The position numbers and the translations under genes are program-made. This document shows, in pieces, positions 1 to 64,000 of a stretch of 64,000 bases of DNA (position 1 is its first letter; each line of letters starts with the position of its first letter). The notes below the pieces were generated by a model. The model searched no databases. It saw only the letters and a program-made list of their open reading frames with translations, and was not told the origin of the DNA. The stretch is taken from positions 1 to 64,000 of the forward strand of contig JBIPSI010000002.1 in NCBI GenBank assembly GCA_044070495.1, written 5' to 3'. The DNA comes from Spirulina sp. (GTDB lineage: Bacteria; Cyanobacteriota; Cyanobacteriia; Phormidesmidales; Phormidesmidaceae).

Positions 1-219
1 CACGGTTGACCCTGAACCTTGTTTTGCCTCTAAAAAGGCAGAAGCCCGATATTATGACCAAATCTGGTTCTCTAGGATCCAATCCATGCGCTGTCAGCTA
101 CCCCCTGTGGAGGCGGCATAAAGATGTGTCAGGCAGTCAGCCACTAAGGCTTTTGGGGCCAATCGCTGGCCCTTAGTAGGACTGTTCGTAAGCCTTCCCC
201 TTTAAAGGGCAAAAGCTAG

Positions 220-435
220 CTAGTTCGAGAGCAATTCGGGCACTAGCAAGCCCTTTAGATCTAAGTTTCTAAGGTTGACCTTTGAGGAGGCGAGGTCAAT
301 CTCTAGGCCAACCACACCACCCGCTGCGTCAAAGTCCACGACGACATCGGGAGCAATTTCCGCTGACTCGGTGCTGGGCTGGTCGTTGAGCCGAATGGAT
401 AGGGTATCGGTTTCTGGGAAGTACTGAATTTTCAT
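220..435 (-). CDS. DUF2283-family small protein (putative antitoxin)
   Basis: MKIQYFPETDTLSIRL...VVVDFDAAGGVVGLEI pattern typical of DUF2283; 4-nt overlap with upstream gene. Confidence 0.75.
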   Translation of the reverse strand: MKIQYFPETDTLSIRLNDQPSTESAEIAPDVVVDFDAAGGVVGLEIDLASSKVNLRNLDLKGLLVPELLSN

Positions 436-686
436 GGCTCTAACCCCTTTTCAAGTCGTGATCGAAAATTGCGGTCGAAGTAAGCATTGTGCAGCGTCTC
501 CCCATCTTCTAGCGTAATGACTCGAAGGACACGATAGCCATACTCTGCAATCACGGCCCAATGACTCATGCGCCCATTCGGCTGAGTGACTGTTTTCAGG
601 GGGTTAGCTAGAACGTGCTGACACCAGACCCGTTGAATTTCAGGGCGCTCCAGTAGTTTCTGCTCAAAGTAAGGCGTTGTTTTCAA
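432..686 (-). CDS. DUF4258/RelE-like small protein (putative toxin partner of DUF2283)
   Basis: 84 aa, RVLRVITLEDGETLHNAYFDRNF C-terminus; translationally coupled to the DUF2283 gene; TTG start. Confidence 0.6.
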   Translation of the reverse strand: MKTTPYFEQKLLERPEIQRVWCQHVLANPLKTVTQPNGRMSHWAVIAEYGYRVLRVITLEDGETLHNAYFDRNFRSRLEKGLEP

Positions 687-832
687 GGCGCTACTCCGCA
701 GGTTGGTGTCGTTTCAGCTTATCTTGTTAGTCCTCTGCCATGCTGGTCAAATGAACTGCAATGGATCAATCTGCCTCCCCAGGTAGATTGATCGGCAGGG
801 CTGAGGGTGGATGCTGAACGTAACGTTGGCCA

Positions 833-2944
833 ATGGGGGCAATGGTAATGGGCGTAATGGGCGGGTGGGTCTCCATGGGATATGAACGTTTGATGGGCCA
901 GGGGCTGAGTGTTCCGGTGCTGGCTTCTCAGTTTTTTAACGAGCCGATCACCGATCCGGTGGCGGTGTTCCTGACCATTTTGGCGGTAATGCTGATTGCG
1001 CCGCTGCTGGTGGAACGGCTGAAGCTACCCGGCATTATTGGCCTAATTTTGGCTGGGGTTGTGATTGGCCCCTATGGGCTTGGGATTCTAGAGCGAGACG
1101 ATACCATTATTCTGCTGGGCACTGTGGGGCTGTTATTTTTGATGTTTTTAGGCGGCCTAGAAACCAGCCTGGATGATCTCAAAAGCAATGCCGACAAGCC
1201 GATTATTTTTGGGTTCGCTACGTTTCTGCTGCCTATGGTGTTGGGCACTGGGGTGACCCTGGCCCTGGGCTATAGCTTTTGGGCCTCGGTGTTGGTGGCC
1301 TCCTGCTTTGCCTCCCACACCTTGGTGGCCCTGCCTGTGCTGAATAAGCTGGGCATTATGCGCCACCCAGCCACCACGGCCACCCTAGGGGCGACGTTAA
1401 TCACCAACGTCTTAGCCCTGCTGGTGTTGGCGGTAGTCGTAAAGGCCGACCAGGGGGATTTAACCCTAGGATTTTGGCTATTTTTGATTCCGTCTTTGAC
1501 CATTTACACGGTTGCGGTGCTGTGGGGAATCCCTAAATTAGGCCGCTGGTTTTTTAAAAAATTTGGCCATGATGAAGGGGCCGAATTCACCTTTGTACTA
1601 GCGACGCTCTTTGTAGCGTCTTACTTGGCGAGCCTGATTGAAATTGAGCCGATTGTGGGAGCCTTTTTGGCTGGGGTGGCGATTACCCAAATCATTCCCC
1701 GTCTTAGCCCGTTGATGAACCGGGTACAGTTCATTGGCAATACCCTATTTGTGCCAATTTTCCTCATTTCTGTAGGGATGTTGGTGGATCCATCTATCCT
1801 AATTCGAGAACCGAAATCCTTACTGTTTGCCGGGATTTTAATCGGCACCGAATTGATCAGTAAGTTCTTGGCGGCCTGGGGATCGGCTCGCTGGTTTGGT
1901 TGGCGGTTTCCCAGTGCCATGACCATGTTTGGCCTCTCCATTGCCCAGGCCGCTTCTACCCTGGCGGCTATTACCATCGCTTTCAATATTGAGTTGGTGG
2001 ATGAGGTGGTGGTGAATGCGATTATTTTGATGATTTTAGTGAGCTGTGTGCTGTCGCCCTGGATTGTGACCCAGTGGGGGCCAAAGATGTCTACCGAAAC
2101 AACTCAGGCTTCGACTCATGATAGATCTGGGGCATCGGAAGGTATCTCCAACAACGAGAATCCCATTTTGGGTCAGCGCATTTTAGTGCCCGTGGCCAAC
2201 CCCAGCACCGAGGATAACTTGCTGCAATTGGCGATTATTCTAACCAAGCGGGTAGGGGGTACCTTACTACCCATCCATGTGCTGCCCGACCGCAACCAAC
2301 CCATCACCGACGCGGCTAAAAATCACCAGCGACGGTTGTTAGATACCGCTGAAACCATTGCCCATGCCGCCGCCATTCCTGTGGAACCCATTGGCCGCAT
2401 TGATGATTCGGTGGATTGGGGCATTTTACGCACCAGTCAAGAACACGATGCCGACCTATTAATTTGCGGATGGAAGGGCTATTCCAACTATCGAGAGAAT
2501 TTCTTTGGCAGCGTTCTCGATAACATTGTGCGCTCGGCAACCGTTCCTGTCCTGATTAGCCGCTTTCCGCAGCCGATTGAAAATACCGAATCCATCCTTT
2601 TTGCTATCACAGGGCAGCAGGCCGATATGACCCAAATCCAAAGTACGTTAGCGGTGGCTCAGGCCATTTCTGAAGAACTGAAGGCCCCCCTGCGAGTGCT
2701 ACAACTCACCATTGGCTCGGTTCGAGATCGCGCCCTAACCCAGTTTTTAAATACTCAATCGGTGACCGTGCAACCCGTGCAGGGCAACGCCGTACGACGG
2801 ATTTCTGAAGCCATTCAGCCCAACACGCTACTGATTTTAATCGCCAGCACCTACAACGTGGGTCAACCCGCCCTTGGTCGAGAACCGGAGGCCATTACCC
2901 GTGCCAATTGGGACACAAATATTATGGTGATGAACTTTCCCTAA
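833..2944 (+). CDS. CPA2 cation:proton antiporter with C-terminal universal-stress-protein domain (NhaS5-like)
   Basis: About 12 TM segments, LKLPGIIGLILAGVVIGP, IEPIVGAFLAG; RILVPVANP USP domain; true start may be a slightly later ATG. Confidence 0.85.
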   Translation: MGAMVMGVMGGWVSMGYERLMGQGLSVPVLASQFFNEPITDPVAVFLTILAVMLIAPLLVERLKLPGIIGLILAGVVIGPYGLGILERDDTIILLGTVGLLFLMFLGGLETSLDDLKSNADKPIIFGFATFLLPMVLGTGVTLALGYSFWASVLVASCFASHTLVALPVLNKLGIMRHPATTATLGATLITNVLALLVLAVVVKADQGDLTLGFWLFLIPSLTIYTVAVLWGIPKLGRWFFKKFGHDEGAEFTFVLATLFVASYLASLIEIEPIVGAFLAGVAITQIIPRLSPLMNRVQFIGNTLFVPIFLISVGMLVDPSILIREPKSLLFAGILIGTELISKFLAAWGSARWFGWRFPSAMTMFGLSIAQAASTLAAITIAFNIELVDEVVVNAIILMILVSCVLSPWIVTQWGPKMSTETTQASTHDRSGASEGISNNENPILGQRILVPVANPSTEDNLLQLAIILTKRVGGTLLPIHVLPDRNQPITDAAKNHQRRLLDTAETIAHAAAIPVEPIGRIDDSVDWGILRTSQEHDADLLICGWKGYSNYRENFFGSVLDNIVRSATVPVLISRFPQPIENTESILFAITGQQADMTQIQSTLAVAQAISEELKAPLRVLQLTIGSVRDRALTQFLNTQSVTVQPVQGNAVRRISEAIQPNTLLILIASTYNVGQPALGREPEAITRANWDTNIMVMNFP

Positions 2945-3019
2945 TGGTGATATTCCGGGGTTAGCTTGCTAGGCTGGAAGCGGTCTCCTCCTGTTCCCCT
3001 ACTGCTTCTTGCGACTCCT

Positions 3020-5422
3020 ATGCAGGTGCTTCCCCAGTCCGTTGATGATATTTCCTTGTCCCAAGCTCCGGCCCCAGCGGCCCACGATACCGTGGTGCTG
3101 AATGTGCAGGGGATGATGTGTGCGGGCTGTGTGCGGACGGTGGAAAAGTGCTTAGCCCAGGTCGATGGCGTGGTGGCGGCCACGGTGAACCTGGTGACGG
3201 AGGTAGCGGTGGTTGAAACCGAGGCCGGACGGCTGACCCCGGAGAATTTGGCGGCGGTGGTGACGGAGGCGGGATTTCCGACGACCCCTCGCGCCACCGA
3301 TGGCGACAGCACCGACGACCTGAAAGCCTGGGTAGACCGCAAGCGGGAGGAACAACGCCAGCAAAGCCAGCGCCTTGCTATAGCCATCGGGCTGCTGCTG
3401 TTATCGACGCTGGGCCATTTCAAACATTTTGGCTGGCTGACGGTGCCCATCCTCAGCGACCTGTGGTTCCACGGCCTGCTGGCCACGGTGACGTTGATCG
3501 GCCCCGCACGGGAAATTTTGGTGGATGGCTGGCAGGGAATGCGGCGGCTGGCCCCCAACATGAATACCCTGGTGGCCCTAGGCAGCGGCAGTGCTTACCT
3601 GGCGAGCCTAGTGGCCTTAGCCTTTCCGGGCCTGGGCTGGGAGTGCTTTTTTGATGAACCCGTGATGCTGCTGAGCTTTATTTTGCTGGGCCGCACCCTA
3701 GAACAACGGGCCAGGTTTCGGGCGGCGGATGCCCTGCGATCCTTGGTGGAGCTTCAGCCCAGTGTGGCCCGGTTAATTGCCGACCCCACCGCCGCCGAGG
3801 TGGCCCAAACCGGGGTGGAAGTGCCCGCCAGCTACGTGCAAACCGGAGAATGGGTGCAGGTGCTACCGGGGGAGAAAATCCCCGCCGATGGGGTAATTAT
3901 CGTGGGGCAATCCACCGTGGATGAGGCCATGCTGACCGGAGAATCCATCCCCGTCCTCAAGCAACCCGGAGACAGCGTGGCGGCGGGCACCCTCAATCAA
4001 ACCGGAGCCATCGCCCTACAAGTGACAGGCACGGGGCAGAACACCCTCCTGGCCCAGATGATTCGCCTGGTGGACACCGCCCAAAGCCGCAAAGCCCCCA
4101 TTCAGCGGTTGGCCGACAGTATTTCCGGCTACTTCACCTACGGCGTCCTCTCCCTGGCGATACTGACCTTTCTGTTTTGGTACTTCATTGGCCTACCCCT
4201 GTGGCCAGAGGTGATGCCCGCCGCCCTAGGCATGGCCCACATGGAACACACGATGACCACCACATCATCGACCCTGCTGGTGAGCCTGAAGCTGGCCATT
4301 GCGGTAATGGTGGTGGCCTGTCCCTGCGCGTTGGGGTTAGCCACACCGACGGCGATTCTGGTAGGTTCGGGCCTGGGGGCCGAGCGGGGTTTGCTGATTC
4401 GCGGCGGCGACATTTTGGAGGCGCTGAACCAAGTCGATACCGTGGTGTTCGACAAAACCGGAACCCTCACCCTAGGCCAGCCCAGCGTCACCGAAATCCA
4501 GGCTTTACGGGACGGCCTCAACCACCAGGATATTCTGCAACTCGCGGCCACCGTGGAAAGCGGCACCCAGCACCCCCTAGCCGTAGCCATCCAAACCGCC
4601 GCCCAGGATCAATCCTTGTCCCTGCTCCAGGCTGAGGATTTCGCCACCGAACCGGGTCTTGGCGTTTTGGCCACCGTCACCTGGCAGGACATCCCTACCC
4701 CCTGCGTTCTGGGTAATCAAATCTGGCTAGCGCAACAGGGTATTACGATTCCCGAATCTGCCCTAAACGCCGTACAAGCCCTGGAAAACGCTGGCAAAAC
4801 CGTCGTTTATGTGGGTCTAAGCACCGATTTAGTGGGGTATCTAGCCATTGCTGACCAATTGCGTCCCGAAGCCGCCAGCGTCGTCCAACAATTGCAAGGC
4901 CGGGGCTTGACCGTCCAACTGTTGAGCGGTGATCGTGCTACCGTGGCCCAGGCCATTGCTGCCCAGGTGAACCTTACCGCCGATCAGGTCATCGCTGAAG
5001 CCTCGCCGCAGCAAAAGGTGTCCAGCATCCAAGCCCTGCAAGCTGCTGGCCACACCGTCGCCCTGGTGGGGGATGGCCTCAACGATGCCCCCGCCCTGGC
5101 CCAGGCCGATGTGGGCATTAGCCTTCAGTCCAGCACCGACATTGCCGTAGACACCGCCGATGTCATCCTGATGGCCAACCACCTCTCTGGCCTGTTGGAA
5201 ACCCTGGATCTAAGCCAAGCCACCGTGGGCAAAATTCGCCAAAATCTAGCCTGGGCCTTCGCCTACAACCTAGTCGCCATCCCCCTCGCCGCCGGAATTT
5301 TGTTGCCTACCCTCGGCACCAGCCTCAGCCCCGCCGCCGCTGGAGGTCTGATGGCCTTTAGCTCGGTGACGGTGGTGGTGAATTCCCTTCTGCTGCGTCG
5401 CTCGGTTGCCAAGGCCGCCTAA
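3020..5422 (+). CDS. ctaA: Cu(I)-type heavy-metal P1B ATPase (CtaA/PAA1-like)
   Basis: GMMCAGC HMA motif, [34 protein letters not shown] and MAFSS Cu-site motifs; ATG 3020 chosen. Confidence 0.85.
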
Positions 5423-5432
5423 GGAGATTCGG

Positions 5433-7517
5433 ATGTTGCCCAGCCGGAAGGTCACCCTGGAGTCATCCAACCCCAACCGGGAACGATTGGTGGCGGCGGT
5501 GTGGGCTGAGGTCTGGGATCGACGGCAACAGTCCCTCCAGGGGGCGGTTTGGCGGCATTATCGCCTGGACTTGGATTCCCTCGGTACAAGTCAGCTCACC
5601 ACAGGGCACATCGTCGCTGAACCGCCTACGGTCGATGCCCCAGCCCCGTTTCCCTGGCATGGCACTTGGCATAACTGGACGGTTGATGATGACTCCGGGG
5701 ATGGGTTACCTGAAACTTGCTCACCTGAAACTTGCCCACCTGAAACTTGCCCACCTAAAGATCAAGCAAACCATGGTGCAGCAAATGTCTGGACTGAGGA
5801 TCAACCTGGGGAAGAGGGCGAGCGGCTAGACAGCCTACAAGGCAACCTGGGATCTATCCTGATGGAACGGTTTAGCCAACCCGCCACCGCCGGACAACTG
5901 TGGGTTACGGGATCATCGGGCATGGGCAAAACGACGGCACTAGTGGAACTGGCAGCGGCCCTGGTGCAGCGGGCCGAGCAGGATGATCAGGCCCCCATTC
6001 CGGTGCTAGTCCATGCCTTGGCGGCGGCGGGTGATCGATCCGATGGACTACCCTGGCTGGTGGAAGCCTTGCAGCACAAATACGGGATTGACCCGAAGCT
6101 GGGCTATCGCTGGCTCATGGACGGGACGATTCTTCCACTCCTAGATGGCTGGGATGAGATCTCGCCCCAATCCCAGACCGAGCTAGCCGTGTGGATTCAA
6201 GATTGGTGGCGACAGGGTAAGCCGATGGTGGTGGCGGGCGATGCCGGGGATAGGCCGATTCCCAGACCCAGGGCCATTCTCACACTGCATCCCCTCACGG
6301 ACGACCATCTAGCAACGTACCTATCTGCCCTCGGCTTGACAGATTGGTGGAAAGACCTCCAAGCCCAGTCCGCCCCCTTGGCCTTGGTGAGAACCCCCCT
6401 CCTGTTGATGCTGGCATTGCTGACGCGCCCAACCCAGGAGCCAGATCCGGGTTGGCCATCCTCCCCTGGGGATCTGATAGACCGCTTCATTGCCCAGCAA
6501 CTCCAGGCTATTCAACAGAATCGTGACTCGTCCCCTACGCCCTCCCTAGACCGCTGGCTAACCTGGTTGGCCCAGATCCACCCGCACCACTGGGGGGATA
6601 TTTTTCGGCTGGAGACCATGCAGCCCACCCTCCTGAAGAAGAAATCCCAGCAGCGACGGTATCAGCTTTTGGGGAGTCTGTTGTTTGGGCTGGCGGGGGG
6701 GATGATCTTTGGCCTGTTTGTGGGGCGGGGGTCTGGGTTGCTGGCCTTGGCGGTGATTAGTCTTATGTCGATGCTGGTGCGAAGGGAGACCACCATCGAC
6801 ACCGAGGCCGACCTCTGCCCAGATTTCCTTAGTTTTCTGCGCTTCATTGCGGTTCGGCAGATTAATTTCATCCTGTTGATCAGTGCGGCGACGGGGGTGG
6901 GGGTATTGCTCACGTCCCAAAGCCTGGTGGGGCTGGTGGTTGGGCTGCTGATTGGGCTATTGGTGGGGCTGGCGGTAAGGGCGATTATCCTCATACCAAG
7001 CGGTTTGCTAGGCGGGATCATCTATGGCTTCAGTCGGATGTTGGACGAGGAGGTGGCGGTGCGTCAGCGGCCCAACCAGGGGATTCGGGTGCGGCTAGAA
7101 TATTGCCTGGGGCTAACGGCTTTGTTTCTCTGGGGGCTGATTTTGCTCAAGCTCCTAGTGCTAGGAATTTTGCCCCAGGTGGCCCCAGCGTTGACTGTCC
7201 ATAGTCAAACGTTCTTGCACCTGGCGTCGCTCATTCTGGCCCTGGTGCTGTGGGCCAACATTTTTTCCAGCGGCCTGGTCTGCGCCCAACATGCGGCCCT
7301 GCGTCTGGTGCTCTATGGGGCTGAGGGTCTCCCTTGGAATCTCGCTCAAGCGTTGCAGGTGGGCTGCGATAACCACCTTCTCCAGCGGGTGGGAGGACAC
7401 TATCGGTTCATCCATCCCCAGGTGCGGGATCGGCTAGCCCAAGGATTTCCCCAGGGCAAATCCTCCAATTCGGCATCTCAAAACATCAACATCGATACCC
7501 CAACCCAAAAAACCTGA
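5433..7517 (+). CDS. NACHT-type STAND NTPase with C-terminal multi-TM region
   Basis: Walker A GSSGMGKTT, Walker B LPLLDGWDE, TPLLL, PNQGI and LQRVGGHYRFIH motifs; AAGGAG RBS before ATG 5433. Confidence 0.8.
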   Translation: MLPSRKVTLESSNPNRERLVAAVWAEVWDRRQQSLQGAVWRHYRLDLDSLGTSQLTTGHIVAEPPTVDAPAPFPWHGTWHNWTVDDDSGDGLPETCSPETCPPETCPPKDQANHGAANVWTEDQPGEEGERLDSLQGNLGSILMERFSQPATAGQLWVTGSSGMGKTTALVELAAALVQRAEQDDQAPIPVLVHALAAAGDRSDGLPWLVEALQHKYGIDPKLGYRWLMDGTILPLLDGWDEISPQSQTELAVWIQDWWRQGKPMVVAGDAGDRPIPRPRAILTLHPLTDDHLATYLSALGLTDWWKDLQAQSAPLALVRTPLLLMLALLTRPTQEPDPGWPSSPGDLIDRFIAQQLQAIQQNRDSSPTPSLDRWLTWLAQIHPHHWGDIFRLETMQPTLLKKKSQQRRYQLLGSLLFGLAGGMIFGLFVGRGSGLLALAVISLMSMLVRRETTIDTEADLCPDFLSFLRFIAVRQINFILLISAATGVGVLLTSQSLVGLVVGLLIGLLVGLAVRAIILIPSGLLGGIIYGFSRMLDEEVAVRQRPNQGIRVRLEYCLGLTALFLWGLILLKLLVLGILPQVAPALTVHSQTFLHLASLILALVLWANIFSSGLVCAQHAALRLVLYGAEGLPWNLAQALQVGCDNHLLQRVGGHYRFIHPQVRDRLAQGFPQGKSSNSASQNINIDTPTQKT
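5709..5756 (+). repeat. 15-bp tandem repeat x3 (CCTGAAACTTGCYCA) encoding PETC(S/P)
   Basis: Seen directly, in frame within the NACHT gene. Confidence 0.9.
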
Positions 7518-7579
7518 CCTATCATTAGCGCCAGGGGTGAGTCATGTCGGTCAGCCCCCAGAGATAGAGGGGAATCATT

Positions 7580-9259
7580 ATGAATCTACGTCACGTCCTG
7601 TTGATCGGTGGGGTGCTGGGAACCCTGGTCCTTGTGCCCCCTGTGGCCTTGGCCCAAGACACCACGGAGACCGAACCCGCCGCCGCCGACCTCGTCAATC
7701 CGGTGGCCGACGATCTGGCGGATTCAGACGACCCGATGGATTCGGAGGATAAAAAGCCGGACTCCGCTGAGGAAGACAGCCCGGATGGCAACGGTGCCGA
7801 GGCATCCCCCACGGAGACCAGCCCCCAAGACATTACCCCTGGGGACAGCTCGATGGAGACAACGCCCCTAGAGGATTTCGGCATCGAAAATCCGCCCCTG
7901 GAGGAGATCCCCTTGGAGACAGGTGCGGAGGGCGAGGCTGAACCCACCGCCGAGGAAACCGTAGACCCCAGGGTGGCCGCCGTCGAAGCATTGAATCAGG
8001 GCATTGAGCGCTACAACGCCCAAAACTACACCGAGGCCCTAGAGTTTTTTACCGCCGCCCTCACCCTCGATCCCGGTAATGCCAATGCCTATCTCTATCG
8101 GGGGCTAACCTTTTCTCAACAGGGGCAAGATGATTTGGCCTTGACCGATCTCAATCGCGCCATTGCCCTAGCTCCCAGCAATGCCACCGCCTACTTGGCC
8201 AGGGGCACGGTGTTCTATCGCCAGGGGGAAATAGCCCAGGCCCAGGCCGACTTCAACACCGCCCTCACCCTCGATTCCGGCACCGTCAACGCCTACCTCT
8301 ACCGGGGCCTAATTGATGCCGAACAGGGTCGCCAAGACCTTGCCCTAGAGGACTTTTCCGCCGCCCTGGCCCTCAACCCCAACCTGGCCTCGGCCTACCT
8401 GTTGCGGGGCTTTGCCCACGAATCCCTCGGCAACTATCCCGATGCGGTGACGGACTTTAGCCGCGCCATTGAATTGCAGGGGGATCTGGCCCGCGCCTAC
8501 ATGGGCCGAGGGGTGGCCCACTATCGCCTAGGGCTGTACGATGTCGCCCTTAACGACCTGAATGAGGCGATTAACCGCAACAATCAACTGGCCAGCGGCT
8601 ACCTCAACCGCAGCCATGTCTACTTCCGCCAAGGACGGCCCACCCGCGCCCTCCAGGATCTCGACCGAGCGATTGAACTGAATCCTCAACTGGCGGAGGC
8701 GTATCTGAGTCGGGGTACCATTCGGGCCAGCCAGGGCAACCTGCGGGGGGCCGAGCAAGACTTTGCCCAGGTACTCCAACTCAACCCCGATTCCGCCGTG
8801 GCCTACAAGCAAAAGGGCGATGTGATGCAGCGGGCCGGAAACCCCATGGCCGCCATCGACAGCTACACCGAAGCCCTGTTTATCGACCCCACCTACGTCG
8901 AGGCCTACCTGGCGCGAGGGGAGGTGCGGATGGCCACCGGGGATCCCTTTGGGGCCATTGACGACTATAGTCAAGCCCTCGCGGTGCAGCCCAACAACCT
9001 CGATGCCTACGCCGCCAGGGGTTCCGCCTACCTAATGGTGGGGCAAGCCCAAAACGCCTTCGACGACCTCTCCCAGGCGATTCTGCAAGGCCCCAACCAA
9101 AGCAACCCCGACCTGTTTTTCAATCGGGGCCTGGTGCGCGCCCGTTTGGGGGATAGCACCGGGGCACGGCGAGACTTTGAGCAGGCTGCCAACCTCTACC
9201 TACAGCAAGGCAACGCCGCTGGCTATCGCCAAACCCTCGACCAAATGCGGAACCTCTAG
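7580..9259 (+). CDS. Exported tetratricopeptide-repeat protein
   Basis: Signal peptide ending ALA, acidic linker, then about 12 TPR units (AYLYRG...A..DF..A). Confidence 0.9.
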   Translation: MNLRHVLLIGGVLGTLVLVPPVALAQDTTETEPAAADLVNPVADDLADSDDPMDSEDKKPDSAEEDSPDGNGAEASPTETSPQDITPGDSSMETTPLEDFGIENPPLEEIPLETGAEGEAEPTAEETVDPRVAAVEALNQGIERYNAQNYTEALEFFTAALTLDPGNANAYLYRGLTFSQQGQDDLALTDLNRAIALAPSNATAYLARGTVFYRQGEIAQAQADFNTALTLDSGTVNAYLYRGLIDAEQGRQDLALEDFSAALALNPNLASAYLLRGFAHESLGNYPDAVTDFSRAIELQGDLARAYMGRGVAHYRLGLYDVALNDLNEAINRNNQLASGYLNRSHVYFRQGRPTRALQDLDRAIELNPQLAEAYLSRGTIRASQGNLRGAEQDFAQVLQLNPDSAVAYKQKGDVMQRAGNPMAAIDSYTEALFIDPTYVEAYLARGEVRMATGDPFGAIDDYSQALAVQPNNLDAYAARGSAYLMVGQAQNAFDDLSQAILQGPNQSNPDLFFNRGLVRARLGDSTGARRDFEQAANLYLQQGNAAGYRQTLDQMRNL

Positions 9260-9295
9260 GGCGCAACGGCGGCCATGGTGTCATTGCCCCTGGGC

Positions 9296-11020
9296 CTAGT
9301 CCTCCGTCGGCGGGGCAGGGGGCGGTGACGCAGGGGCGGCTGGGGGCGGCGCAGGACTGACCGGTGCCGGGGATGCCGGTGGCCCAGGATCGCTGGGAGC
9401 CGTGGGTTCGGGGGCGGCAGGAGGCGAAACCCTAGGTGCAGGATCCGATTCCACCGCAGGGGCAGGGGCCGTCGGGATAGACTCAGCCTCCGGGGCAGCC
9501 GTAGGGGCAACCACAGGTTCAGGGGCAGGTTCAGACTCAGGAACGGCCATAGGTTCAGGGGCAGGTTCAGACTCAGGAACGGCCACAGGTTCAGGGACGG
9601 GGTCAGACTCAGGAACGGCCACAGGTTCAAGGACAGGTTCAGACTCAGGATTTGCTGTCGGCGCAGGGGCAGCCGAGGTTGGCGAGGGGGATGGCACGGA
9701 CGTAGCTGGCGGCAACGGCACCTCAACGGACTGACGCTCGCCCCGACGACGGGCATCCTGGTTGCGGCGCGATCCCTCAATGGTGAGGTCGTACTCGATG
9801 GGCACCCTGGCCCCACCCGCTACGGGCTGAAAGCGAGAATTTCTAGCGGCCTCGATGGCGGCCTGGTCAATGGCGGCATTGCCGCTGGACTGGGTGAGGG
9901 TCACGCTGCGTACGCTGCCATCGGGGTTGATGTCAACGCTCACCCTAGGTTGGCCCTCGGCCCCTTCGTCCAGGGCGCTTTGGGGATAGTTGGGGCGCAC
10001 ACAGTTTTGACAAGCCACGGTGCGGGATCCCCTGCCCTGACCGCTGCCGCTGCTAGGGGCCGTAGCCGTTTCCTGGCTGTCTCCCGTTGGCGCGAAGGGC
10101 ACCGTTCCCTGCCCTGCCGTAGGATTACGGGCGGCGGTGGCGGATCCGGCCCCAGGGGTCGTTTCAGCACTGGCCGATCCTGCTTGGGCCGATCCTGGGA
10201 CGTTGGTTCCGGTGGCCACGGCATCCGTGGAAGCTGGGCTATCTTGACCACCGCGCAGACGTTGCAGCCAATCTTGGAACTGTGCCCTTCGGGTGGCTGT
10301 AAGTTCGGTGACGGAAGGCTCTGGGGCATCCGTTTCGGAGGAATCGGTTGTCGCTGTGATGGGGTCATCCTCCGGCGCAGAATCTTCCTCTGGGGTGGGC
10401 GTGGCGGCGGTAGGCTGGGGTTCCTCTAGGTCTGAGTCTGCCTGGGTGTCTGCCGTTAAGGGATCGGAGGCGGCTAAGGATTCTGGTTCTGAAGGTGCTG
10501 GGGTTGAAGGGGTTGAAGGTGCTGGGGTTGAAGGGGTTGAAGGTGTTGGGGTTGAAGGTGTTGAAGGTGCTGGGGTTGGAGGTGCTGGGGTTGAAGGTGT
10601 TGGGGTTGAAGGTTCTGGTTCTGTAGGATTGTCTGGAGCGTCTGGGGCGTTTGCCGCCACTGGAGACTCTGGAGATTCCGAGGGGGGCATGGCTGGAGCC
10701 AGGGGCACTACGGCTGCTGGGGCCGAGGCTACTGCGTTACCAGGGGTTCCACTGGCCGGGGCTGGATCGTTGGTTTGGAGGCCAAGGTCGGCGGGGGGCA
10801 CGGGGCTGGGCTGGGGGGCCGGATCATCGGGATCCACCTCGGTAATAATCAGTTCAATGGGCGACCATTCCTCTTCGGCCACCTGCCACAGATTTATCTG
10901 ACCCACACCAAAGGCAGCGGCATGGACACCTAGGGAACCCGCTAATCCCCACAGCAAAATTTTGCGTAGCTTTTGCTGCTCGCGCTCGTGCTGTTGATTG
11001 CAGATGTCGGAAAGGCCCAT
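9296..11020 (-). CDS. tonB: Energy transducer TonB family protein
   Basis: N-terminal TM with SLGVH, Pro-rich spacer, TonB_C domain (PNYPQSALDEGAEG..SSGNAAIDQAA); divergent from exbBD. Confidence 0.85.
   Translation of the reverse strand: MGLSDICNQQHEREQQKLRKILLWGLAGSLGVHAAAFGVGQINLWQVAEEEWSPIELIITEVDPDDPAPQPSPVPPADLGLQTNDPAPASGTPGNAVASAPAAVVPLAPAMPPSESPESPVAANAPDAPDNPTEPEPSTPTPSTPAPPTPAPSTPSTPTPSTPSTPAPSTPSTPAPSEPESLAASDPLTADTQADSDLEEPQPTAATPTPEEDSAPEDDPITATTDSSETDAPEPSVTELTATRRAQFQDWLQRLRGGQDSPASTDAVATGTNVPGSAQAGSASAETTPGAGSATAARNPTAGQGTVPFAPTGDSQETATAPSSGSGQGRGSRTVACQNCVRPNYPQSALDEGAEGQPRVSVDINPDGSVRSVTLTQSSGNAAIDQAAIEAARNSRFQPVAGGARVPIEYDLTIEGSRRNQDARRRGERQSVEVPLPPATSVPSPSPTSAAPAPTANPESEPVLEPVAVPESDPVPEPVAVPESEPAPEPMAVPESEPAPEPVVAPTAAPEAESIPTAPAPAVESDPAPRVSPPAAPEPTAPSDPGPPASPAPVSPAPPPAAPASPPPAPPTED
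9512..9648 (-). repeat. 36-bp tandem repeat (about 4 copies) encoding PESEPAPEPVAV-type units in the TonB tail
   Basis: Repeated ggttcag...cagactcaggaacggcca units seen directly. Confidence 0.85.
10491..10613 (-). repeat. 9/15-bp tandem repeats encoding the (PST/PAPST)n spacer of TonB
   Basis: gaaggtgctggggtt / gaaggggtt units seen directly. Confidence 0.85.
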
Positions 11021-11256
11021 GTGCAGTTGTCCTCAACCTGGCAAACATTATCCTCGATCATCATACACAATTGCCATTCATTTGCATTAGCTGCGGGCGA
11101 TTGGCGAGAATTTTCGGGAGGGGTGTTTGTTGAAGGTGGAAAGGTTGGTTTCGGATTTCCTGTCAAATGACTTGAATTCAATGCTTTGCAGGCGTTTTTG
11201 TGGTCCTGATTCCATGGAGTTCTTGACAAGGGGGTACAAATCAGGGTGAATACTAT

Positions 11257-11273
11257 TTGACAGTAATTTTCAA
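11257..11273. promoter_or_regulatory. Candidate Fur box between tonB and exbB
   Basis: TTGACAGTAATTTTCAA, an imperfect 7-1-7 palindrome resembling TGATAATnATTATCA, just upstream of exbB. Confidence 0.5.
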
Positions 11274-11280
11274 TAATTCC

Positions 11281-11928
11281 ATGGGTACTATGTTTGCGGC
11301 GGGCGGCATCGTCATGTGGCCCCTGCTGGGGTTTTCTATCCTGGCGATCACCTTAATTGTTGAGCGATCCCTGTTTTGGATGCGAGTCAACCGCCGCCAG
11401 CGGCCTGTCATGCAGGATATTCTGCGCACCTATCGGCAAGCGCCCGTGGATGTGTACCCCAAGCTGAAGCAAAACGCTGACCTCCCCATCGCCCGAATTT
11501 TCCTAGAGGCGCTAGAGATTGAAGGGGCCAGTCCTAACCAGTTTCACCTCGCCCTGGCCAGTGCTATGCAGGCCGAACTACCCCACCTGCGCCGCTTCAA
11601 CACCGTGTTTGCCACCATCATCAGCGTCGCCCCCCTGTTGGGGCTTTTGGGCACCATTTTGGGACTAATTCGATCCTTTGCCGCCCTGCAATTGGGAGAC
11701 ATGGCCGCCAATGCCAGTACCGTGACTGGAGGCATCAGCGAGGCTCTGGTATCCACCGCTGCTGGTCTGGTGGTGGCGATTTTCACCCTCCTGTTTGCCA
11801 ACCTGTTTCGTGGTCTCTATAAGCGCCAGATTGCCCTAATTCAGGAATACGGTGGACAGCTCGAAATCCTCTACGAAACCCACTACGAACGCCAGCGCTC
11901 CATCAAGGAAAACTCGTTCATAGGATAG
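11281..11928 (+). CDS. exbB: MotA/TolQ/ExbB proton channel protein
   Basis: GGIVMWPL, APLLGLLGTILG, GISEALVSTAAGL motifs. Confidence 0.9.
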   Translation: MGTMFAAGGIVMWPLLGFSILAITLIVERSLFWMRVNRRQRPVMQDILRTYRQAPVDVYPKLKQNADLPIARIFLEALEIEGASPNQFHLALASAMQAELPHLRRFNTVFATIISVAPLLGLLGTILGLIRSFAALQLGDMAANASTVTGGISEALVSTAAGLVVAIFTLLFANLFRGLYKRQIALIQEYGGQLEILYETHYERQRSIKENSFIG

Positions 11929-11947
11929 GTGCCCTCACCCCCACAAG

Positions 11948-11982
11948 CCCCCATCCCCCCATCCCCCCATCCCCCCACCCCC
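11948..11982 (+). repeat. Short tandem CCCCATCC-type repeats
   Basis: C-rich octamer repeats between exbB and exbD, a type common in filamentous cyanobacteria. Confidence 0.6.
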
Positions 11983-12390
11983 ATGTCCTACCTGCCCGAA
12001 GAACCCGAAGAAGACTTTGAACTCAACATCGTGCCGATGATCGATGTCATCTTTGCGATTTTGACCTTCTTTATTATTTCCAGCCTGTTTCTCACCCGGT
12101 CGGAATCGCTGCCCGTGAACCTGCCCAAGGCGGCCACGGCAGAACTGCAACAGCGCACGCGGATTACCGTCACCATCGAGGCGTCTGGAGATTTGGCCCT
12201 AAACCGGGAAGCGATTGCCCTGGAAGACTTACAAGCCGAAGTGCGCGACCTGATGGGCGAGACTCAGGAATCGGTGGTGGTGATTAGTGCCGACGAGGCT
12301 GTGAGCCACGGGCGGGTGGTGGCGGTGATGGATGAACTACGGGCCATCGAGGGGGCCACCCTGGGCATTGCCACCCAGCGGGGAGAGTAG
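11983..12390 (+). CDS. exbD: Biopolymer transporter ExbD
   Basis: LNIVPMIDVIFAIL, ADEAVSHGRVVAVMD; ATG 11983. Confidence 0.9.
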   Translation: MSYLPEEPEEDFELNIVPMIDVIFAILTFFIISSLFLTRSESLPVNLPKAATAELQQRTRITVTIEASGDLALNREAIALEDLQAEVRDLMGETQESVVVISADEAVSHGRVVAVMDELRAIEGATLGIATQRGE

Positions 12391-12533
12391 GGCCATGGCT
12401 GAAATGACGCCGCAATCATCGCGACCATCCCAAAAACTATCGACGATATTGAATACCCGGCAACCCAACACATTCCACAGACGGGCTAGGGTGATGGATA
12501 GTCAATAAATAATCCTTAATGAGGACATAAACC

Positions 12534-12968
12534 ATGCGCGATCTCGATACGCCATCCACCATAGAACTGCTCAACCAAATTATGGAATTTGAGCTGGCCG
12601 GAGTGGTGCGCTACACCCACTATTCCCTGATGGTGACCGGGCCAAACCGGATTCCCATCGTGGCATTTTTCAAGGCCCAGGCCGGAGAATCGCTACTCCA
12701 TGCCCAGGAGGCCGGGGAGATTATCACCGGGCTAGAAGGCCACCCCAGCCAGCGCATTGCCCCCATTGAAGAAACCCACCGCCATGGGGTGAAGGATCTG
12801 CTGCAAGAGAGCCTGAACCACGAACAAAAAGCCCTGGATATGTATAAGCAACTCCTGGGCGTGGTGGAAAATGCCAGCGTTTACCTAGAGGAGTTTGCCC
12901 GCACCAAAATTGGCCAAGAGGAACTCCACAACCTGGAAATCAAAAAGATGTTGCGAGACTTTAGCTAA
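12534..12968 (+). CDS. Ferritin-like / bacterioferritin-family protein
   Basis: ELAGVVRY, ESLLHA, HEQKAL, EELH di-iron four-helix-bundle pattern; GAGGA RBS. Confidence 0.75.
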   Translation: MRDLDTPSTIELLNQIMEFELAGVVRYTHYSLMVTGPNRIPIVAFFKAQAGESLLHAQEAGEIITGLEGHPSQRIAPIEETHRHGVKDLLQESLNHEQKALDMYKQLLGVVENASVYLEEFARTKIGQEELHNLEIKKMLRDFS

Positions 12969-14014
12969 TGGTGACCCTGACCCGCCCCCCCAAACAGCCT
13001 GATTCTCAACTCCGTCCCCAACGGTGGCCCGTCCGCACGGTGATGGCCCTAGCGGCCTTGCTTCTGGGGTTAACCCTGGTAGTGGGGCTGTCCCTCACCC
13101 AGGGTTCCGTAGCCATGACGGGGCCAGAAATGTGGGCCGCTCTGCTGCGTCAGGGCGACACCACCCACCAGGTGATTCTGTGGGATCTACGGCTGCCTCG
13201 GCTGGTGGCGGCGCTGCTGGTGGGGGCGGCCTTGGGGGTGTCGGGGGCGTTGCTCCAGGGCATGTTGCGCAACGGCTTGGCCAGTCCCTTTTTGCTGGGG
13301 ATTTCCTCCGGGGCGGGGCTGGTGGTGGTGCTGGTTGTCACCCTGGGCATTTGGCAGATGTGGGTGCCACTAGGGGCGTGGCTGGGGGCAATTTTGACGA
13401 CGGCCCTAGTCTACCTCTTGGCCTACCAGCGGGGGCGGCTCTCCGTGGAGCGTCTGATTTTGGGCGGGGTGGCCTTCAGTTCCTTCTTTGGGGCGATCCA
13501 GTCCCTCCTGCTGCTGATGGCACGGGATGGCCGGATCCAGGCGGCGTTGAACTGGCTGATCGGCAGCTTTAACGGGCGCGGCTGGGCGGAGGTGCGCCTC
13601 GTGGGGCCAGCGATGATCCTGGCTTTAGGGATGGCCTGCCTACTGGCGCGACAGGTGAACCTGCTCAACCTGGGTGATGACCTGGCGGTGGGGTTGGGCA
13701 CCTCCCTGGTGCGATCTCGCCTGTTGATTGGCGCAGCGGCCACCTTCCTCGCCGCCGGAGCCGCCAGCATTGCCGGACTGGTGGGCTTTGTGGGGTTGAT
13801 TGTGCCCCACGGGGTGCGCCTGCTGGTGGGCACCGACTATCGCCTAGTGCTGCCCTTTTCGGCCCTGGGGGGTGCCCTGGTGCTGTCGGCGGCGGATTTG
13901 GCGGCTCGATCTGGCCCCGTGGAGTTGCCCGTTGGCGTGGTCACTGCCTTTTTGGGTGCGCCCGTGTTTATTTGGCTGCTGTATCGCCGCCGTGGAAGCC
14001 AAGGAGGACATTGA
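12968..14014 (+). CDS. FecCD-family iron-chelate ABC permease
   Basis: LRLPRL, RNGLASPFLLGISSGA, GFVGLIVPH, ELPVG motifs. Confidence 0.9.
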   Translation: MVTLTRPPKQPDSQLRPQRWPVRTVMALAALLLGLTLVVGLSLTQGSVAMTGPEMWAALLRQGDTTHQVILWDLRLPRLVAALLVGAALGVSGALLQGMLRNGLASPFLLGISSGAGLVVVLVVTLGIWQMWVPLGAWLGAILTTALVYLLAYQRGRLSVERLILGGVAFSSFFGAIQSLLLLMARDGRIQAALNWLIGSFNGRGWAEVRLVGPAMILALGMACLLARQVNLLNLGDDLAVGLGTSLVRSRLLIGAAATFLAAGAASIAGLVGFVGLIVPHGVRLLVGTDYRLVLPFSALGGALVLSAADLAARSGPVELPVGVVTAFLGAPVFIWLLYRRRGSQGGH

Positions 14015-14015
14015 C

Positions 14016-14852
14016 ATGCCCCTAGAATCACGCAATTTATCCGGCGGCTACGATCAGTCGCCCATCGTCCACCACGTTAATTTGGCGGTGGAACCCGGAG
14101 AGTGGCTCTGCCTCGTGGGGGCCAACGGCTCTGGCAAATCCACCCTGCTGCGGTTGCTCAGCCGCATTTTGAAACCCCAGGGCGGCAGTGTTCTGCTCTG
14201 TGGACGAGATATTCACGAGCTTTCCCCCACGGCCATTGCCCAGCGGTTGGCCCTGTTGCCCCAGCAGCAAACCCTACCCGACGGCCTCACCGTCCACCAA
14301 CTCGTCAGCCTGGGCCGATCTCCCCATCAACCCTGGTGGCAGTGGGATTTAGACCGCGAGAGCCTACGCCAAGTCGATCAGGCCCTCCGTTGGACAGAAA
14401 TTGCCCACTACCGAGATCGACCCGTGGCGGATCTCTCCGGCGGCGAACGTCAGCGGGCATTTTTGGCCCTGGCCCTAGCCCAAAATCCCCAGGTGTTGCT
14501 GCTGGATGAACCCACCACCTTTTTAGACATCCACTACCAACTCCAGCTTTTAGAACTGCTGAAGCGGCTGAACCGCGACCAATCTCTCTCGATCATCACC
14601 GTGCTGCACGACATCAACCTCGCCGCCCGCTACGGGGATCGCATGGCCATGCTGCGGCAGGGTCGCCTCTGGGCCGTTGGCCCCCCTGCCGAGGTGCTCA
14701 CCCCCGATAATTTGCGGGCCGTCTTTCAGGTGGAGGTCGAGATTTTTTCCACCCCCTTCGGCCAACAGGTCTTCCCCCTCGCCGCCAGCGTCGCCAGTCC
14801 AGAAACCGAGCGCCCAGCCAAAGCAGAGCTAGAAGCAGCGGGCGAACGCTAA
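14016..14852 (+). CDS. FecE-like iron-chelate ABC ATP-binding protein
   Basis: GANGSGKST, LSGGERQR, LLLDEPT; AGGAGG RBS before ATG 14016. Confidence 0.9.
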   Translation: MPLESRNLSGGYDQSPIVHHVNLAVEPGEWLCLVGANGSGKSTLLRLLSRILKPQGGSVLLCGRDIHELSPTAIAQRLALLPQQQTLPDGLTVHQLVSLGRSPHQPWWQWDLDRESLRQVDQALRWTEIAHYRDRPVADLSGGERQRAFLALALAQNPQVLLLDEPTTFLDIHYQLQLLELLKRLNRDQSLSIITVLHDINLAARYGDRMAMLRQGRLWAVGPPAEVLTPDNLRAVFQVEVEIFSTPFGQQVFPLAASVASPETERPAKAELEAAGER

Positions 14853-14878
14853 GCAACCCGTGATTCTGGACAAGACCC

Positions 14879-14906
14879 GTAGGGTGCATTCGCGAAGCAA
14901 TGCACC
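14879..14906 (+). repeat. GTAG-type REP-like palindrome
   Basis: GTAG GGTGCATT cgcgaagc AATGCACC. Confidence 0.65.
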
Positions 14907-14953
14907 TCTAGACTTCAACCCATAACCCTTGATTTCTCGTGAGGAGTATAGAG

Positions 14954-17527
14954 ATGTTTCAGCGTTTTTTATTGAGAATTTTTCTTGTTTGTGCCTCCCC
15001 ATTCTTGCTAATCCCGATCTGGGATATCGCCCATAAAAGCTCTGCTGATATCGGATTTACTGAGGATTTCAACGCAATATCCTTGAAATCTAATGACTCT
15101 GGCTCGCAATTACTAGCCCTGGCAACTGAGCCCGAAGCAAGCCCTACTTCAGCAGAGCCCATCCCATCAGGCGAGGCTCAGCCGTCCCCCTTGTTGATGG
15201 AACTAGAACCCGCCGAAACCACCAGCCAAGCCCTGATGCCCCCTCCTGCCCCTGAGGGTGTCCCTGATGCCCCCGCCATCTCTCAATCTGGGAACACATC
15301 GGGACAGGAGCCTGAAAACGAAGCTGACGCTAACGCTGGGGACGGGATGGGCGATGAGTCCATCGACGTGGAATTTACCCCCGGCGACACCCTGCGCATC
15401 ACCGTCACCGGAACCCGCACCCCCCGCGAGGTAGACGACCTGCCCGCCACCGTCACCGTGTTTGATTTGGAGGATCTGGAGTTCTACCAAATTGAGGGCC
15501 TAGGCGACCTGCTGCGCTACGAACCAGGGGTCTCTGCCGGGGGAGCCCTCCAGCGCTACGGCACCCAAAGCGTTAATATTCGCGGCATTGAGGGCAACCG
15601 GATTCTCTTTCAGCTCGATGGCATTCGTCTGCCCGACCAGTTTTCCTTTGGGGGGGCACCACCGCGTGGGTTTCGGGTGGGCCGGGGCGACTATGTAGAC
15701 TTCTCCACCCTGCAAGCGGTGGAAGTACTGCGTGGCCCAGCCTCCACCCTCTACGGCAGCGATGCCCTGGGCGGGGTGATTTCCTTCCGTTCCTTGCAGC
15801 CCAGCGATTTGTTAGGGCCAGAGGATACCTTTGCCGGAGATGTGGGCAGCCTCTACACCAGCGCTGTGGGTGGGTTTGATTCGGCGGCAAGGCTGGCCTT
15901 TCGCAACGACGACCTAGAAAGCGTGTTTGTGGTCAGCCGTCGCGATGCCCGCGAACGCAGCAACTTTGCCCCGCCAGAATTCACCGACAGCATCGACATC
16001 GGCGACACCAACCTCTATGGCAACATCGTCTACGTTCCCGATGAAGTCAGTAGCCTCAGCCTCATTTTAGAGGACATCAACCGCCGCACCGACTACGTGT
16101 TAGCTCCAGGCAACGTCGATCCCCTCGCCCTCAGCACCAATGGCGAAAACCGCATCGACCGCACCCGCCTCAGCCTCACCTACGAGTTTGACGATCCCGA
16201 TAGCGACTCCTTCCTGCAATTTGCTAGGGGCCAGCTTTATTACCAAACCGCCAACACCACTGAGATTGTCCAAGAAATTCGCCCTACGGGGGTCGGCCCA
16301 GGATTTGCAGGCTCTAGGGTACGGCGCGATAGCAACAACCAGTTCATCAGCAATATCTATGGCGGCGATATTCAACTGCGTAGCGATTTCACGACGGGCA
16401 ATATTGATCACCGCCTCACCTACGGGGTAGATGTGTCCCAAACCTTTAACTCTCGTCCGCGAGATCGCACCCAAACTAACCTCACCACCGGAGCCACCAC
16501 CAATGTCTTTGGTACCGGGGCCGATTCTGTCTTTCCCATCAAAGACTTTGCCGATGCCAACACCCTGCGCCTGGGCTTCTATGTGCAGGATGAAATGGAA
16601 ATGGGGCCGCTGAGTGTGATTGCTGGACTGCGCTTTGATCACTACGATCTACAAACCATTGACGACGGCATCTTTCGCGGCGAAACCGTCGATTTAACTA
16701 CCTCAGCCCTATCTCCCCGGCTGGCGGTGATCTATGACGCTACCCCCGAAATCTCGTTCTATGGCCAATATGCCCGTGGTTTTCGGGCACCAATTTACAG
16801 CGAAATTACCGGAGGGTTTACTAACCTAGCTGGAGCTTTTTTTAAGTACGAAACCCTGTCTAACCCAGACCTTCAGCCCGAATCGAGCAACAGCTTTGAA
16901 ATTGGCGTACGGGGCAACTTTCCCCAGTTTGATTTGCGCCTTACTGGGTTCTACAACACCTACAACAATTTCATCGCTGCCGAACAATTGGTGGGTACCC
17001 GCTGTTTAATTCCTGCCCCCGTTTGTCCGCCTACCCAGCGGGTCAGCCAGTTTCAATCCATCAACATTGGCAGCGCCCGTATCTATGGGGTGGAATTGGG
17101 GGGTGAATACCGTTTTAGCCCCGGCACCGATGGCTTTAGTCTGCTGGCCAGTCTGGCCTTTGCCCAGGGCGATGACACCACCACCAACCGACCCCTCAAT
17201 ACCGTGGATCCCTTCAGCGCCGTGGCAGGTCTGCGCTACCAGGCCCCCGAAAATCAGTGGCGGGCCGAACTGATTGGCACCTTTGCAGGCCGTGCCCGCG
17301 TAGCCGAAGACAATACCAACTTTGTGCCCGATGCCTACGCCTTGGTAGATGCGATTGGAGCCTATAACATCACCCCTAACCTGGGCATTAGCCTGGGACT
17401 TTATAACCTGTTAGATACGGAATACTACCAGTATTCCGAAGTGCGAGATCGTCCCAACAATGAAGCGATTTCTCAATTTAGCCAAGCCGGAAGAAATGTA
17501 AGACTGGGGGTGAGCTATCGGTTTTAG
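14954..17527 (+). CDS. TonB-dependent receptor, heme/hemoglobin-receptor-like
   Basis: GAGGAG RBS, signal peptide, TVTGTR TonB box, RGPASTLYGSDALGG plug, FRAP and NPDL motifs, C-terminal YRF. Confidence 0.88.
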   Translation: MFQRFLLRIFLVCASPFLLIPIWDIAHKSSADIGFTEDFNAISLKSNDSGSQLLALATEPEASPTSAEPIPSGEAQPSPLLMELEPAETTSQALMPPPAPEGVPDAPAISQSGNTSGQEPENEADANAGDGMGDESIDVEFTPGDTLRITVTGTRTPREVDDLPATVTVFDLEDLEFYQIEGLGDLLRYEPGVSAGGALQRYGTQSVNIRGIEGNRILFQLDGIRLPDQFSFGGAPPRGFRVGRGDYVDFSTLQAVEVLRGPASTLYGSDALGGVISFRSLQPSDLLGPEDTFAGDVGSLYTSAVGGFDSAARLAFRNDDLESVFVVSRRDARERSNFAPPEFTDSIDIGDTNLYGNIVYVPDEVSSLSLILEDINRRTDYVLAPGNVDPLALSTNGENRIDRTRLSLTYEFDDPDSDSFLQFARGQLYYQTANTTEIVQEIRPTGVGPGFAGSRVRRDSNNQFISNIYGGDIQLRSDFTTGNIDHRLTYGVDVSQTFNSRPRDRTQTNLTTGATTNVFGTGADSVFPIKDFADANTLRLGFYVQDEMEMGPLSVIAGLRFDHYDLQTIDDGIFRGETVDLTTSALSPRLAVIYDATPEISFYGQYARGFRAPIYSEITGGFTNLAGAFFKYETLSNPDLQPESSNSFEIGVRGNFPQFDLRLTGFYNTYNNFIAAEQLVGTRCLIPAPVCPPTQRVSQFQSINIGSARIYGVELGGEYRFSPGTDGFSLLASLAFAQGDDTTTNRPLNTVDPFSAVAGLRYQAPENQWRAELIGTFAGRARVAEDNTNFVPDAYALVDAIGAYNITPNLGISLGLYNLLDTEYYQYSEVRDRPNNEAISQFSQAGRNVRLGVSYRF

Positions 17528-17550
17528 AAAGAGGATCGAATAAATCCTGT

Positions 17551-17626
17551 GTAGGATGGGTTAGCGTCAGCGTAACGCATTAGTGACTAGACTCATACGT
17601 GTTCCGCAGTTGTCAACGCATCCTAC
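17551..17626. repeat. GTAG REP / REPIN-like element
   Basis: GTAGGATG...CATCCTAC outer inverted ends with an internal GGGTTA...TAAC hairpin. Confidence 0.55.
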
Positions 17627-17639
17627 CAGCTTCTACAGG

Positions 17640-17855
17640 CTAAGGATTCACCCATGCTAGCGATAACTTTCGTTGCGACTTCATGCAGTCCTGCAAATAC
17701 AGATTCATGAGACTTTGGTAAGGAATCCCTGTTTCCTCGGCCAATTCCTTGAAGTAATCAATGACTTTCGATTCTAGACGGATGGTGATTTGTTTCTTCA
17801 GCTTCTTGGTGTAAGGATTTTTAATTGAATCAGAAAAATCGTACTCATCTCCCAT
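17640..17855 (-). CDS. BrnA-family antitoxin
   Basis: EYDFS..KNPY..KQITIRL..VIDYFK..GIPYQSLMNLYL signature. Confidence 0.8.
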   Translation of the reverse strand: MGDEYDFSDSIKNPYTKKLKKQITIRLESKVIDYFKELAEETGIPYQSLMNLYLQDCMKSQRKLSLAWVNP

Positions 17856-17940
17856 GGCAAAAGCTCCAATAGCTAAGCTCTTCTTTCTTCGTGGCTCTGC
17901 GAGCAGAAATGATGCGAATCACCTCATCATTTCGACAATG
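17845..17940 (-). pseudogene. 3' remnant of a BrnT-family toxin
   Basis: Minus strand reads HCRNDEVIRIISARRATKKEELSYWSFCHGR*; IRIISAR.A motif; no usable start (in-frame TAG just upstream); overlaps the brnA start. Confidence 0.75.
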
Positions 17941-17996
17941 TAACTACATTGTAGTTTCTCCGATCCAATCGTCTCACTAGCCTCTGATATCCCTAC

Positions 17997-18055
17997 ACCC
18001 ATCCACCTTCAAACCCATCCACCTTCAAACCTGTCCACCCTACAACCCTCCACCC
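17997..18055 (+). repeat. 16-bp tandem repeat ACCCATCCACCTTCAA (2 exact + 2 degenerate copies)
   Basis: Seen directly upstream of the binding-protein ATG. Confidence 0.7.
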
Positions 18056-18904
18056 ATGAAACGCTCCCTCTTCTTCCCCCTTCTCCTGCTCCCCCTAGCC
18101 GCCTGTAGTGGTCAAGATACCCCCATGGCCGAAGCGCCTACCGATGCATCCGAAACCCGGATTGTGGCCCTTACGTCCCTCACCGCCGACCTGGTGCAAA
18201 CCCTGGAGAGTGAGGCACTGGTGGGCATTCCCGGTAATGAACTACTGCGGGGGGATGATCGGTTTGCCGATTTGCCCACGGTTAGCGAGGGGCGCACCGA
18301 GCCGGATTTAGAACAAATTGTGGCCCTAGAGCCGACCCTGGTGATTGGCGCAGCGGGGTTTCACGACCGCGCCCTCCAGCGGTTGGAGGAATTGGGCACC
18401 CCCACCCTCACCACCGAGGTCAACGGTTGGGGCGACCTGCGCGATCTCACTACCACATTGGCGACTACCCTAGAGGCCGACCCGCAACCGTTGCTAGATC
18501 GCTACGACGCCTGTTTGGCCCAAGCCCCAACGGACAGCCCTTCTACCCTGGTGTTGGTCAGTCGTCAGCCGTTGCTTAGCCCCAACAAAACGAGCTGGGC
18601 CGGAGATTTTCTGGCCCAGTTTAAGGTGAACAATGTAGCCGCCGATCTCCAAGGGGAAAGCCCCTTCGACGGTTACATCACCCTGCCAGAGGAGAAGGTG
18701 CTGGCGGCGAATCCTGATGTATTGCTAGTGGTGGATGCCGGGGAAAATTTGCTGGAGCAACTCAAGGGCGAACCCTTTTGGGGACAGATCCAAGCGACTC
18801 AGCAGGGGCAGGTACACAGCTTTGACTATTTCGGCCTAGTCAACCCCGGCAGTATCGCCAGCATTGAGCGTACCTGTGAGCAGTTGGGCGGGTTGTTTGA
18901 TTAG
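18056..18904 (+). CDS. Iron-chelate ABC substrate-binding lipoprotein
   Basis: LAAC lipobox, RIVALT, PDLEQIVALEPTLVI, NPDVLL. Confidence 0.85.
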   Translation: MKRSLFFPLLLLPLAACSGQDTPMAEAPTDASETRIVALTSLTADLVQTLESEALVGIPGNELLRGDDRFADLPTVSEGRTEPDLEQIVALEPTLVIGAAGFHDRALQRLEELGTPTLTTEVNGWGDLRDLTTTLATTLEADPQPLLDRYDACLAQAPTDSPSTLVLVSRQPLLSPNKTSWAGDFLAQFKVNNVAADLQGESPFDGYITLPEEKVLAANPDVLLVVDAGENLLEQLKGEPFWGQIQATQQGQVHSFDYFGLVNPGSIASIERTCEQLGGLFD

Positions 18905-19030
18905 GGGCATAATCGTCCCGGAATTTCATCAGAAACATGATCGTCCCGGCAAGGGCCAAATCTCTGAAACCATTCGATTTTTGAAATAACGAGCGATCTG
19001 GAACGGCTCAGGTCTTTGACCCATAAAAAT

Positions 19031-19096
19031 AAATCCCAGGGGTGGCTTAGGACTTGGCGAAATGCTTCGCGGAGGTTCTAAGCTCCCTGGGATTTT
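19031..19096. terminator. Long hairpin, probable bidirectional terminator
   Basis: AAATCCCAGGG..GCTTAGGACTT..GCGAA/TTCGC..AGGTTCTAAGC..CCCTGGGATTTT between convergent genes. Confidence 0.55.
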
Positions 19097-19110
19097 GGTG
19101 AGTTAGGCCG

Positions 19111-19241
19111 TTGGCTGACTGACAAAAGATTCTGTGTCGGGCGCGAAAACCGCGCCCTTACAGTATTTGGTTTCATGTAGGAGTAAGGTCTCCTGACCCT
19201 CTGAAAGATACGGGTTCCAGCGAGTTTTGTCAGTCAATCAG
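19111..19241. mobile_element. MITE with IS4-like ends (family A, copy 1)
   Basis: 17-bp TIRs (..CTGACTGACAAAA / TTTTGTCAGTCAATCAG); homologous over its length to 29012-29151 in reverse orientation. Confidence 0.75.
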
Positions 19242-19287
19242 GCTAAGCCATTATGCTCGGCGTTGCCCCTTTTAGAGAGCAAGCACA

Positions 19288-22200
19288 TTAGAGGGTGAGC
19301 GAAACGTTGACCACCTTATCGTTGAAGTCGAGATCGCCGCCGCCGAAGATGTCCTCAAATTCTAGGGCACCGTTGCGGAAACGAATGTGCTCGATTCCAT
19401 CGGCATTGGCTGCCGTGAAGGAGAAGAACACTTGGGTGGCGTCGTAGCTTTCCAGGTTGCCTTGGGCAATCAGGAAGGGGGCATAGAGACTGCCGCCAGC
19501 AATGCCCGTTTGGAAGACCGAGGTGCGGTTGTTGGCGGTTGTTAGACCGACCACATCGACACGGGCGTTGAGAGCCGCCTGGGTATAGCCTGCCTGGCCA
19601 GGGGTGAAGTCGGCCACGCCATCGCCATTAATATCAATGCCGCCGCTGGCATCGGTCACCCGGTAGAAGCCCACAAAGTTGTTGTAGGCCGCTTCCCGAT
19701 TCACCGTGAAGGACGCCGCAACGGTGCCCGTGATATCGCGCAGGTCGAGCAGGGTGGCCTCGGCCCCAGTACCCACACCAATGCGGTTGGGGTTGCCTTG
19801 ACCCGGATTATTCACCAGCCCAGGCGGAGTGACCGGAGGCCCAGGTGGAGTGACCGGAGGCCCAACCGGGGGATCCACCGGAGGATTCACGGGATTACCC
19901 AAGCCCTCAATGGCAAACAGGGTAGTGGTGCCGCTGACCTCGTTGCCCACCGCCAGCAGGGGTTGACCCGTGGGGCTGTCCTCTGCCGAGATGAAGGTGA
20001 GTCCTTCGGGGCCGAGATCCCCCGCCGTACCCGCCAGGGGATCGCCAACGAAGATACGGTTGTTGGAGTAGTCCACAAAGAAGGGGTTGGTGGGGTCGGT
20101 GATGTCGTAGGTCATGATGCCGCCGACCCGCTCTAGGCCGATGAAGGCGTAGGTGCGACCGTTAATTTCGCCAATGGCGACGCCTTCGGGCTCTGGACCT
20201 TTGTTGTCGCTGCGGTTATCGAAGGAATCGTTCTCGGCGTTGTCGAAGTTGAAGAAGTCGGGGAAGCGCTGGGCAATGATCTCCTCAAACTGCGAGCCGC
20301 TGTCAAATACCAGGTTGCCCTGGGTATCCCAAATGCTGAAGGAACGGCCACCAAAGGCATAGAGTTCTTCGTAGAGACCGTCGCCGTTGGCATCGCCCAG
20401 GGTGGTGGTCACCGTTAGCCGTCCCAGAACTGCATTGGCCTGGAGTTCGGCGGCATTGGGGAAGGCCACGGGGTCGAGGGCCAGATCCCGAACCCGGGCC
20501 TCTTCGGCGAAGCCAGCGTAGTCGCGGGCGTCGCCTTCGTTGGCGGTGACGATGTAGGTTTGCCCCGCCACCTCATAGAGGGCGATGGCGTCGGGCTGAT
20601 ACATGCCAAACAGGTTGGGGTAGGTGGTGATGTTGATGCCGCCATCCCGGTCGCTGGCATCCAGACCCGACAGCGCGTGAGACTTGTAGCCCAGGGGCAG
20701 GATGTCCACGAAGGTTCCGGAAACCAGGCTCAACACCCCAATGGCGTTGTTCTCTTGCAGGGCCACGTAGGCGGTTTGGGACTGCTTATCAACGGCGATG
20801 TATTCGGGTTCCAAGTCCTGAGCCACCGTTGCCCCAGGGCCAAAGATCCTCACTCCACGGGCAATGAGGCTATCTTTTTGGTCGTTGAAGGCCCGGAAGT
20901 CGGCGGTGGTGACGTTGGCCTGGGTGAGGTTGGCTACCCCGCCCGTAAGATCAATGATGCTGACCGATCCTTCGGGATCAATGGTGTAGTCGTCGTTGGG
21001 TTCGCCTTCGTTGGCCACCAGCACCTTGGTACCATCGGGGGTGAAGGTGAGCATATCCGGCAGAGCACCCACGGTGACGGCGTTGAGGAAGTTGCCGTTG
21101 GTGTCGAAAAACACCACCTGACCCGGATCCGTCTTCACCGCGCTTTCAATGGCGACGGCCACAATGCCGTTGGCGACGGCCACGCTGTTGGCGGCGGCAC
21201 CGTAGGCCGAGGGGTCGATGGCGAACAGTTTGACAGGGCGGCTGGGGTCGTTGATATCCAGCACATCCACCGAGGGGGTGTTGGCGTTGATCACAAACAG
21301 CCGCTGGGTTACGGGATCGTGGGCCACAATTTCGGCGGCACTGGCGTCATAGATGCCCGTTTTGTAGGTGCCAATGGGCGACAGTACCCCCGGTTCCGGG
21401 GCTGGATCGATCACGCCATCGGCCCGGAAGGCTAGGTTTTGGATGCGGCTATCGAGGTCGCGCCCGGTTTCTGCGACAGCGTAGGGAGTTGCGGCACCAA
21501 AGTTATCGGCCAGATATTCCGCCAGGGCATCCTGCTCCGAGAAATCGGCGGCGAAGGTCGCGGCTCCGGTGCGGGGGGCGGTTTCATCCACCAGGTCTAC
21601 CCGGTTGGCCGCAGGCCCGGTGGGGAAGGGATAGCCATCGCCACCCCCGGCCAAGAAGCTGAGGGTAACCATGCGGAAGGTGCGGCTGGGGTCGCCCACA
21701 ATCTCACCATTGCGCACAATCACCTCTAGGTCGGTGCCGTCAGGGGCTTCTAGGGCCAAGGATTGCACCCGGTCACCTACGGGCCGAGTGACATCAAAGC
21801 TAAAGGCAAAGCCGCCAATTTGGGGGAAGGCCCCAGGGCTGCCACTGCCATCGGCCTGAAGCCCGGAAATGCCGTGCTCCACAATGGCCAGCAATTCGGC
21901 AGCGGTAACGGTGATCAGCGACAGATCGTTGTTAAATCGCAGGCTATTGGCAATGTCGGTTTCGGAGATGCCCCCAGCGGGTTTCACACCTGGAATCTCT
22001 TCGTTGGGTAGCAGTTCGGGGTCGCCCGTGCCGCCCGTGGGCACCAGAATGCGGCCAATGTCATCGCGAATGCCGCCCCCGTTTTTGAGGGAGATCACCA
22101 CCGTGGGGTCTACGGTCTTGGCCACGGCCAGGTTGGCATCCGCCGTGAGGTTGCCCAGGTTGGTTTCCTGGGTGCGAACAAACTCACGTCGTCCCTCCAA

Positions 22201-23307
22201 AAATACCGAACTCACCCCAAACACGTTGCTCTCGGAGGCCACAATGACATCCCGCAGCGCATCGGTGATGGCGACGATAGCGGGATCGGCCAGTCCGGCA
22301 CCGCCCACGGCGGTTACGCCCAGGTCGTCGGTGGCGTAGGCTCCGCTGATGGTGGGGTCGTAGGTTTCGGGCAGCAGTACGCCGTTGGCGTCAAAGCCAA
22401 TCACCAGGCGGCCCACATACTTGTAGTTGCCGTCGGTGTTCACCACCGCCACCGGGTTGCCGTCCCGGTCGGTTTGAATGATGGGATAGATGCCTTGGCT
22501 AGTGTCGCCTGCGCGGGGCCGATCATCGGCATCGAACAACCGCGTATTAGAACCACCCGCCACAATGATGTCCACATTGGATAGGCGCTGGGCCAAGGCT
22601 TGTTCAATGGCCAACTGCTGCATGTGGGCCAGTAGCACCACCTTGTTGATATCGGGATTGGCCGCCAGCAGCGCATCCACATCTGCCTGAATCTCGGCGG
22701 CTAGGGCGTCCAGTTGCTCTGGGGTGGGGTTGCCGTCGAAGGGCTGGGGCAACACCGTCACTCCCCCAGGGCTGGAAATCCGGTTCAGGGTGGGTGTCGT
22801 GGCCCCAACCACGCCGATTCTCTCGCCATTGACCTCAATCACCGTGGAGGCGGCGATACTGTTGGGCTGGGGTGCTTGGCCATCGGGAACCACCAGGCCC
22901 GCCAGGTTGGCGTCGGTACTGAAGTCCAGGTTGCTACTCAGGTAAGGAAAGGCCGTTCCGGCGAAGGTACCATCGCCAGCGATCAAGTCCTGTACCAGGG
23001 CTGTGCCTTGGTCAAATTCGTGGTTACCAAAGGCGATAGCCTGGAAGCCTAGGGCATTTTGAATCAAAATATCACCGCGTCCGGCCCCACCATAGACCGT
23101 ATCGCTAGCGCTAAAGAAAACCCCTGGAATGTAGGCATCTCCAGAGGACAGAAGCAGCGTATTGGCAAATCCAGGGATGCCATCGGCATCCAGATCCTGG
23201 GATCTCAGGGCGTTCAAGACCGCCGAAAACCGAGGGGCATCGTCTAGGGCAGGGATCCCCGCCTCCTGGTCAGCGGCGTGGAACAGTTGCAGGGTGAAGT
23301 CAACCAT
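19288..23307 (-). CDS. Multidomain 5'-nucleotidase / atypical alkaline phosphatase (metallophosphoesterase + 5'-nucleotidase C + choice-of-anchor-I propeller + DUF4114-like tail)
   Basis: FHAADQE, SSGD, GNHEFD, ETNLGNLTADA, NGGGIR; ANEGEP, LEPEYIAV, RSDNKGPEPEG; FEDIFGGGDLDFND. Confidence 0.8.
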   Translation of the reverse strand: MVDFTLQLFHAADQEAGIPALDDAPRFSAVLNALRSQDLDADGIPGFANTLLLSSGDAYIPGVFFSASDTVYGGAGRGDILIQNALGFQAIAFGNHEFDQGTALVQDLIAGDGTFAGTAFPYLSSNLDFSTDANLAGLVVPDGQAPQPNSIAASTVIEVNGERIGVVGATTPTLNRISSPGGVTVLPQPFDGNPTPEQLDALAAEIQADVDALLAANPDINKVVLLAHMQQLAIEQALAQRLSNVDIIVAGGSNTRLFDADDRPRAGDTSQGIYPIIQTDRDGNPVAVVNTDGNYKYVGRLVIGFDANGVLLPETYDPTISGAYATDDLGVTAVGGAGLADPAIVAITDALRDVIVASESNVFGVSSVFLEGRREFVRTQETNLGNLTADANLAVAKTVDPTVVISLKNGGGIRDDIGRILVPTGGTGDPELLPNEEIPGVKPAGGISETDIANSLRFNNDLSLITVTAAELLAIVEHGISGLQADGSGSPGAFPQIGGFAFSFDVTRPVGDRVQSLALEAPDGTDLEVIVRNGEIVGDPSRTFRMVTLSFLAGGGDGYPFPTGPAANRVDLVDETAPRTGAATFAADFSEQDALAEYLADNFGAATPYAVAETGRDLDSRIQNLAFRADGVIDPAPEPGVLSPIGTYKTGIYDASAAEIVAHDPVTQRLFVINANTPSVDVLDINDPSRPVKLFAIDPSAYGAAANSVAVANGIVAVAIESAVKTDPGQVVFFDTNGNFLNAVTVGALPDMLTFTPDGTKVLVANEGEPNDDYTIDPEGSVSIIDLTGGVANLTQANVTTADFRAFNDQKDSLIARGVRIFGPGATVAQDLEPEYIAVDKQSQTAYVALQENNAIGVLSLVSGTFVDILPLGYKSHALSGLDASDRDGGINITTYPNLFGMYQPDAIALYEVAGQTYIVTANEGDARDYAGFAEEARVRDLALDPVAFPNAAELQANAVLGRLTVTTTLGDANGDGLYEELYAFGGRSFSIWDTQGNLVFDSGSQFEEIIAQRFPDFFNFDNAENDSFDNRSDNKGPEPEGVAIGEINGRTYAFIGLERVGGIMTYDITDPTNPFFVDYSNNRIFVGDPLAGTAGDLGPEGLTFISAEDSPTGQPLLAVGNEVSGTTTLFAIEGLGNPVNPPVDPPVGPPVTPPGPPVTPPGLVNNPGQGNPNRIGVGTGAEATLLDLRDITGTVAASFTVNREAAYNNFVGFYRVTDASGGIDINGDGVADFTPGQAGYTQAALNARVDVVGLTTANNRTSVFQTGIAGGSLYAPFLIAQGNLESYDATQVFFSFTAANADGIEHIRFRNGALEFEDIFGGGDLDFNDKVVNVSLTL

Positions 23308-23388
23308 GATTACGAGCTTAGGGTTACGTCAGGTAGCCATTGCTACCTAGGTATATTCCGCTATCCCGCCGTAGCAAAGGTCATGGGA

Positions 23389-23429
23389 GCCCTAAGTCAA
23401 CCCTAAGTTTCAGTTAATAGAACTTTAAA
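23389..23429 (-). promoter_or_regulatory. Candidate Pho (SphR) box
   Basis: Minus strand TTTAAAGT-tct-ATTAACTG-aaa-CTTAGGGT-tga-CTTAGGGC: 11-bp periodic TTA(A/G) repeats upstream of a phosphatase gene. Confidence 0.4.
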
Positions 23430-23451
23430 ATTTTCCTAGCCCTGGCCCCTG

Positions 23452-24228
23452 TTAGCTTTTGGCCTTGCCCGCCCGTTGATCCTTGCTGTAGTAGATGCGA
23501 CGATTGGCGGCAATGGTTGCGGGTTCTCGCCAGTCGGGGTCGGCCTCGTGGTGAAGGTGGAGGTACACCAATTGAGGGGACCGCAGTAGGTAGCTGCGGC
23601 TAGCGGCCAAGTAGCGCTCGATTAAATCCTGATCCTCGGCTCCCCAGCCCACGTAGGCTTCGTCCCAGCCTTGTATATCCAGCAGGTGTTGGCGCAGAAA
23701 GTAGGGCAACACGCCAAACTTTTCCCCCTGAATCAGGTGTTTGCGCAAGGCGGTGGGCTGATCTTCGGGGGCAATGGTGGCCGCAGCGAGGGCCTCATCG
23801 AGCCGATCCAACTTCACCGTGGTTGTAGCGGCCATCAACCGATAGCCCGTCACCAACCCCTGGGGCGATAGGCTAGCGAGGTGTAGATGATCGGTCAAGG
23901 TATTCCCCAGGGGAATCAAATCCACATCCAGCGGCGTTAGGTAGGTGCCTTGGGCCTGGTGCAGTCCCAGGTTAAGGGCCTTGGTTTTGTGCAGGGTGCC
24001 TGGGTTCGATAAAAACAGGTACCGCGCCTGGTGTTGCTCCAGATCCTCCCTCAGGCCTGGGGTGGGGGCATCGTCCGCTTCTACGACGATCCACTCCCAG
24101 GGTAGATTCTGGTTGGGGTGAGTTAACCAAAACTGGGCCAAGCACCGCTGCCACCAGGCCCGTTGTACCGCCAGATGGTGGGGGCGGCGGCGGTAGATGG
24201 TCACTAACGAGAGGGAAATGTTGTCCAT
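23452..24228 (-). CDS. Glycosyltransferase family 2 / galactosyltransferase-like
   Basis: WIVVEAD, KTKALNLG, LDVD (DxD), GWDEAYVGWGAEDQDL; ATG 24228 preferred because the longer ORF crosses the psbO terminator. Confidence 0.8.
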   Translation of the reverse strand: MDNISLSLVTIYRRRPHHLAVQRAWWQRCLAQFWLTHPNQNLPWEWIVVEADDAPTPGLREDLEQHQARYLFLSNPGTLHKTKALNLGLHQAQGTYLTPLDVDLIPLGNTLTDHLHLASLSPQGLVTGYRLMAATTTVKLDRLDEALAAATIAPEDQPTALRKHLIQGEKFGVLPYFLRQHLLDIQGWDEAYVGWGAEDQDLIERYLAASRSYLLRSPQLVYLHLHHEADPDWREPATIAANRRIYYSKDQRAGKAKS

Positions 24229-24266
24229 GGCATGGGGGCGGAGGCGGTCAAACAATCTAGAAACAG

Positions 24267-24301
24267 AAAAGGAAGGAATCCCGTAGGATCCCTTCCTTTT
24301 T
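24267..24301 (-). terminator. Rho-independent terminator downstream of psbO
   Basis: AAAAGGAAGGAATCC-cgta-GGATCCCTTCCTTTTT hairpin with A/T tails. Confidence 0.7.
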
Positions 24302-24365
24302 AATCTTTTTATCTGTTCTATATCTATGGTGATCAACCCATTGCGGGTTGATCCTAGACCTTGGC

Positions 24366-25187
24366 CTAGACTTCCTCTAGGCGAGCGTAGAAGACGCCTT
24401 GCACCTTGATGTCCACGGGTTCGGCGGTGCCCATGTCGGTGTCGGAGGGCTGTTCGGCCTCAAAGGTGCCACCGATTTCCCCAGTGCTACCGTCGATTTT
24501 GGAGATCCGCAGGGACATGTGACCAACGCCAATGTCAAAGGCTTTGACGGTTTCTTCCACATACTCGTCGCCGCTGGCGGGCAGGGCAACGGCGGTGTCA
24601 TAGCCCGTGGTCAGACCACGACCCTTAGGATCGAGGAAGTTGGAGGTGCGGTAGGAGGGCACCTTGTAGTCGCCTTCAAAGTCGGTGGAGGTGGTGAGGG
24701 CACCGAGGCCAGGTTGAGACTGGGCCGTCAGACCCTTCACGGTGAACAGGAAGGGTTCTTGCTGACCACCGGGCAACTGCACGGTAATAGCTTGGAAGTC
24801 GATGCCGCCGGTTTCGGAGAACAGCAGACTGCCGTCGTTTTGAACGGTGAGGTCACCCCGTACCTGATCCAGACTGGAGGTGTAGCGGGTCAGCACCTTG
24901 CCGGGGATATAGGTGGCTTCCTGGCGCTTGGAGGTGGGTTCTTCCTTCACAAAGTAGGCGGTGGGCTCAATGCACATGCCCACAATTTCATACTTCTTGC
25001 CCGCCTCTAGGGGAAGGCTACCCCGGGTCATTTCGGAGAGTTGGGGGCACTTGTTGGCCAAGCCAGTGTTTCGGATTTGGTCATAGGTTAGGGGCACACT
25101 GCTGGTGGCGGTGGGGGCCTCACTACAGGCCGTTAGCACGCTCAGGCAAATGGCCAAAAACGCAACGATAAGGGCGCGATACCTCAT
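24366..25187 (-). CDS. psbO: Photosystem II manganese-stabilizing protein PsbO
   Basis: LTYDQIRNTGLANKCP, GIDFQAITVQLPGG, VPSYRTSNFLDPKGRG, EQPSDTDMG. Confidence 0.98.
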   Translation of the reverse strand: MRYRALIVAFLAICLSVLTACSEAPTATSSVPLTYDQIRNTGLANKCPQLSEMTRGSLPLEAGKKYEIVGMCIEPTAYFVKEEPTSKRQEATYIPGKVLTRYTSSLDQVRGDLTVQNDGSLLFSETGGIDFQAITVQLPGGQQEPFLFTVKGLTAQSQPGLGALTTSTDFEGDYKVPSYRTSNFLDPKGRGLTTGYDTAVALPASGDEYVEETVKAFDIGVGHMSLRISKIDGSTGEIGGTFEAEQPSDTDMGTAEPVDIKVQGVFYARLEEV

Positions 25188-25576
25188 TGTCTACCTCAAA
25201 TCAGCATGTATTAAAAACTAGGAGCCACTTACTGCCTTAGAGATTGTTAAACAGCTCAATGGCTAACCCCGCGAGCACCGTAGCATAAGCAGGCTGACCG
25301 AAATCAGAGGACTCGGCCCCTTAATAGCGACCCAAACCCTCTTAAATGCTGCACAATCCCCAGTCGTAGAACCTCAAGTAAGCATTCTACATGGCTTCAG
25401 CCCCCTTTCTCAGAATTCTACCTGCATTCGTAGGCTGGGCTAAGGGGAGGCTGGGAGCCTATTAGGACGGTGGTTTCTGGGGTCGCCGTTTCTTAAGGCG
25501 ATGTAAAGATCCGCAACGCCTCGATGAGACAGGATGCCAAGCATTAAGCTATTTAACAAACGCTAAGCTTTATCCT

Positions 25577-25978
25577 ATGACTGAATCATTATCCATTGAC
25601 TTCTCAAAGGCGGCGACCGAAGCTTTACCGCCGGATTTACAGAAGATTGCCGCTGCCATCGATCAGGCGGCCCAAGGCCGGACGGGGGATAGTTTGGCCC
25701 TGCTGGCCCTACTGCGCCTGCTGGAACAGCGCCACCGCGATGTTTGCGACACCCTCTTTCGCGATGCTCTACCCAGCAATCGCCACACGCTGTATACCCT
25801 GCTGCGGGATATTGAAGTGCAGGGGGGCTGGCCCTACATTCAGCGAATGAAATTGCGTGCCCTCTTTGCCAACTATCCCCATCTGGCGGTTCCCGAGGAA
25901 GCAGAGCCCCCAGCGGTAGCCCCTGAGTCCTCCGAGGATGAGGATCGAACCGACTTGGATGATGCCAATCTTGATTAG
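25577..25978 (+). CDS. Conserved cyanobacterial hypothetical protein
   Basis: ALLALLRLLE..H...FRDALP.NRH.LY.LLRDIE..GGWPYI.RMKL pattern; divergent from psbO. Confidence 0.65.
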   Translation: MTESLSIDFSKAATEALPPDLQKIAAAIDQAAQGRTGDSLALLALLRLLEQRHRDVCDTLFRDALPSNRHTLYTLLRDIEVQGGWPYIQRMKLRALFANYPHLAVPEEAEPPAVAPESSEDEDRTDLDDANLD

Positions 25979-26096
25979 TTCCATTACCATAGCCCCCCAG
26001 AGGTGCCTGTTGTTTTGACCGATCAGGAACAGAATCGGCCCGGTTTTCGTTAGGGAGGCAGGGCATCCCAGCTGTGGTGGAGGCAAATCGTTCAGT

Positions 26097-27686
26097 ATGG
26101 TCAATCAATCCTTGACATCATCAGCGGAAAAGCCTTCGGTGCGGCCCCGGCGGCTAGGACGATGGCCTGGGCTAAGGGGGCGGCTTGGTTGGGGGCGATC
26201 CTTAGCTATCCAGGGGATAACCCTGGCCCTAGGGCTGGGGGGGCTAGCATTGCCCGGTTCGGCCCAGTCCCTCAATGTCTACTGCCAGGTCACCCAGGCG
26301 GAGGCAACCGCCAAGGAGGAACTGCGGCGGGCGGCCTTTAGCGGCAATGCCACCGCCCAACAGCAATACCAGGCCATGGTGCGCCAGCAGGCCGAGAATC
26401 TGCGTCGTTGTCGCAGTCAGCAATGGCCCCAGCGACAGGCGGTGTGGCTGCGCCTCTATCCCTGCGACCTTCAGCCTGGGGTGCTAGAGGCGGTGCTGGA
26501 TCGGGTGGTGAACCTGGGCTACAACGAGGTCTACGTTGAAGCCTTCTACGGGGGGCAGGTGCTCTTGCCCCAGGCGGATAATCCCACGGCGTGGCCCTCG
26601 GTGGTGCAAACTCCCGGCTACGAGCGGCGAGATTTATTGGCGGAAGCCATCGAAAAGGGGCGCTACCGAGGGCTGCGGGTAGATGCCTGGGTCTTTACCC
26701 TCAACTTTGGCTACAACTATGGCCAGCGCCAGGATCGCCAGGAGGTGCTAGCCCGCAACGGACGAGGCCAAACCACCCTCACCTTTGCCAGGGCCGGAGA
26801 ATCGAGCAACCCCGACGAGGTCTTTGTCGATCCCTACCATGCCCAAGGCCAGGCCGACTACGCCAGGATGCTGGGGGCCCTTCTGCGGCGACGGCCCGAC
26901 AGCGTGTTGTTTGACTATGTGCGCTACCCCAGGGGGGTAGGGGGCAACTCCGTGGTGGATAGCGTGGATGATCTGTGGATCTATGGGCAGGCGTCCCGTC
27001 AGGCTTTTCTGCAACGGGCGTCCAACCAGCAGGGTTTGGAGATCATGCGCCGCTACATCAGCCGGGGTTCCTTAGAAGATAAAGATATCGAAGACGTCCG
27101 CGCCCTCTACCCGAACGAAGCGGAACCCCTCTGGCAGACCCGTTCCCCTACCCCTCGCCAGCCCGGTCAACCCCCGATGGCGGCGGCAACCCTGCGGCCT
27201 CAGCTCCAGCGAGAACTGTGGCAACTGGCGGTGGCCCATGCGGTGCAGGGGGTGGTGGACTTTGTCAAAATGGCGGAGGATCAGGCCCGTCGCAGTGGGG
27301 TACCGTCTGGGGCGGTGTTTTTCCCGGAGGGCAACCAAACCGTGGGCACCGGCGGCTACGATTCGCGCCTGCAATACTGGGAGCGTTTCCCCACCTCCAT
27401 GGCCTGGCATCCCATGGCCTATGCCGTTTGTGGTAACACAGGCTGCATTCTAGAGGGGGTGCGACGGGTGATTTCCATGGCTCCGGCCAGTGCCCGACCG
27501 CTGATTATGCCCGCCATTGCGGGCACCTGGGGCCAGCCCACCCACAACCGCCCCGCCCTAGAAACCCAAATGGAAGCGATGCGGCGGGCCTTGCCCGAAA
27601 TCAACGCTGTTAGCCACTTTGCCTACTCTTGGCAGGATCCAGAGTTTGACCGAGTACGGAAGTTTTGCTCCCTGACACGGCCATAG
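26097..27686 (+). CDS. GHL10/DUF187-like glycoside-hydrolase-fold exported protein
   Basis: Signal-like N-terminus; VWLRLYPCD, GYNEVYVEAF, FVDPY, FDYVRYP motifs. Confidence 0.7.
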   Translation: MVNQSLTSSAEKPSVRPRRLGRWPGLRGRLGWGRSLAIQGITLALGLGGLALPGSAQSLNVYCQVTQAEATAKEELRRAAFSGNATAQQQYQAMVRQQAENLRRCRSQQWPQRQAVWLRLYPCDLQPGVLEAVLDRVVNLGYNEVYVEAFYGGQVLLPQADNPTAWPSVVQTPGYERRDLLAEAIEKGRYRGLRVDAWVFTLNFGYNYGQRQDRQEVLARNGRGQTTLTFARAGESSNPDEVFVDPYHAQGQADYARMLGALLRRRPDSVLFDYVRYPRGVGGNSVVDSVDDLWIYGQASRQAFLQRASNQQGLEIMRRYISRGSLEDKDIEDVRALYPNEAEPLWQTRSPTPRQPGQPPMAAATLRPQLQRELWQLAVAHAVQGVVDFVKMAEDQARRSGVPSGAVFFPEGNQTVGTGGYDSRLQYWERFPTSMAWHPMAYAVCGNTGCILEGVRRVISMAPASARPLIMPAIAGTWGQPTHNRPALETQMEAMRRALPEINAVSHFAYSWQDPEFDRVRKFCSLTRP

Positions 27687-28926
27687 CCCGCCCCGCCAGC
27701 CAGCCCGTCGTCCAGGCGTTTTGAAAGTTAAAGCCCCCCGTAATGCCGTCGATGTCGAGGATTTCCCCGGCAAAGTGCAGCCCTGGGCAACAGCGACTCT
27801 CCATGGTTTTAAAGTCCACCTCCTTCAGCGCCACCCCGCCACAGGTAACAAACTCGTCCTTAAACACCCCCCGTCCGGCAATGGCGTAGCCGCCCTGGGT
27901 GAGTTCGGTCACCAGGCTTTGCAACTGCCCTTTGCTGAGGTTGGCCCAGGTGAGGTCGCGATCTACCCCCACCCGCTGCTGAATAAGATAAAGCCACAGC
28001 CGCCGCGATACCGCTGGAAAGGGCGAAAAGCTCACCACCAGCCGCTTGCCCTGGGTTTGCTTCAGGTTGAGCAGGGTTTGCCGCACCTGGTCGGGGTTGA
28101 GATCGGGGAGCCAGTTAATGCTGAGGGTGGCCCGGTAGCGCTGGCGATGCAGACCCACCGCCCCAAAGGCCGACAGCTTAAGAATGGCGGGGCCGCTGAG
28201 TCCCCAGTGGGTCACCAACAATGGGCCACGCTGCTTTAAAGGTTTGCCCTCCGCCAGGGGCAGCGTTAGGGCCACATCCTCCACCGACACCCCGGCTAAG
28301 GCGTGTAAATCAGGATCCGCCACGTTGAAGGTAAACAGCGAAGGAACCGGGGGCACCAGGGTATGGCCAAGGGATTGGGCCAATCGGTAGCCCATAGCGC
28401 TGCTGCCCGTGGCCAGCAGCAGGCGATCACAGCGCCAGGAGGGGCAGCCCTTCACCGTGACCGTGAATCCACCCCCAAGCCCGTCCCCAGCCGGGGTGAT
28501 ACCGGTCACTGCCATGCCCCGGTGTAGCACAATGCCCAACCGTCGCACCTCCCCCAGCAGGCCATCGACAATGGTGGCCGAGTCGTCTGTGGTGGGGAAC
28601 ATGCGACCATCGGCCTCGGTTTTGAGGGCAATGCCCCGCCGCTGAAACCAGGCGATGGTGTCCTTGGGCTGAAACTGGGTGAAGGGGCCACGCAGGGCAC
28701 GGCTGCCCCTGGGATAATGGTTGACCAGCACCGCCGGATCGAAACAGGCGTGGGTGACATTGCAGCGCCCCCCGCCGGAAATCCGCACTTTGGCCAAGGG
28801 TTCCCGCCCCGCCTCAAACAGGTGAACGGTGGCCGAGGGAGCGGCTTCGGCAAAGGCAATGGCCCCAAACACCCCCGCCGCCCCGGCCCCGACAACAATC
28901 ACGTGAGCAGACTGGGATGGAGACAT
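27610..28926 (-). CDS. HI0933/BaiN-family flavoprotein
   Basis: GAGAAG, KVRISGGGRCNVT, EADGRMFP, THWGLSGP, EFVTCGGV, GITGGFNFQNAW. Confidence 0.92.
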   Translation of the reverse strand: MSPSQSAHVIVVGAGAAGVFGAIAFAEAAPSATVHLFEAGREPLAKVRISGGGRCNVTHACFDPAVLVNHYPRGSRALRGPFTQFQPKDTIAWFQRRGIALKTEADGRMFPTTDDSATIVDGLLGEVRRLGIVLHRGMAVTGITPAGDGLGGGFTVTVKGCPSWRCDRLLLATGSSAMGYRLAQSLGHTLVPPVPSLFTFNVADPDLHALAGVSVEDVALTLPLAEGKPLKQRGPLLVTHWGLSGPAILKLSAFGAVGLHRQRYRATLSINWLPDLNPDQVRQTLLNLKQTQGKRLVVSFSPFPAVSRRLWLYLIQQRVGVDRDLTWANLSKGQLQSLVTELTQGGYAIAGRGVFKDEFVTCGGVALKEVDFKTMESRCCPGLHFAGEILDIDGITGGFNFQNAWTTGWLAGRAMAVSGSKTSVLGQTLDPAKSRQSG

Positions 28927-29011
28927 GGGCTGAGGATATCGGTTGGGATCAACGGGACAGATTCAATTTCAATCATGTTGGGTTCCCCTTCGCGGTACCC
29001 AACTCACAGGG

Positions 29012-29151
29012 CTGGTTGACTGACAAAACTCGCCAGCATACAGATCCTTCAAAGGGTCAGAAGACCTGACACCTACATGAAATCAATATTGACCAATATT
29101 GTAGGGGCGCGGTTGCCGTACCCAGTAGAGAATCTTTTGTTAGCCAGCCAG
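29012..29151. mobile_element. MITE with IS4-like ends (family A, copy 2)
   Basis: CTGGTTGACTGACAAAA...TTTTGTTAGCCAGCCAG; reverse-complement homolog of 19111-19241; contains a GTAG-type hairpin. Confidence 0.75.
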
Positions 29152-29191
29152 GGGGCAGTGCCTCCTTTACTTTTGTCAGGCAACCAACATA

Positions 29192-29292
29192 CAGCGTTTC
29201 TTGATCCTATGAGGTACAGCACAAGTCCTAAAACCCTTGCTACGTAGGAATCTCAGACCTGAATTTGTACCTCACTTACCCAGAAACCGCTG
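29192..29292. mobile_element. MITE with TA flanks (family B)
   Basis: TA|CAGCGTTTCT..TGAGGTACA ... TGTACCTCA..AGAAACCGCTG|TA bipartite inverted ends. Confidence 0.65.
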
Positions 29293-29295
29293 TAA

Positions 29296-29447
29296 GAGGA
29301 TGTTTGAAAAGTCCTGTTGCTTGTAGCAACGGTGGCGATCCCCCTAAATCCCCCTTAGAAAGGGGGACTTTTACCCCCCTTTCCAAGGGGGGCAGGGGGG
29401 ATCGGCAGGTGACTAAAGCTACAGGGGATCCCTTTTCAAACGCCCTC
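29296..29447. mobile_element. IS5/IS1031-like MITE (family C, copy 1)
   Basis: TAA|GAGGATGTTTGAAAAG...CTTTTCAAACGCCCTC|TAA; internal CCCCCTT..AAGGGGG palindromes. Confidence 0.8.
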
Positions 29448-30006
29448 TAAGTAGAATCACTTGATGGTCGCCCTACAAAAAGCTGAGTCTATTTAAAGTA
29501 AACATAAAGTACCCAAAGAATATACTGACAGCCTTGCTGAGCGGCCACATAATCGTAGGCAAAGGTAAGGTTTAGGCGCAACCTTGGAGGCCAAAGATAC
29601 CTTGGCAAGACGTTCGTAGATGAGTGAAACGTTCTAGCTTAGTTAAATTTCAGGTAGTAATAATCAGTTATTACATACCAGTCAAGCAAAGTGTAAATGA
29701 CTAGTTTAATTCAGGTTTAATCCAATCTAAGATAGTTCCTCTAGGCTTGTAACTAAGGTTGCATAGCAGTATACGATTTGTGTTTTTGAACATAGCTGAA
29801 AGTCTTTTCGCGCCTAGACATCAGGTCAGCTTATTTCTATATACCACCCAGAATAGCCTCCAAGTTAGGTTGGAGCAGAGTTAAGTCTTCTGCCAGAGAT
29901 TTCAGACTGACAAGAGTTCTACTGATTGATTCGACGGTCTCGCAAATATACGCTGTTTCCCATCTGTTACAGTATTGCCCTGCCAGAAATAGGCTGATTT
30001 TCTGCC

Positions 30007-31563
30007 ATGAACTCCAATTCGTCAATACACCAGTATCCCAAGGCTGAATCTTTTTTCGGGAATAGAAAGATCAAGAAAGAGATTTATTTTTTGACCTTAC
30101 TATTTGTAGTCTTTTTAATTCTGTCTACAGCTTTATCTGCTCAACTCTGGCCAGTTTGGATAGATGAAGTCTTATTAATTGATCCTGGTGTTAACCTTTG
30201 GATGGGTAACGGGTTCACGTCCTCTGCCTGGTATTATCAAACCTACAATGATTTCTGGGCTTGCAACTCTCCTCTGTACTCTTTTCTGATATCTTTCTGG
30301 CTGTCTATCGTTGGCTTTTCAGTACCAGCCACTCGATTTTTAAATTATGGCCTTATTGTTGCAGCCCTGGGGATACTTTGGCTGGCAATCTATCGACTTA
30401 AGATGATTCAATCCACGAGGGATAGAATAATTGGCTTGTCGATTTTACTGTTGAGCACAGGTATTAGCTTTAACTATTTGTCTGGACGCTACGACTGTCT
30501 GGGGATTTTGCTATTTGCAGGACTGATTCTAAACTATAGTCTTCCATCATCCCCCTTGCGATCAGTTGCTTTTATTGTCCTTGGGATATTGATTCCATTT
30601 ACAGGATTTCATCTCATTCCCTATGCAATAGTTATGGCCATTTTGCTGATTATTTATCTCAGAAAGATGGTCATAAAAGCGATTGCTCTTACTGCCATCG
30701 GCGTTGCTTTGGGTATTATCGGTCTATTGTTGCTTTATCTAATTCAAGGCGTACTTGATATCTTTATTCAGTCCGTTGGTGGCCACTCTCTGGCTGGAGT
30801 AGATCTCTCTGAGGGGGTGGGCGAAGCCAGCCTTACAGGAAAAATTGGCTACGTATTGACGAACTTCTTTCCTATTCTTCTATCTCGAATGGAGAGCATT
30901 ATCCAATGGTACCTGCGTGATAAAACCTTTGTATTTCTCTATATGGCAGCCCTTACACTGGTGACCATTCAGGTGATCGAGAAACGCTTCCACTGGAGGT
31001 CTCCCCTTGGGTTTGCCCTCGTATCTGGATTGGTTATTCCCCTTTTTATGGGGTTGGTAAGAAACTATCCAGACTACTACACCTGGATGGCGATCTTACC
31101 TGTAACCTTGGGAGTATCAGCCACCCTTTATGAATGGCGGGATCGATCTCTATCGGCTCAACCAGCTATTTGGGCTGTTATTGCATTATTAGGTGCAGCC
31201 ATCTTAGTTGGGTTCCCAAATCGCTTAGTCCATGCGGCTTTATACTGGCAGGATCGCGACTACCAGCGGGTTGAAACATTTGTGGTACAGAATATTGATC
31301 CTAGTGAGACTGTCTACAGCGACTTTGGTCCCTACTACGCTATTCGTAAACAGGTGAGCTTTGTGTTATTCCCAACCTATCTAGATGTCATCACCGATAC
31401 CGACAAAGAAAAGATCTCTACTTTACTAGTTAACACTAGTCAGATACACCATAATTACCAAGATATTAATCTCTTTGAAATTCTTGGTGGCGAGTGGGAA
31501 GAAGCTGATTCTAAGCTAGATACGAGTCAGTTTAACTTGCGAATATTTCGGCGTTCCAAATAG
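30007..31563 (+). CDS. GT-C fold (ArnT/PMT-like) integral membrane glycosyltransferase
   Basis: WIDE acidic motif in the first loop, SPLY, GRYD, more than 10 TM segments; AT-richer than the flanks. Confidence 0.6.
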   Translation: MNSNSSIHQYPKAESFFGNRKIKKEIYFLTLLFVVFLILSTALSAQLWPVWIDEVLLIDPGVNLWMGNGFTSSAWYYQTYNDFWACNSPLYSFLISFWLSIVGFSVPATRFLNYGLIVAALGILWLAIYRLKMIQSTRDRIIGLSILLLSTGISFNYLSGRYDCLGILLFAGLILNYSLPSSPLRSVAFIVLGILIPFTGFHLIPYAIVMAILLIIYLRKMVIKAIALTAIGVALGIIGLLLLYLIQGVLDIFIQSVGGHSLAGVDLSEGVGEASLTGKIGYVLTNFFPILLSRMESIIQWYLRDKTFVFLYMAALTLVTIQVIEKRFHWRSPLGFALVSGLVIPLFMGLVRNYPDYYTWMAILPVTLGVSATLYEWRDRSLSAQPAIWAVIALLGAAILVGFPNRLVHAALYWQDRDYQRVETFVVQNIDPSETVYSDFGPYYAIRKQVSFVLFPTYLDVITDTDKEKISTLLVNTSQIHHNYQDINLFEILGGEWEEADSKLDTSQFNLRIFRRSK

Positions 31564-31798
31564 CTCTTTAAAATCTTTGCCTGGTGAAATAAACTTCACT
31601 GATTCAAGTCCCTCCAGTCATCGGTAAATTAACTTTCTTGCGTTCATTCCATCTGAAAAGCTTTTGTAAATAGAGTTTGCTCAAAGCGGCAGGTTTTCCT
31701 GACTCAGGCCTTACAAAGCTTAGACTTCGCGATAATCAAAGAGATCCAGTTACTTTGGCATTAGTTCGTTTTTGCAATCTAATTATGGTGATTTGATC

Positions 31799-32767
31799 AT
31801 GGCCTTACAAAGTCCTCAGACCATGAAAAAAAAGAAAGCGAAGAAGACAATTCTACCTTATTTTTTGGCTTTAAGGCCGAGGCAATGGACTAAGAATTTA
31901 GTCATTTTTGCAGCTCCGCTATTTTCCTTTAGTCTCGACTTAACGTCATGGCTATATTCACTATTTGCCTTTATACTTTTCTGCGGATTGTCAGGTAGTT
32001 TTTATCTTGTAAACGATAGCCTTGATGTCGAGGCTGATCGACAACATCCAACCAAGTGTAAACGGCCAATTGCCGCAGGCCTAGTTAGTGTGCCAGAAGC
32101 AATTTTTATGGCTATTTTCCTGATGGTAGGCACTATCGTTTTGGGTTGGCGACATGAGCCTATGCTGGGGACTACCTTGATCATGTATGCGGTGCTACAG
32201 ATTGCCTATAACCTAAAGCTAAAACACACTGTGATTTTAGATGTGGTCGCCATCTCGTTAGGGTTCGTCCTCAGGGCCTACGCTGGGGCTGCGGCTAGCG
32301 GCGTTTCCCTATCCAGTTGGTTTCTGCTTTGCACGGCCATGCTGGCCCTATTTCTTGGGGTGGAGAAACGCAAAGCCGAGTTACGCCTCAGCCAAATGAA
32401 GGGGGGAAAGTCCCGTAAAGTACTATATCGATACTCACTGCCCCTCCTTGCACGGATGGAAGGCGCGGTCACTACTGGTGCCATCATGTGCTACGCCCTG
32501 TGGAGTTCAGGCCCAACGGTAGGGGGATCGCCTACCCCTTGGATGATGTTGACGCTGCCGTTTGTGCTGTATGGCATCTTTCGTTACCAGTTATTGAGTG
32601 ATCCAGATGAAATAGCCCGTCGCACCAACGGTACCGATCATGGAGGCCAAAGCGAACGACCTGAAGAGGTATTACTCAGTGATCGGCCCATTCTGCTCAC
32701 GGTGGCGAGTTGGGCAGCAACCGCTGGAATTATTCTATATCTGTATAACCAAGGAAGTCTGGCTTAG
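31799..32767 (+). CDS. Decaprenyl-phosphate phosphoribosyltransferase (UbiA family)
   Basis: LRPRQWTKN, YLVNDSLDVEADRQHPTKCKRPIAAG, GFVLRA, EKRKAEL, YGIFRY. Confidence 0.88.
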   Translation: MALQSPQTMKKKKAKKTILPYFLALRPRQWTKNLVIFAAPLFSFSLDLTSWLYSLFAFILFCGLSGSFYLVNDSLDVEADRQHPTKCKRPIAAGLVSVPEAIFMAIFLMVGTIVLGWRHEPMLGTTLIMYAVLQIAYNLKLKHTVILDVVAISLGFVLRAYAGAAASGVSLSSWFLLCTAMLALFLGVEKRKAELRLSQMKGGKSRKVLYRYSLPLLARMEGAVTTGAIMCYALWSSGPTVGGSPTPWMMLTLPFVLYGIFRYQLLSDPDEIARRTNGTDHGGQSERPEEVLLSDRPILLTVASWAATAGIILYLYNQGSLA

Positions 32768-32867
32768 CTCCGCTAGGTCATGCCGATTTCTTCATTGCTT
32801 AGCTAGTCAATTGTTGCGTGTCTAACTGCATAAGTAATCCGAATCTTCACCCAAAGATGAATAGCCT

Positions 32868-33455
32868 ATGGCCTACAACTTAAGACAAAGGGTCGAAAAA
32901 AACTTGATGGGGAGGCGAAATTTGAAAAAAGTATCTTTCTTGCCTGTATCTCGTCTTGCCCAAGTTGATCTTTCCGATCTGTGCAGGATGGGGATTAGAG
33001 GAATTATTCTAGATCTAGATAACACAATTGTTTCAGAGGATGATCGCTATCTTTCGCCGGAGGCTGAGGTGTGGATTCAGTCTGCTTTACAAAATGGTAT
33101 GGCACTGTTTATTCTCTCCAATGGCAAACGTCGATACCGAGTAGATTATTGGGCTGATCGGCTAAAAGTCCCAGCCCTCAGTCCAGCCCGTAAGCCTTTT
33201 CCTACAGGATTTAGGCGGGCGCTTAAGGTCATGGGGTGTCGCCCCCACCAAACTGTGGTGATTGGGGATAGCCTACATACGGACGTCATTGGAGCGTGGT
33301 TGGCTGGTTGCACCGCCATTCAGGTAGCTAGCTTACCCCATCCTCCTCGATGGTGGGAGCGCATTGCAGGCCGCTGGCTCCAACGAGCGTATCAATCTAG
33401 TGAAGAACTTTGGCCCTTTGATGGCAGTCTTTACCATCAGATTTCTGTGGATTAG
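32868..33455 (+). CDS. YqeG-family HAD IIIA phosphatase
   Basis: ILDLDNTI, ILSN, ARKP, VIGDSLHTDV. Confidence 0.85.
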   Translation: MAYNLRQRVEKNLMGRRNLKKVSFLPVSRLAQVDLSDLCRMGIRGIILDLDNTIVSEDDRYLSPEAEVWIQSALQNGMALFILSNGKRRYRVDYWADRLKVPALSPARKPFPTGFRRALKVMGCRPHQTVVIGDSLHTDVIGAWLAGCTAIQVASLPHPPRWWERIAGRWLQRAYQSSEELWPFDGSLYHQISVD

Positions 33456-33544
33456 GCGAGAGTAGGAACCATTTACCTTTAGACATCCATAGTGAATTTA
33501 ATCGGTTTTACTTCGTTGATTTTGCCCTCGATAGGTTGTCTTTC

Positions 33545-33868
33545 ATGTTTTTTTTAGTGTTGATTATGGCTACCGTGGCCTTGAATACGCTAGCTCAAAT
33601 CTTGCTTAAGGCGGGGTCGGGCCAGTTTCTTCTGAATCCCTATTTATTAGGCGGTATTGCAGCCTACGGGCTAAGCACTCTCATGTATATTTCGGTGCTA
33701 GGTAAGCTCAATTTGTCCCTGGCATATCCACTCATCATTGGCCTGACAACCATTGCCACGACTGTAGCTGGGGCACACTTTTTTCAAGAGAAGGTAGAAC
33801 CGATGGCCTGGGTTGGCATTGGCTTAATGTTGAGTGGTATTAGTGCCCTTACCCTAGGACGACGTTAA
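33545..33868 (+). CDS. SMR/EamA-like 4-TM protein (ArnE/F-like flippase candidate)
   Basis: AQILLK, LSLAYP, FFQEKV...WVGIGL. Confidence 0.75.
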   Translation: MFFLVLIMATVALNTLAQILLKAGSGQFLLNPYLLGGIAAYGLSTLMYISVLGKLNLSLAYPLIIGLTTIATTVAGAHFFQEKVEPMAWVGIGLMLSGISALTLGRR

Positions 33869-33999
33869 GAGGACGTTTGAAAAGGGTTGCCTCAGGTGCG
33901 ATTGGTCGCTAGATCGGTGTAAATCTACGGGATTTTTGACGACTGAGGCTGACCTCATCGGTATAACTTGGGACACGCTTCGGCTTTTCAAACGTCCTC
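33869..33999. mobile_element. IS5/IS1031-like MITE (family C, copy 2)
   Basis: Perfect 16-bp TIR GAGGACGTTTGAAAAG/CTTTTCAAACGTCCTC with TAA target duplication. Confidence 0.85.
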
Positions 34000-34026
34000 T
34001 AAGATCTTGACGATAGGTAACGGTCA

Positions 34027-34116
34027 GGTAGTGTTCTAGAGCTGTGTATTACTTGTCATACATAGGCCTAGAGCACCACCATATTTTGCCGCTAAACACA
34101 GGTCTAGAACACTACC
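34027..34116. mobile_element. MITE with IS1-like ends
   Basis: 21-bp TIR GGTAGTGTTCTAGA(G/C)CTGTGT, 20/21 match; GGT-start ends are typical of IS1; no clear target duplication. Confidence 0.55.
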
Positions 34117-34162
34117 CGGATTTTGAATTCAGGAAAAGCTCCTCGACCCGAAACCGAAGGGC

Positions 34163-34537
34163 TTATGCCAGCACCAAGGGCACGTCCAAACCTTTGTCCA
34201 GTACCCAGCGATTGCCTAGGAAGCGCTACCACCGTCGCTCGGCGCTTTGCGCCTGACGGGCACGACTCGGCACATCATAGGCTTCCCACCCCGGCAGGAT
34301 CAACTGACCACTGCACACCAGCGCGGTCACCATCCAAGCCAGGGCGTTGAGGTGCCGCAGGTCACGGCGATGGCTATATTGATGCAGTAGTGGCAGCACT
34401 TGACAATCCAGGCGGGTGGCGGCTGACATGGTGCAGACTCTGCGATGACACAAATTTCAGCGTCTCATGTCACCGCACCTGTTCCACCTCGCGTCACGAG
34501 ATTTCAAGCCTTTTGCCCACTTCTGTCAGTCAGTCAG
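34163..34537 (-). pseudogene. Truncated IS4-family element (left end plus 5' transposase remnant)
   Basis: End CTGACTGACTGACAGAAG at 34537; MSAATRL..RDLRHLNALAWMVTAL..AQSAERRW*RFL..VPLVLA* with internal stops. Confidence 0.75.
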
Positions 34538-34565
34538 ACAGGGTCGGTGGGTCAGGCCGTTAGGG

Positions 34566-34805
34566 TTAGAATACCTGCTCAATTTCGGCGATTTCGGGGA
34601 TAAATTCCCGCAGGCGACGCTCGATGCCCATGCGTAGGGTCATGGCAGAACTGGGGCAAGATCCACAGGCCCCTTGCAGCCGCAGTTTCACAATCGGGCC
34701 ATCGATTTCCACCAGTTCCACGTTGCCGCCGTCGGCCAGCAGGTAGGGCCGCAGTTCATCTAGCACCTGTTCGACGTTGTCGGAGGTTAGGGCGAGGGTT
34801 TGCAT
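34566..34805 (-). CDS. nfuA: NifU-C domain Fe-S scaffold (cyanobacterial NfuA)
   Basis: [28 protein letters not shown]. Confidence 0.9.
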
Positions 34806-35128
34806 AACAGAATCCTTTGGTGAGAGTCAGCAGTTCTTCTATTGTAAAGATATCCCTGCGGCTCCAACCGTTGAATTCCTCAAGGGCGGCGATAGATCGA
34901 CCCAGGGCAGCGGTACCGTATGGCGAAAAACCCGGTTTCTTCATCGGGTGATGCAAGCGATTTAGTCTTCCCTAGGGTGGACACCGGGTTTCTGAACCGA
35001 CGGCCTCGGGCAGGGGCTGGGGGAGCGATTATTCCTTAGCAAAAAGAGTATTCGCCTACGGAAATCTGGGATAAGCTTAGGGCGATATCCACCCCTCAGG
35101 GGGATGTTCGCTGCTCCCACTCAGTTGT

Positions 35129-35764
35129 ATGCGTATGAAGTGGCCATTTCTGGTTAAACCTGCCCTCGTTCGGCGCTTGCCCTCCCGTTTGCTGCTGGCC
35201 TCGCTAGGTACAGCCCTGACCACCGCCGCCGTCATTCCCCTCCACCAGACCGTTCAGGCTCAGAATATTGCCCTGGGCAGCAGCACGATGCTGTGGACCC
35301 AGGCCTCTTTCCCGGTCGAAAATTTCCAGACCTACACCTCCCCCTTTGGCTATCGTCGCGACCCCTACAGTGGGACGCAGCGGTTTCACTACGGCCTAGA
35401 TCTCGCCGCCCCCAACGGCAGCTACATTCGCAACTGGTGGGCCGGGGAAGTGCTGTGGGTGGAAGACCAGGGAGCCTGCGGTACCTCCATTGCCATCCAG
35501 TCGGGGGAATGGACTCACATCTATTGCCACATGCATGGCCGCGTAGAGGGCAGTGGCCAAAGCCAGGTATTGATTGATCGCGAGGGCGGCATTCAACTGC
35601 GCCCAGGGCAAATGGTACCCGCCGGAGCCCGCATTGGCCGCGTGGGGATGACGGGCCGCACCACAGGCCCCCACCTGCACTGGGGCATGAAGTACCAAGG
35701 CAACTGGGTGGATCCAGCCCTGGTGCTCCAGGCCATGTACCTCAGTCAGCAAGCGGCTCGATAA
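35129..35764 (+). CDS. M23 family metallopeptidase
   Basis: HYGLDLA, YCHM, GRTTGPHLHW. Confidence 0.9.
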   Translation: MRMKWPFLVKPALVRRLPSRLLLASLGTALTTAAVIPLHQTVQAQNIALGSSTMLWTQASFPVENFQTYTSPFGYRRDPYSGTQRFHYGLDLAAPNGSYIRNWWAGEVLWVEDQGACGTSIAIQSGEWTHIYCHMHGRVEGSGQSQVLIDREGGIQLRPGQMVPAGARIGRVGMTGRTTGPHLHWGMKYQGNWVDPALVLQAMYLSQQAAR

Positions 35765-35767
35765 GCG

Positions 35768-36565
35768 GTGTCAGGCAGAGTGGTGAGGGGGATGAGGGGC
35801 ATCCGCAACCTAGGGCTAGGGCTGATGATGGGCCTAGCGCTTTTGCTGAATGGCTGCTTTCAGGCCGACCTCACCCTCCGGTTTGACCACCATCACCATG
35901 GCCAATGGAGCCAAACCGTTACCCTGGGCGAGCGCAACCTGGCCTTTGCCAGCGATGCCCTGACCCCTTGGCTTCAGCAACTCCGTCCGGCGGTGCAGCG
36001 GTTGGGGGGTCGCCTGCGCCAAACCCCTACCGCCATCGAGCTAACGGTACCCTTCAGCACCCCAGCGGATTTGGCAGAACGCTTTAACCGGGTATTGGCA
36101 GACCCGATCCCTGGGGAACCCGTTGGTTCACTCCCTGGTGTCCCCCTTGAAGCTCCCGCCGCCACGGTGATTACCCTACCCGCCCTGGGAACGGTGCCCT
36201 TTTACCTAGAAACCCAGGAGCAAAACTGGGGGCTATTCAGTCGAGTGCGGCTGAGGTACGACTTGGATTTGCGTGGGGTGGAATTTTCCTCGGACTCTGC
36301 CATCGGTAGCGACGGTCTCCTAGCCAATCCGGTATCCTTGGCGGTGCAGGTGCCTTGGGGAATAAGCCTGGTTGAAACCGAGAGCCTTGTCCCTGCCCAA
36401 ACCAATCCCACCGAAGCCCGGTGGATCCTACCCCTAGGGGAACAGAGCCATATCGATGTACGGTTTTGGCTCCCCAACTGGATAGGGCTGGGGGGGGTGA
36501 TCCTGGCCTTCACCGTGCTGATGGGCTACGTGATGCGCTATCGCTGGCTAGGGCCACCCCGGTGA
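35768..36565 (+). CDS. DUF3153-like lipoprotein
   Basis: LLNGC lipobox, YDLDLRG, FWLPNWIGLG C-terminal TM. Confidence 0.7.
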   Translation: MSGRVVRGMRGIRNLGLGLMMGLALLLNGCFQADLTLRFDHHHHGQWSQTVTLGERNLAFASDALTPWLQQLRPAVQRLGGRLRQTPTAIELTVPFSTPADLAERFNRVLADPIPGEPVGSLPGVPLEAPAATVITLPALGTVPFYLETQEQNWGLFSRVRLRYDLDLRGVEFSSDSAIGSDGLLANPVSLAVQVPWGISLVETESLVPAQTNPTEARWILPLGEQSHIDVRFWLPNWIGLGGVILAFTVLMGYVMRYRWLGPPR

Positions 36566-36608
36566 GTAAGATAGACCTAGACAAAGTGAACCCTTAAGAT
36601 GCAAGGCT

Positions 36609-36953
36609 ATGAAACAAATTAACTTCGTTGTCATTTTTGTCATTGCCCTGGCCCTGGTGTTGTTTGGCATCGAAAACACTGAACCGGTGCTGATTCACAT
36701 TGCCAAGGGGCTGGATGTGGAGGCTCCCCTCTGTGTTGAGCTAATTATGGCCATGGGGGTGGGGGCGGTACTGGCCTGGGTGTTTAGCGTGTGGGCTCAG
36801 GTACAGGGCTACTTTTCCGTGGGGCAGCAGGTGAAGCAGCGGGAACTGCGCATCCAAGAACTGGAACAAGACGTGGAGCGCTACCGGGTAGAACTGGAGG
36901 AACAGAGCCTGCTGCTGCCCGCCTCAGAAGCGAAAGCAGAAGGGCAGAGCTAA
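36609..36953 (+). CDS. LapA (DUF1049) family membrane protein
   Basis: LVLFGIENTEPV, two TM segments, coiled-coil tail. Confidence 0.75.
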   Translation: MKQINFVVIFVIALALVLFGIENTEPVLIHIAKGLDVEAPLCVELIMAMGVGAVLAWVFSVWAQVQGYFSVGQQVKQRELRIQELEQDVERYRVELEEQSLLLPASEAKAEGQS

Positions 36954-37077
36954 GATAGGCCCAGTCTGTGCCGGGGTTACCTAAGACCAGACCATCGCCC
37001 CAGCCTATCGATTGCGCTGGTTCTGACCGTCTGCCCCATTCCCATCGGTATGGCGACCTTCCTCCATCGGTAACCCT

Positions 37078-37950
37078 ATGGCTTCCTCCTCCCTTGCCCA
37101 AACCGCCATTGCCTTCCTGATCGACCTGGCCGAACGGGGCGAAATCGACCCCTGGGATGTGAAGGTGATCGACGTGATGGATCGCTTCCTCACTAGCCTG
37201 CACGACCAGGCCGAATCCCTGGCCCAGCAGGGCCGCACCCCCTACGAAGCCAACCTCTCCGAATCGGGCCAAGCCTTTCTCTATGCCTCCATGCTGGTGC
37301 TGCTGAAGGCCGATTCTATGGTGCGCAGCGAAGCCGAGGAGGCTGAAGAGGTCGAGGAGGATGGGTTCTGGCCAGAGGACGATCTCGCCACCGTACCCCT
37401 GCCCCGCAACCTAGAGCGCCACCTGCATCGGCGGGCGGTGGCGGTGCCCCCCAAACGGCGGCGAGTCACCCTCAACGAACTGATCCAACAGCTCGAAGCC
37501 ATGGCCGAGGTGATGGCCGAACACCAGCCCCGCAATCGGGTACGCCGCGCCAAGCCCCAGGCCAAACGCCAAGCCGTCCGCGCCATTGCCCAACTGGCCC
37601 ACCAGGAAAACCTCTCGGAAATTGCCGCCGCCCTAGAACAGTTTCTCGACGCCTACTGGGACACCCTAGAGGACGACCATCCCTGCTGGCTGGATTTTGA
37701 ACAGTTGATCCAGGCTTGGCCAGACTTTCAGCCCGAGGAATTGAAAACCAGCCACCATTTCGAGACCGACGCCGAAGCCGCCACCCACGAGCGAGTCGGT
37801 GTTTTTTGGGGCCTGCTGTTTCTCTCGGCCCAGTCGAAGGTGGAACTATCCCAACAGGTGTTTTACCGAGACCTGCGGGTACGTAATCTCAACCGTTCTC
37901 CCCTCAGTGCCGAAGAAGCAGGGCTAGCTCCCTTTATCCTGCCAGACTAA
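37078..37950 (+). CDS. scpA: Segregation and condensation protein A
   Basis: LIDLAERGEIDPWDV, FLYASMLVLLKA, FWGLLFLS..KVELSQ. Confidence 0.88.
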   Translation: MASSSLAQTAIAFLIDLAERGEIDPWDVKVIDVMDRFLTSLHDQAESLAQQGRTPYEANLSESGQAFLYASMLVLLKADSMVRSEAEEAEEVEEDGFWPEDDLATVPLPRNLERHLHRRAVAVPPKRRRVTLNELIQQLEAMAEVMAEHQPRNRVRRAKPQAKRQAVRAIAQLAHQENLSEIAAALEQFLDAYWDTLEDDHPCWLDFEQLIQAWPDFQPEELKTSHHFETDAEAATHERVGVFWGLLFLSAQSKVELSQQVFYRDLRVRNLNRSPLSAEEAGLAPFILPD

Positions 37951-38001
37951 TCCCACAAATCCAAATTCCATCCCCCGATGCCTCCACCCGCCTAACGGTG
38001 C

Positions 38002-38024
38002 GTAGGGGCGAGGTTTCCTCACCC
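38002..38024 (+). repeat. GTAG-type REP-like palindrome
   Basis: GTAGGGGCGAGGTTTCCTCACCC; related to the copies at 45488-45557. Confidence 0.55.
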
Positions 38025-38094
38025 AAGTTCCCGCCCAGGTTCCCGCCCAGGAAAACCGGGATCATCAACGCGAATTCAGGAAAATCCCTGCCTA

Positions 38095-38222
38095 GAATGT
38101 GTCATCAATTTCGGCCCAAGCCCTTGTGGGCCAAGCCTTTTCTAGAAGACCGAATCAAGTCCTAGACTAGGGGCTGCAACCCTTGATTCCTGAGCTATCA
38201 GAGCCTATTGGATGACAGCCCC
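38095..38222. mobile_element. Degenerate MITE (IS5-like ends, TA flanks)
   Basis: TA|GAATGTGTCATCAATT...ATTGGATGACAGCCCC|TA imperfect TIRs. Confidence 0.45.
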
Positions 38223-39283
38223 TAAAACTGTTGGCCAATATAGATAGAACGCACTTCTCCATTGCGACGAATCACCGCCTCTTGGTTGGAGACCGAGACC
38301 AAGCTCCAGCCTGCATTGCCAATGCGCTCACCCATGTAAACCCGCTGGGATACGCCGTTAATTTCAAACAGGGCGGCGGAACGATCCCCTAACTCCAACA
38401 CCCCCACCAAAACATGGTTGACCACGGGGGCAGCGGGCTGGGACGGAGTTGCGGCACTGCCAGGGGCAGGTACGATGGGCGTGGCGGGTAGGGATCCTGC
38501 CATGGAGGGACTCCCCAGGGAAGGCGGGGCAGTCGGTAGGGCGGGGGGGGTGGCCTGGTAGGGAATGTAGACCCGCTCAATTACGTTGATGCGCCCCGGC
38601 AAGCCCAGGCTAGATCCCTGGGAGGGCAACGTTAATCCACCGGGGGGCAGAAGGGATCCATGGGGCAAAAGAGCTTGGGCCTGGGGCGCTTCCGTTTGGG
38701 CTTGGGCGACCTGCTTTTCAATGGCATCTAGGGAACGCTGGAGGTAGGCCAAAAACTCCGCATCGCTTTGCCCCGCCGAGGCCACACTGTCTGCAACTGA
38801 GTCGCTGGGTGGGGTGCCCTCAGGCCGCTGACCAAACCACAACAGGGCCACAACTCCCGCCAGGGAGCAGGCTGTACAGGCCAACAACAGGCGATCTAGC
38901 CATAACCCCATGCGGGTCTTAGGGGGCGCATCGGGCGTGGTAGGAGGCTCGACAGCGGGCACAAGGGTGGTGATAGGGGCCGCCAAGGCTCTGTCCTGAC
39001 CAGGATCGGGGGCTGCTGCCGGGGTTGGCAAGGGCTGAAGGGCGGCTTCATCGGGGCTGGGGGGGGCTTTGAGTTCCTCCTCCACGGCGGCTAGAGCGGT
39101 TTCGTCTCCGTCCAGCAGCCGTTCAAGATCGCCAAATAGGCTGCCCATTAGGGTATCGGCATAGGTGCTCACCATCCCAGCCGGATTCATCACCGTGGTC
39201 TCAGCCGCATCTTCCAGGGAGGGCTGGGGGGCCGTTTCGTCGGGAAGTAGGGTGGCCGTGTTTAGGGGAGTGTCTGGGCTCAT
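38222..39283 (-). CDS. Single-TM Pro-rich protein with C-terminal GspC/PilP-like beta domain
   Basis: HVLVGVLELGDRSAALFEING...GERIG..GWSLVSV. Confidence 0.6.
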   Translation of the reverse strand: MSPDTPLNTATLLPDETAPQPSLEDAAETTVMNPAGMVSTYADTLMGSLFGDLERLLDGDETALAAVEEELKAPPSPDEAALQPLPTPAAAPDPGQDRALAAPITTLVPAVEPPTTPDAPPKTRMGLWLDRLLLACTACSLAGVVALLWFGQRPEGTPPSDSVADSVASAGQSDAEFLAYLQRSLDAIEKQVAQAQTEAPQAQALLPHGSLLPPGGLTLPSQGSSLGLPGRINVIERVYIPYQATPPALPTAPPSLGSPSMAGSLPATPIVPAPGSAATPSQPAAPVVNHVLVGVLELGDRSAALFEINGVSQRVYMGERIGNAGWSLVSVSNQEAVIRRNGEVRSIYIGQQF

Positions 39284-39661
39284 GGGCGTTGTCCTAGGGA
39301 TAGCATCCCAACTCAGCAAATTAAGCAATCGAAATCAGGCTAGCAACCTGGTAACCCAGGCCCGGTGAACGAAGGATGCAGGGGCAGAACCTGGGCGACG
39401 AGACCCTATCGGCCTCAAGGGTTCACCTCAGCCTTGGGCTAGGTCGTAATTTGCTGAAGTGTACTCCAACTTTCAGAATCTTTCACTATTTCGTGATGTT
39501 TCACGAAGTCACAGATCATACCAAGGACGGCTTGACGACCCTCGATTCCCCAGTAGTGTATGGTTGATCGTCGAATCAATCAGGGGGTTTCCAGGTGAAA
39601 TCGTAGCCGCAACGGCATCCTACGGTTCTGGGTTTTGAAAATCGGGGCTATGGGATTCAGG

Positions 39662-40942
39662 TTAAGAAGCCCGTTCGGCGGTGAGCCAATCGATGAACTG
39701 GCGGGCGGTGCGTCCGGATCGTCCGTTGTGGCGGGTGGCCCACTGAAGCGCCTTAGCCGTGAGGTCCTCTGGCTCGATGGCAAGCTGGGCCTGTTTGGCG
39801 AGGTGGTGGACAATGGCCAGATAGGTGGGTTGGTCGGCGGGTTCAAAGGTGAGGGTGAGGCCAAAGCGATCACTAAAGGACAGCTTTTCCTGCACCGTAT
39901 CCCAAGACTGCACCTCGTCTTGGTCGCTGGGGCGGGGGCGATCACTAAAGTATTCCCGCACCAAGTGGCGGCGGTTGGAGGTGGCATAGACCACCACATT
40001 TTGGGGTCGTGCCGTAACGCTGCCCTCCAGCACCACTTTTAGAGATTTAAAGGCGTCATCGTCCTCCTCAAAGGACAAGTCATCCACAAAAATAATGAAT
40101 TTCTGGGGGGCAGTGCGCAGCCGATCCACAATCCGGGGCAGGGCTTGCAGGGCGGGCTTGGGCACTTCTACCAGCCGCAATCCCTGGGGGCCATACTCGT
40201 TGACTAGGGCCTTCACCAAGGAGGATTTTCCCGACCCCCGACTACCGTAGAGCAGCACATTCAGGGCGGGATAGCCCCGCAGTAGTGCCAGAGTGTTCTG
40301 GATTAACTGCTGGCGAGGATAGTCGTAGGCGGCGAGGGTGTCTAGGCGCACGGGGTCGGGGTGGGAGACGCCCTGGAGGTCGTCTCCCTGCCAAGTAAAG
40401 ACCTGGTACTGGGCGAGGGATCCCACCCCCTGCCGTTGGTAGTGGGTGGCGAGGGCTTCCACCTGGTTTGGCCAGGGCTGGTTCAGATCAAAGGCGAAGG
40501 GTAGGGAATCGGGCACCGTGTCCCACGCCACCGGGGGAACCTCTAGGCCACCCACCACCTGCACCCATTCCGCCATTTGGTAACTGGTTAAAGCATTTAG
40601 GCTTTGCAGCAGGGCCAAATCGTGGCGGGCGGCCTGGGCGAGGGCGGCGGGAATGCCCTCTAGCCCCCGGTGCTGCACCTGCTGGGTGAAGGGATTATCG
40701 GCATAGACCATGCGCCGTTGCAGGTAGCTCGACCAGGTTTCCTGGGCCGTTGCTAGGGCCTGAAACCAACGGCCATAGGCCCGCAAACTCTCCACGGTAG
40801 ACTGGCTGGCCACCGCCTCTAGCAGACTCACAAAGGATTGCCCCACCTCATCCTGCAAACTGTCGCCGTAGATCAGCAGGGTGGCGAGGGCTTGGCGATA
40901 GCTCTGAATTTCCGCCACGATGGTGGTTGGAAACTGGGTCAT
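39662..40942 (-). CDS. DUF815-family AAA+ ATPase
   Basis: NVLLYGSRGSGKSS, FVDDLSF, YATSNRRHL, SDRFGL, RSGRTARQF. Confidence 0.88.
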   Translation of the reverse strand: MTQFPTTIVAEIQSYRQALATLLIYGDSLQDEVGQSFVSLLEAVASQSTVESLRAYGRWFQALATAQETWSSYLQRRMVYADNPFTQQVQHRGLEGIPAALAQAARHDLALLQSLNALTSYQMAEWVQVVGGLEVPPVAWDTVPDSLPFAFDLNQPWPNQVEALATHYQRQGVGSLAQYQVFTWQGDDLQGVSHPDPVRLDTLAAYDYPRQQLIQNTLALLRGYPALNVLLYGSRGSGKSSLVKALVNEYGPQGLRLVEVPKPALQALPRIVDRLRTAPQKFIIFVDDLSFEEDDDAFKSLKVVLEGSVTARPQNVVVYATSNRRHLVREYFSDRPRPSDQDEVQSWDTVQEKLSFSDRFGLTLTFEPADQPTYLAIVHHLAKQAQLAIEPEDLTAKALQWATRHNGRSGRTARQFIDWLTAERAS

Positions 40943-41058
40943 AGGTATCCTTGAAATGCTCTCCACAGGGTATCACCATGGTCGAGGGTAAGCCGCTAGC
41001 GCCGCCTTGGACAGAGCCGATTTCCCTGATTTTTACAACCCAAGGGCACACAACGATT

Positions 41059-42030
41059 ATGTCCACCGCCGATATCCAAGCCTTTCTGAACGACCTCCAT
41101 GCCGAACTCCAGCCCCTGCGCCAAGGGCGGCTGGCCTGCTACATTCCAGAACTGGCCAAGGCCAACCCCGACTGGTTTGGTATTAGCGTGGTAACGCTGG
41201 ATGGGCGCAGCTTCGATGTGGGGGATGTGCAGCAAACCTTCACCATTCAGTCCATCTCTAAGGTGTTTGTCTACGGCATGGCCCTAGAGGATTATGGCCG
41301 CGAAAAACTGCTCAAAAAAGTGGGTGTAGAACCCACGGGCGACCCCTTTAATTCGCTGATTCGCCTAGATGAAGACTCGAAGCGACCCGACAACCCCATG
41401 GTGAATGCAGGGGCCATTGCCACCACCAGCCTGATCACCGGGCAAGACCCCGCCGACCGCCTCAACCGCCTGCTGGCTATGTTTCAGCGCTACGTGGGCC
41501 GTGAGGTATTTATCGATATGTCCACGTTTCTATCCGAAAAGGCGACAGGCCACCGCAACCGCGCCATGGCCCACCTAATGCTCAATTTCGGCCTGATCGA
41601 CGAACCCCTCGATGACGCTCTGGATCTTTATTTTCAGCAGTGTTCTGTGCTGGTAAACACCCACGATTTGGCCGTCATGGCCACCACCCTGGCCAACCGA
41701 GGCGTCAACCCCATCACCGGAGAGCAGGCCGTGGATGCGGCCCATGTCCGCGATATCCTCAGCGTTATGTATACCTGCGGCATGTACAACTTCGCCGGAG
41801 AATGGGCCTTTCGAGTGGGAATTCCAGCCAAAAGCGGCGTTTCTGGCGGCATTCTGGCCGTCGTGCCCAACCAGGCGGGCATTGCCGTCTTCTCGCCGCC
41901 CCTCGATAGCCACGGCAACAGTGTGCGGGGGCTAAAGGTGTTTGAGGCCCTCTCCCAGGAGTACGGGTTCCACCTGTTTGACCTGTCTCTGGGCCGATGC
42001 CGCTTCACCGCAGCCCTGGGCAACGGGTGA
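41059..42030 (+). CDS. glsA: Glutaminase A
   Basis: [47 protein letters not shown]. Confidence 0.95.
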
Positions 42031-42112
42031 GGAACTATCTTGGACGAGTGCCAATTGGCGGCGGCGGCGCTATCATGGGCAGACTGTAGGCGACGTTCTC
42101 CCCCCAGCCCCC

Positions 42113-42628
42113 ATGAAAGGATTTTTGATCGGCCTGTCGAAATTGATCTTGGGCATCACCATTGCCCTGGCCCTGTTGTCCATGGCTGGGGTGGCGACGG
42201 CCCGTTACTTCATGGCTCGTTTGGCGGTGCTGCCTCCCAAACCGCTCTACGGCCAGGAATTGCCCGCTGCTCCTGTACCGGAAGCCGCCGCTCCCGCCGC
42301 TGACCCCGCTGCGCCACCCCCTGCGGCCCCTGCCCCCGCTGCCGCCCCTCCCGCTGCCGAGGCCCCTGCACCGGAGACTCCCACTCCACCGGAAGCCGCC
42401 GCCGCAGAACTACCCCCCGGCAGCTACCCAGCGGTGGTGACGCAACCCATCGGGTTGATTATCCGTTCTGGCCCCGGCACCGAGCATGGCCAAGTGGGCG
42501 GTGTAGACTACAACGCTGAATTAATCGTGCTAGAAGAACCCGCCGACCAGGGCTGGATTAAGGTGCGGGTCGCCAGCACCGGAGCCGAGGGCTGGGTGAA
42601 GGCGGGCAACACCCGCCGTCAGGAATAG
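42113..42628 (+). CDS. Membrane-anchored bacterial SH3 domain protein
   Basis: N-terminal TM, Pro/Ala linker, GLIIRSGPG..WIKVR..EGWVK. Confidence 0.8.
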   Translation: MKGFLIGLSKLILGITIALALLSMAGVATARYFMARLAVLPPKPLYGQELPAAPVPEAAAPAADPAAPPPAAPAPAAAPPAAEAPAPETPTPPEAAAAELPPGSYPAVVTQPIGLIIRSGPGTEHGQVGGVDYNAELIVLEEPADQGWIKVRVASTGAEGWVKAGNTRRQE

Positions 42629-43827
42629 GCTTCGACGCAGCGGGCAAACATTTCAACCCCAAGGCTGAGGGCGGTTTCATCGAAATCGAAGCGGGGGTGA
42701 TGGTGGGGGTAGGCGAGGGCCTGATCCACATTGGCCGAACCCAGGAAAAAGTAGCATCCCGGCACTTCTTGCAGGAAAAAGGCCATGTCTTCGCCGCCCA
42801 TGGTGTGGCAATCGGGCACCACCCCCGCCGGAGTTTCCACCACCGCCAAGGCCACCGACCGCACCAGTTCGGCCATGGCGGCATCGTTTACCACGGGTGG
42901 GTAGAGGGCTTGGTAGTCGAGCTGATAGGTTGCGCCCTGGCTTTGGCAAATGCCCGCCACGATTTGTTCGATGCGAGGGGCAAAGTAATCGGCATAGCGG
43001 GGGTCGAAGTAGCGCACGGTGCCCGCCAGTTCGGCCATGTCGGCAATCACGTTGGGGGCATGGCCGCTGTGGAACTTGCCGATGCTCACCACCGCCGACT
43101 GGATGGGATCAATATTGCGAGCCACAATGGTTTGGAGAGCATTCACAAGCTGGGCACCCACCACGATGGAATCCACGGTTTGGTGGGGCAGCGCCCCGTG
43201 GCCACCCTTGCCCTGCACCGTGATTTTGAAGAGTTCCGTCGCCGCCATCAGCGGGCCGTTGCGTACCCCCACCGTGCCTAGGGGCAGGTTATTCCACAGG
43301 TGTAGGCCGATGATGGCCTCTACGTCGGGGTTCTTCAGCGCCCCCGCCTCAATCATCGGTTTTGCCCCCCCTGGGCCTTCCTCGGCAGGCTGAAAAATTA
43401 CCTTCACCGTGCCCCGCCACTGGTCTCGGTGTTGGGACAGGTAGCGCACCGTGCCTAGGGCAATGGCCACATGGCCATCGTGGCCACAGGCGTGCATCAC
43501 CCCATCGTGCTGCGAGCGGTAGGGCACTTGATTTTCTTCGTGGATGGGCAGGGCGTCCATGTCGGCCCGAATGCCCAGCACAGGCCCCGGCTGTCCGCTT
43601 TCAATCACCGCGACGATTCCCGTTTTGGCGATACCCGTCTGGTGAGGAATACCCCAATCGGTGAGCTGTTGCTGAATGAACGCCGCCGTCAGATTCTCGC
43701 GAAAACCAAGCTCTGGGCGTTGATGCAGGTGTCGTCGCCAAGCCACCAGGTCTGGGCGCAGGGCTTGGATGGCGGGTCGAATTTTGTCAGCATGGATCAG
43801 CCGGGGCGGCAGGGTCGTCGCAAACAT
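42619..43827 (-). CDS. M20D amidohydrolase (N-acyl-amino acid amidohydrolase-like)
   Basis: RRHLHQRPEL, RADMDALP, MHACGHDGH, FQPAEEG, GGEDM, HHHPRF. Confidence 0.92.
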   Translation of the reverse strand: MFATTLPPRLIHADKIRPAIQALRPDLVAWRRHLHQRPELGFRENLTAAFIQQQLTDWGIPHQTGIAKTGIVAVIESGQPGPVLGIRADMDALPIHEENQVPYRSQHDGVMHACGHDGHVAIALGTVRYLSQHRDQWRGTVKVIFQPAEEGPGGAKPMIEAGALKNPDVEAIIGLHLWNNLPLGTVGVRNGPLMAATELFKITVQGKGGHGALPHQTVDSIVVGAQLVNALQTIVARNIDPIQSAVVSIGKFHSGHAPNVIADMAELAGTVRYFDPRYADYFAPRIEQIVAGICQSQGATYQLDYQALYPPVVNDAAMAELVRSVALAVVETPAGVVPDCHTMGGEDMAFFLQEVPGCYFFLGSANVDQALAYPHHHPRFDFDETALSLGVEMFARCVEAYS

Positions 43828-44306
43828 AGGAGATTTTGTAGGACTAGATTAGGAAACTTGTAATCCTTGAGAATCAAGAATTGGCAACAAGATCAAGAAA
43901 TGGCAACGTTCTTGGTTCTAGAGGTTCGGCAACCCCAAAGATGCAAAAATCCTGAACGTCAGCGAATCTAGAAACCGCTGCAAGGCCAACATCATGATCT
44001 GGGTGAAGACCATAGGGAGCGATGGGCCACTAGGGTGATTATACCGGATTACTCCAAGGTCGGCCTGAGCCTTGAGTGACCATGGGGCGGTGCTTCATCA
44101 GGGTCTCCTTCACCCTAGGAGGGCAGGTCGAGCCTTACCCTGGGCCGTCTCCCCAGACGCTAAACATCCTGACGGTTAGGGCTTATCCTGGAATGTATAC
44201 AATGGATTTGGCACGCCCAAGTACGGCTAGTCCGTGGGATTTGGTGTGCCCAAGTGCGGCCAGTGCGTTCCTCAACTCGGATAGATCACGGTTAGGAGAG
44301 TCTCAG

Positions 44307-45470
44307 ATGTACAAGTTGAAAGTGGTAATTGTGGGGGCCGGAATCGGCGGATTAACCACGGGGATTGCCATGAAGCAGGCGGGCTACCAGGTCGAGGTGT
44401 ACGACCGGGTGACGGAACTCCGTCCGGCGGGGGCTGGGATTTCCCTGTGGTCGAACGGGGTGAAGGTGCTGAACCGCCTGGGGCTAGGGGAAAAACTGGC
44501 GGCCATCGGCGGCGAAATGAACGCCATGGAATACCGCAGCCACACCGACGAACAACTGAGCTATGTCGATCTGCATCCCCTCTTCGAGCAGGTGGGACAA
44601 CGGCCCTATCCCGTCGCTAGAGCCGACCTACAGACCATGCTGCTAGAGGAATTTGGCCCCGAAAACGTCCATCTGGGGATGCCCTGTGTGGCGGTGGAGC
44701 AGGATGAGCAGTCGGCCACCGCTATCTTTGAAAACGGCCATCGGGCCACGGGGGATCTGGTAATTGGGGCCGATGGCGTCCATTCCGCCGTGCGAGCCCA
44801 CGTGCTGGGGCGGTCGGTGTCGCGTCGCTATGCCCGCTACGTCAACTGGAATGGCCTAGTCGCCGTCGATGAGTCTCTCTGCGCCAAGGATCGCTGGGTG
44901 ATCTACGTGGGCGAGAGCAAACGCGCCTCCATGATGCCCGTGGGCGGGGATCGTTTCTATTTCTTCTTCGGTGCACCCATGGTCGAAGGAACCCAGGTAG
45001 ACCCGGCCCATCGCCGCGATGAGCTAGCGGACATCTTCCAGGGCTGGCCCACCGCCGTGCAGCGCCTGATCGAAGCCATCGACCCCCACAGCACCAACCG
45101 CCTGGAAATTGGCGATATTGACCCCCTAGAGCGTCTGGTGCGAGGCCGCATTGCCCTGCTGGGAGACTCGGCCCACGCCACCACCCCCACCCTAGGCCAG
45201 GGCGGCTGCCAAGCCATTGAAGGGGCGGAGGTACTGACCCGCTATCTGCTCACCACCACCATCAGCGTGCCCGATGCCCTCAACCGCTACGAAAAGGCCC
45301 GTAAAGATCGCACCGCTGAACTCGTCCTCAAAGCCCGCAAGCGTAGCAGTGTGATCTACGGCCACGAACCCTCCGCCACCCAGCAGTGGTACCGCGACCT
45401 CAAGCAAGAACCCCCCGAATCCGTGATTAACGCCCTGGCGAAGGTGATTCTAACTGGGCCAATGGGCTAG
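44307..45470 (+). CDS. hpxO: FAD-dependent urate hydroxylase HpxO-like monooxygenase
   Basis: GAGIGGL, ISLWSNGVK, RPYPVAR, YVNWNGLV, GDSAHATTP.LGQGGC; GGAG RBS before ATG 44307. Confidence 0.8.
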   Translation: MYKLKVVIVGAGIGGLTTGIAMKQAGYQVEVYDRVTELRPAGAGISLWSNGVKVLNRLGLGEKLAAIGGEMNAMEYRSHTDEQLSYVDLHPLFEQVGQRPYPVARADLQTMLLEEFGPENVHLGMPCVAVEQDEQSATAIFENGHRATGDLVIGADGVHSAVRAHVLGRSVSRRYARYVNWNGLVAVDESLCAKDRWVIYVGESKRASMMPVGGDRFYFFFGAPMVEGTQVDPAHRRDELADIFQGWPTAVQRLIEAIDPHSTNRLEIGDIDPLERLVRGRIALLGDSAHATTPTLGQGGCQAIEGAEVLTRYLLTTTISVPDALNRYEKARKDRTAELVLKARKRSSVIYGHEPSATQQWYRDLKQEPPESVINALAKVILTGPMG

Positions 45471-45487
45471 GGATCACCGGATCCGCA

Positions 45488-45557
45488 GGCGAGGAGACCT
45501 TGTGTCTACGGGTTGGGTTGTTGCTGATATGAACGGGCGAGGAGACCTCGCCCCTAC
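45488..45557 (-). repeat. Two GTAG-type REP-like copies
   Basis: GGGCGAGGAGACCTCGCCCCTAC plus a degenerate copy, between convergent hpxO and mrpF. Confidence 0.6.
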
Positions 45558-45614
45558 GGGTTGTCGGGTGGGGAATTGGGGTTTTCTAATACGGTTTTGC
45601 TATGGGCTATCGTA

Positions 45615-45890
45615 TTAGCTATTCATCACAGTACTCAGGCGTTTGAGAACTTGGGCTAACAACATCAGAGCCGCATTGCCGACGCTGAGAATTAAAATTC
45701 CCACCACGCCGATCATCCAGTCATCGCGCAACACCGAAATCACTAGGATCATCACCGAAGTCTTGGTGGCAATGCTGGCAAAGGCCAACATTCGCTGCCA
45801 AATGTCTTCATCGCGAAAGGCTTCCACCATGGGGATCAATAGCGCCCCAATCATGGCGATCAGCATGAGGGTCATCGGTTGACTGGTCAT
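45615..45890 (-). CDS. mrpF: Mrp Na+/H+ antiporter subunit F-like
   Basis: 3-TM small protein downstream of and overlapping mrpE. Confidence 0.65.
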   Translation of the reverse strand: MTSQPMTLMLIAMIGALLIPMVEAFRDEDIWQRMLAFASIATKTSVMILVISVLRDDWMIGVVGILILSVGNAALMLLAQVLKRLSTVMNS

Positions 45891-46276
45891 GGGCTGGGCC
45901 TCCGGGTAATACGGTGAACTTCGTACCAGCCCTGCTCTCGGTAGTGCTGGACGATGGTTTTTGGGGTGAAGGTAATCAGAAAAATATCGAGGAAAATTAG
46001 GCTGGGGGATCGCCGAGGTTTGGCCCGTTCCACGGTCACCACTTCATGATTGTGGGGGCGAAACATGATTTCAAAGGCTTCAAAATAGGCTTGGGGAATG
46101 GCCACCACCACTTCCCACAGCGTCCGCAGCCAGTCTTTTAAACGCCCCGGATTGGTGACGCCCCTAGGCAACAGTAGGGCTACGCTCACCCCAATTAAAA
46201 TGTTAGGCCAACTGAAATCTGCTGTCAGCAAAAACCAGATGGTCAAACGCAGCAGAATGTTTAAATATCCCGTCAT
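45887..46276 (-). CDS. mrpE: Mrp Na+/H+ antiporter subunit E
   Basis: IWFLLT..S..NILIG, ITFTPKT motif. Confidence 0.8.
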   Translation of the reverse strand: MTGYLNILLRLTIWFLLTADFSWPNILIGVSVALLLPRGVTNPGRLKDWLRTLWEVVVAIPQAYFEAFEIMFRPHNHEVVTVERAKPRRSPSLIFLDIFLITFTPKTIVQHYREQGWYEVHRITRRPSP

Positions 46277-47706
46277 ACCAATACCATCCCTAATAGTCCT
46301 AAAATTGCTAGCGCCATCATGCCAATCAGATGCTCAAATTCCTCCAGCATACGGGGTAGTTTCACGGTCAATCGACGGATGAGAACCAGGTAGATTAACC
46401 ATCCCAAAAAAATTGTGGCTAGGGGTTTAAGGACGTTATCCCAAGTATAGGCTTCGTAGTACACCACGTTAGCCGCTACTAGCCCACCCAGCAACAGAAC
46501 CATCGCTGGCCAAAAACCAGATTTCACCGCTTGGCTGGGGTCAGCTTTTTGGGGTAAGAAGATGAATTTTGCAAAGGAAATAGATGTGCCTAGGGCCGCT
46601 AGATTCATGGCGATCACCTGCCAGTCTGCCAGGTTTTTCATGGTTAGCACCTTGGCCCCAAACCCTGACAATAACGGGAATCCAGAGATGGAGAAACTGG
46701 CGATCACCAGGGCAATCCAAATGGGGCGGTGAATGGGCTGATCGTGCAGGGCTTTGAAATTTCGGTTGGGCAAATTCCCAGCGCAGAGAAACAGCGCCGC
46801 CTTCACAAAACCGTGGGTGAGAGCATAGAAGCCACCCACCTCTGGAGCCGCCAACACAAACCCCATCTGGGAAATGGTGTGGAAGGCGAGCATTCGTTTG
46901 GTGTCTTTTTCAAACATGGCATAGGCTACCCCTAAAAGGGCCGTAGCCACCCCAAACAGGCGCACCAGCGGGTCAAGTTCCCCTACTAGTAAGGCCATGC
47001 GGGCTAGGGGAAAAACCCCTGCTTTGACCACCACCCCAGACAGCAGCGCCGAAACCGGACTTTCCGATTCGGAATGGGTGAGCGGTAGCCATAGACCCGA
47101 CACAAAAATACCGCCCTTGGTGAGCAGTCCTAATAGAATCAACGCCTGGGCTTCGATGGGAGCATCTGCCAACCCAGTAAACGTAAAGGACTGGCGGGTT
47201 TGGTAGACCAAAATGGCCCCCACCAGGTAAAACAGCATGGCCGTGTTGCTAACAAATAGATAGCGCAGAGCGACCCATAGGGTTTTGTCGCTGCGGGGGT
47301 AGGCAATCAGCAAAAAGGCAGCAACGCCAATCACCTCTAGAGCCACATAGAGACTAATTAAATCAGCACAGATAAAAGCCGCATTAACACTACCGTGCAA
47401 AATGATGGTCTGAGTGTAGAAAAACGATGGCTTCCCGCTGGGCCAACAGTAGAGAATTACTGCCGCCGTTACGAGGGCATTAGTCAAAATAAAAAAGGCG
47501 CTGAGGTCATCCACTAAAAGCGTGACACCAAAGCTATCGAGTAAATGGAGTTCGAGGGGGAAGGATTGAAGAAAAATCCCCCCGGCATAGGCGAGGGAAA
47601 CCAGGGTGACGCCAAAGGCCAAAAATCGGGCAGCCTGGGGCAATAGATAAATGCTAAAGCCGATAAAAAACGGCAGCGTGACCCACAGCAAGGAGCTTAG
47701 CGCCAT
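46273..47706 (-). CDS. mrpD: Mrp antiporter subunit D-like (copy 2)
   Basis: SLYVALEV, WLPLTH, PVSALLSGVVVK, KRMLAFHTISQ, LTHGFVKA. Confidence 0.85.
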   Translation of the reverse strand: MALSSLLWVTLPFFIGFSIYLLPQAARFLAFGVTLVSLAYAGGIFLQSFPLELHLLDSFGVTLLVDDLSAFFILTNALVTAAVILYCWPSGKPSFFYTQTIILHGSVNAAFICADLISLYVALEVIGVAAFLLIAYPRSDKTLWVALRYLFVSNTAMLFYLVGAILVYQTRQSFTFTGLADAPIEAQALILLGLLTKGGIFVSGLWLPLTHSESESPVSALLSGVVVKAGVFPLARMALLVGELDPLVRLFGVATALLGVAYAMFEKDTKRMLAFHTISQMGFVLAAPEVGGFYALTHGFVKAALFLCAGNLPNRNFKALHDQPIHRPIWIALVIASFSISGFPLLSGFGAKVLTMKNLADWQVIAMNLAALGTSISFAKFIFLPQKADPSQAVKSGFWPAMVLLLGGLVAANVVYYEAYTWDNVLKPLATIFLGWLIYLVLIRRLTVKLPRMLEEFEHLIGMMALAILGLLGMVLV

Positions 47707-47773
47707 GGCCTACCCCTCCCGGTCAATAAACCGATGCATGGATCTAGCCATGGACAGAAATTCGCAGTAGTTT

Positions 47774-49225
47774 TTACCACGACCATGACCAAACCATCCA
47801 AAATACGAAAACCAACATCACGCTCATGCCACCAATGAGATTTTCAAAGTTTTCCATCACCCTGGGGATTGTCAACGGCGTTGTTCGTATCCATTGCCCC
47901 CAGACTAGCCAGCCCGCACCAATTACCCCCAAGGCTTTGAGAACATTAAACCAGGTGAGTGTTTGCGGCAGGTAGGCCAAATTTAGGCCCACTAAAGCCG
48001 TCAGCAGCAGCAACAGTGACACCCCTAATCCAGGATTTTTGACGAAGGCCTGGAAGTCATGGCGACGGTGGGGGAGAAAGATAAATTTAGCGTAGAGAAT
48101 TGCGGTTCCCACGGCAGCGAGATTGAGTACCCAACTTTGCCAGGGCAAAACCGCCTTGAGCGTCAACATTTTGGTGCTAAAGCCAAGGAATAAGGGAAAC
48201 CCTGAAATCGAGAGACTAGCTAGGGTAATGGGGAGCCAAAGCTGAGTGTCGATGGGATTTTGGCGCAGGGTGGGCAGGTCGCGGCTGGGCAAGTTACCCA
48301 CTCCAAGGAAGAGGGCCGCTTTACCGAGGCCATGGGCCAAGGCGTAGGGGCCAGCCACACTGGGGGCGACTAACACCCAGCCCAACTGCGAGAGGGTGCT
48401 ACAGGCCAGAACGCGCTTGGTATCGCGGTCAAAGAGGGCATAAAGTACCCCCAGCAGAGCCGCAGCCATGCCAAATAATCTGACGAGGGGAAGTAACTCC
48501 TCCATCATCAAGGCACAGCGCACCAGGGGAAATACCCCCGCCTTGACGACCACCCCAGACAACAGGGCCGATACCGGGCTTTCCGATTCCGCGTGGGTGA
48601 GGGGGAGCCACAACCCCGACACAAAAATCCCCCCTTTGGCCAGCAGCCCCACCACAATTAAAACCAGCGCTTCAAGGGGAGCATTGAGCAGCCCAGAAAA
48701 GGCAAAGGACTGGTTGGATTGGTAGACCAAAATGGCTCCTACCAAGTAGAACAACATGGCCGTATTACTGATAAATAGGTAGCGCAGAGCCACCCATAGG
48801 GTGCGGTCTTGGCGAGGGTAGGCCACCAAAAGGAAGGCGGCAATTCCAATCACCTCCAGGGCCACGTATAGGCTAATGAAATCAGCACAGATAAAGGCCG
48901 AGTTGAGACTGCCGTGGAGAATGATGGCCTGGGTGTAGAAAAATGAGGTTTTTGGGGTGCGCCAACAGTAGAGAATGACCGCCGCCGTTACGAGGGTATT
49001 CGTCAGAATAAAAAAGGCGCTGAGATTGTCAATGAGAAGAATAACCCCAAAGCTATCCAACAGATTTAAATTAAGGGAAGCCGGATGCAGAAACACCCCT
49101 AGGGTGTAGGCCAAGGAGACCAGCGTTACCCCCAAGGCTAGGACGCGGTCAGCCTTGGGCAAGAGATAAATACTAAACCCAGCCAACAGGGGCAGGGTAA
49201 TCCAGATAACGGTAAATATTGTCAT
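47774..49225 (-). CDS. mrpD: Mrp antiporter subunit D-like (copy 1)
   Basis: Paralog of 46273-47706; SLYVALEV, WLPLTHAE, KRVLACSTLSQ. Confidence 0.85.
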   Translation of the reverse strand: MTIFTVIWITLPLLAGFSIYLLPKADRVLALGVTLVSLAYTLGVFLHPASLNLNLLDSFGVILLIDNLSAFFILTNTLVTAAVILYCWRTPKTSFFYTQAIILHGSLNSAFICADFISLYVALEVIGIAAFLLVAYPRQDRTLWVALRYLFISNTAMLFYLVGAILVYQSNQSFAFSGLLNAPLEALVLIVVGLLAKGGIFVSGLWLPLTHAESESPVSALLSGVVVKAGVFPLVRCALMMEELLPLVRLFGMAAALLGVLYALFDRDTKRVLACSTLSQLGWVLVAPSVAGPYALAHGLGKAALFLGVGNLPSRDLPTLRQNPIDTQLWLPITLASLSISGFPLFLGFSTKMLTLKAVLPWQSWVLNLAAVGTAILYAKFIFLPHRRHDFQAFVKNPGLGVSLLLLLTALVGLNLAYLPQTLTWFNVLKALGVIGAGWLVWGQWIRTTPLTIPRVMENFENLIGGMSVMLVFVFWMVWSWSW

Positions 49226-49578
49226 GGCTCATACCCCTTTTCGATGACGCGAGTTTCTAGGGTGGGGTTATCCCTGGCTAATTTCATCACCCCTACCAGC
49301 ATCAAGGCCTGAATCGAAAAGCCGATGACAATGGCCGTTAAAATTACCGCCTGGGGTACAGGGTCAGCATAGGAGGACTTAGGCGTTTCGGTGAGAATGG
49401 GGGTGTACACTCCGGTTCTAGCCGCCACCAGAACAAACAGCGCAACAACTCCAGTACTCATCACATCCATGGCGATAATTTTCATCACCAGATTTTCCTT
49501 GAAGATAATGCCCAAAAAGCCCATCAAAATCGTGGCATAGACGCAGGCATAAAGTATGGTATCTCCCCCTAGCTGCAT
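49222..49578 (-). CDS. mrpC: Mrp antiporter subunit C
   Basis: NLVMKIIA, DPVPQAVILTAIVIG. Confidence 0.9.
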   Translation of the reverse strand: MQLGGDTILYACVYATILMGFLGIIFKENLVMKIIAMDVMSTGVVALFVLVAARTGVYTPILTETPKSSYADPVPQAVILTAIVIGFSIQALMLVGVMKLARDNPTLETRVIEKGYEP

Positions 49579-49636
49579 TTTGGTTTAGCTCCCCTCAATT
49601 ACGGCGTTGATAACGTCTAGATTACGACTTAACCTT

Positions 49637-50710
49637 TTAAGATTGTGTAACGAGCCAGGTTAACCCCGTGGCCATAACAATAATTTGTAAACTCAGCAAA
49701 AGCCAATCAGCCCACATCACCCGCCTTGTCCAAACCTCCTCATTTTTATCGACCCAGTAGGCGGTAACAATCACCTCGACAATGGAGGCAAAAATCAGGA
49801 TGTAGGCAATCACGTAGATTTCATCCATCAGCACGAGATAGCCTAAGTCGGGGAGGGCATCTGCATAGGTTTCTTGCAGAAAAACGGTGGTGAGTAGGGC
49901 TGTCACTGGCAGCGCCACCCGTGAATCAATATGCTGGGGTGCGAGCAACAGAGCGGCACAGCTTGAGGCCAATACAATCAACAGCGGCAACAACAATTTC
50001 CAAGTAAAGAAGCTCCAGGGGCGGGCAATATTGAGGGAATAGCGCAGCACCGAATGTTCTGACCGACTCGGCAAACGGGGATCGCCAAAGTTGGTGTCGT
50101 AGGTTCTCACCAGGCTATCGATGGTGGAGCCTACAATTGACCAGCCGGGGATGGTTAAAAACTGGGAATAGCCCGATGCCTCGTCATCCGCGACATAGAT
50201 AAGTTGATCTGTGGTGTAGGCCGAGTTCTCCATAAAAATGCTGAGGTTGTACTGATCGAGGGGATAGCGTTTGAGGTCAAAGGATTGGAGGAAGCGCCCT
50301 TCTACCCGTGAGATTTGGTAAAAACTGCCATCGGGCAACCGTTCTGGCTCAGGGTGGGCGGGGACAGACATCATCGACCAATCGCTAATGCTGTTGGTGA
50401 CTTCTAAATAGGTGATTGGGTCAATATCTCCTTGCCACTTAAACCACATATAGAAATCGGCATAAAAAGAATTGCTTTTGAGATCGATATCGTAAATGCT
50501 GACGGCAAAAATTCCGGTTTCTACCCGCTCGACTTGGGTGGATAGGGAGACGGGCTGCCTCGGAGAAGCTGGGGGCAAAAATGACCACTGACCTAGGCTA
50601 ATTTTGAGGCTGATGAGGAGGATTCCTACACCCAAAAGCAATAGCATAGACAGAGCCTTTGGAAAGTTCTCTGTGACTTCAGTCCACCGCCGAAATGGAA
50701 ACAGATGCAT
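49637..50710 (-). CDS. Pentameric ligand-gated ion channel subunit (GLIC/ELIC-like), paralog 2
   Basis: IYDID..NSFYADFYMW, Pro-loop RYPLD, PGW, IAR, M1 KLLLP, M2 DSRVALPVTALLT, LPDLGYL, four C-terminal TMs. Confidence 0.85.
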   Translation of the reverse strand: MHLFPFRRWTEVTENFPKALSMLLLLGVGILLISLKISLGQWSFLPPASPRQPVSLSTQVERVETGIFAVSIYDIDLKSNSFYADFYMWFKWQGDIDPITYLEVTNSISDWSMMSVPAHPEPERLPDGSFYQISRVEGRFLQSFDLKRYPLDQYNLSIFMENSAYTTDQLIYVADDEASGYSQFLTIPGWSIVGSTIDSLVRTYDTNFGDPRLPSRSEHSVLRYSLNIARPWSFFTWKLLLPLLIVLASSCAALLLAPQHIDSRVALPVTALLTTVFLQETYADALPDLGYLVLMDEIYVIAYILIFASIVEVIVTAYWVDKNEEVWTRRVMWADWLLLSLQIIVMATGLTWLVTQS

Positions 50711-50880
50711 CGCCAACGTCCAGCAAAGATGGAGTCAGTTTAGCGCTTCTATCCCCTTCACTCTATCCCTTTTCCCAAGACGGTTATCGCTCATACATAG
50801 GGCTGAGGGGAGATCCCAGGGTTCTTACTGGCAATCGGTTAAGGAACCTGTCCAGCGGTGACAGAACCCTGGGATCTAAG

Positions 50881-52290
50881 TTATGAGGCAGGGTCGGCCT
50901 TGGCGGCAACGGCATCTTCCTCGGAGCCTTTGAAGGCGATACGGAGGAAGGGTGGGGCCAGGAAGGTGGTGGCAATCACCATGATGATGATGGCCGCTTC
51001 CAGGGGCTTGGACAGCACGCCGCTGGCGGAACCGATGCCCGCAAATACCAGGCCCACCTCACCACGGGGCACCATGCCGATGCCGATGGCCAGTTTATTG
51101 AGTTGGGCTTGGCCGAAGGTGGTCCAGCCCGTGATCACCTTGCCCAGAATGGCGACGGCCAGCAGGAAGACCGCAATCACCAGGCCTTCGCGGTTGGCGG
51201 GAACGGCGGGGTTGAGCACACCCAGGTCGGCCTTGGCCCCCACGGTGACGAAGAAAATCGGCACCAGGATGTCGGCGATGGGCATCACTTGGCGATCCAG
51301 TTCCTTGCGCTTGTCGGTTTCATCCAGCACTAGGCCAGCGGCGAAGGCTCCCAGAATGGCCTCCAGGTGAATGACGTTGGCCAAGAAAGCCATCAAAAAG
51401 GCGAAGGTGAGGGCGGGGATGACCAGGTTGCCGCGCGTTTGCAGTTTGTCGGCAATGGCGACGAAGGAACTGTTGAAGAATTTACCCAGGAAGATGGCCC
51501 CCAGCAGGAACCCGGTGGCGCTGACGATCAGGTAGATGACGTTCATCACGTCTACCTCGCCCGTTTTGGCTAAGCTAGCGACCACAGCCAGGACAATGAT
51601 GCCCAACACGTCGTCAATCACCGCCGCACCAACGATGATTTGCCCTTCGGCGGATTTAAGCTGGCCAATTTCCGACAGCACCTTGGAGGTAATGCCGATA
51701 CTGGTGGCGGTCAATGCGGCCCCGGCAAAGATAGCGGGAATGGTGGGCACATGGAACAGGGTCATCAGCCCTACGGTGCCCAGGGCAAAGGGGGCGGCCA
51801 CACCGACAACGGCCACAATCGCCGCCTGGTAGCCCACTTTTTGCAGTTCGCGCAGGTCGGATTCTAGGCCGATCTCAAACAATAGGATGATGACGCCCAG
51901 TTCTGCCAGCACCGAAACCACTTCGCTCTGGCTGTGGAAGACCTCGGTGACCGCTTCGGGGGACAATCCACCCAGCCATTGCAGCAGGTGCATCAGTTGA
52001 GAATCCGCCGCCATCGCCCCGCTTTCGGGGAAAACAATCAGGTTCAGGGCGGAGGTACCCACAATCACCCCGGCCACCAATTCCCCCAGCACCGGGGGCA
52101 GGTCTACCAGGCGAGACAGTTCGCCCCCCAGTTTGCTGGCGATGTAGATCACCACCAGGCTGAGCAGAACCCCAGCTAGGACAAGCGGCCCAACTTCGGC
52201 ATCCACTTCAGGAGCCGCCGCCAGCAGTCCCCAGGATGCGGCGGCCTCTAGCCCCCTCGAAATCATCGTCACACCATTCAAATCAACCAT
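50881..52290 (-). CDS. nhaS3: Na+/H+ antiporter NhaS3 (CPA2)
   Basis: LPPVLGEL, LFEIGLES, ATSIGIT, AVIDDVLG, GMVPRGEVGL; GAGG RBS before ATG 52290. Confidence 0.85.
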   Translation of the reverse strand: MVDLNGVTMISRGLEAAASWGLLAAAPEVDAEVGPLVLAGVLLSLVVIYIASKLGGELSRLVDLPPVLGELVAGVIVGTSALNLIVFPESGAMAADSQLMHLLQWLGGLSPEAVTEVFHSQSEVVSVLAELGVIILLFEIGLESDLRELQKVGYQAAIVAVVGVAAPFALGTVGLMTLFHVPTIPAIFAGAALTATSIGITSKVLSEIGQLKSAEGQIIVGAAVIDDVLGIIVLAVVASLAKTGEVDVMNVIYLIVSATGFLLGAIFLGKFFNSSFVAIADKLQTRGNLVIPALTFAFLMAFLANVIHLEAILGAFAAGLVLDETDKRKELDRQVMPIADILVPIFFVTVGAKADLGVLNPAVPANREGLVIAVFLLAVAILGKVITGWTTFGQAQLNKLAIGIGMVPRGEVGLVFAGIGSASGVLSKPLEAAIIIMVIATTFLAPPFLRIAFKGSEEDAVAAKADPAS

Positions 52291-52377
52291 AGATACCTCT
52301 ATCGAATCTCCGTCAAATCTCTGGCAAATCTGTATCAAATCCGCGTTAGGGCGACCGTGGCCCATCGCCCCAGGATA

Positions 52378-53451
52378 TTAGCTCCATAAAATCAACCCTA
52401 TGGCCCCCAAGAAAATCGCCACAATTTGCCCAATCAGGAGCCAGCGATCCACCTTGATCACTTGGTGATACCGTTCCGGTTTCCCTTCCTTAATCCAGTC
52501 GGCAGTGAGAATCGCCTCGGCGATGGAAAGAAAGATCAAAACGTAGGCGATCACGTAGATCTTATCCATCAAGACCAGGTAGCCAATATCGGGCAGACTT
52601 GAGGAATAGGACTCCTGCAAAAATACCGTGGTCAGCAGGGCGGTGACGGGGAGGGCAATGCGAGAATCGCTGTATTCAGGATTGAGCAGCAGCGATCCCC
52701 AACTGGAGGCCACCACGATCACTAGGGGCAACAGCAACTTCCAAAGAAAGAAGCTGGGGGGTCGAGCAATTTGAAGGGAATACTTGAGAATCGAATGCTG
52801 GGCTCCATCGCCTAGGCGAGTATCTCCAAAGTTAGTGCTGTATTCGCGCAGCAGCGTCTCCAGTTTAAACCCCATAATGCGCCAGCCAGGAATCGCCAAG
52901 GTCTCGGAGTAGCCCGACTGATCGGGTTCTGCCACGTAGACTAAATCATCGATGGTGTAGGCAGAGTTTTCCAAGATAAGGCTTAAATAATGGCGATCCA
53001 AAGGGTATCGAGCCAGGGAAAGGGGCTGCACAAAACGGCCCTCAACCCGCCAAATTTGGTATTGACGATTATCCTCTAAAATTTCAGGCTCCTCATAGGT
53101 CGGCGTGATCACCATGCCCCAATCATCCACCCCATTGGAAAACTCCAACTGAGCGAGGGGATCAATGTCCCCCTGCCACTTAAACCAGGCATAAAAATCG
53201 GCGTAGTAGGTATTGCTGGATGGATCTAAATCGTAGACATTCATCGCAAACAATCCGGTTTCAACAATTGCAGATTGGCTCGGTACCGTGGTCAGGGGTT
53301 GGAAGACATGGTAGAGATCCACCCCGTCCTCCGATTGTCGTAATCCCAGTTGGAGTAGAACCGTAACTAGAGCAACGCTTAGGGCGGCGAAGACAAAGGT
53401 ACGGGCTTTGTGCCGTCTACTCCAAGGCAAAAGTTGGTGAAGAAAATGCAT
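52378..53451 (-). CDS. Pentameric ligand-gated ion channel subunit (GLIC/ELIC-like), paralog 1
   Basis: VYDLD..NTYYADFYAW, RYPLD, PGW, IAR, KLLLP, DSRIALPVTALLT, LPDIGYL, four C-terminal TMs. Confidence 0.85.
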   Translation of the reverse strand: MHFLHQLLPWSRRHKARTFVFAALSVALVTVLLQLGLRQSEDGVDLYHVFQPLTTVPSQSAIVETGLFAMNVYDLDPSSNTYYADFYAWFKWQGDIDPLAQLEFSNGVDDWGMVITPTYEEPEILEDNRQYQIWRVEGRFVQPLSLARYPLDRHYLSLILENSAYTIDDLVYVAEPDQSGYSETLAIPGWRIMGFKLETLLREYSTNFGDTRLGDGAQHSILKYSLQIARPPSFFLWKLLLPLVIVVASSWGSLLLNPEYSDSRIALPVTALLTTVFLQESYSSSLPDIGYLVLMDKIYVIAYVLIFLSIAEAILTADWIKEGKPERYHQVIKVDRWLLIGQIVAIFLGAIGLILWS

Positions 53452-53491
53452 GGTCTAGGGGGCGTAACAGGGCCATTCGGCAGGGGTAGAG

Positions 53492-53589
53492 GTAGGGTGG
53501 CAGTGCCCACCCTAAGGTTCCTAGGAAATATACCCCCGCCATCGGCCCATCCTACTGCCCCGGAGGTAGGGTGGCAGTGCCCACCCTAC
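53492..53589. repeat. Two copies of the palindrome GTAGGGTGGCAGTGCCCACCCTAM
   Basis: 53492-53515 and 53566-53589, between bicA and the pLGIC gene. Confidence 0.75.
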
Positions 53590-53593
53590 GGAG

Positions 53594-55297
53594 CTAGAGC
53601 ATGCGGGGCACTTCCGATCCGGCGGTATCACCGGAGTAGTCGATGCCGTCGATGGCCGCGAGGACTTTGAGGGAGGCCTTCAGGGCTTCGGCGCGGGTTT
53701 GGACGAGGTGTTTGGCGGGGACAAACCGCAGCACACCTAGTTTTTCTAGGCGTTTCAGGGTTTTGCCCTTCGCGCCAACCAGGAACACCTGCCGTCCGGC
53801 GTCCGCCGCATCTTGGATGGCGTTTTCTAGGGCCAGGGCCGCTGTCACGCCCAGGTGGGGCACGTCTTGCAAGTCCACAATCAGCACATCGTGGTCTTCC
53901 ATGGCGGTATGTTCTTGGGAAATGGCCCGTGCCACGCCGAAGATCATGGGGCCATCCAGGTGGAAGAGCAGAATCCGGCCCTTAGCCCGATCCATGAGGG
54001 CGCTTTCTTCGTCGTTGAGGGGAAAGTCGCCGTCGAAGTCGGTGATGGTTTTTACGCCCTCTGATTGCAGGCTGCTGAGGCGGTCGATGGTGAGCATGTT
54101 GGCGATGAACACGCCCACCCCCACGGCCACAATCAAGTCCACAAACACGGTCAGGAACATCACCCCGTACATAATGGCGGTGCCCTTCCAGGACACATGG
54201 TGCGCCCGCTTCAGGAAGCTCCAGTCCAAAATATCGAAGCCGACCTTGACGGCAATCCCCGCTAGCACCGCCAGGGGAATCACCTTGGTGAGCGGAGCCG
54301 CCCAGAGAACGACCACCAGCAGAATCGCCGCCCGAATCAGACCCGACAGCGCCGTGCGGCCCCCGGCCTGGATGTTGACCACCGTCCCCATGGTGGCCCC
54401 AGCACCGGGCATCCCGCCAAACAGACCGGACATCAGGTTGCCGATCCCTTGGCCAATCAGTTCTTTGTTGGGGTCGCTTTGGGTGCGGGTAATGCTGTCG
54501 GCAATCATCGCCGTCAGCAGGGCATCAATACAGCCCAACATCCCCAGCACCAAGCCATCCACCAGCATCACCCGCAGTTGGTCGGCGCTGAACATGGGCA
54601 GTTGCAGCGTCGGCAATCCGGTGGGAATTTCCCCAATCAGGCGCAGATCGGCATTGGCAAACACCGTCAGGGCCAGAATCGTCCCGGCCACCAGCACCAA
54701 CAACTGAGGCGGTACCCAGCGCTTTAACTGCTTCGGCATCAGGAACAGCACCGCCAGGGAGAACACCCCCAGGGCCACCTCCGCCGGATCGAGGGTGCTG
54801 ATTAGCGTCGGCAAACTGGTGAGGGTGCCGACCACGCCGCCCTTGGGAGTGGCATGGCCCAAAAATGGCCCCAGTTGCAGGATAATTAGAATCACCCCAA
54901 TGCCCGACATAAACCCAGAAATCACCGGGTAGGGCATGAGGGTAACGTAGCGCCCCAGCTTGAGAAATCCAAAGATAATCTGGAAAAAACCCGCCAGCAT
55001 GGCGACCGTAAAGGCCATGGCCATACCATTTTCGGGATTGGCCGCCACCAGTTGAGCGATCACAGCGGTAAACACCACCGTCATCGGCCCCGTAGGTTCA
55101 GAAATTAGCGTGGGTGTGCCCCCAAACAACGCCGCAAAAAAGCCCACGATCACAGCCCCATAGAGACCGGATGCAGGCCCAGCCCCAGAGGCCACCCCAA
55201 AGGCCAGGGCCATCGGTAGCGCAATCACCGCTGCGGTGACGCCCCCAAACAAGTCACCCCGCCAGTGGCGGAAGCTAATTCGATTTGTGATGCCCAT
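53594..55297 (-). CDS. bicA: SulP-family Na+-dependent bicarbonate transporter BicA
   Basis: GDLFGGVTAAVIALPMALAFG, ISEPTGPMT, CIDALLT, GAGATMGTV, STAS domain; linked to nhaS3/mrp. Confidence 0.9.
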   Translation of the reverse strand: MGITNRISFRHWRGDLFGGVTAAVIALPMALAFGVASGAGPASGLYGAVIVGFFAALFGGTPTLISEPTGPMTVVFTAVIAQLVAANPENGMAMAFTVAMLAGFFQIIFGFLKLGRYVTLMPYPVISGFMSGIGVILIILQLGPFLGHATPKGGVVGTLTSLPTLISTLDPAEVALGVFSLAVLFLMPKQLKRWVPPQLLVLVAGTILALTVFANADLRLIGEIPTGLPTLQLPMFSADQLRVMLVDGLVLGMLGCIDALLTAMIADSITRTQSDPNKELIGQGIGNLMSGLFGGMPGAGATMGTVVNIQAGGRTALSGLIRAAILLVVVLWAAPLTKVIPLAVLAGIAVKVGFDILDWSFLKRAHHVSWKGTAIMYGVMFLTVFVDLIVAVGVGVFIANMLTIDRLSSLQSEGVKTITDFDGDFPLNDEESALMDRAKGRILLFHLDGPMIFGVARAISQEHTAMEDHDVLIVDLQDVPHLGVTAALALENAIQDAADAGRQVFLVGAKGKTLKRLEKLGVLRFVPAKHLVQTRAEALKASLKVLAAIDGIDYSGDTAGSEVPRML

Positions 55298-55349
55298 CGC
55301 CAGCACCTAAATCCTTTTATTGAAGTTAATAAATGTTGAAAACTTTTGC

Positions 55350-55365
55350 ATCGACAAAAGTCTAT
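55350..55365. promoter_or_regulatory. Candidate NdhR/CcmR (LysR) operator upstream of bicA
   Basis: Minus strand ATAG-ACTTTTGT-CGAT, one mismatch from ATAG-N8-CTAT. Confidence 0.55.
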
Positions 55366-55452
55366 ACATAGAACCATAACATCTCCGTTCGGCAAATCTC
55401 ACGGGATCTACGATTGATTTTCCTGATAGGGGTGAAAAGCTGGTGGAATAAC

Positions 55453-55848
55453 CTAATCGCGCTGTTCGAGGTGCTGGCGGATAGCCTTAAGCTCCTCCAG
55501 AATTTGCCGCAACAGGTCGGTGGTGACGGTTTCTGTGGCGGGCTGCACCTGAATCACGGGCTGAAGCCCCAGTACTTCCTCAGCAAAGCGGCGCACCTCC
55601 TGGGGCCGAAACACCAAGGGTTCGTCCTTATTCTGGCGTAGTTCGGGGTTGAGTTTTCTGGGATCGTAGGGCGGGTTGAGGAGGTCGGGGTCGGTGTTGG
55701 CGTAGCGGTAGACCGAGGCCCGCGAGCGGTTGAGATAGCGCTGCACGTCGTCAATGGTCAACCCCGACTCTGGGGTCGGGAAGGTAGCCCCTAAGCTGGG
55801 CTTGGTAACGTTGGACAATTCGCTGGGGGAAAAATCGGGGAAACTCAT
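55453..55848 (-). CDS. Conserved cyanobacterial HTH DNA-binding protein (often labelled 'resolvase')
   Basis: LTIDDVQRYLNRSRASVYRY excisionase/AlpA-like HTH; no serine-recombinase catalytic domain. Confidence 0.65.
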   Translation of the reverse strand: MSFPDFSPSELSNVTKPSLGATFPTPESGLTIDDVQRYLNRSRASVYRYANTDPDLLNPPYDPRKLNPELRQNKDEPLVFRPQEVRRFAEEVLGLQPVIQVQPATETVTTDLLRQILEELKAIRQHLEQRD

Positions 55849-56043
55849 GACGGCAGCGGCGCAAACCTAGGGTGCTGTTGGGGTGACGCGATATTCGTTG
55901 GTTACTTTAGCAGGTTCAGCCGAGTACTCCTTATATTCTAGAGCGGGCAATTGTTCTGGGGCTATTGCCCCGTTAGAACCTCGAACGGGCTACTATTTGA
56001 GGGAATTTGGTCAGGGAGATTTGGGCGAATCCGCCGATTGGTC

Positions 56044-58650
56044 ATGGTACACAAGCGCCTAGAACCGTTCCTCAGTCGAAAGCGCGTGGCCGTGGTAGAA
56101 GCCTGCGTGATTGGGCTGGTGTCGGGGCTGGCGGCGGTGTTGCTGAAGCAGGGAGTAGAATGGCTGACCCTGTGGCGTACGAATACGACCCTGCCTCTAT
56201 GGGTGGCGCTGCCGCTGATTGGCCTGGGGGGCGGCTATCTATCGGGCTGGCTGGTAGAGCGACTGGCCCCGGAGGCATCGGGCAGCGGCATTCCCCAGGT
56301 GAAGGCGGCGCTGGGGTTTGCCAAGATGCCCCTAAATTTGCGGGTGGCGCTGGTGAAATTGGTCAGTACCCTTTTGGCCCTGGGGTCTGGGCTGTCTTTG
56401 GGGCGGCAGGGGCCAACGGTGCAGATTGGGGCGGCCCTGGCGGCGCAGCTTAGTCGTTGGGTGCCCACTTCGCCGGAGTATCGGCGGCAGCTCATTTCGG
56501 CAGGAGCGGCGGCGGGGCTGGCGGCGGGGTTCAATGCGCCCATTGCCGGGGTGTTGTTTGTGGTGGAGGAACTGCTTCAGGATTTTTCCGACCTCACCCT
56601 GGGCAGCGCCATTTTGGCCTCGTTTATTGGAGCAGTGGTGTCGCGGCTGCTGGGGGGGCAGGGGCTAAACCTGGTGATGGAGGCCAAGCCCGTTAGCCTG
56701 TCGGTCTATGACCTGCCCTTTTTGGTGGTTTTGGGATTGCTGGCGGGACTGCTGGGGTCACTGTTTCGGCGGGGCATTTTTGGCAGCTTGGCCTTTTTTA
56801 GGCAATTTAAAACCCTCGGCCTGCCCGGTCGCATTGGCCTAGCAGGGCTGGTGACGGGGCTGGTAGGGGTGTTTGTGCCCGTGGCCGCTGTGGATAATAC
56901 GGGTCTTCAGGAATTTCTGGTGACCGGATCGGCGGGCTGGAAACTGATTGCCGTGGCCTTTGTCGTCAAGTTTTTGCTGACCCTGCTGGCCTACGGCTCT
57001 GGGGCGGCGGGGGGTATTTTTGCGCCCTCCCTGGTGCTGGGGGCGGCACTGGGATGCCTAGTGAGTTTTTTGGCCCAGGGAGCCTACACGGGATTTGGGG
57101 CATGGCCGATGCCGGAAGCCCTGGGCAGCACCACCACCTACGCCCTCACCGGGATGGGAGCCTTTTTTAGCGCGGTGACGGGGGTGCCGATTACGGCCAT
57201 CGTCATCGTGTTTGAGATGACCGCCAACTTTAATCTGGTGCTGCCGCTGATGATTGGCTCCGGTATCGCCTACCTGATTGCCGACCGGGCCAACCGAGGC
57301 TCCATCTACAATCGCCTGCTGGAACTGAAGGGCATCCACCTGGAACCTGTGGCCCAGGCCAATAATCCCTGGGCACACCTCACCGCCGCCGACCTGATGC
57401 AGCGCCGGGTAGAAACCCTCTCCAGCCAGATCACCCTACCGGAAGTCGTGCAGGCTTTTTCGAGATCCCACCATCGCGGCTTTCCGGTATTGGAAGAAGG
57501 GCGACTGGTGGGCATCGTTACCCAAAGCGACCTGGGTGAGGCCAGCAGTCAGGGGCTAGAACCCTACCTCACCCTGAAGGATTTGATGACGCCCCACCCC
57601 GTCACCGTGGCCCCCGATGCGCCTCTGCCCAGGGTGCTACACCTGCTGAACCGCCTCAAGCTCAGCCGTTTGCCCGTCACCGAGGGCAACAAACTGGTGG
57701 GCATCATCACCCGTGCCGACATCATCCGGGCCGAGTCGGATCAAGTCAGCGGCGACCTGCCAGAACTTGGCCCCCAGGCCGAACCCTCCTACGTCGTCTT
57801 CCAGCAACGCGCTCCGGCCACGGGGCAGGGTCGTTTATTGGTGCCCCTAGCCGACCCCCAAACCGCCCCCGACTTAATCAAAATTTCCGCCGCCATTGCC
57901 CACGGTCTGCACTACGAATTGGAGTGCGTCCATGTGGTGCGGGTGCCGCGCAGTGTCGCCCCCGCCGAAGCCAGGGTAGACCTGCAAACGGCGGAACCCC
58001 TGCGCCAACTGGCCCTCTCCTACGCCGAACACAGTGGCCTGTCGGTGCATTTCCAAGTCCGCGCCGCCCACGAAATTGGCCGCACCCTGCTGGAAGTCAT
58101 CCGCGACCGCCACATCGACCTCGTCCTCATGGGCTGGCACCACCCCACCCTCACCCCCGGTCGCGTCATCAACAGCGTGGTGGATACCCTGATTCGCCAA
58201 GCCCCCTGCCAGGTGCTCGTCGTCCGCCCAGGCCGCAACCTCAGCTTTAACCACTGGCTGCTACCCACGGCGGGCGGCCCCAATGCCCAAAGCGCCCACC
58301 GCCTGCTGCCCGGACTGATCACCCTCGGCAAAACCCCCGACGTTCACCTCTGCACCATCTGCCACCCCGAACAGGGCAAATGCCTTACGCCGCAGTACCT
58401 CTCTACCCTCGCCGATGACCTCGAAGCCGCCCTGAATCGGCCCGTCCGTACCCATGTCGTCACCCACACCTCGGTATCCGAGGCCATCCTCGACCTCTCC
58501 CAACAGTGCCAAAGCGACGCCATTCTGCTGGGGGCTTCCCGTGAAAACCTGCTCAGCCAAGTGCTGAAGGGCAACGTGCCCCTAGAAATTGCCCAACAAA
58601 CCGATATCACGATCATCCTGCTGCGCCAAGTGGAGGATGAGAGCGAGTAG
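56044..58650 (+). CDS. ClC-family chloride transporter with CBS pair and USP domains
   Basis: GSGIP, GRQGP, FNAPIAG..VEE, GGIFAP, SIY; CBS (HRGFPV, SRLPV); USP (RLLVPLADP). Confidence 0.9.
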   Translation: MVHKRLEPFLSRKRVAVVEACVIGLVSGLAAVLLKQGVEWLTLWRTNTTLPLWVALPLIGLGGGYLSGWLVERLAPEASGSGIPQVKAALGFAKMPLNLRVALVKLVSTLLALGSGLSLGRQGPTVQIGAALAAQLSRWVPTSPEYRRQLISAGAAAGLAAGFNAPIAGVLFVVEELLQDFSDLTLGSAILASFIGAVVSRLLGGQGLNLVMEAKPVSLSVYDLPFLVVLGLLAGLLGSLFRRGIFGSLAFFRQFKTLGLPGRIGLAGLVTGLVGVFVPVAAVDNTGLQEFLVTGSAGWKLIAVAFVVKFLLTLLAYGSGAAGGIFAPSLVLGAALGCLVSFLAQGAYTGFGAWPMPEALGSTTTYALTGMGAFFSAVTGVPITAIVIVFEMTANFNLVLPLMIGSGIAYLIADRANRGSIYNRLLELKGIHLEPVAQANNPWAHLTAADLMQRRVETLSSQITLPEVVQAFSRSHHRGFPVLEEGRLVGIVTQSDLGEASSQGLEPYLTLKDLMTPHPVTVAPDAPLPRVLHLLNRLKLSRLPVTEGNKLVGIITRADIIRAESDQVSGDLPELGPQAEPSYVVFQQRAPATGQGRLLVPLADPQTAPDLIKISAAIAHGLHYELECVHVVRVPRSVAPAEARVDLQTAEPLRQLALSYAEHSGLSVHFQVRAAHEIGRTLLEVIRDRHIDLVLMGWHHPTLTPGRVINSVVDTLIRQAPCQVLVVRPGRNLSFNHWLLPTAGGPNAQSAHRLLPGLITLGKTPDVHLCTICHPEQGKCLTPQYLSTLADDLEAALNRPVRTHVVTHTSVSEAILDLSQQCQSDAILLGASRENLLSQVLKGNVPLEIAQQTDITIILLRQVEDESE

Positions 58651-58681
58651 AAGGCAACTCATACCCAATTCGCAGGTAGTC

Positions 58682-59719
58682 CTAGGGAAGCCAGCCCTGG
58701 CTCCTGAGCCGTTCCCAGGCAACCTTGAGATGCTGAGGCTTAAAGATTTGACGCTTGCGATCACTCCAGGCTTGTACCCCATCGATGGCAACCGCCACAT
58801 CTATGGCGGCTTGGGGGTTGTGCTTAGCGACCCAATGCACCGTCGCCAGCATCTCCATGCCGTAGGGGGTCTCAAACCCTTCAATGAGCTGACTCACCTG
58901 ATCGAGTCGCTGGTGGGCATCGGGATGGTCGGCCAAAAACGTGGCGGCAGCCTCTCGGCCCTGGGGTAGCACGGTAATTTGTGACCGCTGGGAGCGATCC
59001 CCGTAGCCCTGGATGTAGTGTCCATCAATGCGCTGAAGGGCGTGGTTGAGCTTGTCGGCGTAGGGGCCGTAGTGGTGTGGCTTAAACTCCAGCTTCAGAC
59101 CCGGCTCACCCGCTTCCTGGAGTAGGTAAGCTAGCTTTTGGGCCTCCAGACGCCCCAGGCGATAGCCCGGTATGCCATAGCGATCAAACAAAGACACCAC
59201 CAGCGCCCGTGATCGGGTCATGGGTGGTTTTGAGGTATTGACCTGCACCTGGGCAGCGGCGGGGGCACCTCCCGGCTCAAACAACATGACAGTTATGGCG
59301 GGCAGATCCGCGAAAGCCTCGACAATCAGCGGCTTCACCACCGCCCAATCCAGCCCCCCATTGCCACAGCCCAAGGGCGGAATCGCAATCGATGCTAACC
59401 CCAACCGTTGCACCTCGGCCACCAAGGCCACCAGTCCTGCCTGAATGTCCTCTAGTTTTGATTTGCCCTTCCAGTGGCGCTTGGTGGGAAAGTTGATGAT
59501 GTAGCGCGGATTAAACAGGTTGCCCGTGGCCACGGTGAACATCCGACCGGGCTGCACCTCCCCCTGATCACAGGCCCGCTTATATTGCTTAAAGTTCTCT
59601 GGGAAAGCCTGCTTAAACTGCAAGGCAATACCTTTACCCATCACCCCAACACAGTTCACGGTGTTGACCAGGGCTTCAGCCTTTGCTTCAAGTAGGTTGC
59701 CTTGCCGAAACTCAATCAT
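58682..59719 (-). CDS. darG: DarG antitoxin (macrodomain ADP-ribosyl glycohydrolase)
   Basis: VNTVNCVGVMGKGIALQFK, IINFPTKRHW, PPLGCGNGGL, QKLAY, YGPYA, GFETPYGMEMLATVHW. Confidence 0.92.
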   Translation of the reverse strand: MIEFRQGNLLEAKAEALVNTVNCVGVMGKGIALQFKQAFPENFKQYKRACDQGEVQPGRMFTVATGNLFNPRYIINFPTKRHWKGKSKLEDIQAGLVALVAEVQRLGLASIAIPPLGCGNGGLDWAVVKPLIVEAFADLPAITVMLFEPGGAPAAAQVQVNTSKPPMTRSRALVVSLFDRYGIPGYRLGRLEAQKLAYLLQEAGEPGLKLEFKPHHYGPYADKLNHALQRIDGHYIQGYGDRSQRSQITVLPQGREAAATFLADHPDAHQRLDQVSQLIEGFETPYGMEMLATVHWVAKHNPQAAIDVAVAIDGVQAWSDRKRQIFKPQHLKVAWERLRSQGWLP

Positions 59720-59777
59720 GTCTTAATTGCTTGCCAGTTAATACTATTGTACTGTGATTGTGTAACGAAAGCTAACG

Positions 59778-60419
59778 CTAGTAATACCAGTCAGGGTAAA
59801 CCGTAACTGGAGTCTCATCGCCAAAGGTCTGCAAAACTTGATGCACCTGTTGCTGCATGGCCCGATTTTGCACCCCAATTTCCTGAACTAGCTCCCAGGG
59901 CAGTTGTTCAAACACCAAAAATTCGGCCTGTCGCTTACATTTACGGTTAGGGTCGTCATTGGTGTCGGCCCAGTATTTAGAGCGCATCACCTCCCAATCG
60001 ATGACATGCTCTAGCAGATCAGTATCGTCATAAAAATCAGCGTAGGCCATCACGGCATGGCCATCGGTAAAGGCGTAGGGGCAGTCTGTTGCGGTGATCG
60101 CCTCTACCGTGGTTACGAGATGAAGGATGGCCCCTTGTCCGCCTTGGTAGGCCGAAACAGTACCGCAATGAATGGCGTACAACATAGGTGAGCGAGGGGC
60201 AAAGTAGAAGGGCACGTAGTCGTGCAGATACCCACCAGCCCCGCAGGGGACAACTCTCCTGGCGCGACGGTCTTGGATGTTGCCGTAGGAGATATCTTGA
60301 AACGCTGCGCCTTGCCGCTGAAGCTGGCTATTGGCCAACAGCCCCCCAGCCTGGAGGATGGGGCCGAGATTACCAACATGGGTGATGTGAAACAAACGGG
60401 TTGGCATGGCTAGACGCAT
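59778..60419 (-). CDS. darT: DarT ssDNA ADP-ribosyltransferase toxin (DUF4433)
   Basis: FHITH, HDYVPFYFAPRSPMLY, FTDGHA, RQAEFLV catalytic Glu; alternative start 60407. Confidence 0.92.
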   Translation of the reverse strand: MRLAMPTRLFHITHVGNLGPILQAGGLLANSQLQRQGAAFQDISYGNIQDRRARRVVPCGAGGYLHDYVPFYFAPRSPMLYAIHCGTVSAYQGGQGAILHLVTTVEAITATDCPYAFTDGHAVMAYADFYDDTDLLEHVIDWEVMRSKYWADTNDDPNRKCKRQAEFLVFEQLPWELVQEIGVQNRAMQQQVHQVLQTFGDETPVTVYPDWYY

Positions 60420-60431
60420 CCATGATTCAGT

Positions 60432-62102
60432 CTAGGGTTCCTCGGTTGTCCCAGGCTTGTTACCATCAGCCGCCAGTAACTCATCTAGCTTGGCCTGCAC
60501 TTTTGCCGCATCGGGGGAACTGACCTGCTGAAAAATGGCCAGCGCCTCCTGTAACAAGGGCACCGCTGCTGACTTGTCACCTCGGTGATCTGCTAACAGT
60601 TCTCCATACTTCCACAGGGTTTGAGCTTCACTCCAAACACTGCCCACCCGCCGACAGGTTACCAGTGCCTGCTGATAGAGCGCAATGGCCTCTGCAATCT
60701 CCCTCTGCTTGGCCCTAAGATTTCCTAGCGCCCGCAGCGAAACGACCGTGGCCTGAGCATTCTCGATCCGCTCACATATCTCTAGGGACTGCTGGAGTAG
60801 GTCGATAGCCTCTACTAACTCACCCTGTTGGTCTTTGAGTATAGCGAGTTGCTGCAACGAACCTACTTTGCCTTGGTCATTTTCAACTCGTTCACAGAGT
60901 ATGAGAGAACGCTGGCACAGAGCAATCGCCTCCACCACCTCACCCTGTTTGCTCTTGAAAATTGCAAGTCCCTCCAACAAATTTGCCCTGTCAGAGTCAT
61001 TCCCGATCCGCTCATAGATCGCAAGAGCCTGCTGGCATAGGTCGATGGCTTCTGCTACTCTTCCTTGATAGCCGATGAGAACTGCTTGGTATTGCAGCGT
61101 TATAGCCAAGAGATACTCATCAATACCCCGATTCAGTCTAATGGCTTCGTTGAGACTCTGAGCGGCGGCATCGCTATTGCCTATCCTGTAGGCTACATAC
61201 CCTTGCCGATTTAGGTAATTGATTCTAATACGGACATCGGCGGTGGTTTCTGGCGACCAAGTCGGCAGCGAGAAAATGGGAGCCACCCGACTGAGGGCTT
61301 CTTTCGCTTTTGGAAACTCTCCGGCAAATAGGTGAACCTGGCCCAGTTCAGTTAGGGCTTTGGCGGCGATGCGGAGGTCATCTTTGGGGCAGTCGGCAGT
61401 TTGGGGATCAAATTCTTGGGCCAGTTGTTCTAAAAGTGTGATACGTTCTTGGCGTTCTAGGCGATTGAGGCTACCCAGAATTTTGTTGGCATGGAGGCCG
61501 CGAATATAGGCATTATCGGTGCTGGTTTGGGTGCTGAGAATTCTGAATACTCCAGATTTCCAGCTCCAGAAATCTGGGGCAAATTGGATGAGGCGGTTGA
61601 TGGCGTAGCTGGGCAGGCACAGCAGCACCGGATAGGGCACAGAATTGATCCAGGTATCGCGGACAAAGTTGAGGTCTTGCAGCAGAGGGGGATAGTCGCC
61701 AAACAGGCCGATGGCGTTTTCTAGCCCTCGCACCAGGATGACCTTTTTGCGTTCCAACAGGGTAGAAATAGGGGACGGTAACTGTTGAATGCGGTCTTCT
61801 AGGGCATCTTTTAAAAATCGCAGATTAGGGTCATCCAAAATGAAGGTATGGAACTCCATTTGGGCGCAGTCTGGGCGGGCTTGCAGGGCCTTGAGGACGG
61901 CATCGAAATCGGAGGTGAAATTGATTTCTAAAAAACCTAGGGTAAAGCCCTCGGCAAAGTCGATAAAGCGGGCCAGTTCGTCTAGGGTTTCGGTATTTTG
62001 GGCCATCCAGGGGCTAACGTCCCTCGGATCAGGGGCCGGGGTATCTACGGGTGGGGCCGCAGCCTGGGAGGATCGGCGATTAAAGAAGTTGTTCCAGGGC
62101 AT
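60432..62102 (-). CDS. TPR protein with N-terminal degenerate P-loop/STAND-like domain
   Basis: LVRGLE, LNFVRD, APDFWSWKSGVF N-terminal block without a Walker A; about 6 C-terminal TPR-like repeats. Confidence 0.7.
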   Translation of the reverse strand: MPWNNFFNRRSSQAAAPPVDTPAPDPRDVSPWMAQNTETLDELARFIDFAEGFTLGFLEINFTSDFDAVLKALQARPDCAQMEFHTFILDDPNLRFLKDALEDRIQQLPSPISTLLERKKVILVRGLENAIGLFGDYPPLLQDLNFVRDTWINSVPYPVLLCLPSYAINRLIQFAPDFWSWKSGVFRILSTQTSTDNAYIRGLHANKILGSLNRLERQERITLLEQLAQEFDPQTADCPKDDLRIAAKALTELGQVHLFAGEFPKAKEALSRVAPIFSLPTWSPETTADVRIRINYLNRQGYVAYRIGNSDAAAQSLNEAIRLNRGIDEYLLAITLQYQAVLIGYQGRVAEAIDLCQQALAIYERIGNDSDRANLLEGLAIFKSKQGEVVEAIALCQRSLILCERVENDQGKVGSLQQLAILKDQQGELVEAIDLLQQSLEICERIENAQATVVSLRALGNLRAKQREIAEAIALYQQALVTCRRVGSVWSEAQTLWKYGELLADHRGDKSAAVPLLQEALAIFQQVSSPDAAKVQAKLDELLAADGNKPGTTEEP

Positions 62103-63426
62103 GGATTTGCCTCACCAGGGGGTTAACGTAGAGCCAGCGCTGGGCGGAATCGTCCGCCTGTTCGTATTCCAAGACCGTGATGTTGAACAGCATGGATTTT
62201 AGGGTGGCCTCTAGTTCGGCCTGGTTGGGCATGGCCTTGGTGCGGCACACCTGGGCCAAAATCGGGTAGTGCTCTTGGGGAATAAACCGCTCGAAGTTGT
62301 TTTTCTCCTTGGCGGCAGCCTTGGCCACATCGGCACGGGTAATGTTGCCCTTCGCCAGCAAGCAGGTGTCGCGCATTAGGTGCATCAGTTGGCGCACATG
62401 GCCGCCGCTCAGCTTTACCAAATCCATTAGGGCTTCCGGTTCGGCAAAGAGGGCGGCGGTGTCTACCCGTTGCTCAATAATCTTCGCCATGGCCGCCAGC
62501 CCTGCCTCGTCGTAGTCTAGGGTGGGCTGGGCTGGGTCGTAGCGGTAGATATTCACCATCGGCATCACATTCAGATTGCCAAAGGTGTTGCTGTAGTTGG
62601 CCCCAGCGGAGATGACGGAAATGGGCACGGTGTAGACGATGACCGTTTGCAATTCCCGCAGTTGGTTGGCGTATTTCAAAAACAGATGTTCGCCTACTTC
62701 TGGGGGCACTCGATCTAGGTTGTCGAAAATCAGCAGAAAACCCTTGCAATTGGGCCGCTTGGTGATGATTTTCTCCGTGGCATCCTTCAGCAGGGCGTTG
62801 GTGTTGGCTTGCAGTTGGGAAAAGCTTTGCTGAAGGCTTTCCCTCACCTTGCGCTTGTAGGTGTCGGATCCCTTAATCTGGCTCAGCAGTTTGGCGGCTA
62901 ACCTTCCTATCAGGGGAATCTGTACCCCCGCCTCGGCTTCGGTGCTTAGGGAAACCGACTTTTCGACGCTTTGCTCGGTTTCCCCGGTAATTTCTTTAAA
63001 CCAATCCCAAAAGGCTTTGCTGAGCTTGGGATCGGGACTGAGTTCCCACTCCTTCATCTTCTCGGTGATGCGCTGGATAATGACCAGGTAAATGTCTTTG
63101 TAGTCGGCATCGTTGATGTCGAGTTCGTCGGTGGCCACCACGTAGATAATTTCGTAGCTCAGCGCCCACTGACGCTCTAGGCGGCGCAGTTCCGTGCTTT
63201 TGCCGCAGCCACGATGGCCCGTAAACAGAATCGCCGCTGACTCTTTGGCTTCCAAGTAGTCCAGTTCACGGTTTACCCCTGCAATGGCCACTTCGTTACG
63301 CACCGCCGACAGGTCAACTCGATAGCGGTCTAGGTCGGCCCCGGTCAAGGCTCCGAGGTTGCAGACCCGAAAGGCTTGTTTGAGGGTGGTGGCCCGCCCC
63401 TGGGGCAAGGGTGAATCCATGGTCAT
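62080..63426 (-). CDS. P-loop ATPase (STAND/AAA-like)
   Basis: Walker A GHRGCGKSTEL, Walker B LIFDNLDR, YTVP, SGGHVRQL, VNPL; upstream GTG 63495 also possible. Confidence 0.8.
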   Translation of the reverse strand: MTMDSPLPQGRATTLKQAFRVCNLGALTGADLDRYRVDLSAVRNEVAIAGVNRELDYLEAKESAAILFTGHRGCGKSTELRRLERQWALSYEIIYVVATDELDINDADYKDIYLVIIQRITEKMKEWELSPDPKLSKAFWDWFKEITGETEQSVEKSVSLSTEAEAGVQIPLIGRLAAKLLSQIKGSDTYKRKVRESLQQSFSQLQANTNALLKDATEKIITKRPNCKGFLLIFDNLDRVPPEVGEHLFLKYANQLRELQTVIVYTVPISVISAGANYSNTFGNLNVMPMVNIYRYDPAQPTLDYDEAGLAAMAKIIEQRVDTAALFAEPEALMDLVKLSGGHVRQLMHLMRDTCLLAKGNITRADVAKAAAKEKNNFERFIPQEHYPILAQVCRTKAMPNQAELEATLKSMLFNITVLEYEQADDSAQRWLYVNPLVRQIHALEQLL

Positions 63427-63510
63427 TGCCGTTAACCGTTGGGCTATGGATTCTAGGGTATCGGTTTCTTCGACCGATGACCCAGATCTTGACACACCAA
63501 AGTGTCAAAG

Positions 63511-63999
63511 TCAGGGTTTGGGCTGGTTCACCAGGCGCAGGCGGGAGCGGCGGGGCAGGGGCAAGGTAACAGGATCGTCGGCATGGATTTCGCGGGCGGC
63601 GCGTACCAGCAGGGCGGCGGTGGCTAAGCTTGCCACCATGGAACTGCCGCCGTAGCTGACTAGGGGAAAGGGTAATCCTGTGGTGGGCAACACGCCGCTG
63701 GCTACGCCAATGTTGAGCAATGACTGCCCCACCAGCAGCACCATGGATCCAATGGCCACCAGTTTATGCAGGGGATGGGTGACCCGTAGGGCTACGATGA
63801 GCGCCACAGTGGCATAGATGGCCAAGAAGCTGAGCAGCAGTACCCCGCCGATGAAGCCAAACTCCTCGGCGTAGACCGCAAAGATAAAGTCGGTGTATTG
63901 GATGGGCAGGGAGTAGAGCTTTTGTTGGGAAAGGCCAAAGCCCTGGCCCCAAAGCCCACCGGAACCAATAGCCAGCAGGCTTTGGATGAGCTGATAGCC
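63511..63999 (-). CDS. ftsW: SEDS protein FtsW (3' part; runs off the window)
   Basis: GYQLIQSLLAIGSGG..QKL..LPIQYTDFIFAV..EEFG, LPTTGLPFPLVSYGGSS. Confidence 0.88.
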   Translation of the reverse strand, partial: GYQLIQSLLAIGSGGLWGQGFGLSQQKLYSLPIQYTDFIFAVYAEEFGFIGGVLLLSFLAIYATVALIVALRVTHPLHKLVAIGSMVLLVGQSLLNIGVASGVLPTTGLPFPLVSYGGSSMVASLATAALLVRAAREIHADDPVTLPLPRRSRLRLVNQPKP

Positions 64000-64000
64000 C

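Follow-up and report, generated by a model that had tools for sequence, protein, structure and literature searches.

GLIC and ELIC, ligand-gated ion channels of the pentameric class (pLGICs), are mainstays of structural pharmacology, and we know of no established cellular function for bacterial pLGICs such as these. Nor are we aware of any report of GLIC in a transporter operon. Gating by alkaline pH exists within the pLGIC superfamily, as described for sTeLIC (bioRxiv 10.64898/2026.01.07.698087).

On cyanobacterial bicarbonate uptake, published accounts describe a CO2-responsive bicA-nhaS3 operon in Microcystis (PMC4419860), an mnh operon within the NdhR regulon of Synechocystis (PMC4390856), and BicA's dependence on exporters of Na+, NhaS and Mrp among them (PMC13249358). 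For alkaliphilic Bacillus, Nav channels are reported to feed Na+ to antiporters at high pH (PMC4225499). Our literature search found no paper tying a pLGIC to bicA, nhaS3 or the CCM. The window analysed here, meaning the whole stretch of 64,000 nucleotides, contains two intact relatives of animal neurotransmitter-gated channels inside a Na+-driven bicarbonate-uptake cluster, a rare hint at the job of a bacterial pLGIC.

Results

Two channel genes lie within a bicA-nhaS3-mrp cluster

ORF calls and family scans gave the minus-strand order bicA, pLGIC-1, nhaS3 (a CPA2 Na+/H+ antiporter), pLGIC-2, mrpC, a pair of mrpD genes and, last, two small ORFs (Table 1). The preliminary description had reported this order from bicA to the second mrpD gene, within a BicA, Na+/H+ antiporter and Mrp cluster, and the Pfam and NCBIfam scans bear out both the order and the setting, with both pLGICs inside and on the same strand. 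BicA was recognised by the equivalog HMM together with its SulP/STAS architecture, and Mrp subunits C and D were recognised as well, whereas the full Mrp set A-G was not found at the cluster. The same description had continued the series with mrpE and mrpF. The two small ORFs at these positions are conserved across the relatives' clusters (76-96% for the 129-aa and 78-91% for the 91-aa ORF), but in Pfam and NCBIfam neither has a match, even with the threshold relaxed to E<=1, so that the names mrpE and mrpF denote position only.

Table 1. Coordinates of the cluster genes and neighbouring features in the window
Feature	Position	Strand	Remarks
ClC chloride channel/antiporter with CBS pair and two Usp domains	55951..58650	+	Pfam Voltage_CLC 5.7e-94, CBS, Usp; divergent from cluster
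131-aa ORF, weak HTH_17	55453..55848	-	Pfam HTH_17 E 2.9e-4, below cutoff; directly upstream of bicA
bicA, Na+-dependent bicarbonate transporter, SulP + STAS	53594..55306	-	NCBIfam BicarbTportBicA equivalog NF050096 932.3 bits (cutoff 880); Pfam Sulfate_transp 1.7e-100, STAS
Palindromic hairpin, copy 1	53567..53588	-	just past bicA stop; variants in G099, G065
Hairpin, copy 2, identical	53493..53514	-	within genome-specific segment, 41 nt upstream of pLGIC-1 start
Genome-specific segment, 1338 bp	52228..53565		carries pLGIC-1; replaces ~164 bp of G099 bicA-nhaS3 spacer
pLGIC-1 (P0002), 357 aa	52378..53451	-	Pro-loop pentameric ligand-gated channel homologue
nhaS3-like CPA2 Na+/H+ antiporter	50881..52290 (longest ORF to 52365)	-	Pfam Na_H_Exchanger 1.2e-67; TIGR00932 CPA2 182 bits, below cutoff 238
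pLGIC-2 (P0001), 357 aa, pLGIC-1 paralog	49637..50710 (ORF to 50716)	-	probable start at ATG 50710
mrpC	49222..49578	-	NCBIfam NF005620 equivalog 180.6 bits (cutoff 91)
mrpD-like antiporter subunit	47774..49225	-	NF005564 704.6 bits (cutoff 439); Pfam Proton_antipo_M
Second mrpD-like antiporter subunit	46273..47706	-	NF005564 807.3 bits (cutoff 439)
129-aa ORF, mrpE position	45887..46276	-	no family match
91-aa hydrophobic ORF, mrpF position	45615..45890	-	no family match

Two start sites were revised. The nhaS3 gene probably starts at ATG 52290 rather than at 52365, because a GAGG ahead of this ATG aligns with the ribosome-binding site of relatives, and pLGIC-2 probably starts at ATG 50710, because its four orthologues start there. 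With the corrected starts, the gaps between bicA, pLGIC-1, nhaS3, pLGIC-2 and mrpC are 142, 87, 170 and 58 nt, in that order. A gap of 12 nt between the uncorrected ORFs was an artefact of an over-extended ORF. No terminator-like sites were found in the spacers between cluster genes. Past the last ORF, only about 145 nt separate the cluster from a plus-strand gene that converges on it (ORF end 45470); no further minus-strand ORF of at least 40 aa starts in between.

The 131-aa ORF upstream of bicA is 77-81% identical in the related genomes G099, G105 and G065, and 89% identical over a partial match in L027; the Pfam and NCBIfam scans gave it no NCBIfam match and no LysR-family match. The NdhR motif ATAG-N8-CTAT does not occur in the window. 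The divergent ClC-CBS-Usp gene occupies the same position, at 95-96% identity, in G099, G105 and G065, and had no tblastn match in 12 regions from the genus, each including about 3 kb upstream of bicA. All the genes around the pLGICs, including this one, encode ion transporters.

Both proteins are Pro-loop pLGIC homologues

Both 357-aa proteins are genuine Pro-loop pLGIC homologues. In phmmer searches of the PDB, pLGIC-1 matched a GLIC-GABAAR chimera (1.1e-17) as well as GLIC and ELIC (~6e-12), and pLGIC-2 matched the chimera (4.4e-19) and GLIC (~2e-15) over residues 55-323 (58-322 for the match at 4.4e-19). A profile of the pLGIC family reached 2.7e-32 against the chimera and, over the full length, about 1e-24 to 1e-25 against GLIC and ELIC. 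Homology to solved pLGICs therefore covers the extracellular and transmembrane domains of both paralogs. The AF2 model of pLGIC-1 (pLDDT 88.1, pTM 0.81) has strands at residues 50-229, followed by helices at 232-255, 261-283, 294-320 and 325-356. When this model was compared with the PDB by Foldseek, the top match was GLIC (E 3.7e-22, TM 0.79), and all of the best 50 matches listed were pLGICs. An N-terminal beta-sandwich followed by four transmembrane helices is thus seen on the pLGIC-1 model, and probably extends to pLGIC-2, given their 57% identity over 304 aa. The pLGIC fold asserted from sequence at the outset is borne out by the PDB matches, the model, Foldseek and the family profile alike.

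The motifs named in the preliminary description were also present, namely the RYPLD Pro-loop, LLLPL in M1, the M2-M3 loop LPDIGY or LPDLGY, and four C-terminal helices. Both paralogs carry the signature residues P150 and D152 of RYPLD, R230 before M1, P242 in M1 and P287 in the M2-M3 loop. Among 67 family sequences, P150, R230, P242 and P287 are invariant and D152 is nearly so; of 96 strongly conserved family columns, the two paralogs keep 92 and 89. There is no Cys pair flanking the Pro-loop, which therefore is of the bacterial type. The Neur_chan profiles that had been suggested as a check did find matches, but below cutoff (Neur_chan_memb 21.1 and 19 bits against 28.1; Neur_chan_LBD 18.3 against 26), and the curated NCBIfam cutoffs were likewise missed by both paralogs (LIC 62-75 bits, cutoff 280; LGIC_1 36-60 bits, cutoff 500). 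Most database relatives of the two proteins carry the label hypothetical. By sequence comparison, pLGIC-1 and pLGIC-2 belong to a divergent, uncharacterised subfamily centred on cyanobacteria.

The pore helix is predicted to conduct cations

Anion-selective pLGICs carry Pro-Ala at M2 position -2', and an acidic residue at -2' goes with cation selectivity; GLIC has E at this position. Alignment with M2 of GABA-A alpha1 places D-S-R at -2', -1' and 0', T at 6' and L at 9' of the new proteins, and the acidic residue at -2' is conserved in the pLGIC family. Both channels are probably cation-selective, because a ring of Asp, acidic like the E of GLIC, sits where anion channels have Pro-Ala.

Each pLGIC probably forms its own homopentamer

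In our view each pLGIC probably assembles as a homopentamer of its own that sits in the cytoplasmic membrane and has the beta-sandwich on the periplasmic side. It had been proposed instead that pLGIC-1 and pLGIC-2 co-assemble in the manner of animal Cys-loop receptors, the mixed channel serving the Na+ cycle. The two paralogs are indeed each other's closest sampled lineages in the tree, and their genes, the only pLGICs of the genome, lie 1.6 kb apart on one strand. A long stem (0.89) leads to the pLGIC-2 clade in the same tree and could reflect specialisation after duplication, and the transmembrane helices are alike (M1 71%, M2 75%, M3 70% identity). The last point had been put forward as near-identical pore helices combined with diverged extracellular domains, which the comparison by region contradicts. 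Identity is 56% in the extracellular and 58% in the transmembrane domain, so that both are equally diverged, and M2 of pLGIC-1 averages 73% identity to 65 other family members; the argument from pore likeness therefore fits any two members of the family.

No positive evidence for a heteropentamer emerged, and the distribution of the genes speaks against it. Both genes occur together in one of the five cluster-bearing genomes, and two distinct pLGIC copies occur in one of 121 scanned genomes of the family, in each case the present genome; further pLGIC matches in G001 are fragments, 90-95% identical. In the other four cluster-bearing genomes pLGIC-2 stands without pLGIC-1 and is under purifying selection, and must therefore work alone. 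For this reason an obligate heteropentamer is unlikely. That the two subunits mix to serve the Na+ cycle seems to us quite improbable, and co-assembly would at most come as a dispensable addition in the present genome alone.

The two genes entered the cluster separately

Clusters with a single pLGIC were found in four related genomes (G099, G105, G065 and L027), each with a pLGIC-2 orthologue of 76-87% identity at the same position between nhaS3 and mrpC. Across the five genomes dS reaches 1.8, and dN/dS values of 0.08-0.12 indicate purifying selection. Six of 12 bicA regions from other genomes of the genus, apparently Nodosilinea, contain the cluster, in the form bicA-nhaS3-mrpC-D(-D)-E-F, without any pLGIC, and no pLGIC remnants were found in the gaps of these clusters. 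By these comparisons, the gap between nhaS3 and mrpC gained pLGIC-2 in one small subclade and has kept it since. The values of dS are higher for pLGIC-2 and the mrp part (0.6-1.9) than for bicA and nhaS3 (0.34-0.48), and the locus is therefore a recombination mosaic.

pLGIC-1 groups with a 77%-identical protein, P0003, and this pair and the pLGIC-2 clade are sisters (UFboot 96, SH-aLRT 90). Collinearity in blastn breaks at both ends of the pLGIC-1 segment, 52228 and 53565, against G099 and G065, and at the bicA stop against G105 and L027. This member of a sister lineage was inserted into the bicA-nhaS3 spacer in the present genome only. Could the segment be an assembly chimera that truly belongs elsewhere? 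No other genome or sequencing run examined has it there, and there is a 26-nt repeat at the upstream junction. No contig covers 52201-53602 in the four runs compared, and their contigs diverge at the junctions; those of X1 and X3 end at 52200, and of X1 also at 53603, with unlike sequence beyond. The runs compared, however, come from related strains and not from the source sample. The segment is internal to a contig of 265,944 bp, no repeat at its downstream junction is of a length that could cause a k-mer misjoin, and it retains an nhaS3 start in frame as well as a ribosome-binding site; P0003, moreover, occurs elsewhere. A chimera is thus extremely improbable.

The hairpin in the bicA-nhaS3 spacer had no match in 100 shuffles, and at up to two mismatches the 5.3-Mb genome holds only three copies. 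Both pLGIC insertion sites are hairpin-bearing spacers and therefore may simply tolerate insertions.

The pLGIC family has no constant genomic context

Co-conservation with bicA, nhaS3 and mrp, which the preliminary description had made a test of its proposal, was seen for one paralog in one narrow subclade, whereas 79 of 80 genome loci of the family were unlinked to bicA, to antiporters and to any neighbour that stays constant. The commonest neighbour family occurs at no more than 7 of the 80 loci, and the neighbours are heterogeneous and functionally unrelated. None of nine metagenome loci was linked to Ci or Na+ genes. Among 69 of the 142 immediate neighbours (loci L001-L040 without L027) there were no SulP or Na_H_Exchanger proteins, and the single PF00361 protein was NdhD-type, from Planktothrix. 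In G069, the bicA-mrp cluster and a pLGIC are both present on different contigs. Seven of 23 other genomes of the genus have a pLGIC, some of them without a BicA match at E<=1e-100.

These data bear on a view of the pLGICs as passengers, stand-alone chemosensory or ion channels that are unconnected with carbon uptake and came, on one or two occasions, to insert into permissive hairpin spacers. Besides the inconstant context and the patchiness within the genus, the mosaic structure of the locus fits this view, as does the fact that other species of the genus have a working cluster devoid of pLGICs. Yet the only two pLGIC genes of a 5.3-Mb genome both lie in one nine-gene cluster in operon orientation, pLGIC-2 has held the same slot in five genomes under a dN/dS of about 0.1 despite the high dS, and the surrounding genes, ClC-CBS-Usp included, are all ion transporters. 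On balance we find it rather unlikely that the genes are passengers.

Operon membership is further suggested by the shared strand and the gaps of 58-170 nt around the genome's only two pLGICs. As a weak hint of expression, contigs from the RNA libraries X18 and X19 match bicA and nhaS3 of relatives. X19 has in addition a match to pLGIC-2 (413 nt, 86% alike) and links bicA with nhaS3, although such contigs cannot prove a single transcript.

Discussion

We tentatively favour the reading that a Na+/HCO3-/pH operon has recruited these lineage-specific channels, which would be homopentameric and probably cation-selective, perhaps to provide a gated path of Na+ re-entry. Each pLGIC would be transcribed together with the operon and would form an entry path for Na+ (or Na+/K+), which a cue in the periplasm, for instance pH or a small ligand, would open. 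Such an inlet could let the cell adjust its cytoplasmic pH, its membrane potential and the Na+ cycle, while BicA imports Na+/HCO3- and NhaS3 and Mrp exchange Na+ for H+. Left open, a cation channel would run down the Na+ gradient built by the operon, and the proposed role therefore needs tight gating. The fuller version, in which a pH- or ligand-gated pLGIC is the regulated Na+ inlet of the CCM Na+ cycle that balances BicA, NhaS3 and Mrp, and the other paralog, a recent acquisition, could join it in a mixed channel here, we judge very unlikely.

Cluster-linked pLGICs are confined to five genomes of one subclade, this genome and four relatives. Still, a pLGIC subfamily placed and kept under selection in a well-understood operon, that of Na+-coupled bicarbonate uptake with Na+/H+ antiport, yields a testable physiological hypothesis, and same-genus genomes with zero, one or two channel genes in the cluster form a natural comparison set. 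The question also touches on the way cyanobacteria keep Na+, charge and pH in balance while taking up bicarbonate. If the Na+ inlet reading is true, it would be the first defined physiological role for bacterial pLGICs; co-assembly, if it occurs here, would give the first natural bacterial heteromeric pLGIC.

Among described systems, the CCM-linked bicA-nhaS3 and mrp/mnh operons likewise cluster BicA, a CPA2 antiporter and Mrp subunits. They differ in that no channel gene appears in the available parts of their descriptions (PMC4419860, PMC4390856), and in that a small HTH-like ORF, with no LysR-family match in its Pfam and NCBIfam scans, lies upstream of bicA here, and the window has no NdhR motif. 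NaVBP/NsvBa of alkaliphilic Bacillus offer what we infer to be a functional analogy only, Na+ re-entry for Na+/H+ antiporters, and are voltage-gated channels of an unrelated protein family. ELIC and sTeLIC, gated by amines and by alkaline pH, are bacterial homopentamers, as the new pLGICs would be, but have no close sequence relation to them; sTeLIC was not among the best 60 PDB matches of each search. The closest likeness is to proton-gated GLIC of Gloeobacter violaceus, also a cyanobacterial Pro-loop receptor, of about 310 aa when mature, and the best structural match, although its identity to pLGIC-1 in the structural alignment is 18-19% and the M2 and M2-M3 loop of the new pLGICs look more like those of GABA-A or glycine receptors.

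Organisation of the cluster

The minus-strand order of bicA, pLGIC-1, nhaS3, pLGIC-2, mrpC and two mrpD genes, as read in the preliminary description, was confirmed by the ORF listing and by Pfam and NCBIfam scans. Its mrpE and mrpF calls held only in part: two small ORFs occupy those positions, but neither matched any Pfam or NCBIfam family even at E ≤ 1, so these names are given by position alone. The start of pLGIC-2 is most likely the ATG at 50710, judged from the same start in its four orthologues, and that of nhaS3 the ATG at 52290, 3' of a GAGG aligned with the ribosome-binding site of relatives. With these corrected starts, the successive spacers from bicA to mrpC are 142, 87, 170 and 58 nt. 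Outside the window, at G000:C22:59804-61393, the same genome carries another SulP/BicA-like gene with 58% identity to the cluster BicA; several relatives also have this copy.

Coordinates of genes in and around the cluster
Feature	Position	Strand	Remarks
ClC-CBS-Usp protein, 899 aa	55951-58650	+ (divergent)	ClC chloride channel/antiporter, CBS pair, two Usp domains
131-aa ORF, upstream of bicA	55453-55848	-	HTH match, sub-threshold
bicA	53594-55306	-	BicA equivalog 932 bits, cutoff 880; SulP+STAS
pLGIC-1 (P0002), 357 aa	52378-53451	-	
CPA2 Na_H_Exchanger gene, named nhaS3 here	50881-52365 (longest ORF)	-	
pLGIC-2 (P0001)	49637-50716 (longest ORF)	-	
mrpC	49222-49578	-	
mrpD	47774-49225	-	
mrpD	46273-47706	-	
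Small ORF, mrpE position	45887-46276	-	
Small ORF, mrpF position	45615-45890	-	

Both channel proteins are pLGIC homologues

Curated models only graze this family, and most of its database relatives are therefore labelled hypothetical. Both paralogs were picked up by the Pfam model Neur_chan_memb, but at 19-21 bits they stayed under its cutoff of 28.1, and their NCBIfam LIC and LGIC_1 scores were far under the cutoffs. In searches against solved structures, pLGIC-1 hit a GLIC-GABAAR chimera with E 1.1e-17 and both GLIC and ELIC with E of about 6e-12, and pLGIC-2 hit the chimera with E 4.4e-19 and GLIC with E of about 2e-15 (residues 55-323). A profile of 67 family sequences matched GLIC and ELIC in full-length alignments at about 1e-24 to 1e-25. 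The AF2 model of pLGIC-1 (pLDDT 88.1, pTM 0.81) consists of a beta-strand domain followed by four helices, and in a PDB fold search GLIC ranked first (E 3.7e-22, TM 0.79-0.80), ahead of GABA-A, glycine and GluCl receptors. The Pro-loop, M1 proline, M2-M3 loop proline and four helices noted at the outset were recovered in the family alignment and in this model; the RYPLD Pro-loop, the pre-M1 Arg and the two prolines show little or no variation within the family. By sequence match, and for pLGIC-1 also by modelled fold, pLGIC-1 and pLGIC-2 are thus pLGICs, belonging to a known superfamily and an uncharacterised subfamily. They are 57% identical to each other. Of the 96 alignment columns with 85% conservation or more among the other 65 sequences, the two retain 92 and 89, so both look functional.

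HMMER alignment to the transmembrane domain of GABA-A alpha1 placed D-S-R at -2'/-1'/0', Thr at 6' and Leu at 9' of M2, with Phe at 13' and Glu at 16' assigned by position. The acidic character of position -2' is a conserved feature of the family. Selectivity filters of pLGICs carry acidic residues at -1'/-2' in cation channels, including GLIC, and Pro-Ala in anion channels; on this rule, both channels are predicted to be cation-selective. In the extracellular domain (ECD), the strong conservation within the family of positions such as E161-N162-S163, W190 and Y204...F208-G209 suggests a putative cue common to the whole family.

pLGIC-2 was added to an older transporter cluster

A cluster with a single pLGIC gene, ClC / HTH-bicA-nhaS3-pLGIC-mrpC..., was found in four close relatives, three further genomes (G099, G105 and G065) and a Nodosilinea sp. 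contig (L027); the G065 contig stops within or just past the pLGIC gene, and L027 begins inside the HTH ORF. In these four, bicA is 97% identical, nothing lies between bicA and nhaS3, and the single pLGIC is the pLGIC-2 orthologue (76-87% identical). Among the other bicA-orthologue loci of the genus, 12 of 22, those on longer contigs, were fetched. Six of these regions contained bicA-nhaS3-mrpC-D(-D)-E-F without a pLGIC, one contained bicA-mrpCDEF, and five had bicA alone. No pLGIC remnants were found in the spacers of the clusters without pLGIC. Therefore, pLGIC-2 was added, in this subclade only, to a transporter cluster that predates it.

The HTH-like ORF is present 5' of bicA throughout the pLGIC-2 subclade, including the short L027 contig, and the ClC-CBS-Usp gene occupies the same position in G099, G105 and G065 only. 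Neither gave a tblastn match in the 12 further regions of the genus, which suggests that an ion-homeostasis island was put together in this subclade.

Pairwise Nei-Gojobori estimates gave dN/dS of 0.08-0.12 for pLGIC-2 versus about 0.05 for bicA and nhaS3; pLGIC-2 is a constrained gene that evolves faster than these two. Over the same genome pairs (window 45615-55306 against L098, L099, L100 and L027), dS was 0.34-0.48 for bicA and nhaS3 versus 0.6-1.9 for pLGIC-2, mrpC and mrpD2; mrpD1 gave 0.38 in its sole pair, the window's genome and G105. The mrpD identities ranged from 62 to 95%. The higher dS of pLGIC-2 and mrp marks the cluster as a recombination mosaic, and the pattern points to breakpoints inside the operon. 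The 5' region of nhaS3 (52228-52290 and the 5' ends of relatives) is hypervariable over its first ~120 nt in all five cluster-bearing genomes; this stretch, comprising the start codon and the first ~35 codons, is 25-62% identical between relatives versus ~90% for the rest of the gene.

The pLGIC-1 segment

The segment that carries pLGIC-1 (52228-53565, 1338 bp) replaces ~164 bp of the spacer in G099. A 22-nt palindrome lies 3' of the bicA stop (53567-53588) and is exactly repeated inside the segment (53493-53514); only three copies exist in the genome at up to two mismatches. Several genomes of the genus carry variants of this palindrome type, TAGGGTGGGCA...TGCCCACC, 3' of bicA or nhaS3, and the nhaS3-mrpC spacers of four relatives (L145-L147 and L153) hold it. 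It may be a REP-like element marking recombination-prone spacers.

In a thorough ML tree (35 sequences), with which a quick 97-row tree agrees, pLGIC-1 paired with a metagenomic protein, P0003 (77% identical). The sister group of this pair was the pLGIC-2 clade embedded in the operon (UFboot 96, SH-aLRT 90), whose stem is long (0.89). On this topology, pLGIC-1 and pLGIC-2 are each other's nearest sampled lineages. pLGIC-1 may be an old duplicate kept here and lost elsewhere, or it may have been re-imported from a P0003-like relative. When the segment and its flanks were compared by blastn with all fetched loci, matches were confined to pLGIC coding sequence (~65-74% identity), with no donor-like flanks among these loci, and sliding-window comparison detected no recombination tract that extends into either flanking gene, bicA or nhaS3.

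Two DNA runs (X1 and X3) and two RNA-library runs (X18 and X19) from public archives were placed on the window. Their identities to it, ~93-100% for DNA and mostly 85-95% for RNA libraries, indicate that they hold related strains. bicA and nhaS3 are covered in all four runs, and parts of pLGIC-2 in X1, X3 and X19. A contig of X19 links 52191 with 53603, a bicA-nhaS3 junction without pLGIC-1, and run contigs diverge at 52200 and 53603 (X3 at 52200 only). The stretch 52201-53602, which includes the pLGIC-1 segment, is covered by none of the four, all being related strains, and this absence of cover in itself is no evidence. The run data fit with pLGIC-1 being private to the window's genome and weakly hint at transcription of the cluster in relatives; run depth cannot rank genes.

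Candidate regulatory sites

Cluster spacers contained no terminator-like sites, a negative of little weight because promoter and terminator consensus counts were under the shuffled expectation. The NdhR/CcmR motif ATAG-N8-CTAT had no match in the window. The motif AAGTTTTCAAC is located just 5' of bicA (55335-55345, minus strand) and also in G099, and its 10-nt core AGTTTTCAAC just 5' of nhaS3 in three relatives (L099 12196, L100 5458 and L027 2233); the nhaS3-proximal copy of the window is replaced by the pLGIC-1 segment. With the single window match at chance level (49 of 100 shuffles), AAGTTTTCAAC/AGTTTTCAAC is no more than a hint of a possible operator.

Among the loci examined, the carbon-uptake context is confined to one subclade

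In the 5.31 Mb of the window's genome (74 contigs), these two are the only pLGIC genes. Of the 121 genomes scanned in the same family-level group, 11 had a pLGIC match, as did 7 of the 23 other genomes assigned to the genus; the window's genome was the sole one of the 121 with two distinct copies. Across 185,579 species genomes, 206 family loci were confirmed. The best 80 of these, which were examined, span cyanobacteria, Bacteroidota, Verrucomicrobiota, Chloroflexota, Pseudomonadota and other phyla.

When 11 window proteins were searched by tblastn on these 80 and on 9 metagenome loci, bicA, nhaS3 or mrp was found near a pLGIC only in L027, a close relative, among the best 80 of 206, and at none of the 9 metagenome loci. 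Neither SulP nor Na_H_Exchanger appeared among the 69 immediate neighbours scanned out of 142 (loci L001-L040 without L027). No conserved partner emerged from tblastn, clustering of 647 neighbour ORFs or Pfam scans of neighbours: the most widespread neighbour family was common to at most 7 loci, and recurrent neighbours (sensor kinases, ClpB, tRNA ligase) were unrelated in function. In G069, the bicA-mrp cluster and the pLGIC are on separate contigs. The proposed synteny thus stands for pLGIC-2 in the five-genome subclade but not for the rest of the best 80 loci or the metagenome loci, and a pLGIC link to carbon uptake is not general across the family.

The ndhD/ndhF neighbours in Planktothrix were considered as a second CCM link and rejected, as they are convergent and no ORF of at least 100 aa (CupA-sized) separates them from the pLGIC. 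At this locus (L018 11845-18206), the pLGIC adjoins these ndhD-/ndhF-type genes and an MscS-family channel. In Microcoleus, an ORF for an EF-hand Ca2+-binding protein lies directly 3' of the pLGIC (L004 8934-9575; L005 8968-10116, the latter also with a urea-transporter-like stretch), which is another local context for the same channel family.

An obligate heteropentamer is not favoured

The preliminary description proposed that the paralogs may form a heteropentamer, citing near-identical pores and diverged extracellular domains. The domains have diverged alike (ECD 56%, transmembrane domain 58% identical), and the 75% identity of the M2 region matches the family average of 73%. pLGIC-2 occurs alone and conserved in four genomes, and two distinct copies occur in no other scanned genome; these findings exclude an obligate heteromer for pLGIC-2 and make one unlikely for pLGIC-1. 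In the window's genome only, the two subunits might optionally co-assemble. A candidate second two-paralog genome, G001, was discarded: its additional hits are fragments of 90-95% identity located at the ends of contigs and probably reflect strain variation inside a MAG. The heteropentamer claim is without positive evidence.

Discussion

The locus itself is confirmed, and its earlier interpretation is partly supported. What is new is the placement and retention of pLGICs inside a CCM/Na+-cycle operon, together with the presence of zero, one or two channel genes in clusters of same-genus relatives. The literature searched contained no report tying a pLGIC to bicA, nhaS3, mrp or the CCM, and the terms 'operon' and 'heteromer' do not occur in the available text of Jaiteh et al. 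2016 (PMC4795631). Although narrowly distributed, the locus gives a genuine and testable clue to what pLGICs do in bacteria.

According to the accessible portions of previous reports, BicA brings in HCO3- together with Na+, and Na+ is expelled against H+ by antiporters of the NhaS type and by Mrp (PMC13249358); bicA-nhaS3 of Microcystis is a CO2-responsive operon (PMC4419860), and the mnh/mrp operon of Synechocystis belongs to the NdhR regulon (PMC4390856). We propose that a cation-selective pLGIC with a periplasmic sensor domain would be made together with BicA, NhaS3 and Mrp and could serve as a gated inlet for Na+ (or Na+/K+), feeding the antiporters for H+ uptake at high external pH or scarce HCO3-. 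Against this model, an open channel would waste the gradient built by the operon. Alternatively, the channel might trim the membrane potential under heavy HCO3- flux. A role in carbon uptake, if real, is a local co-option, because the family lacks such a context elsewhere.

Known pLGICs respond to pH in both directions. GLIC is acid-gated. An alkaline-gated pLGIC, sTeLIC, is described in the available part of a recent preprint (bioRxiv 10.64898/2026.01.07.698087). The proposed Na+ inlet may be likened to the voltage-gated Na+ channels of alkaliphilic Bacillus, which, in the portion of PMC4225499 at hand, are said to supply antiporters with Na+ for H+ uptake.
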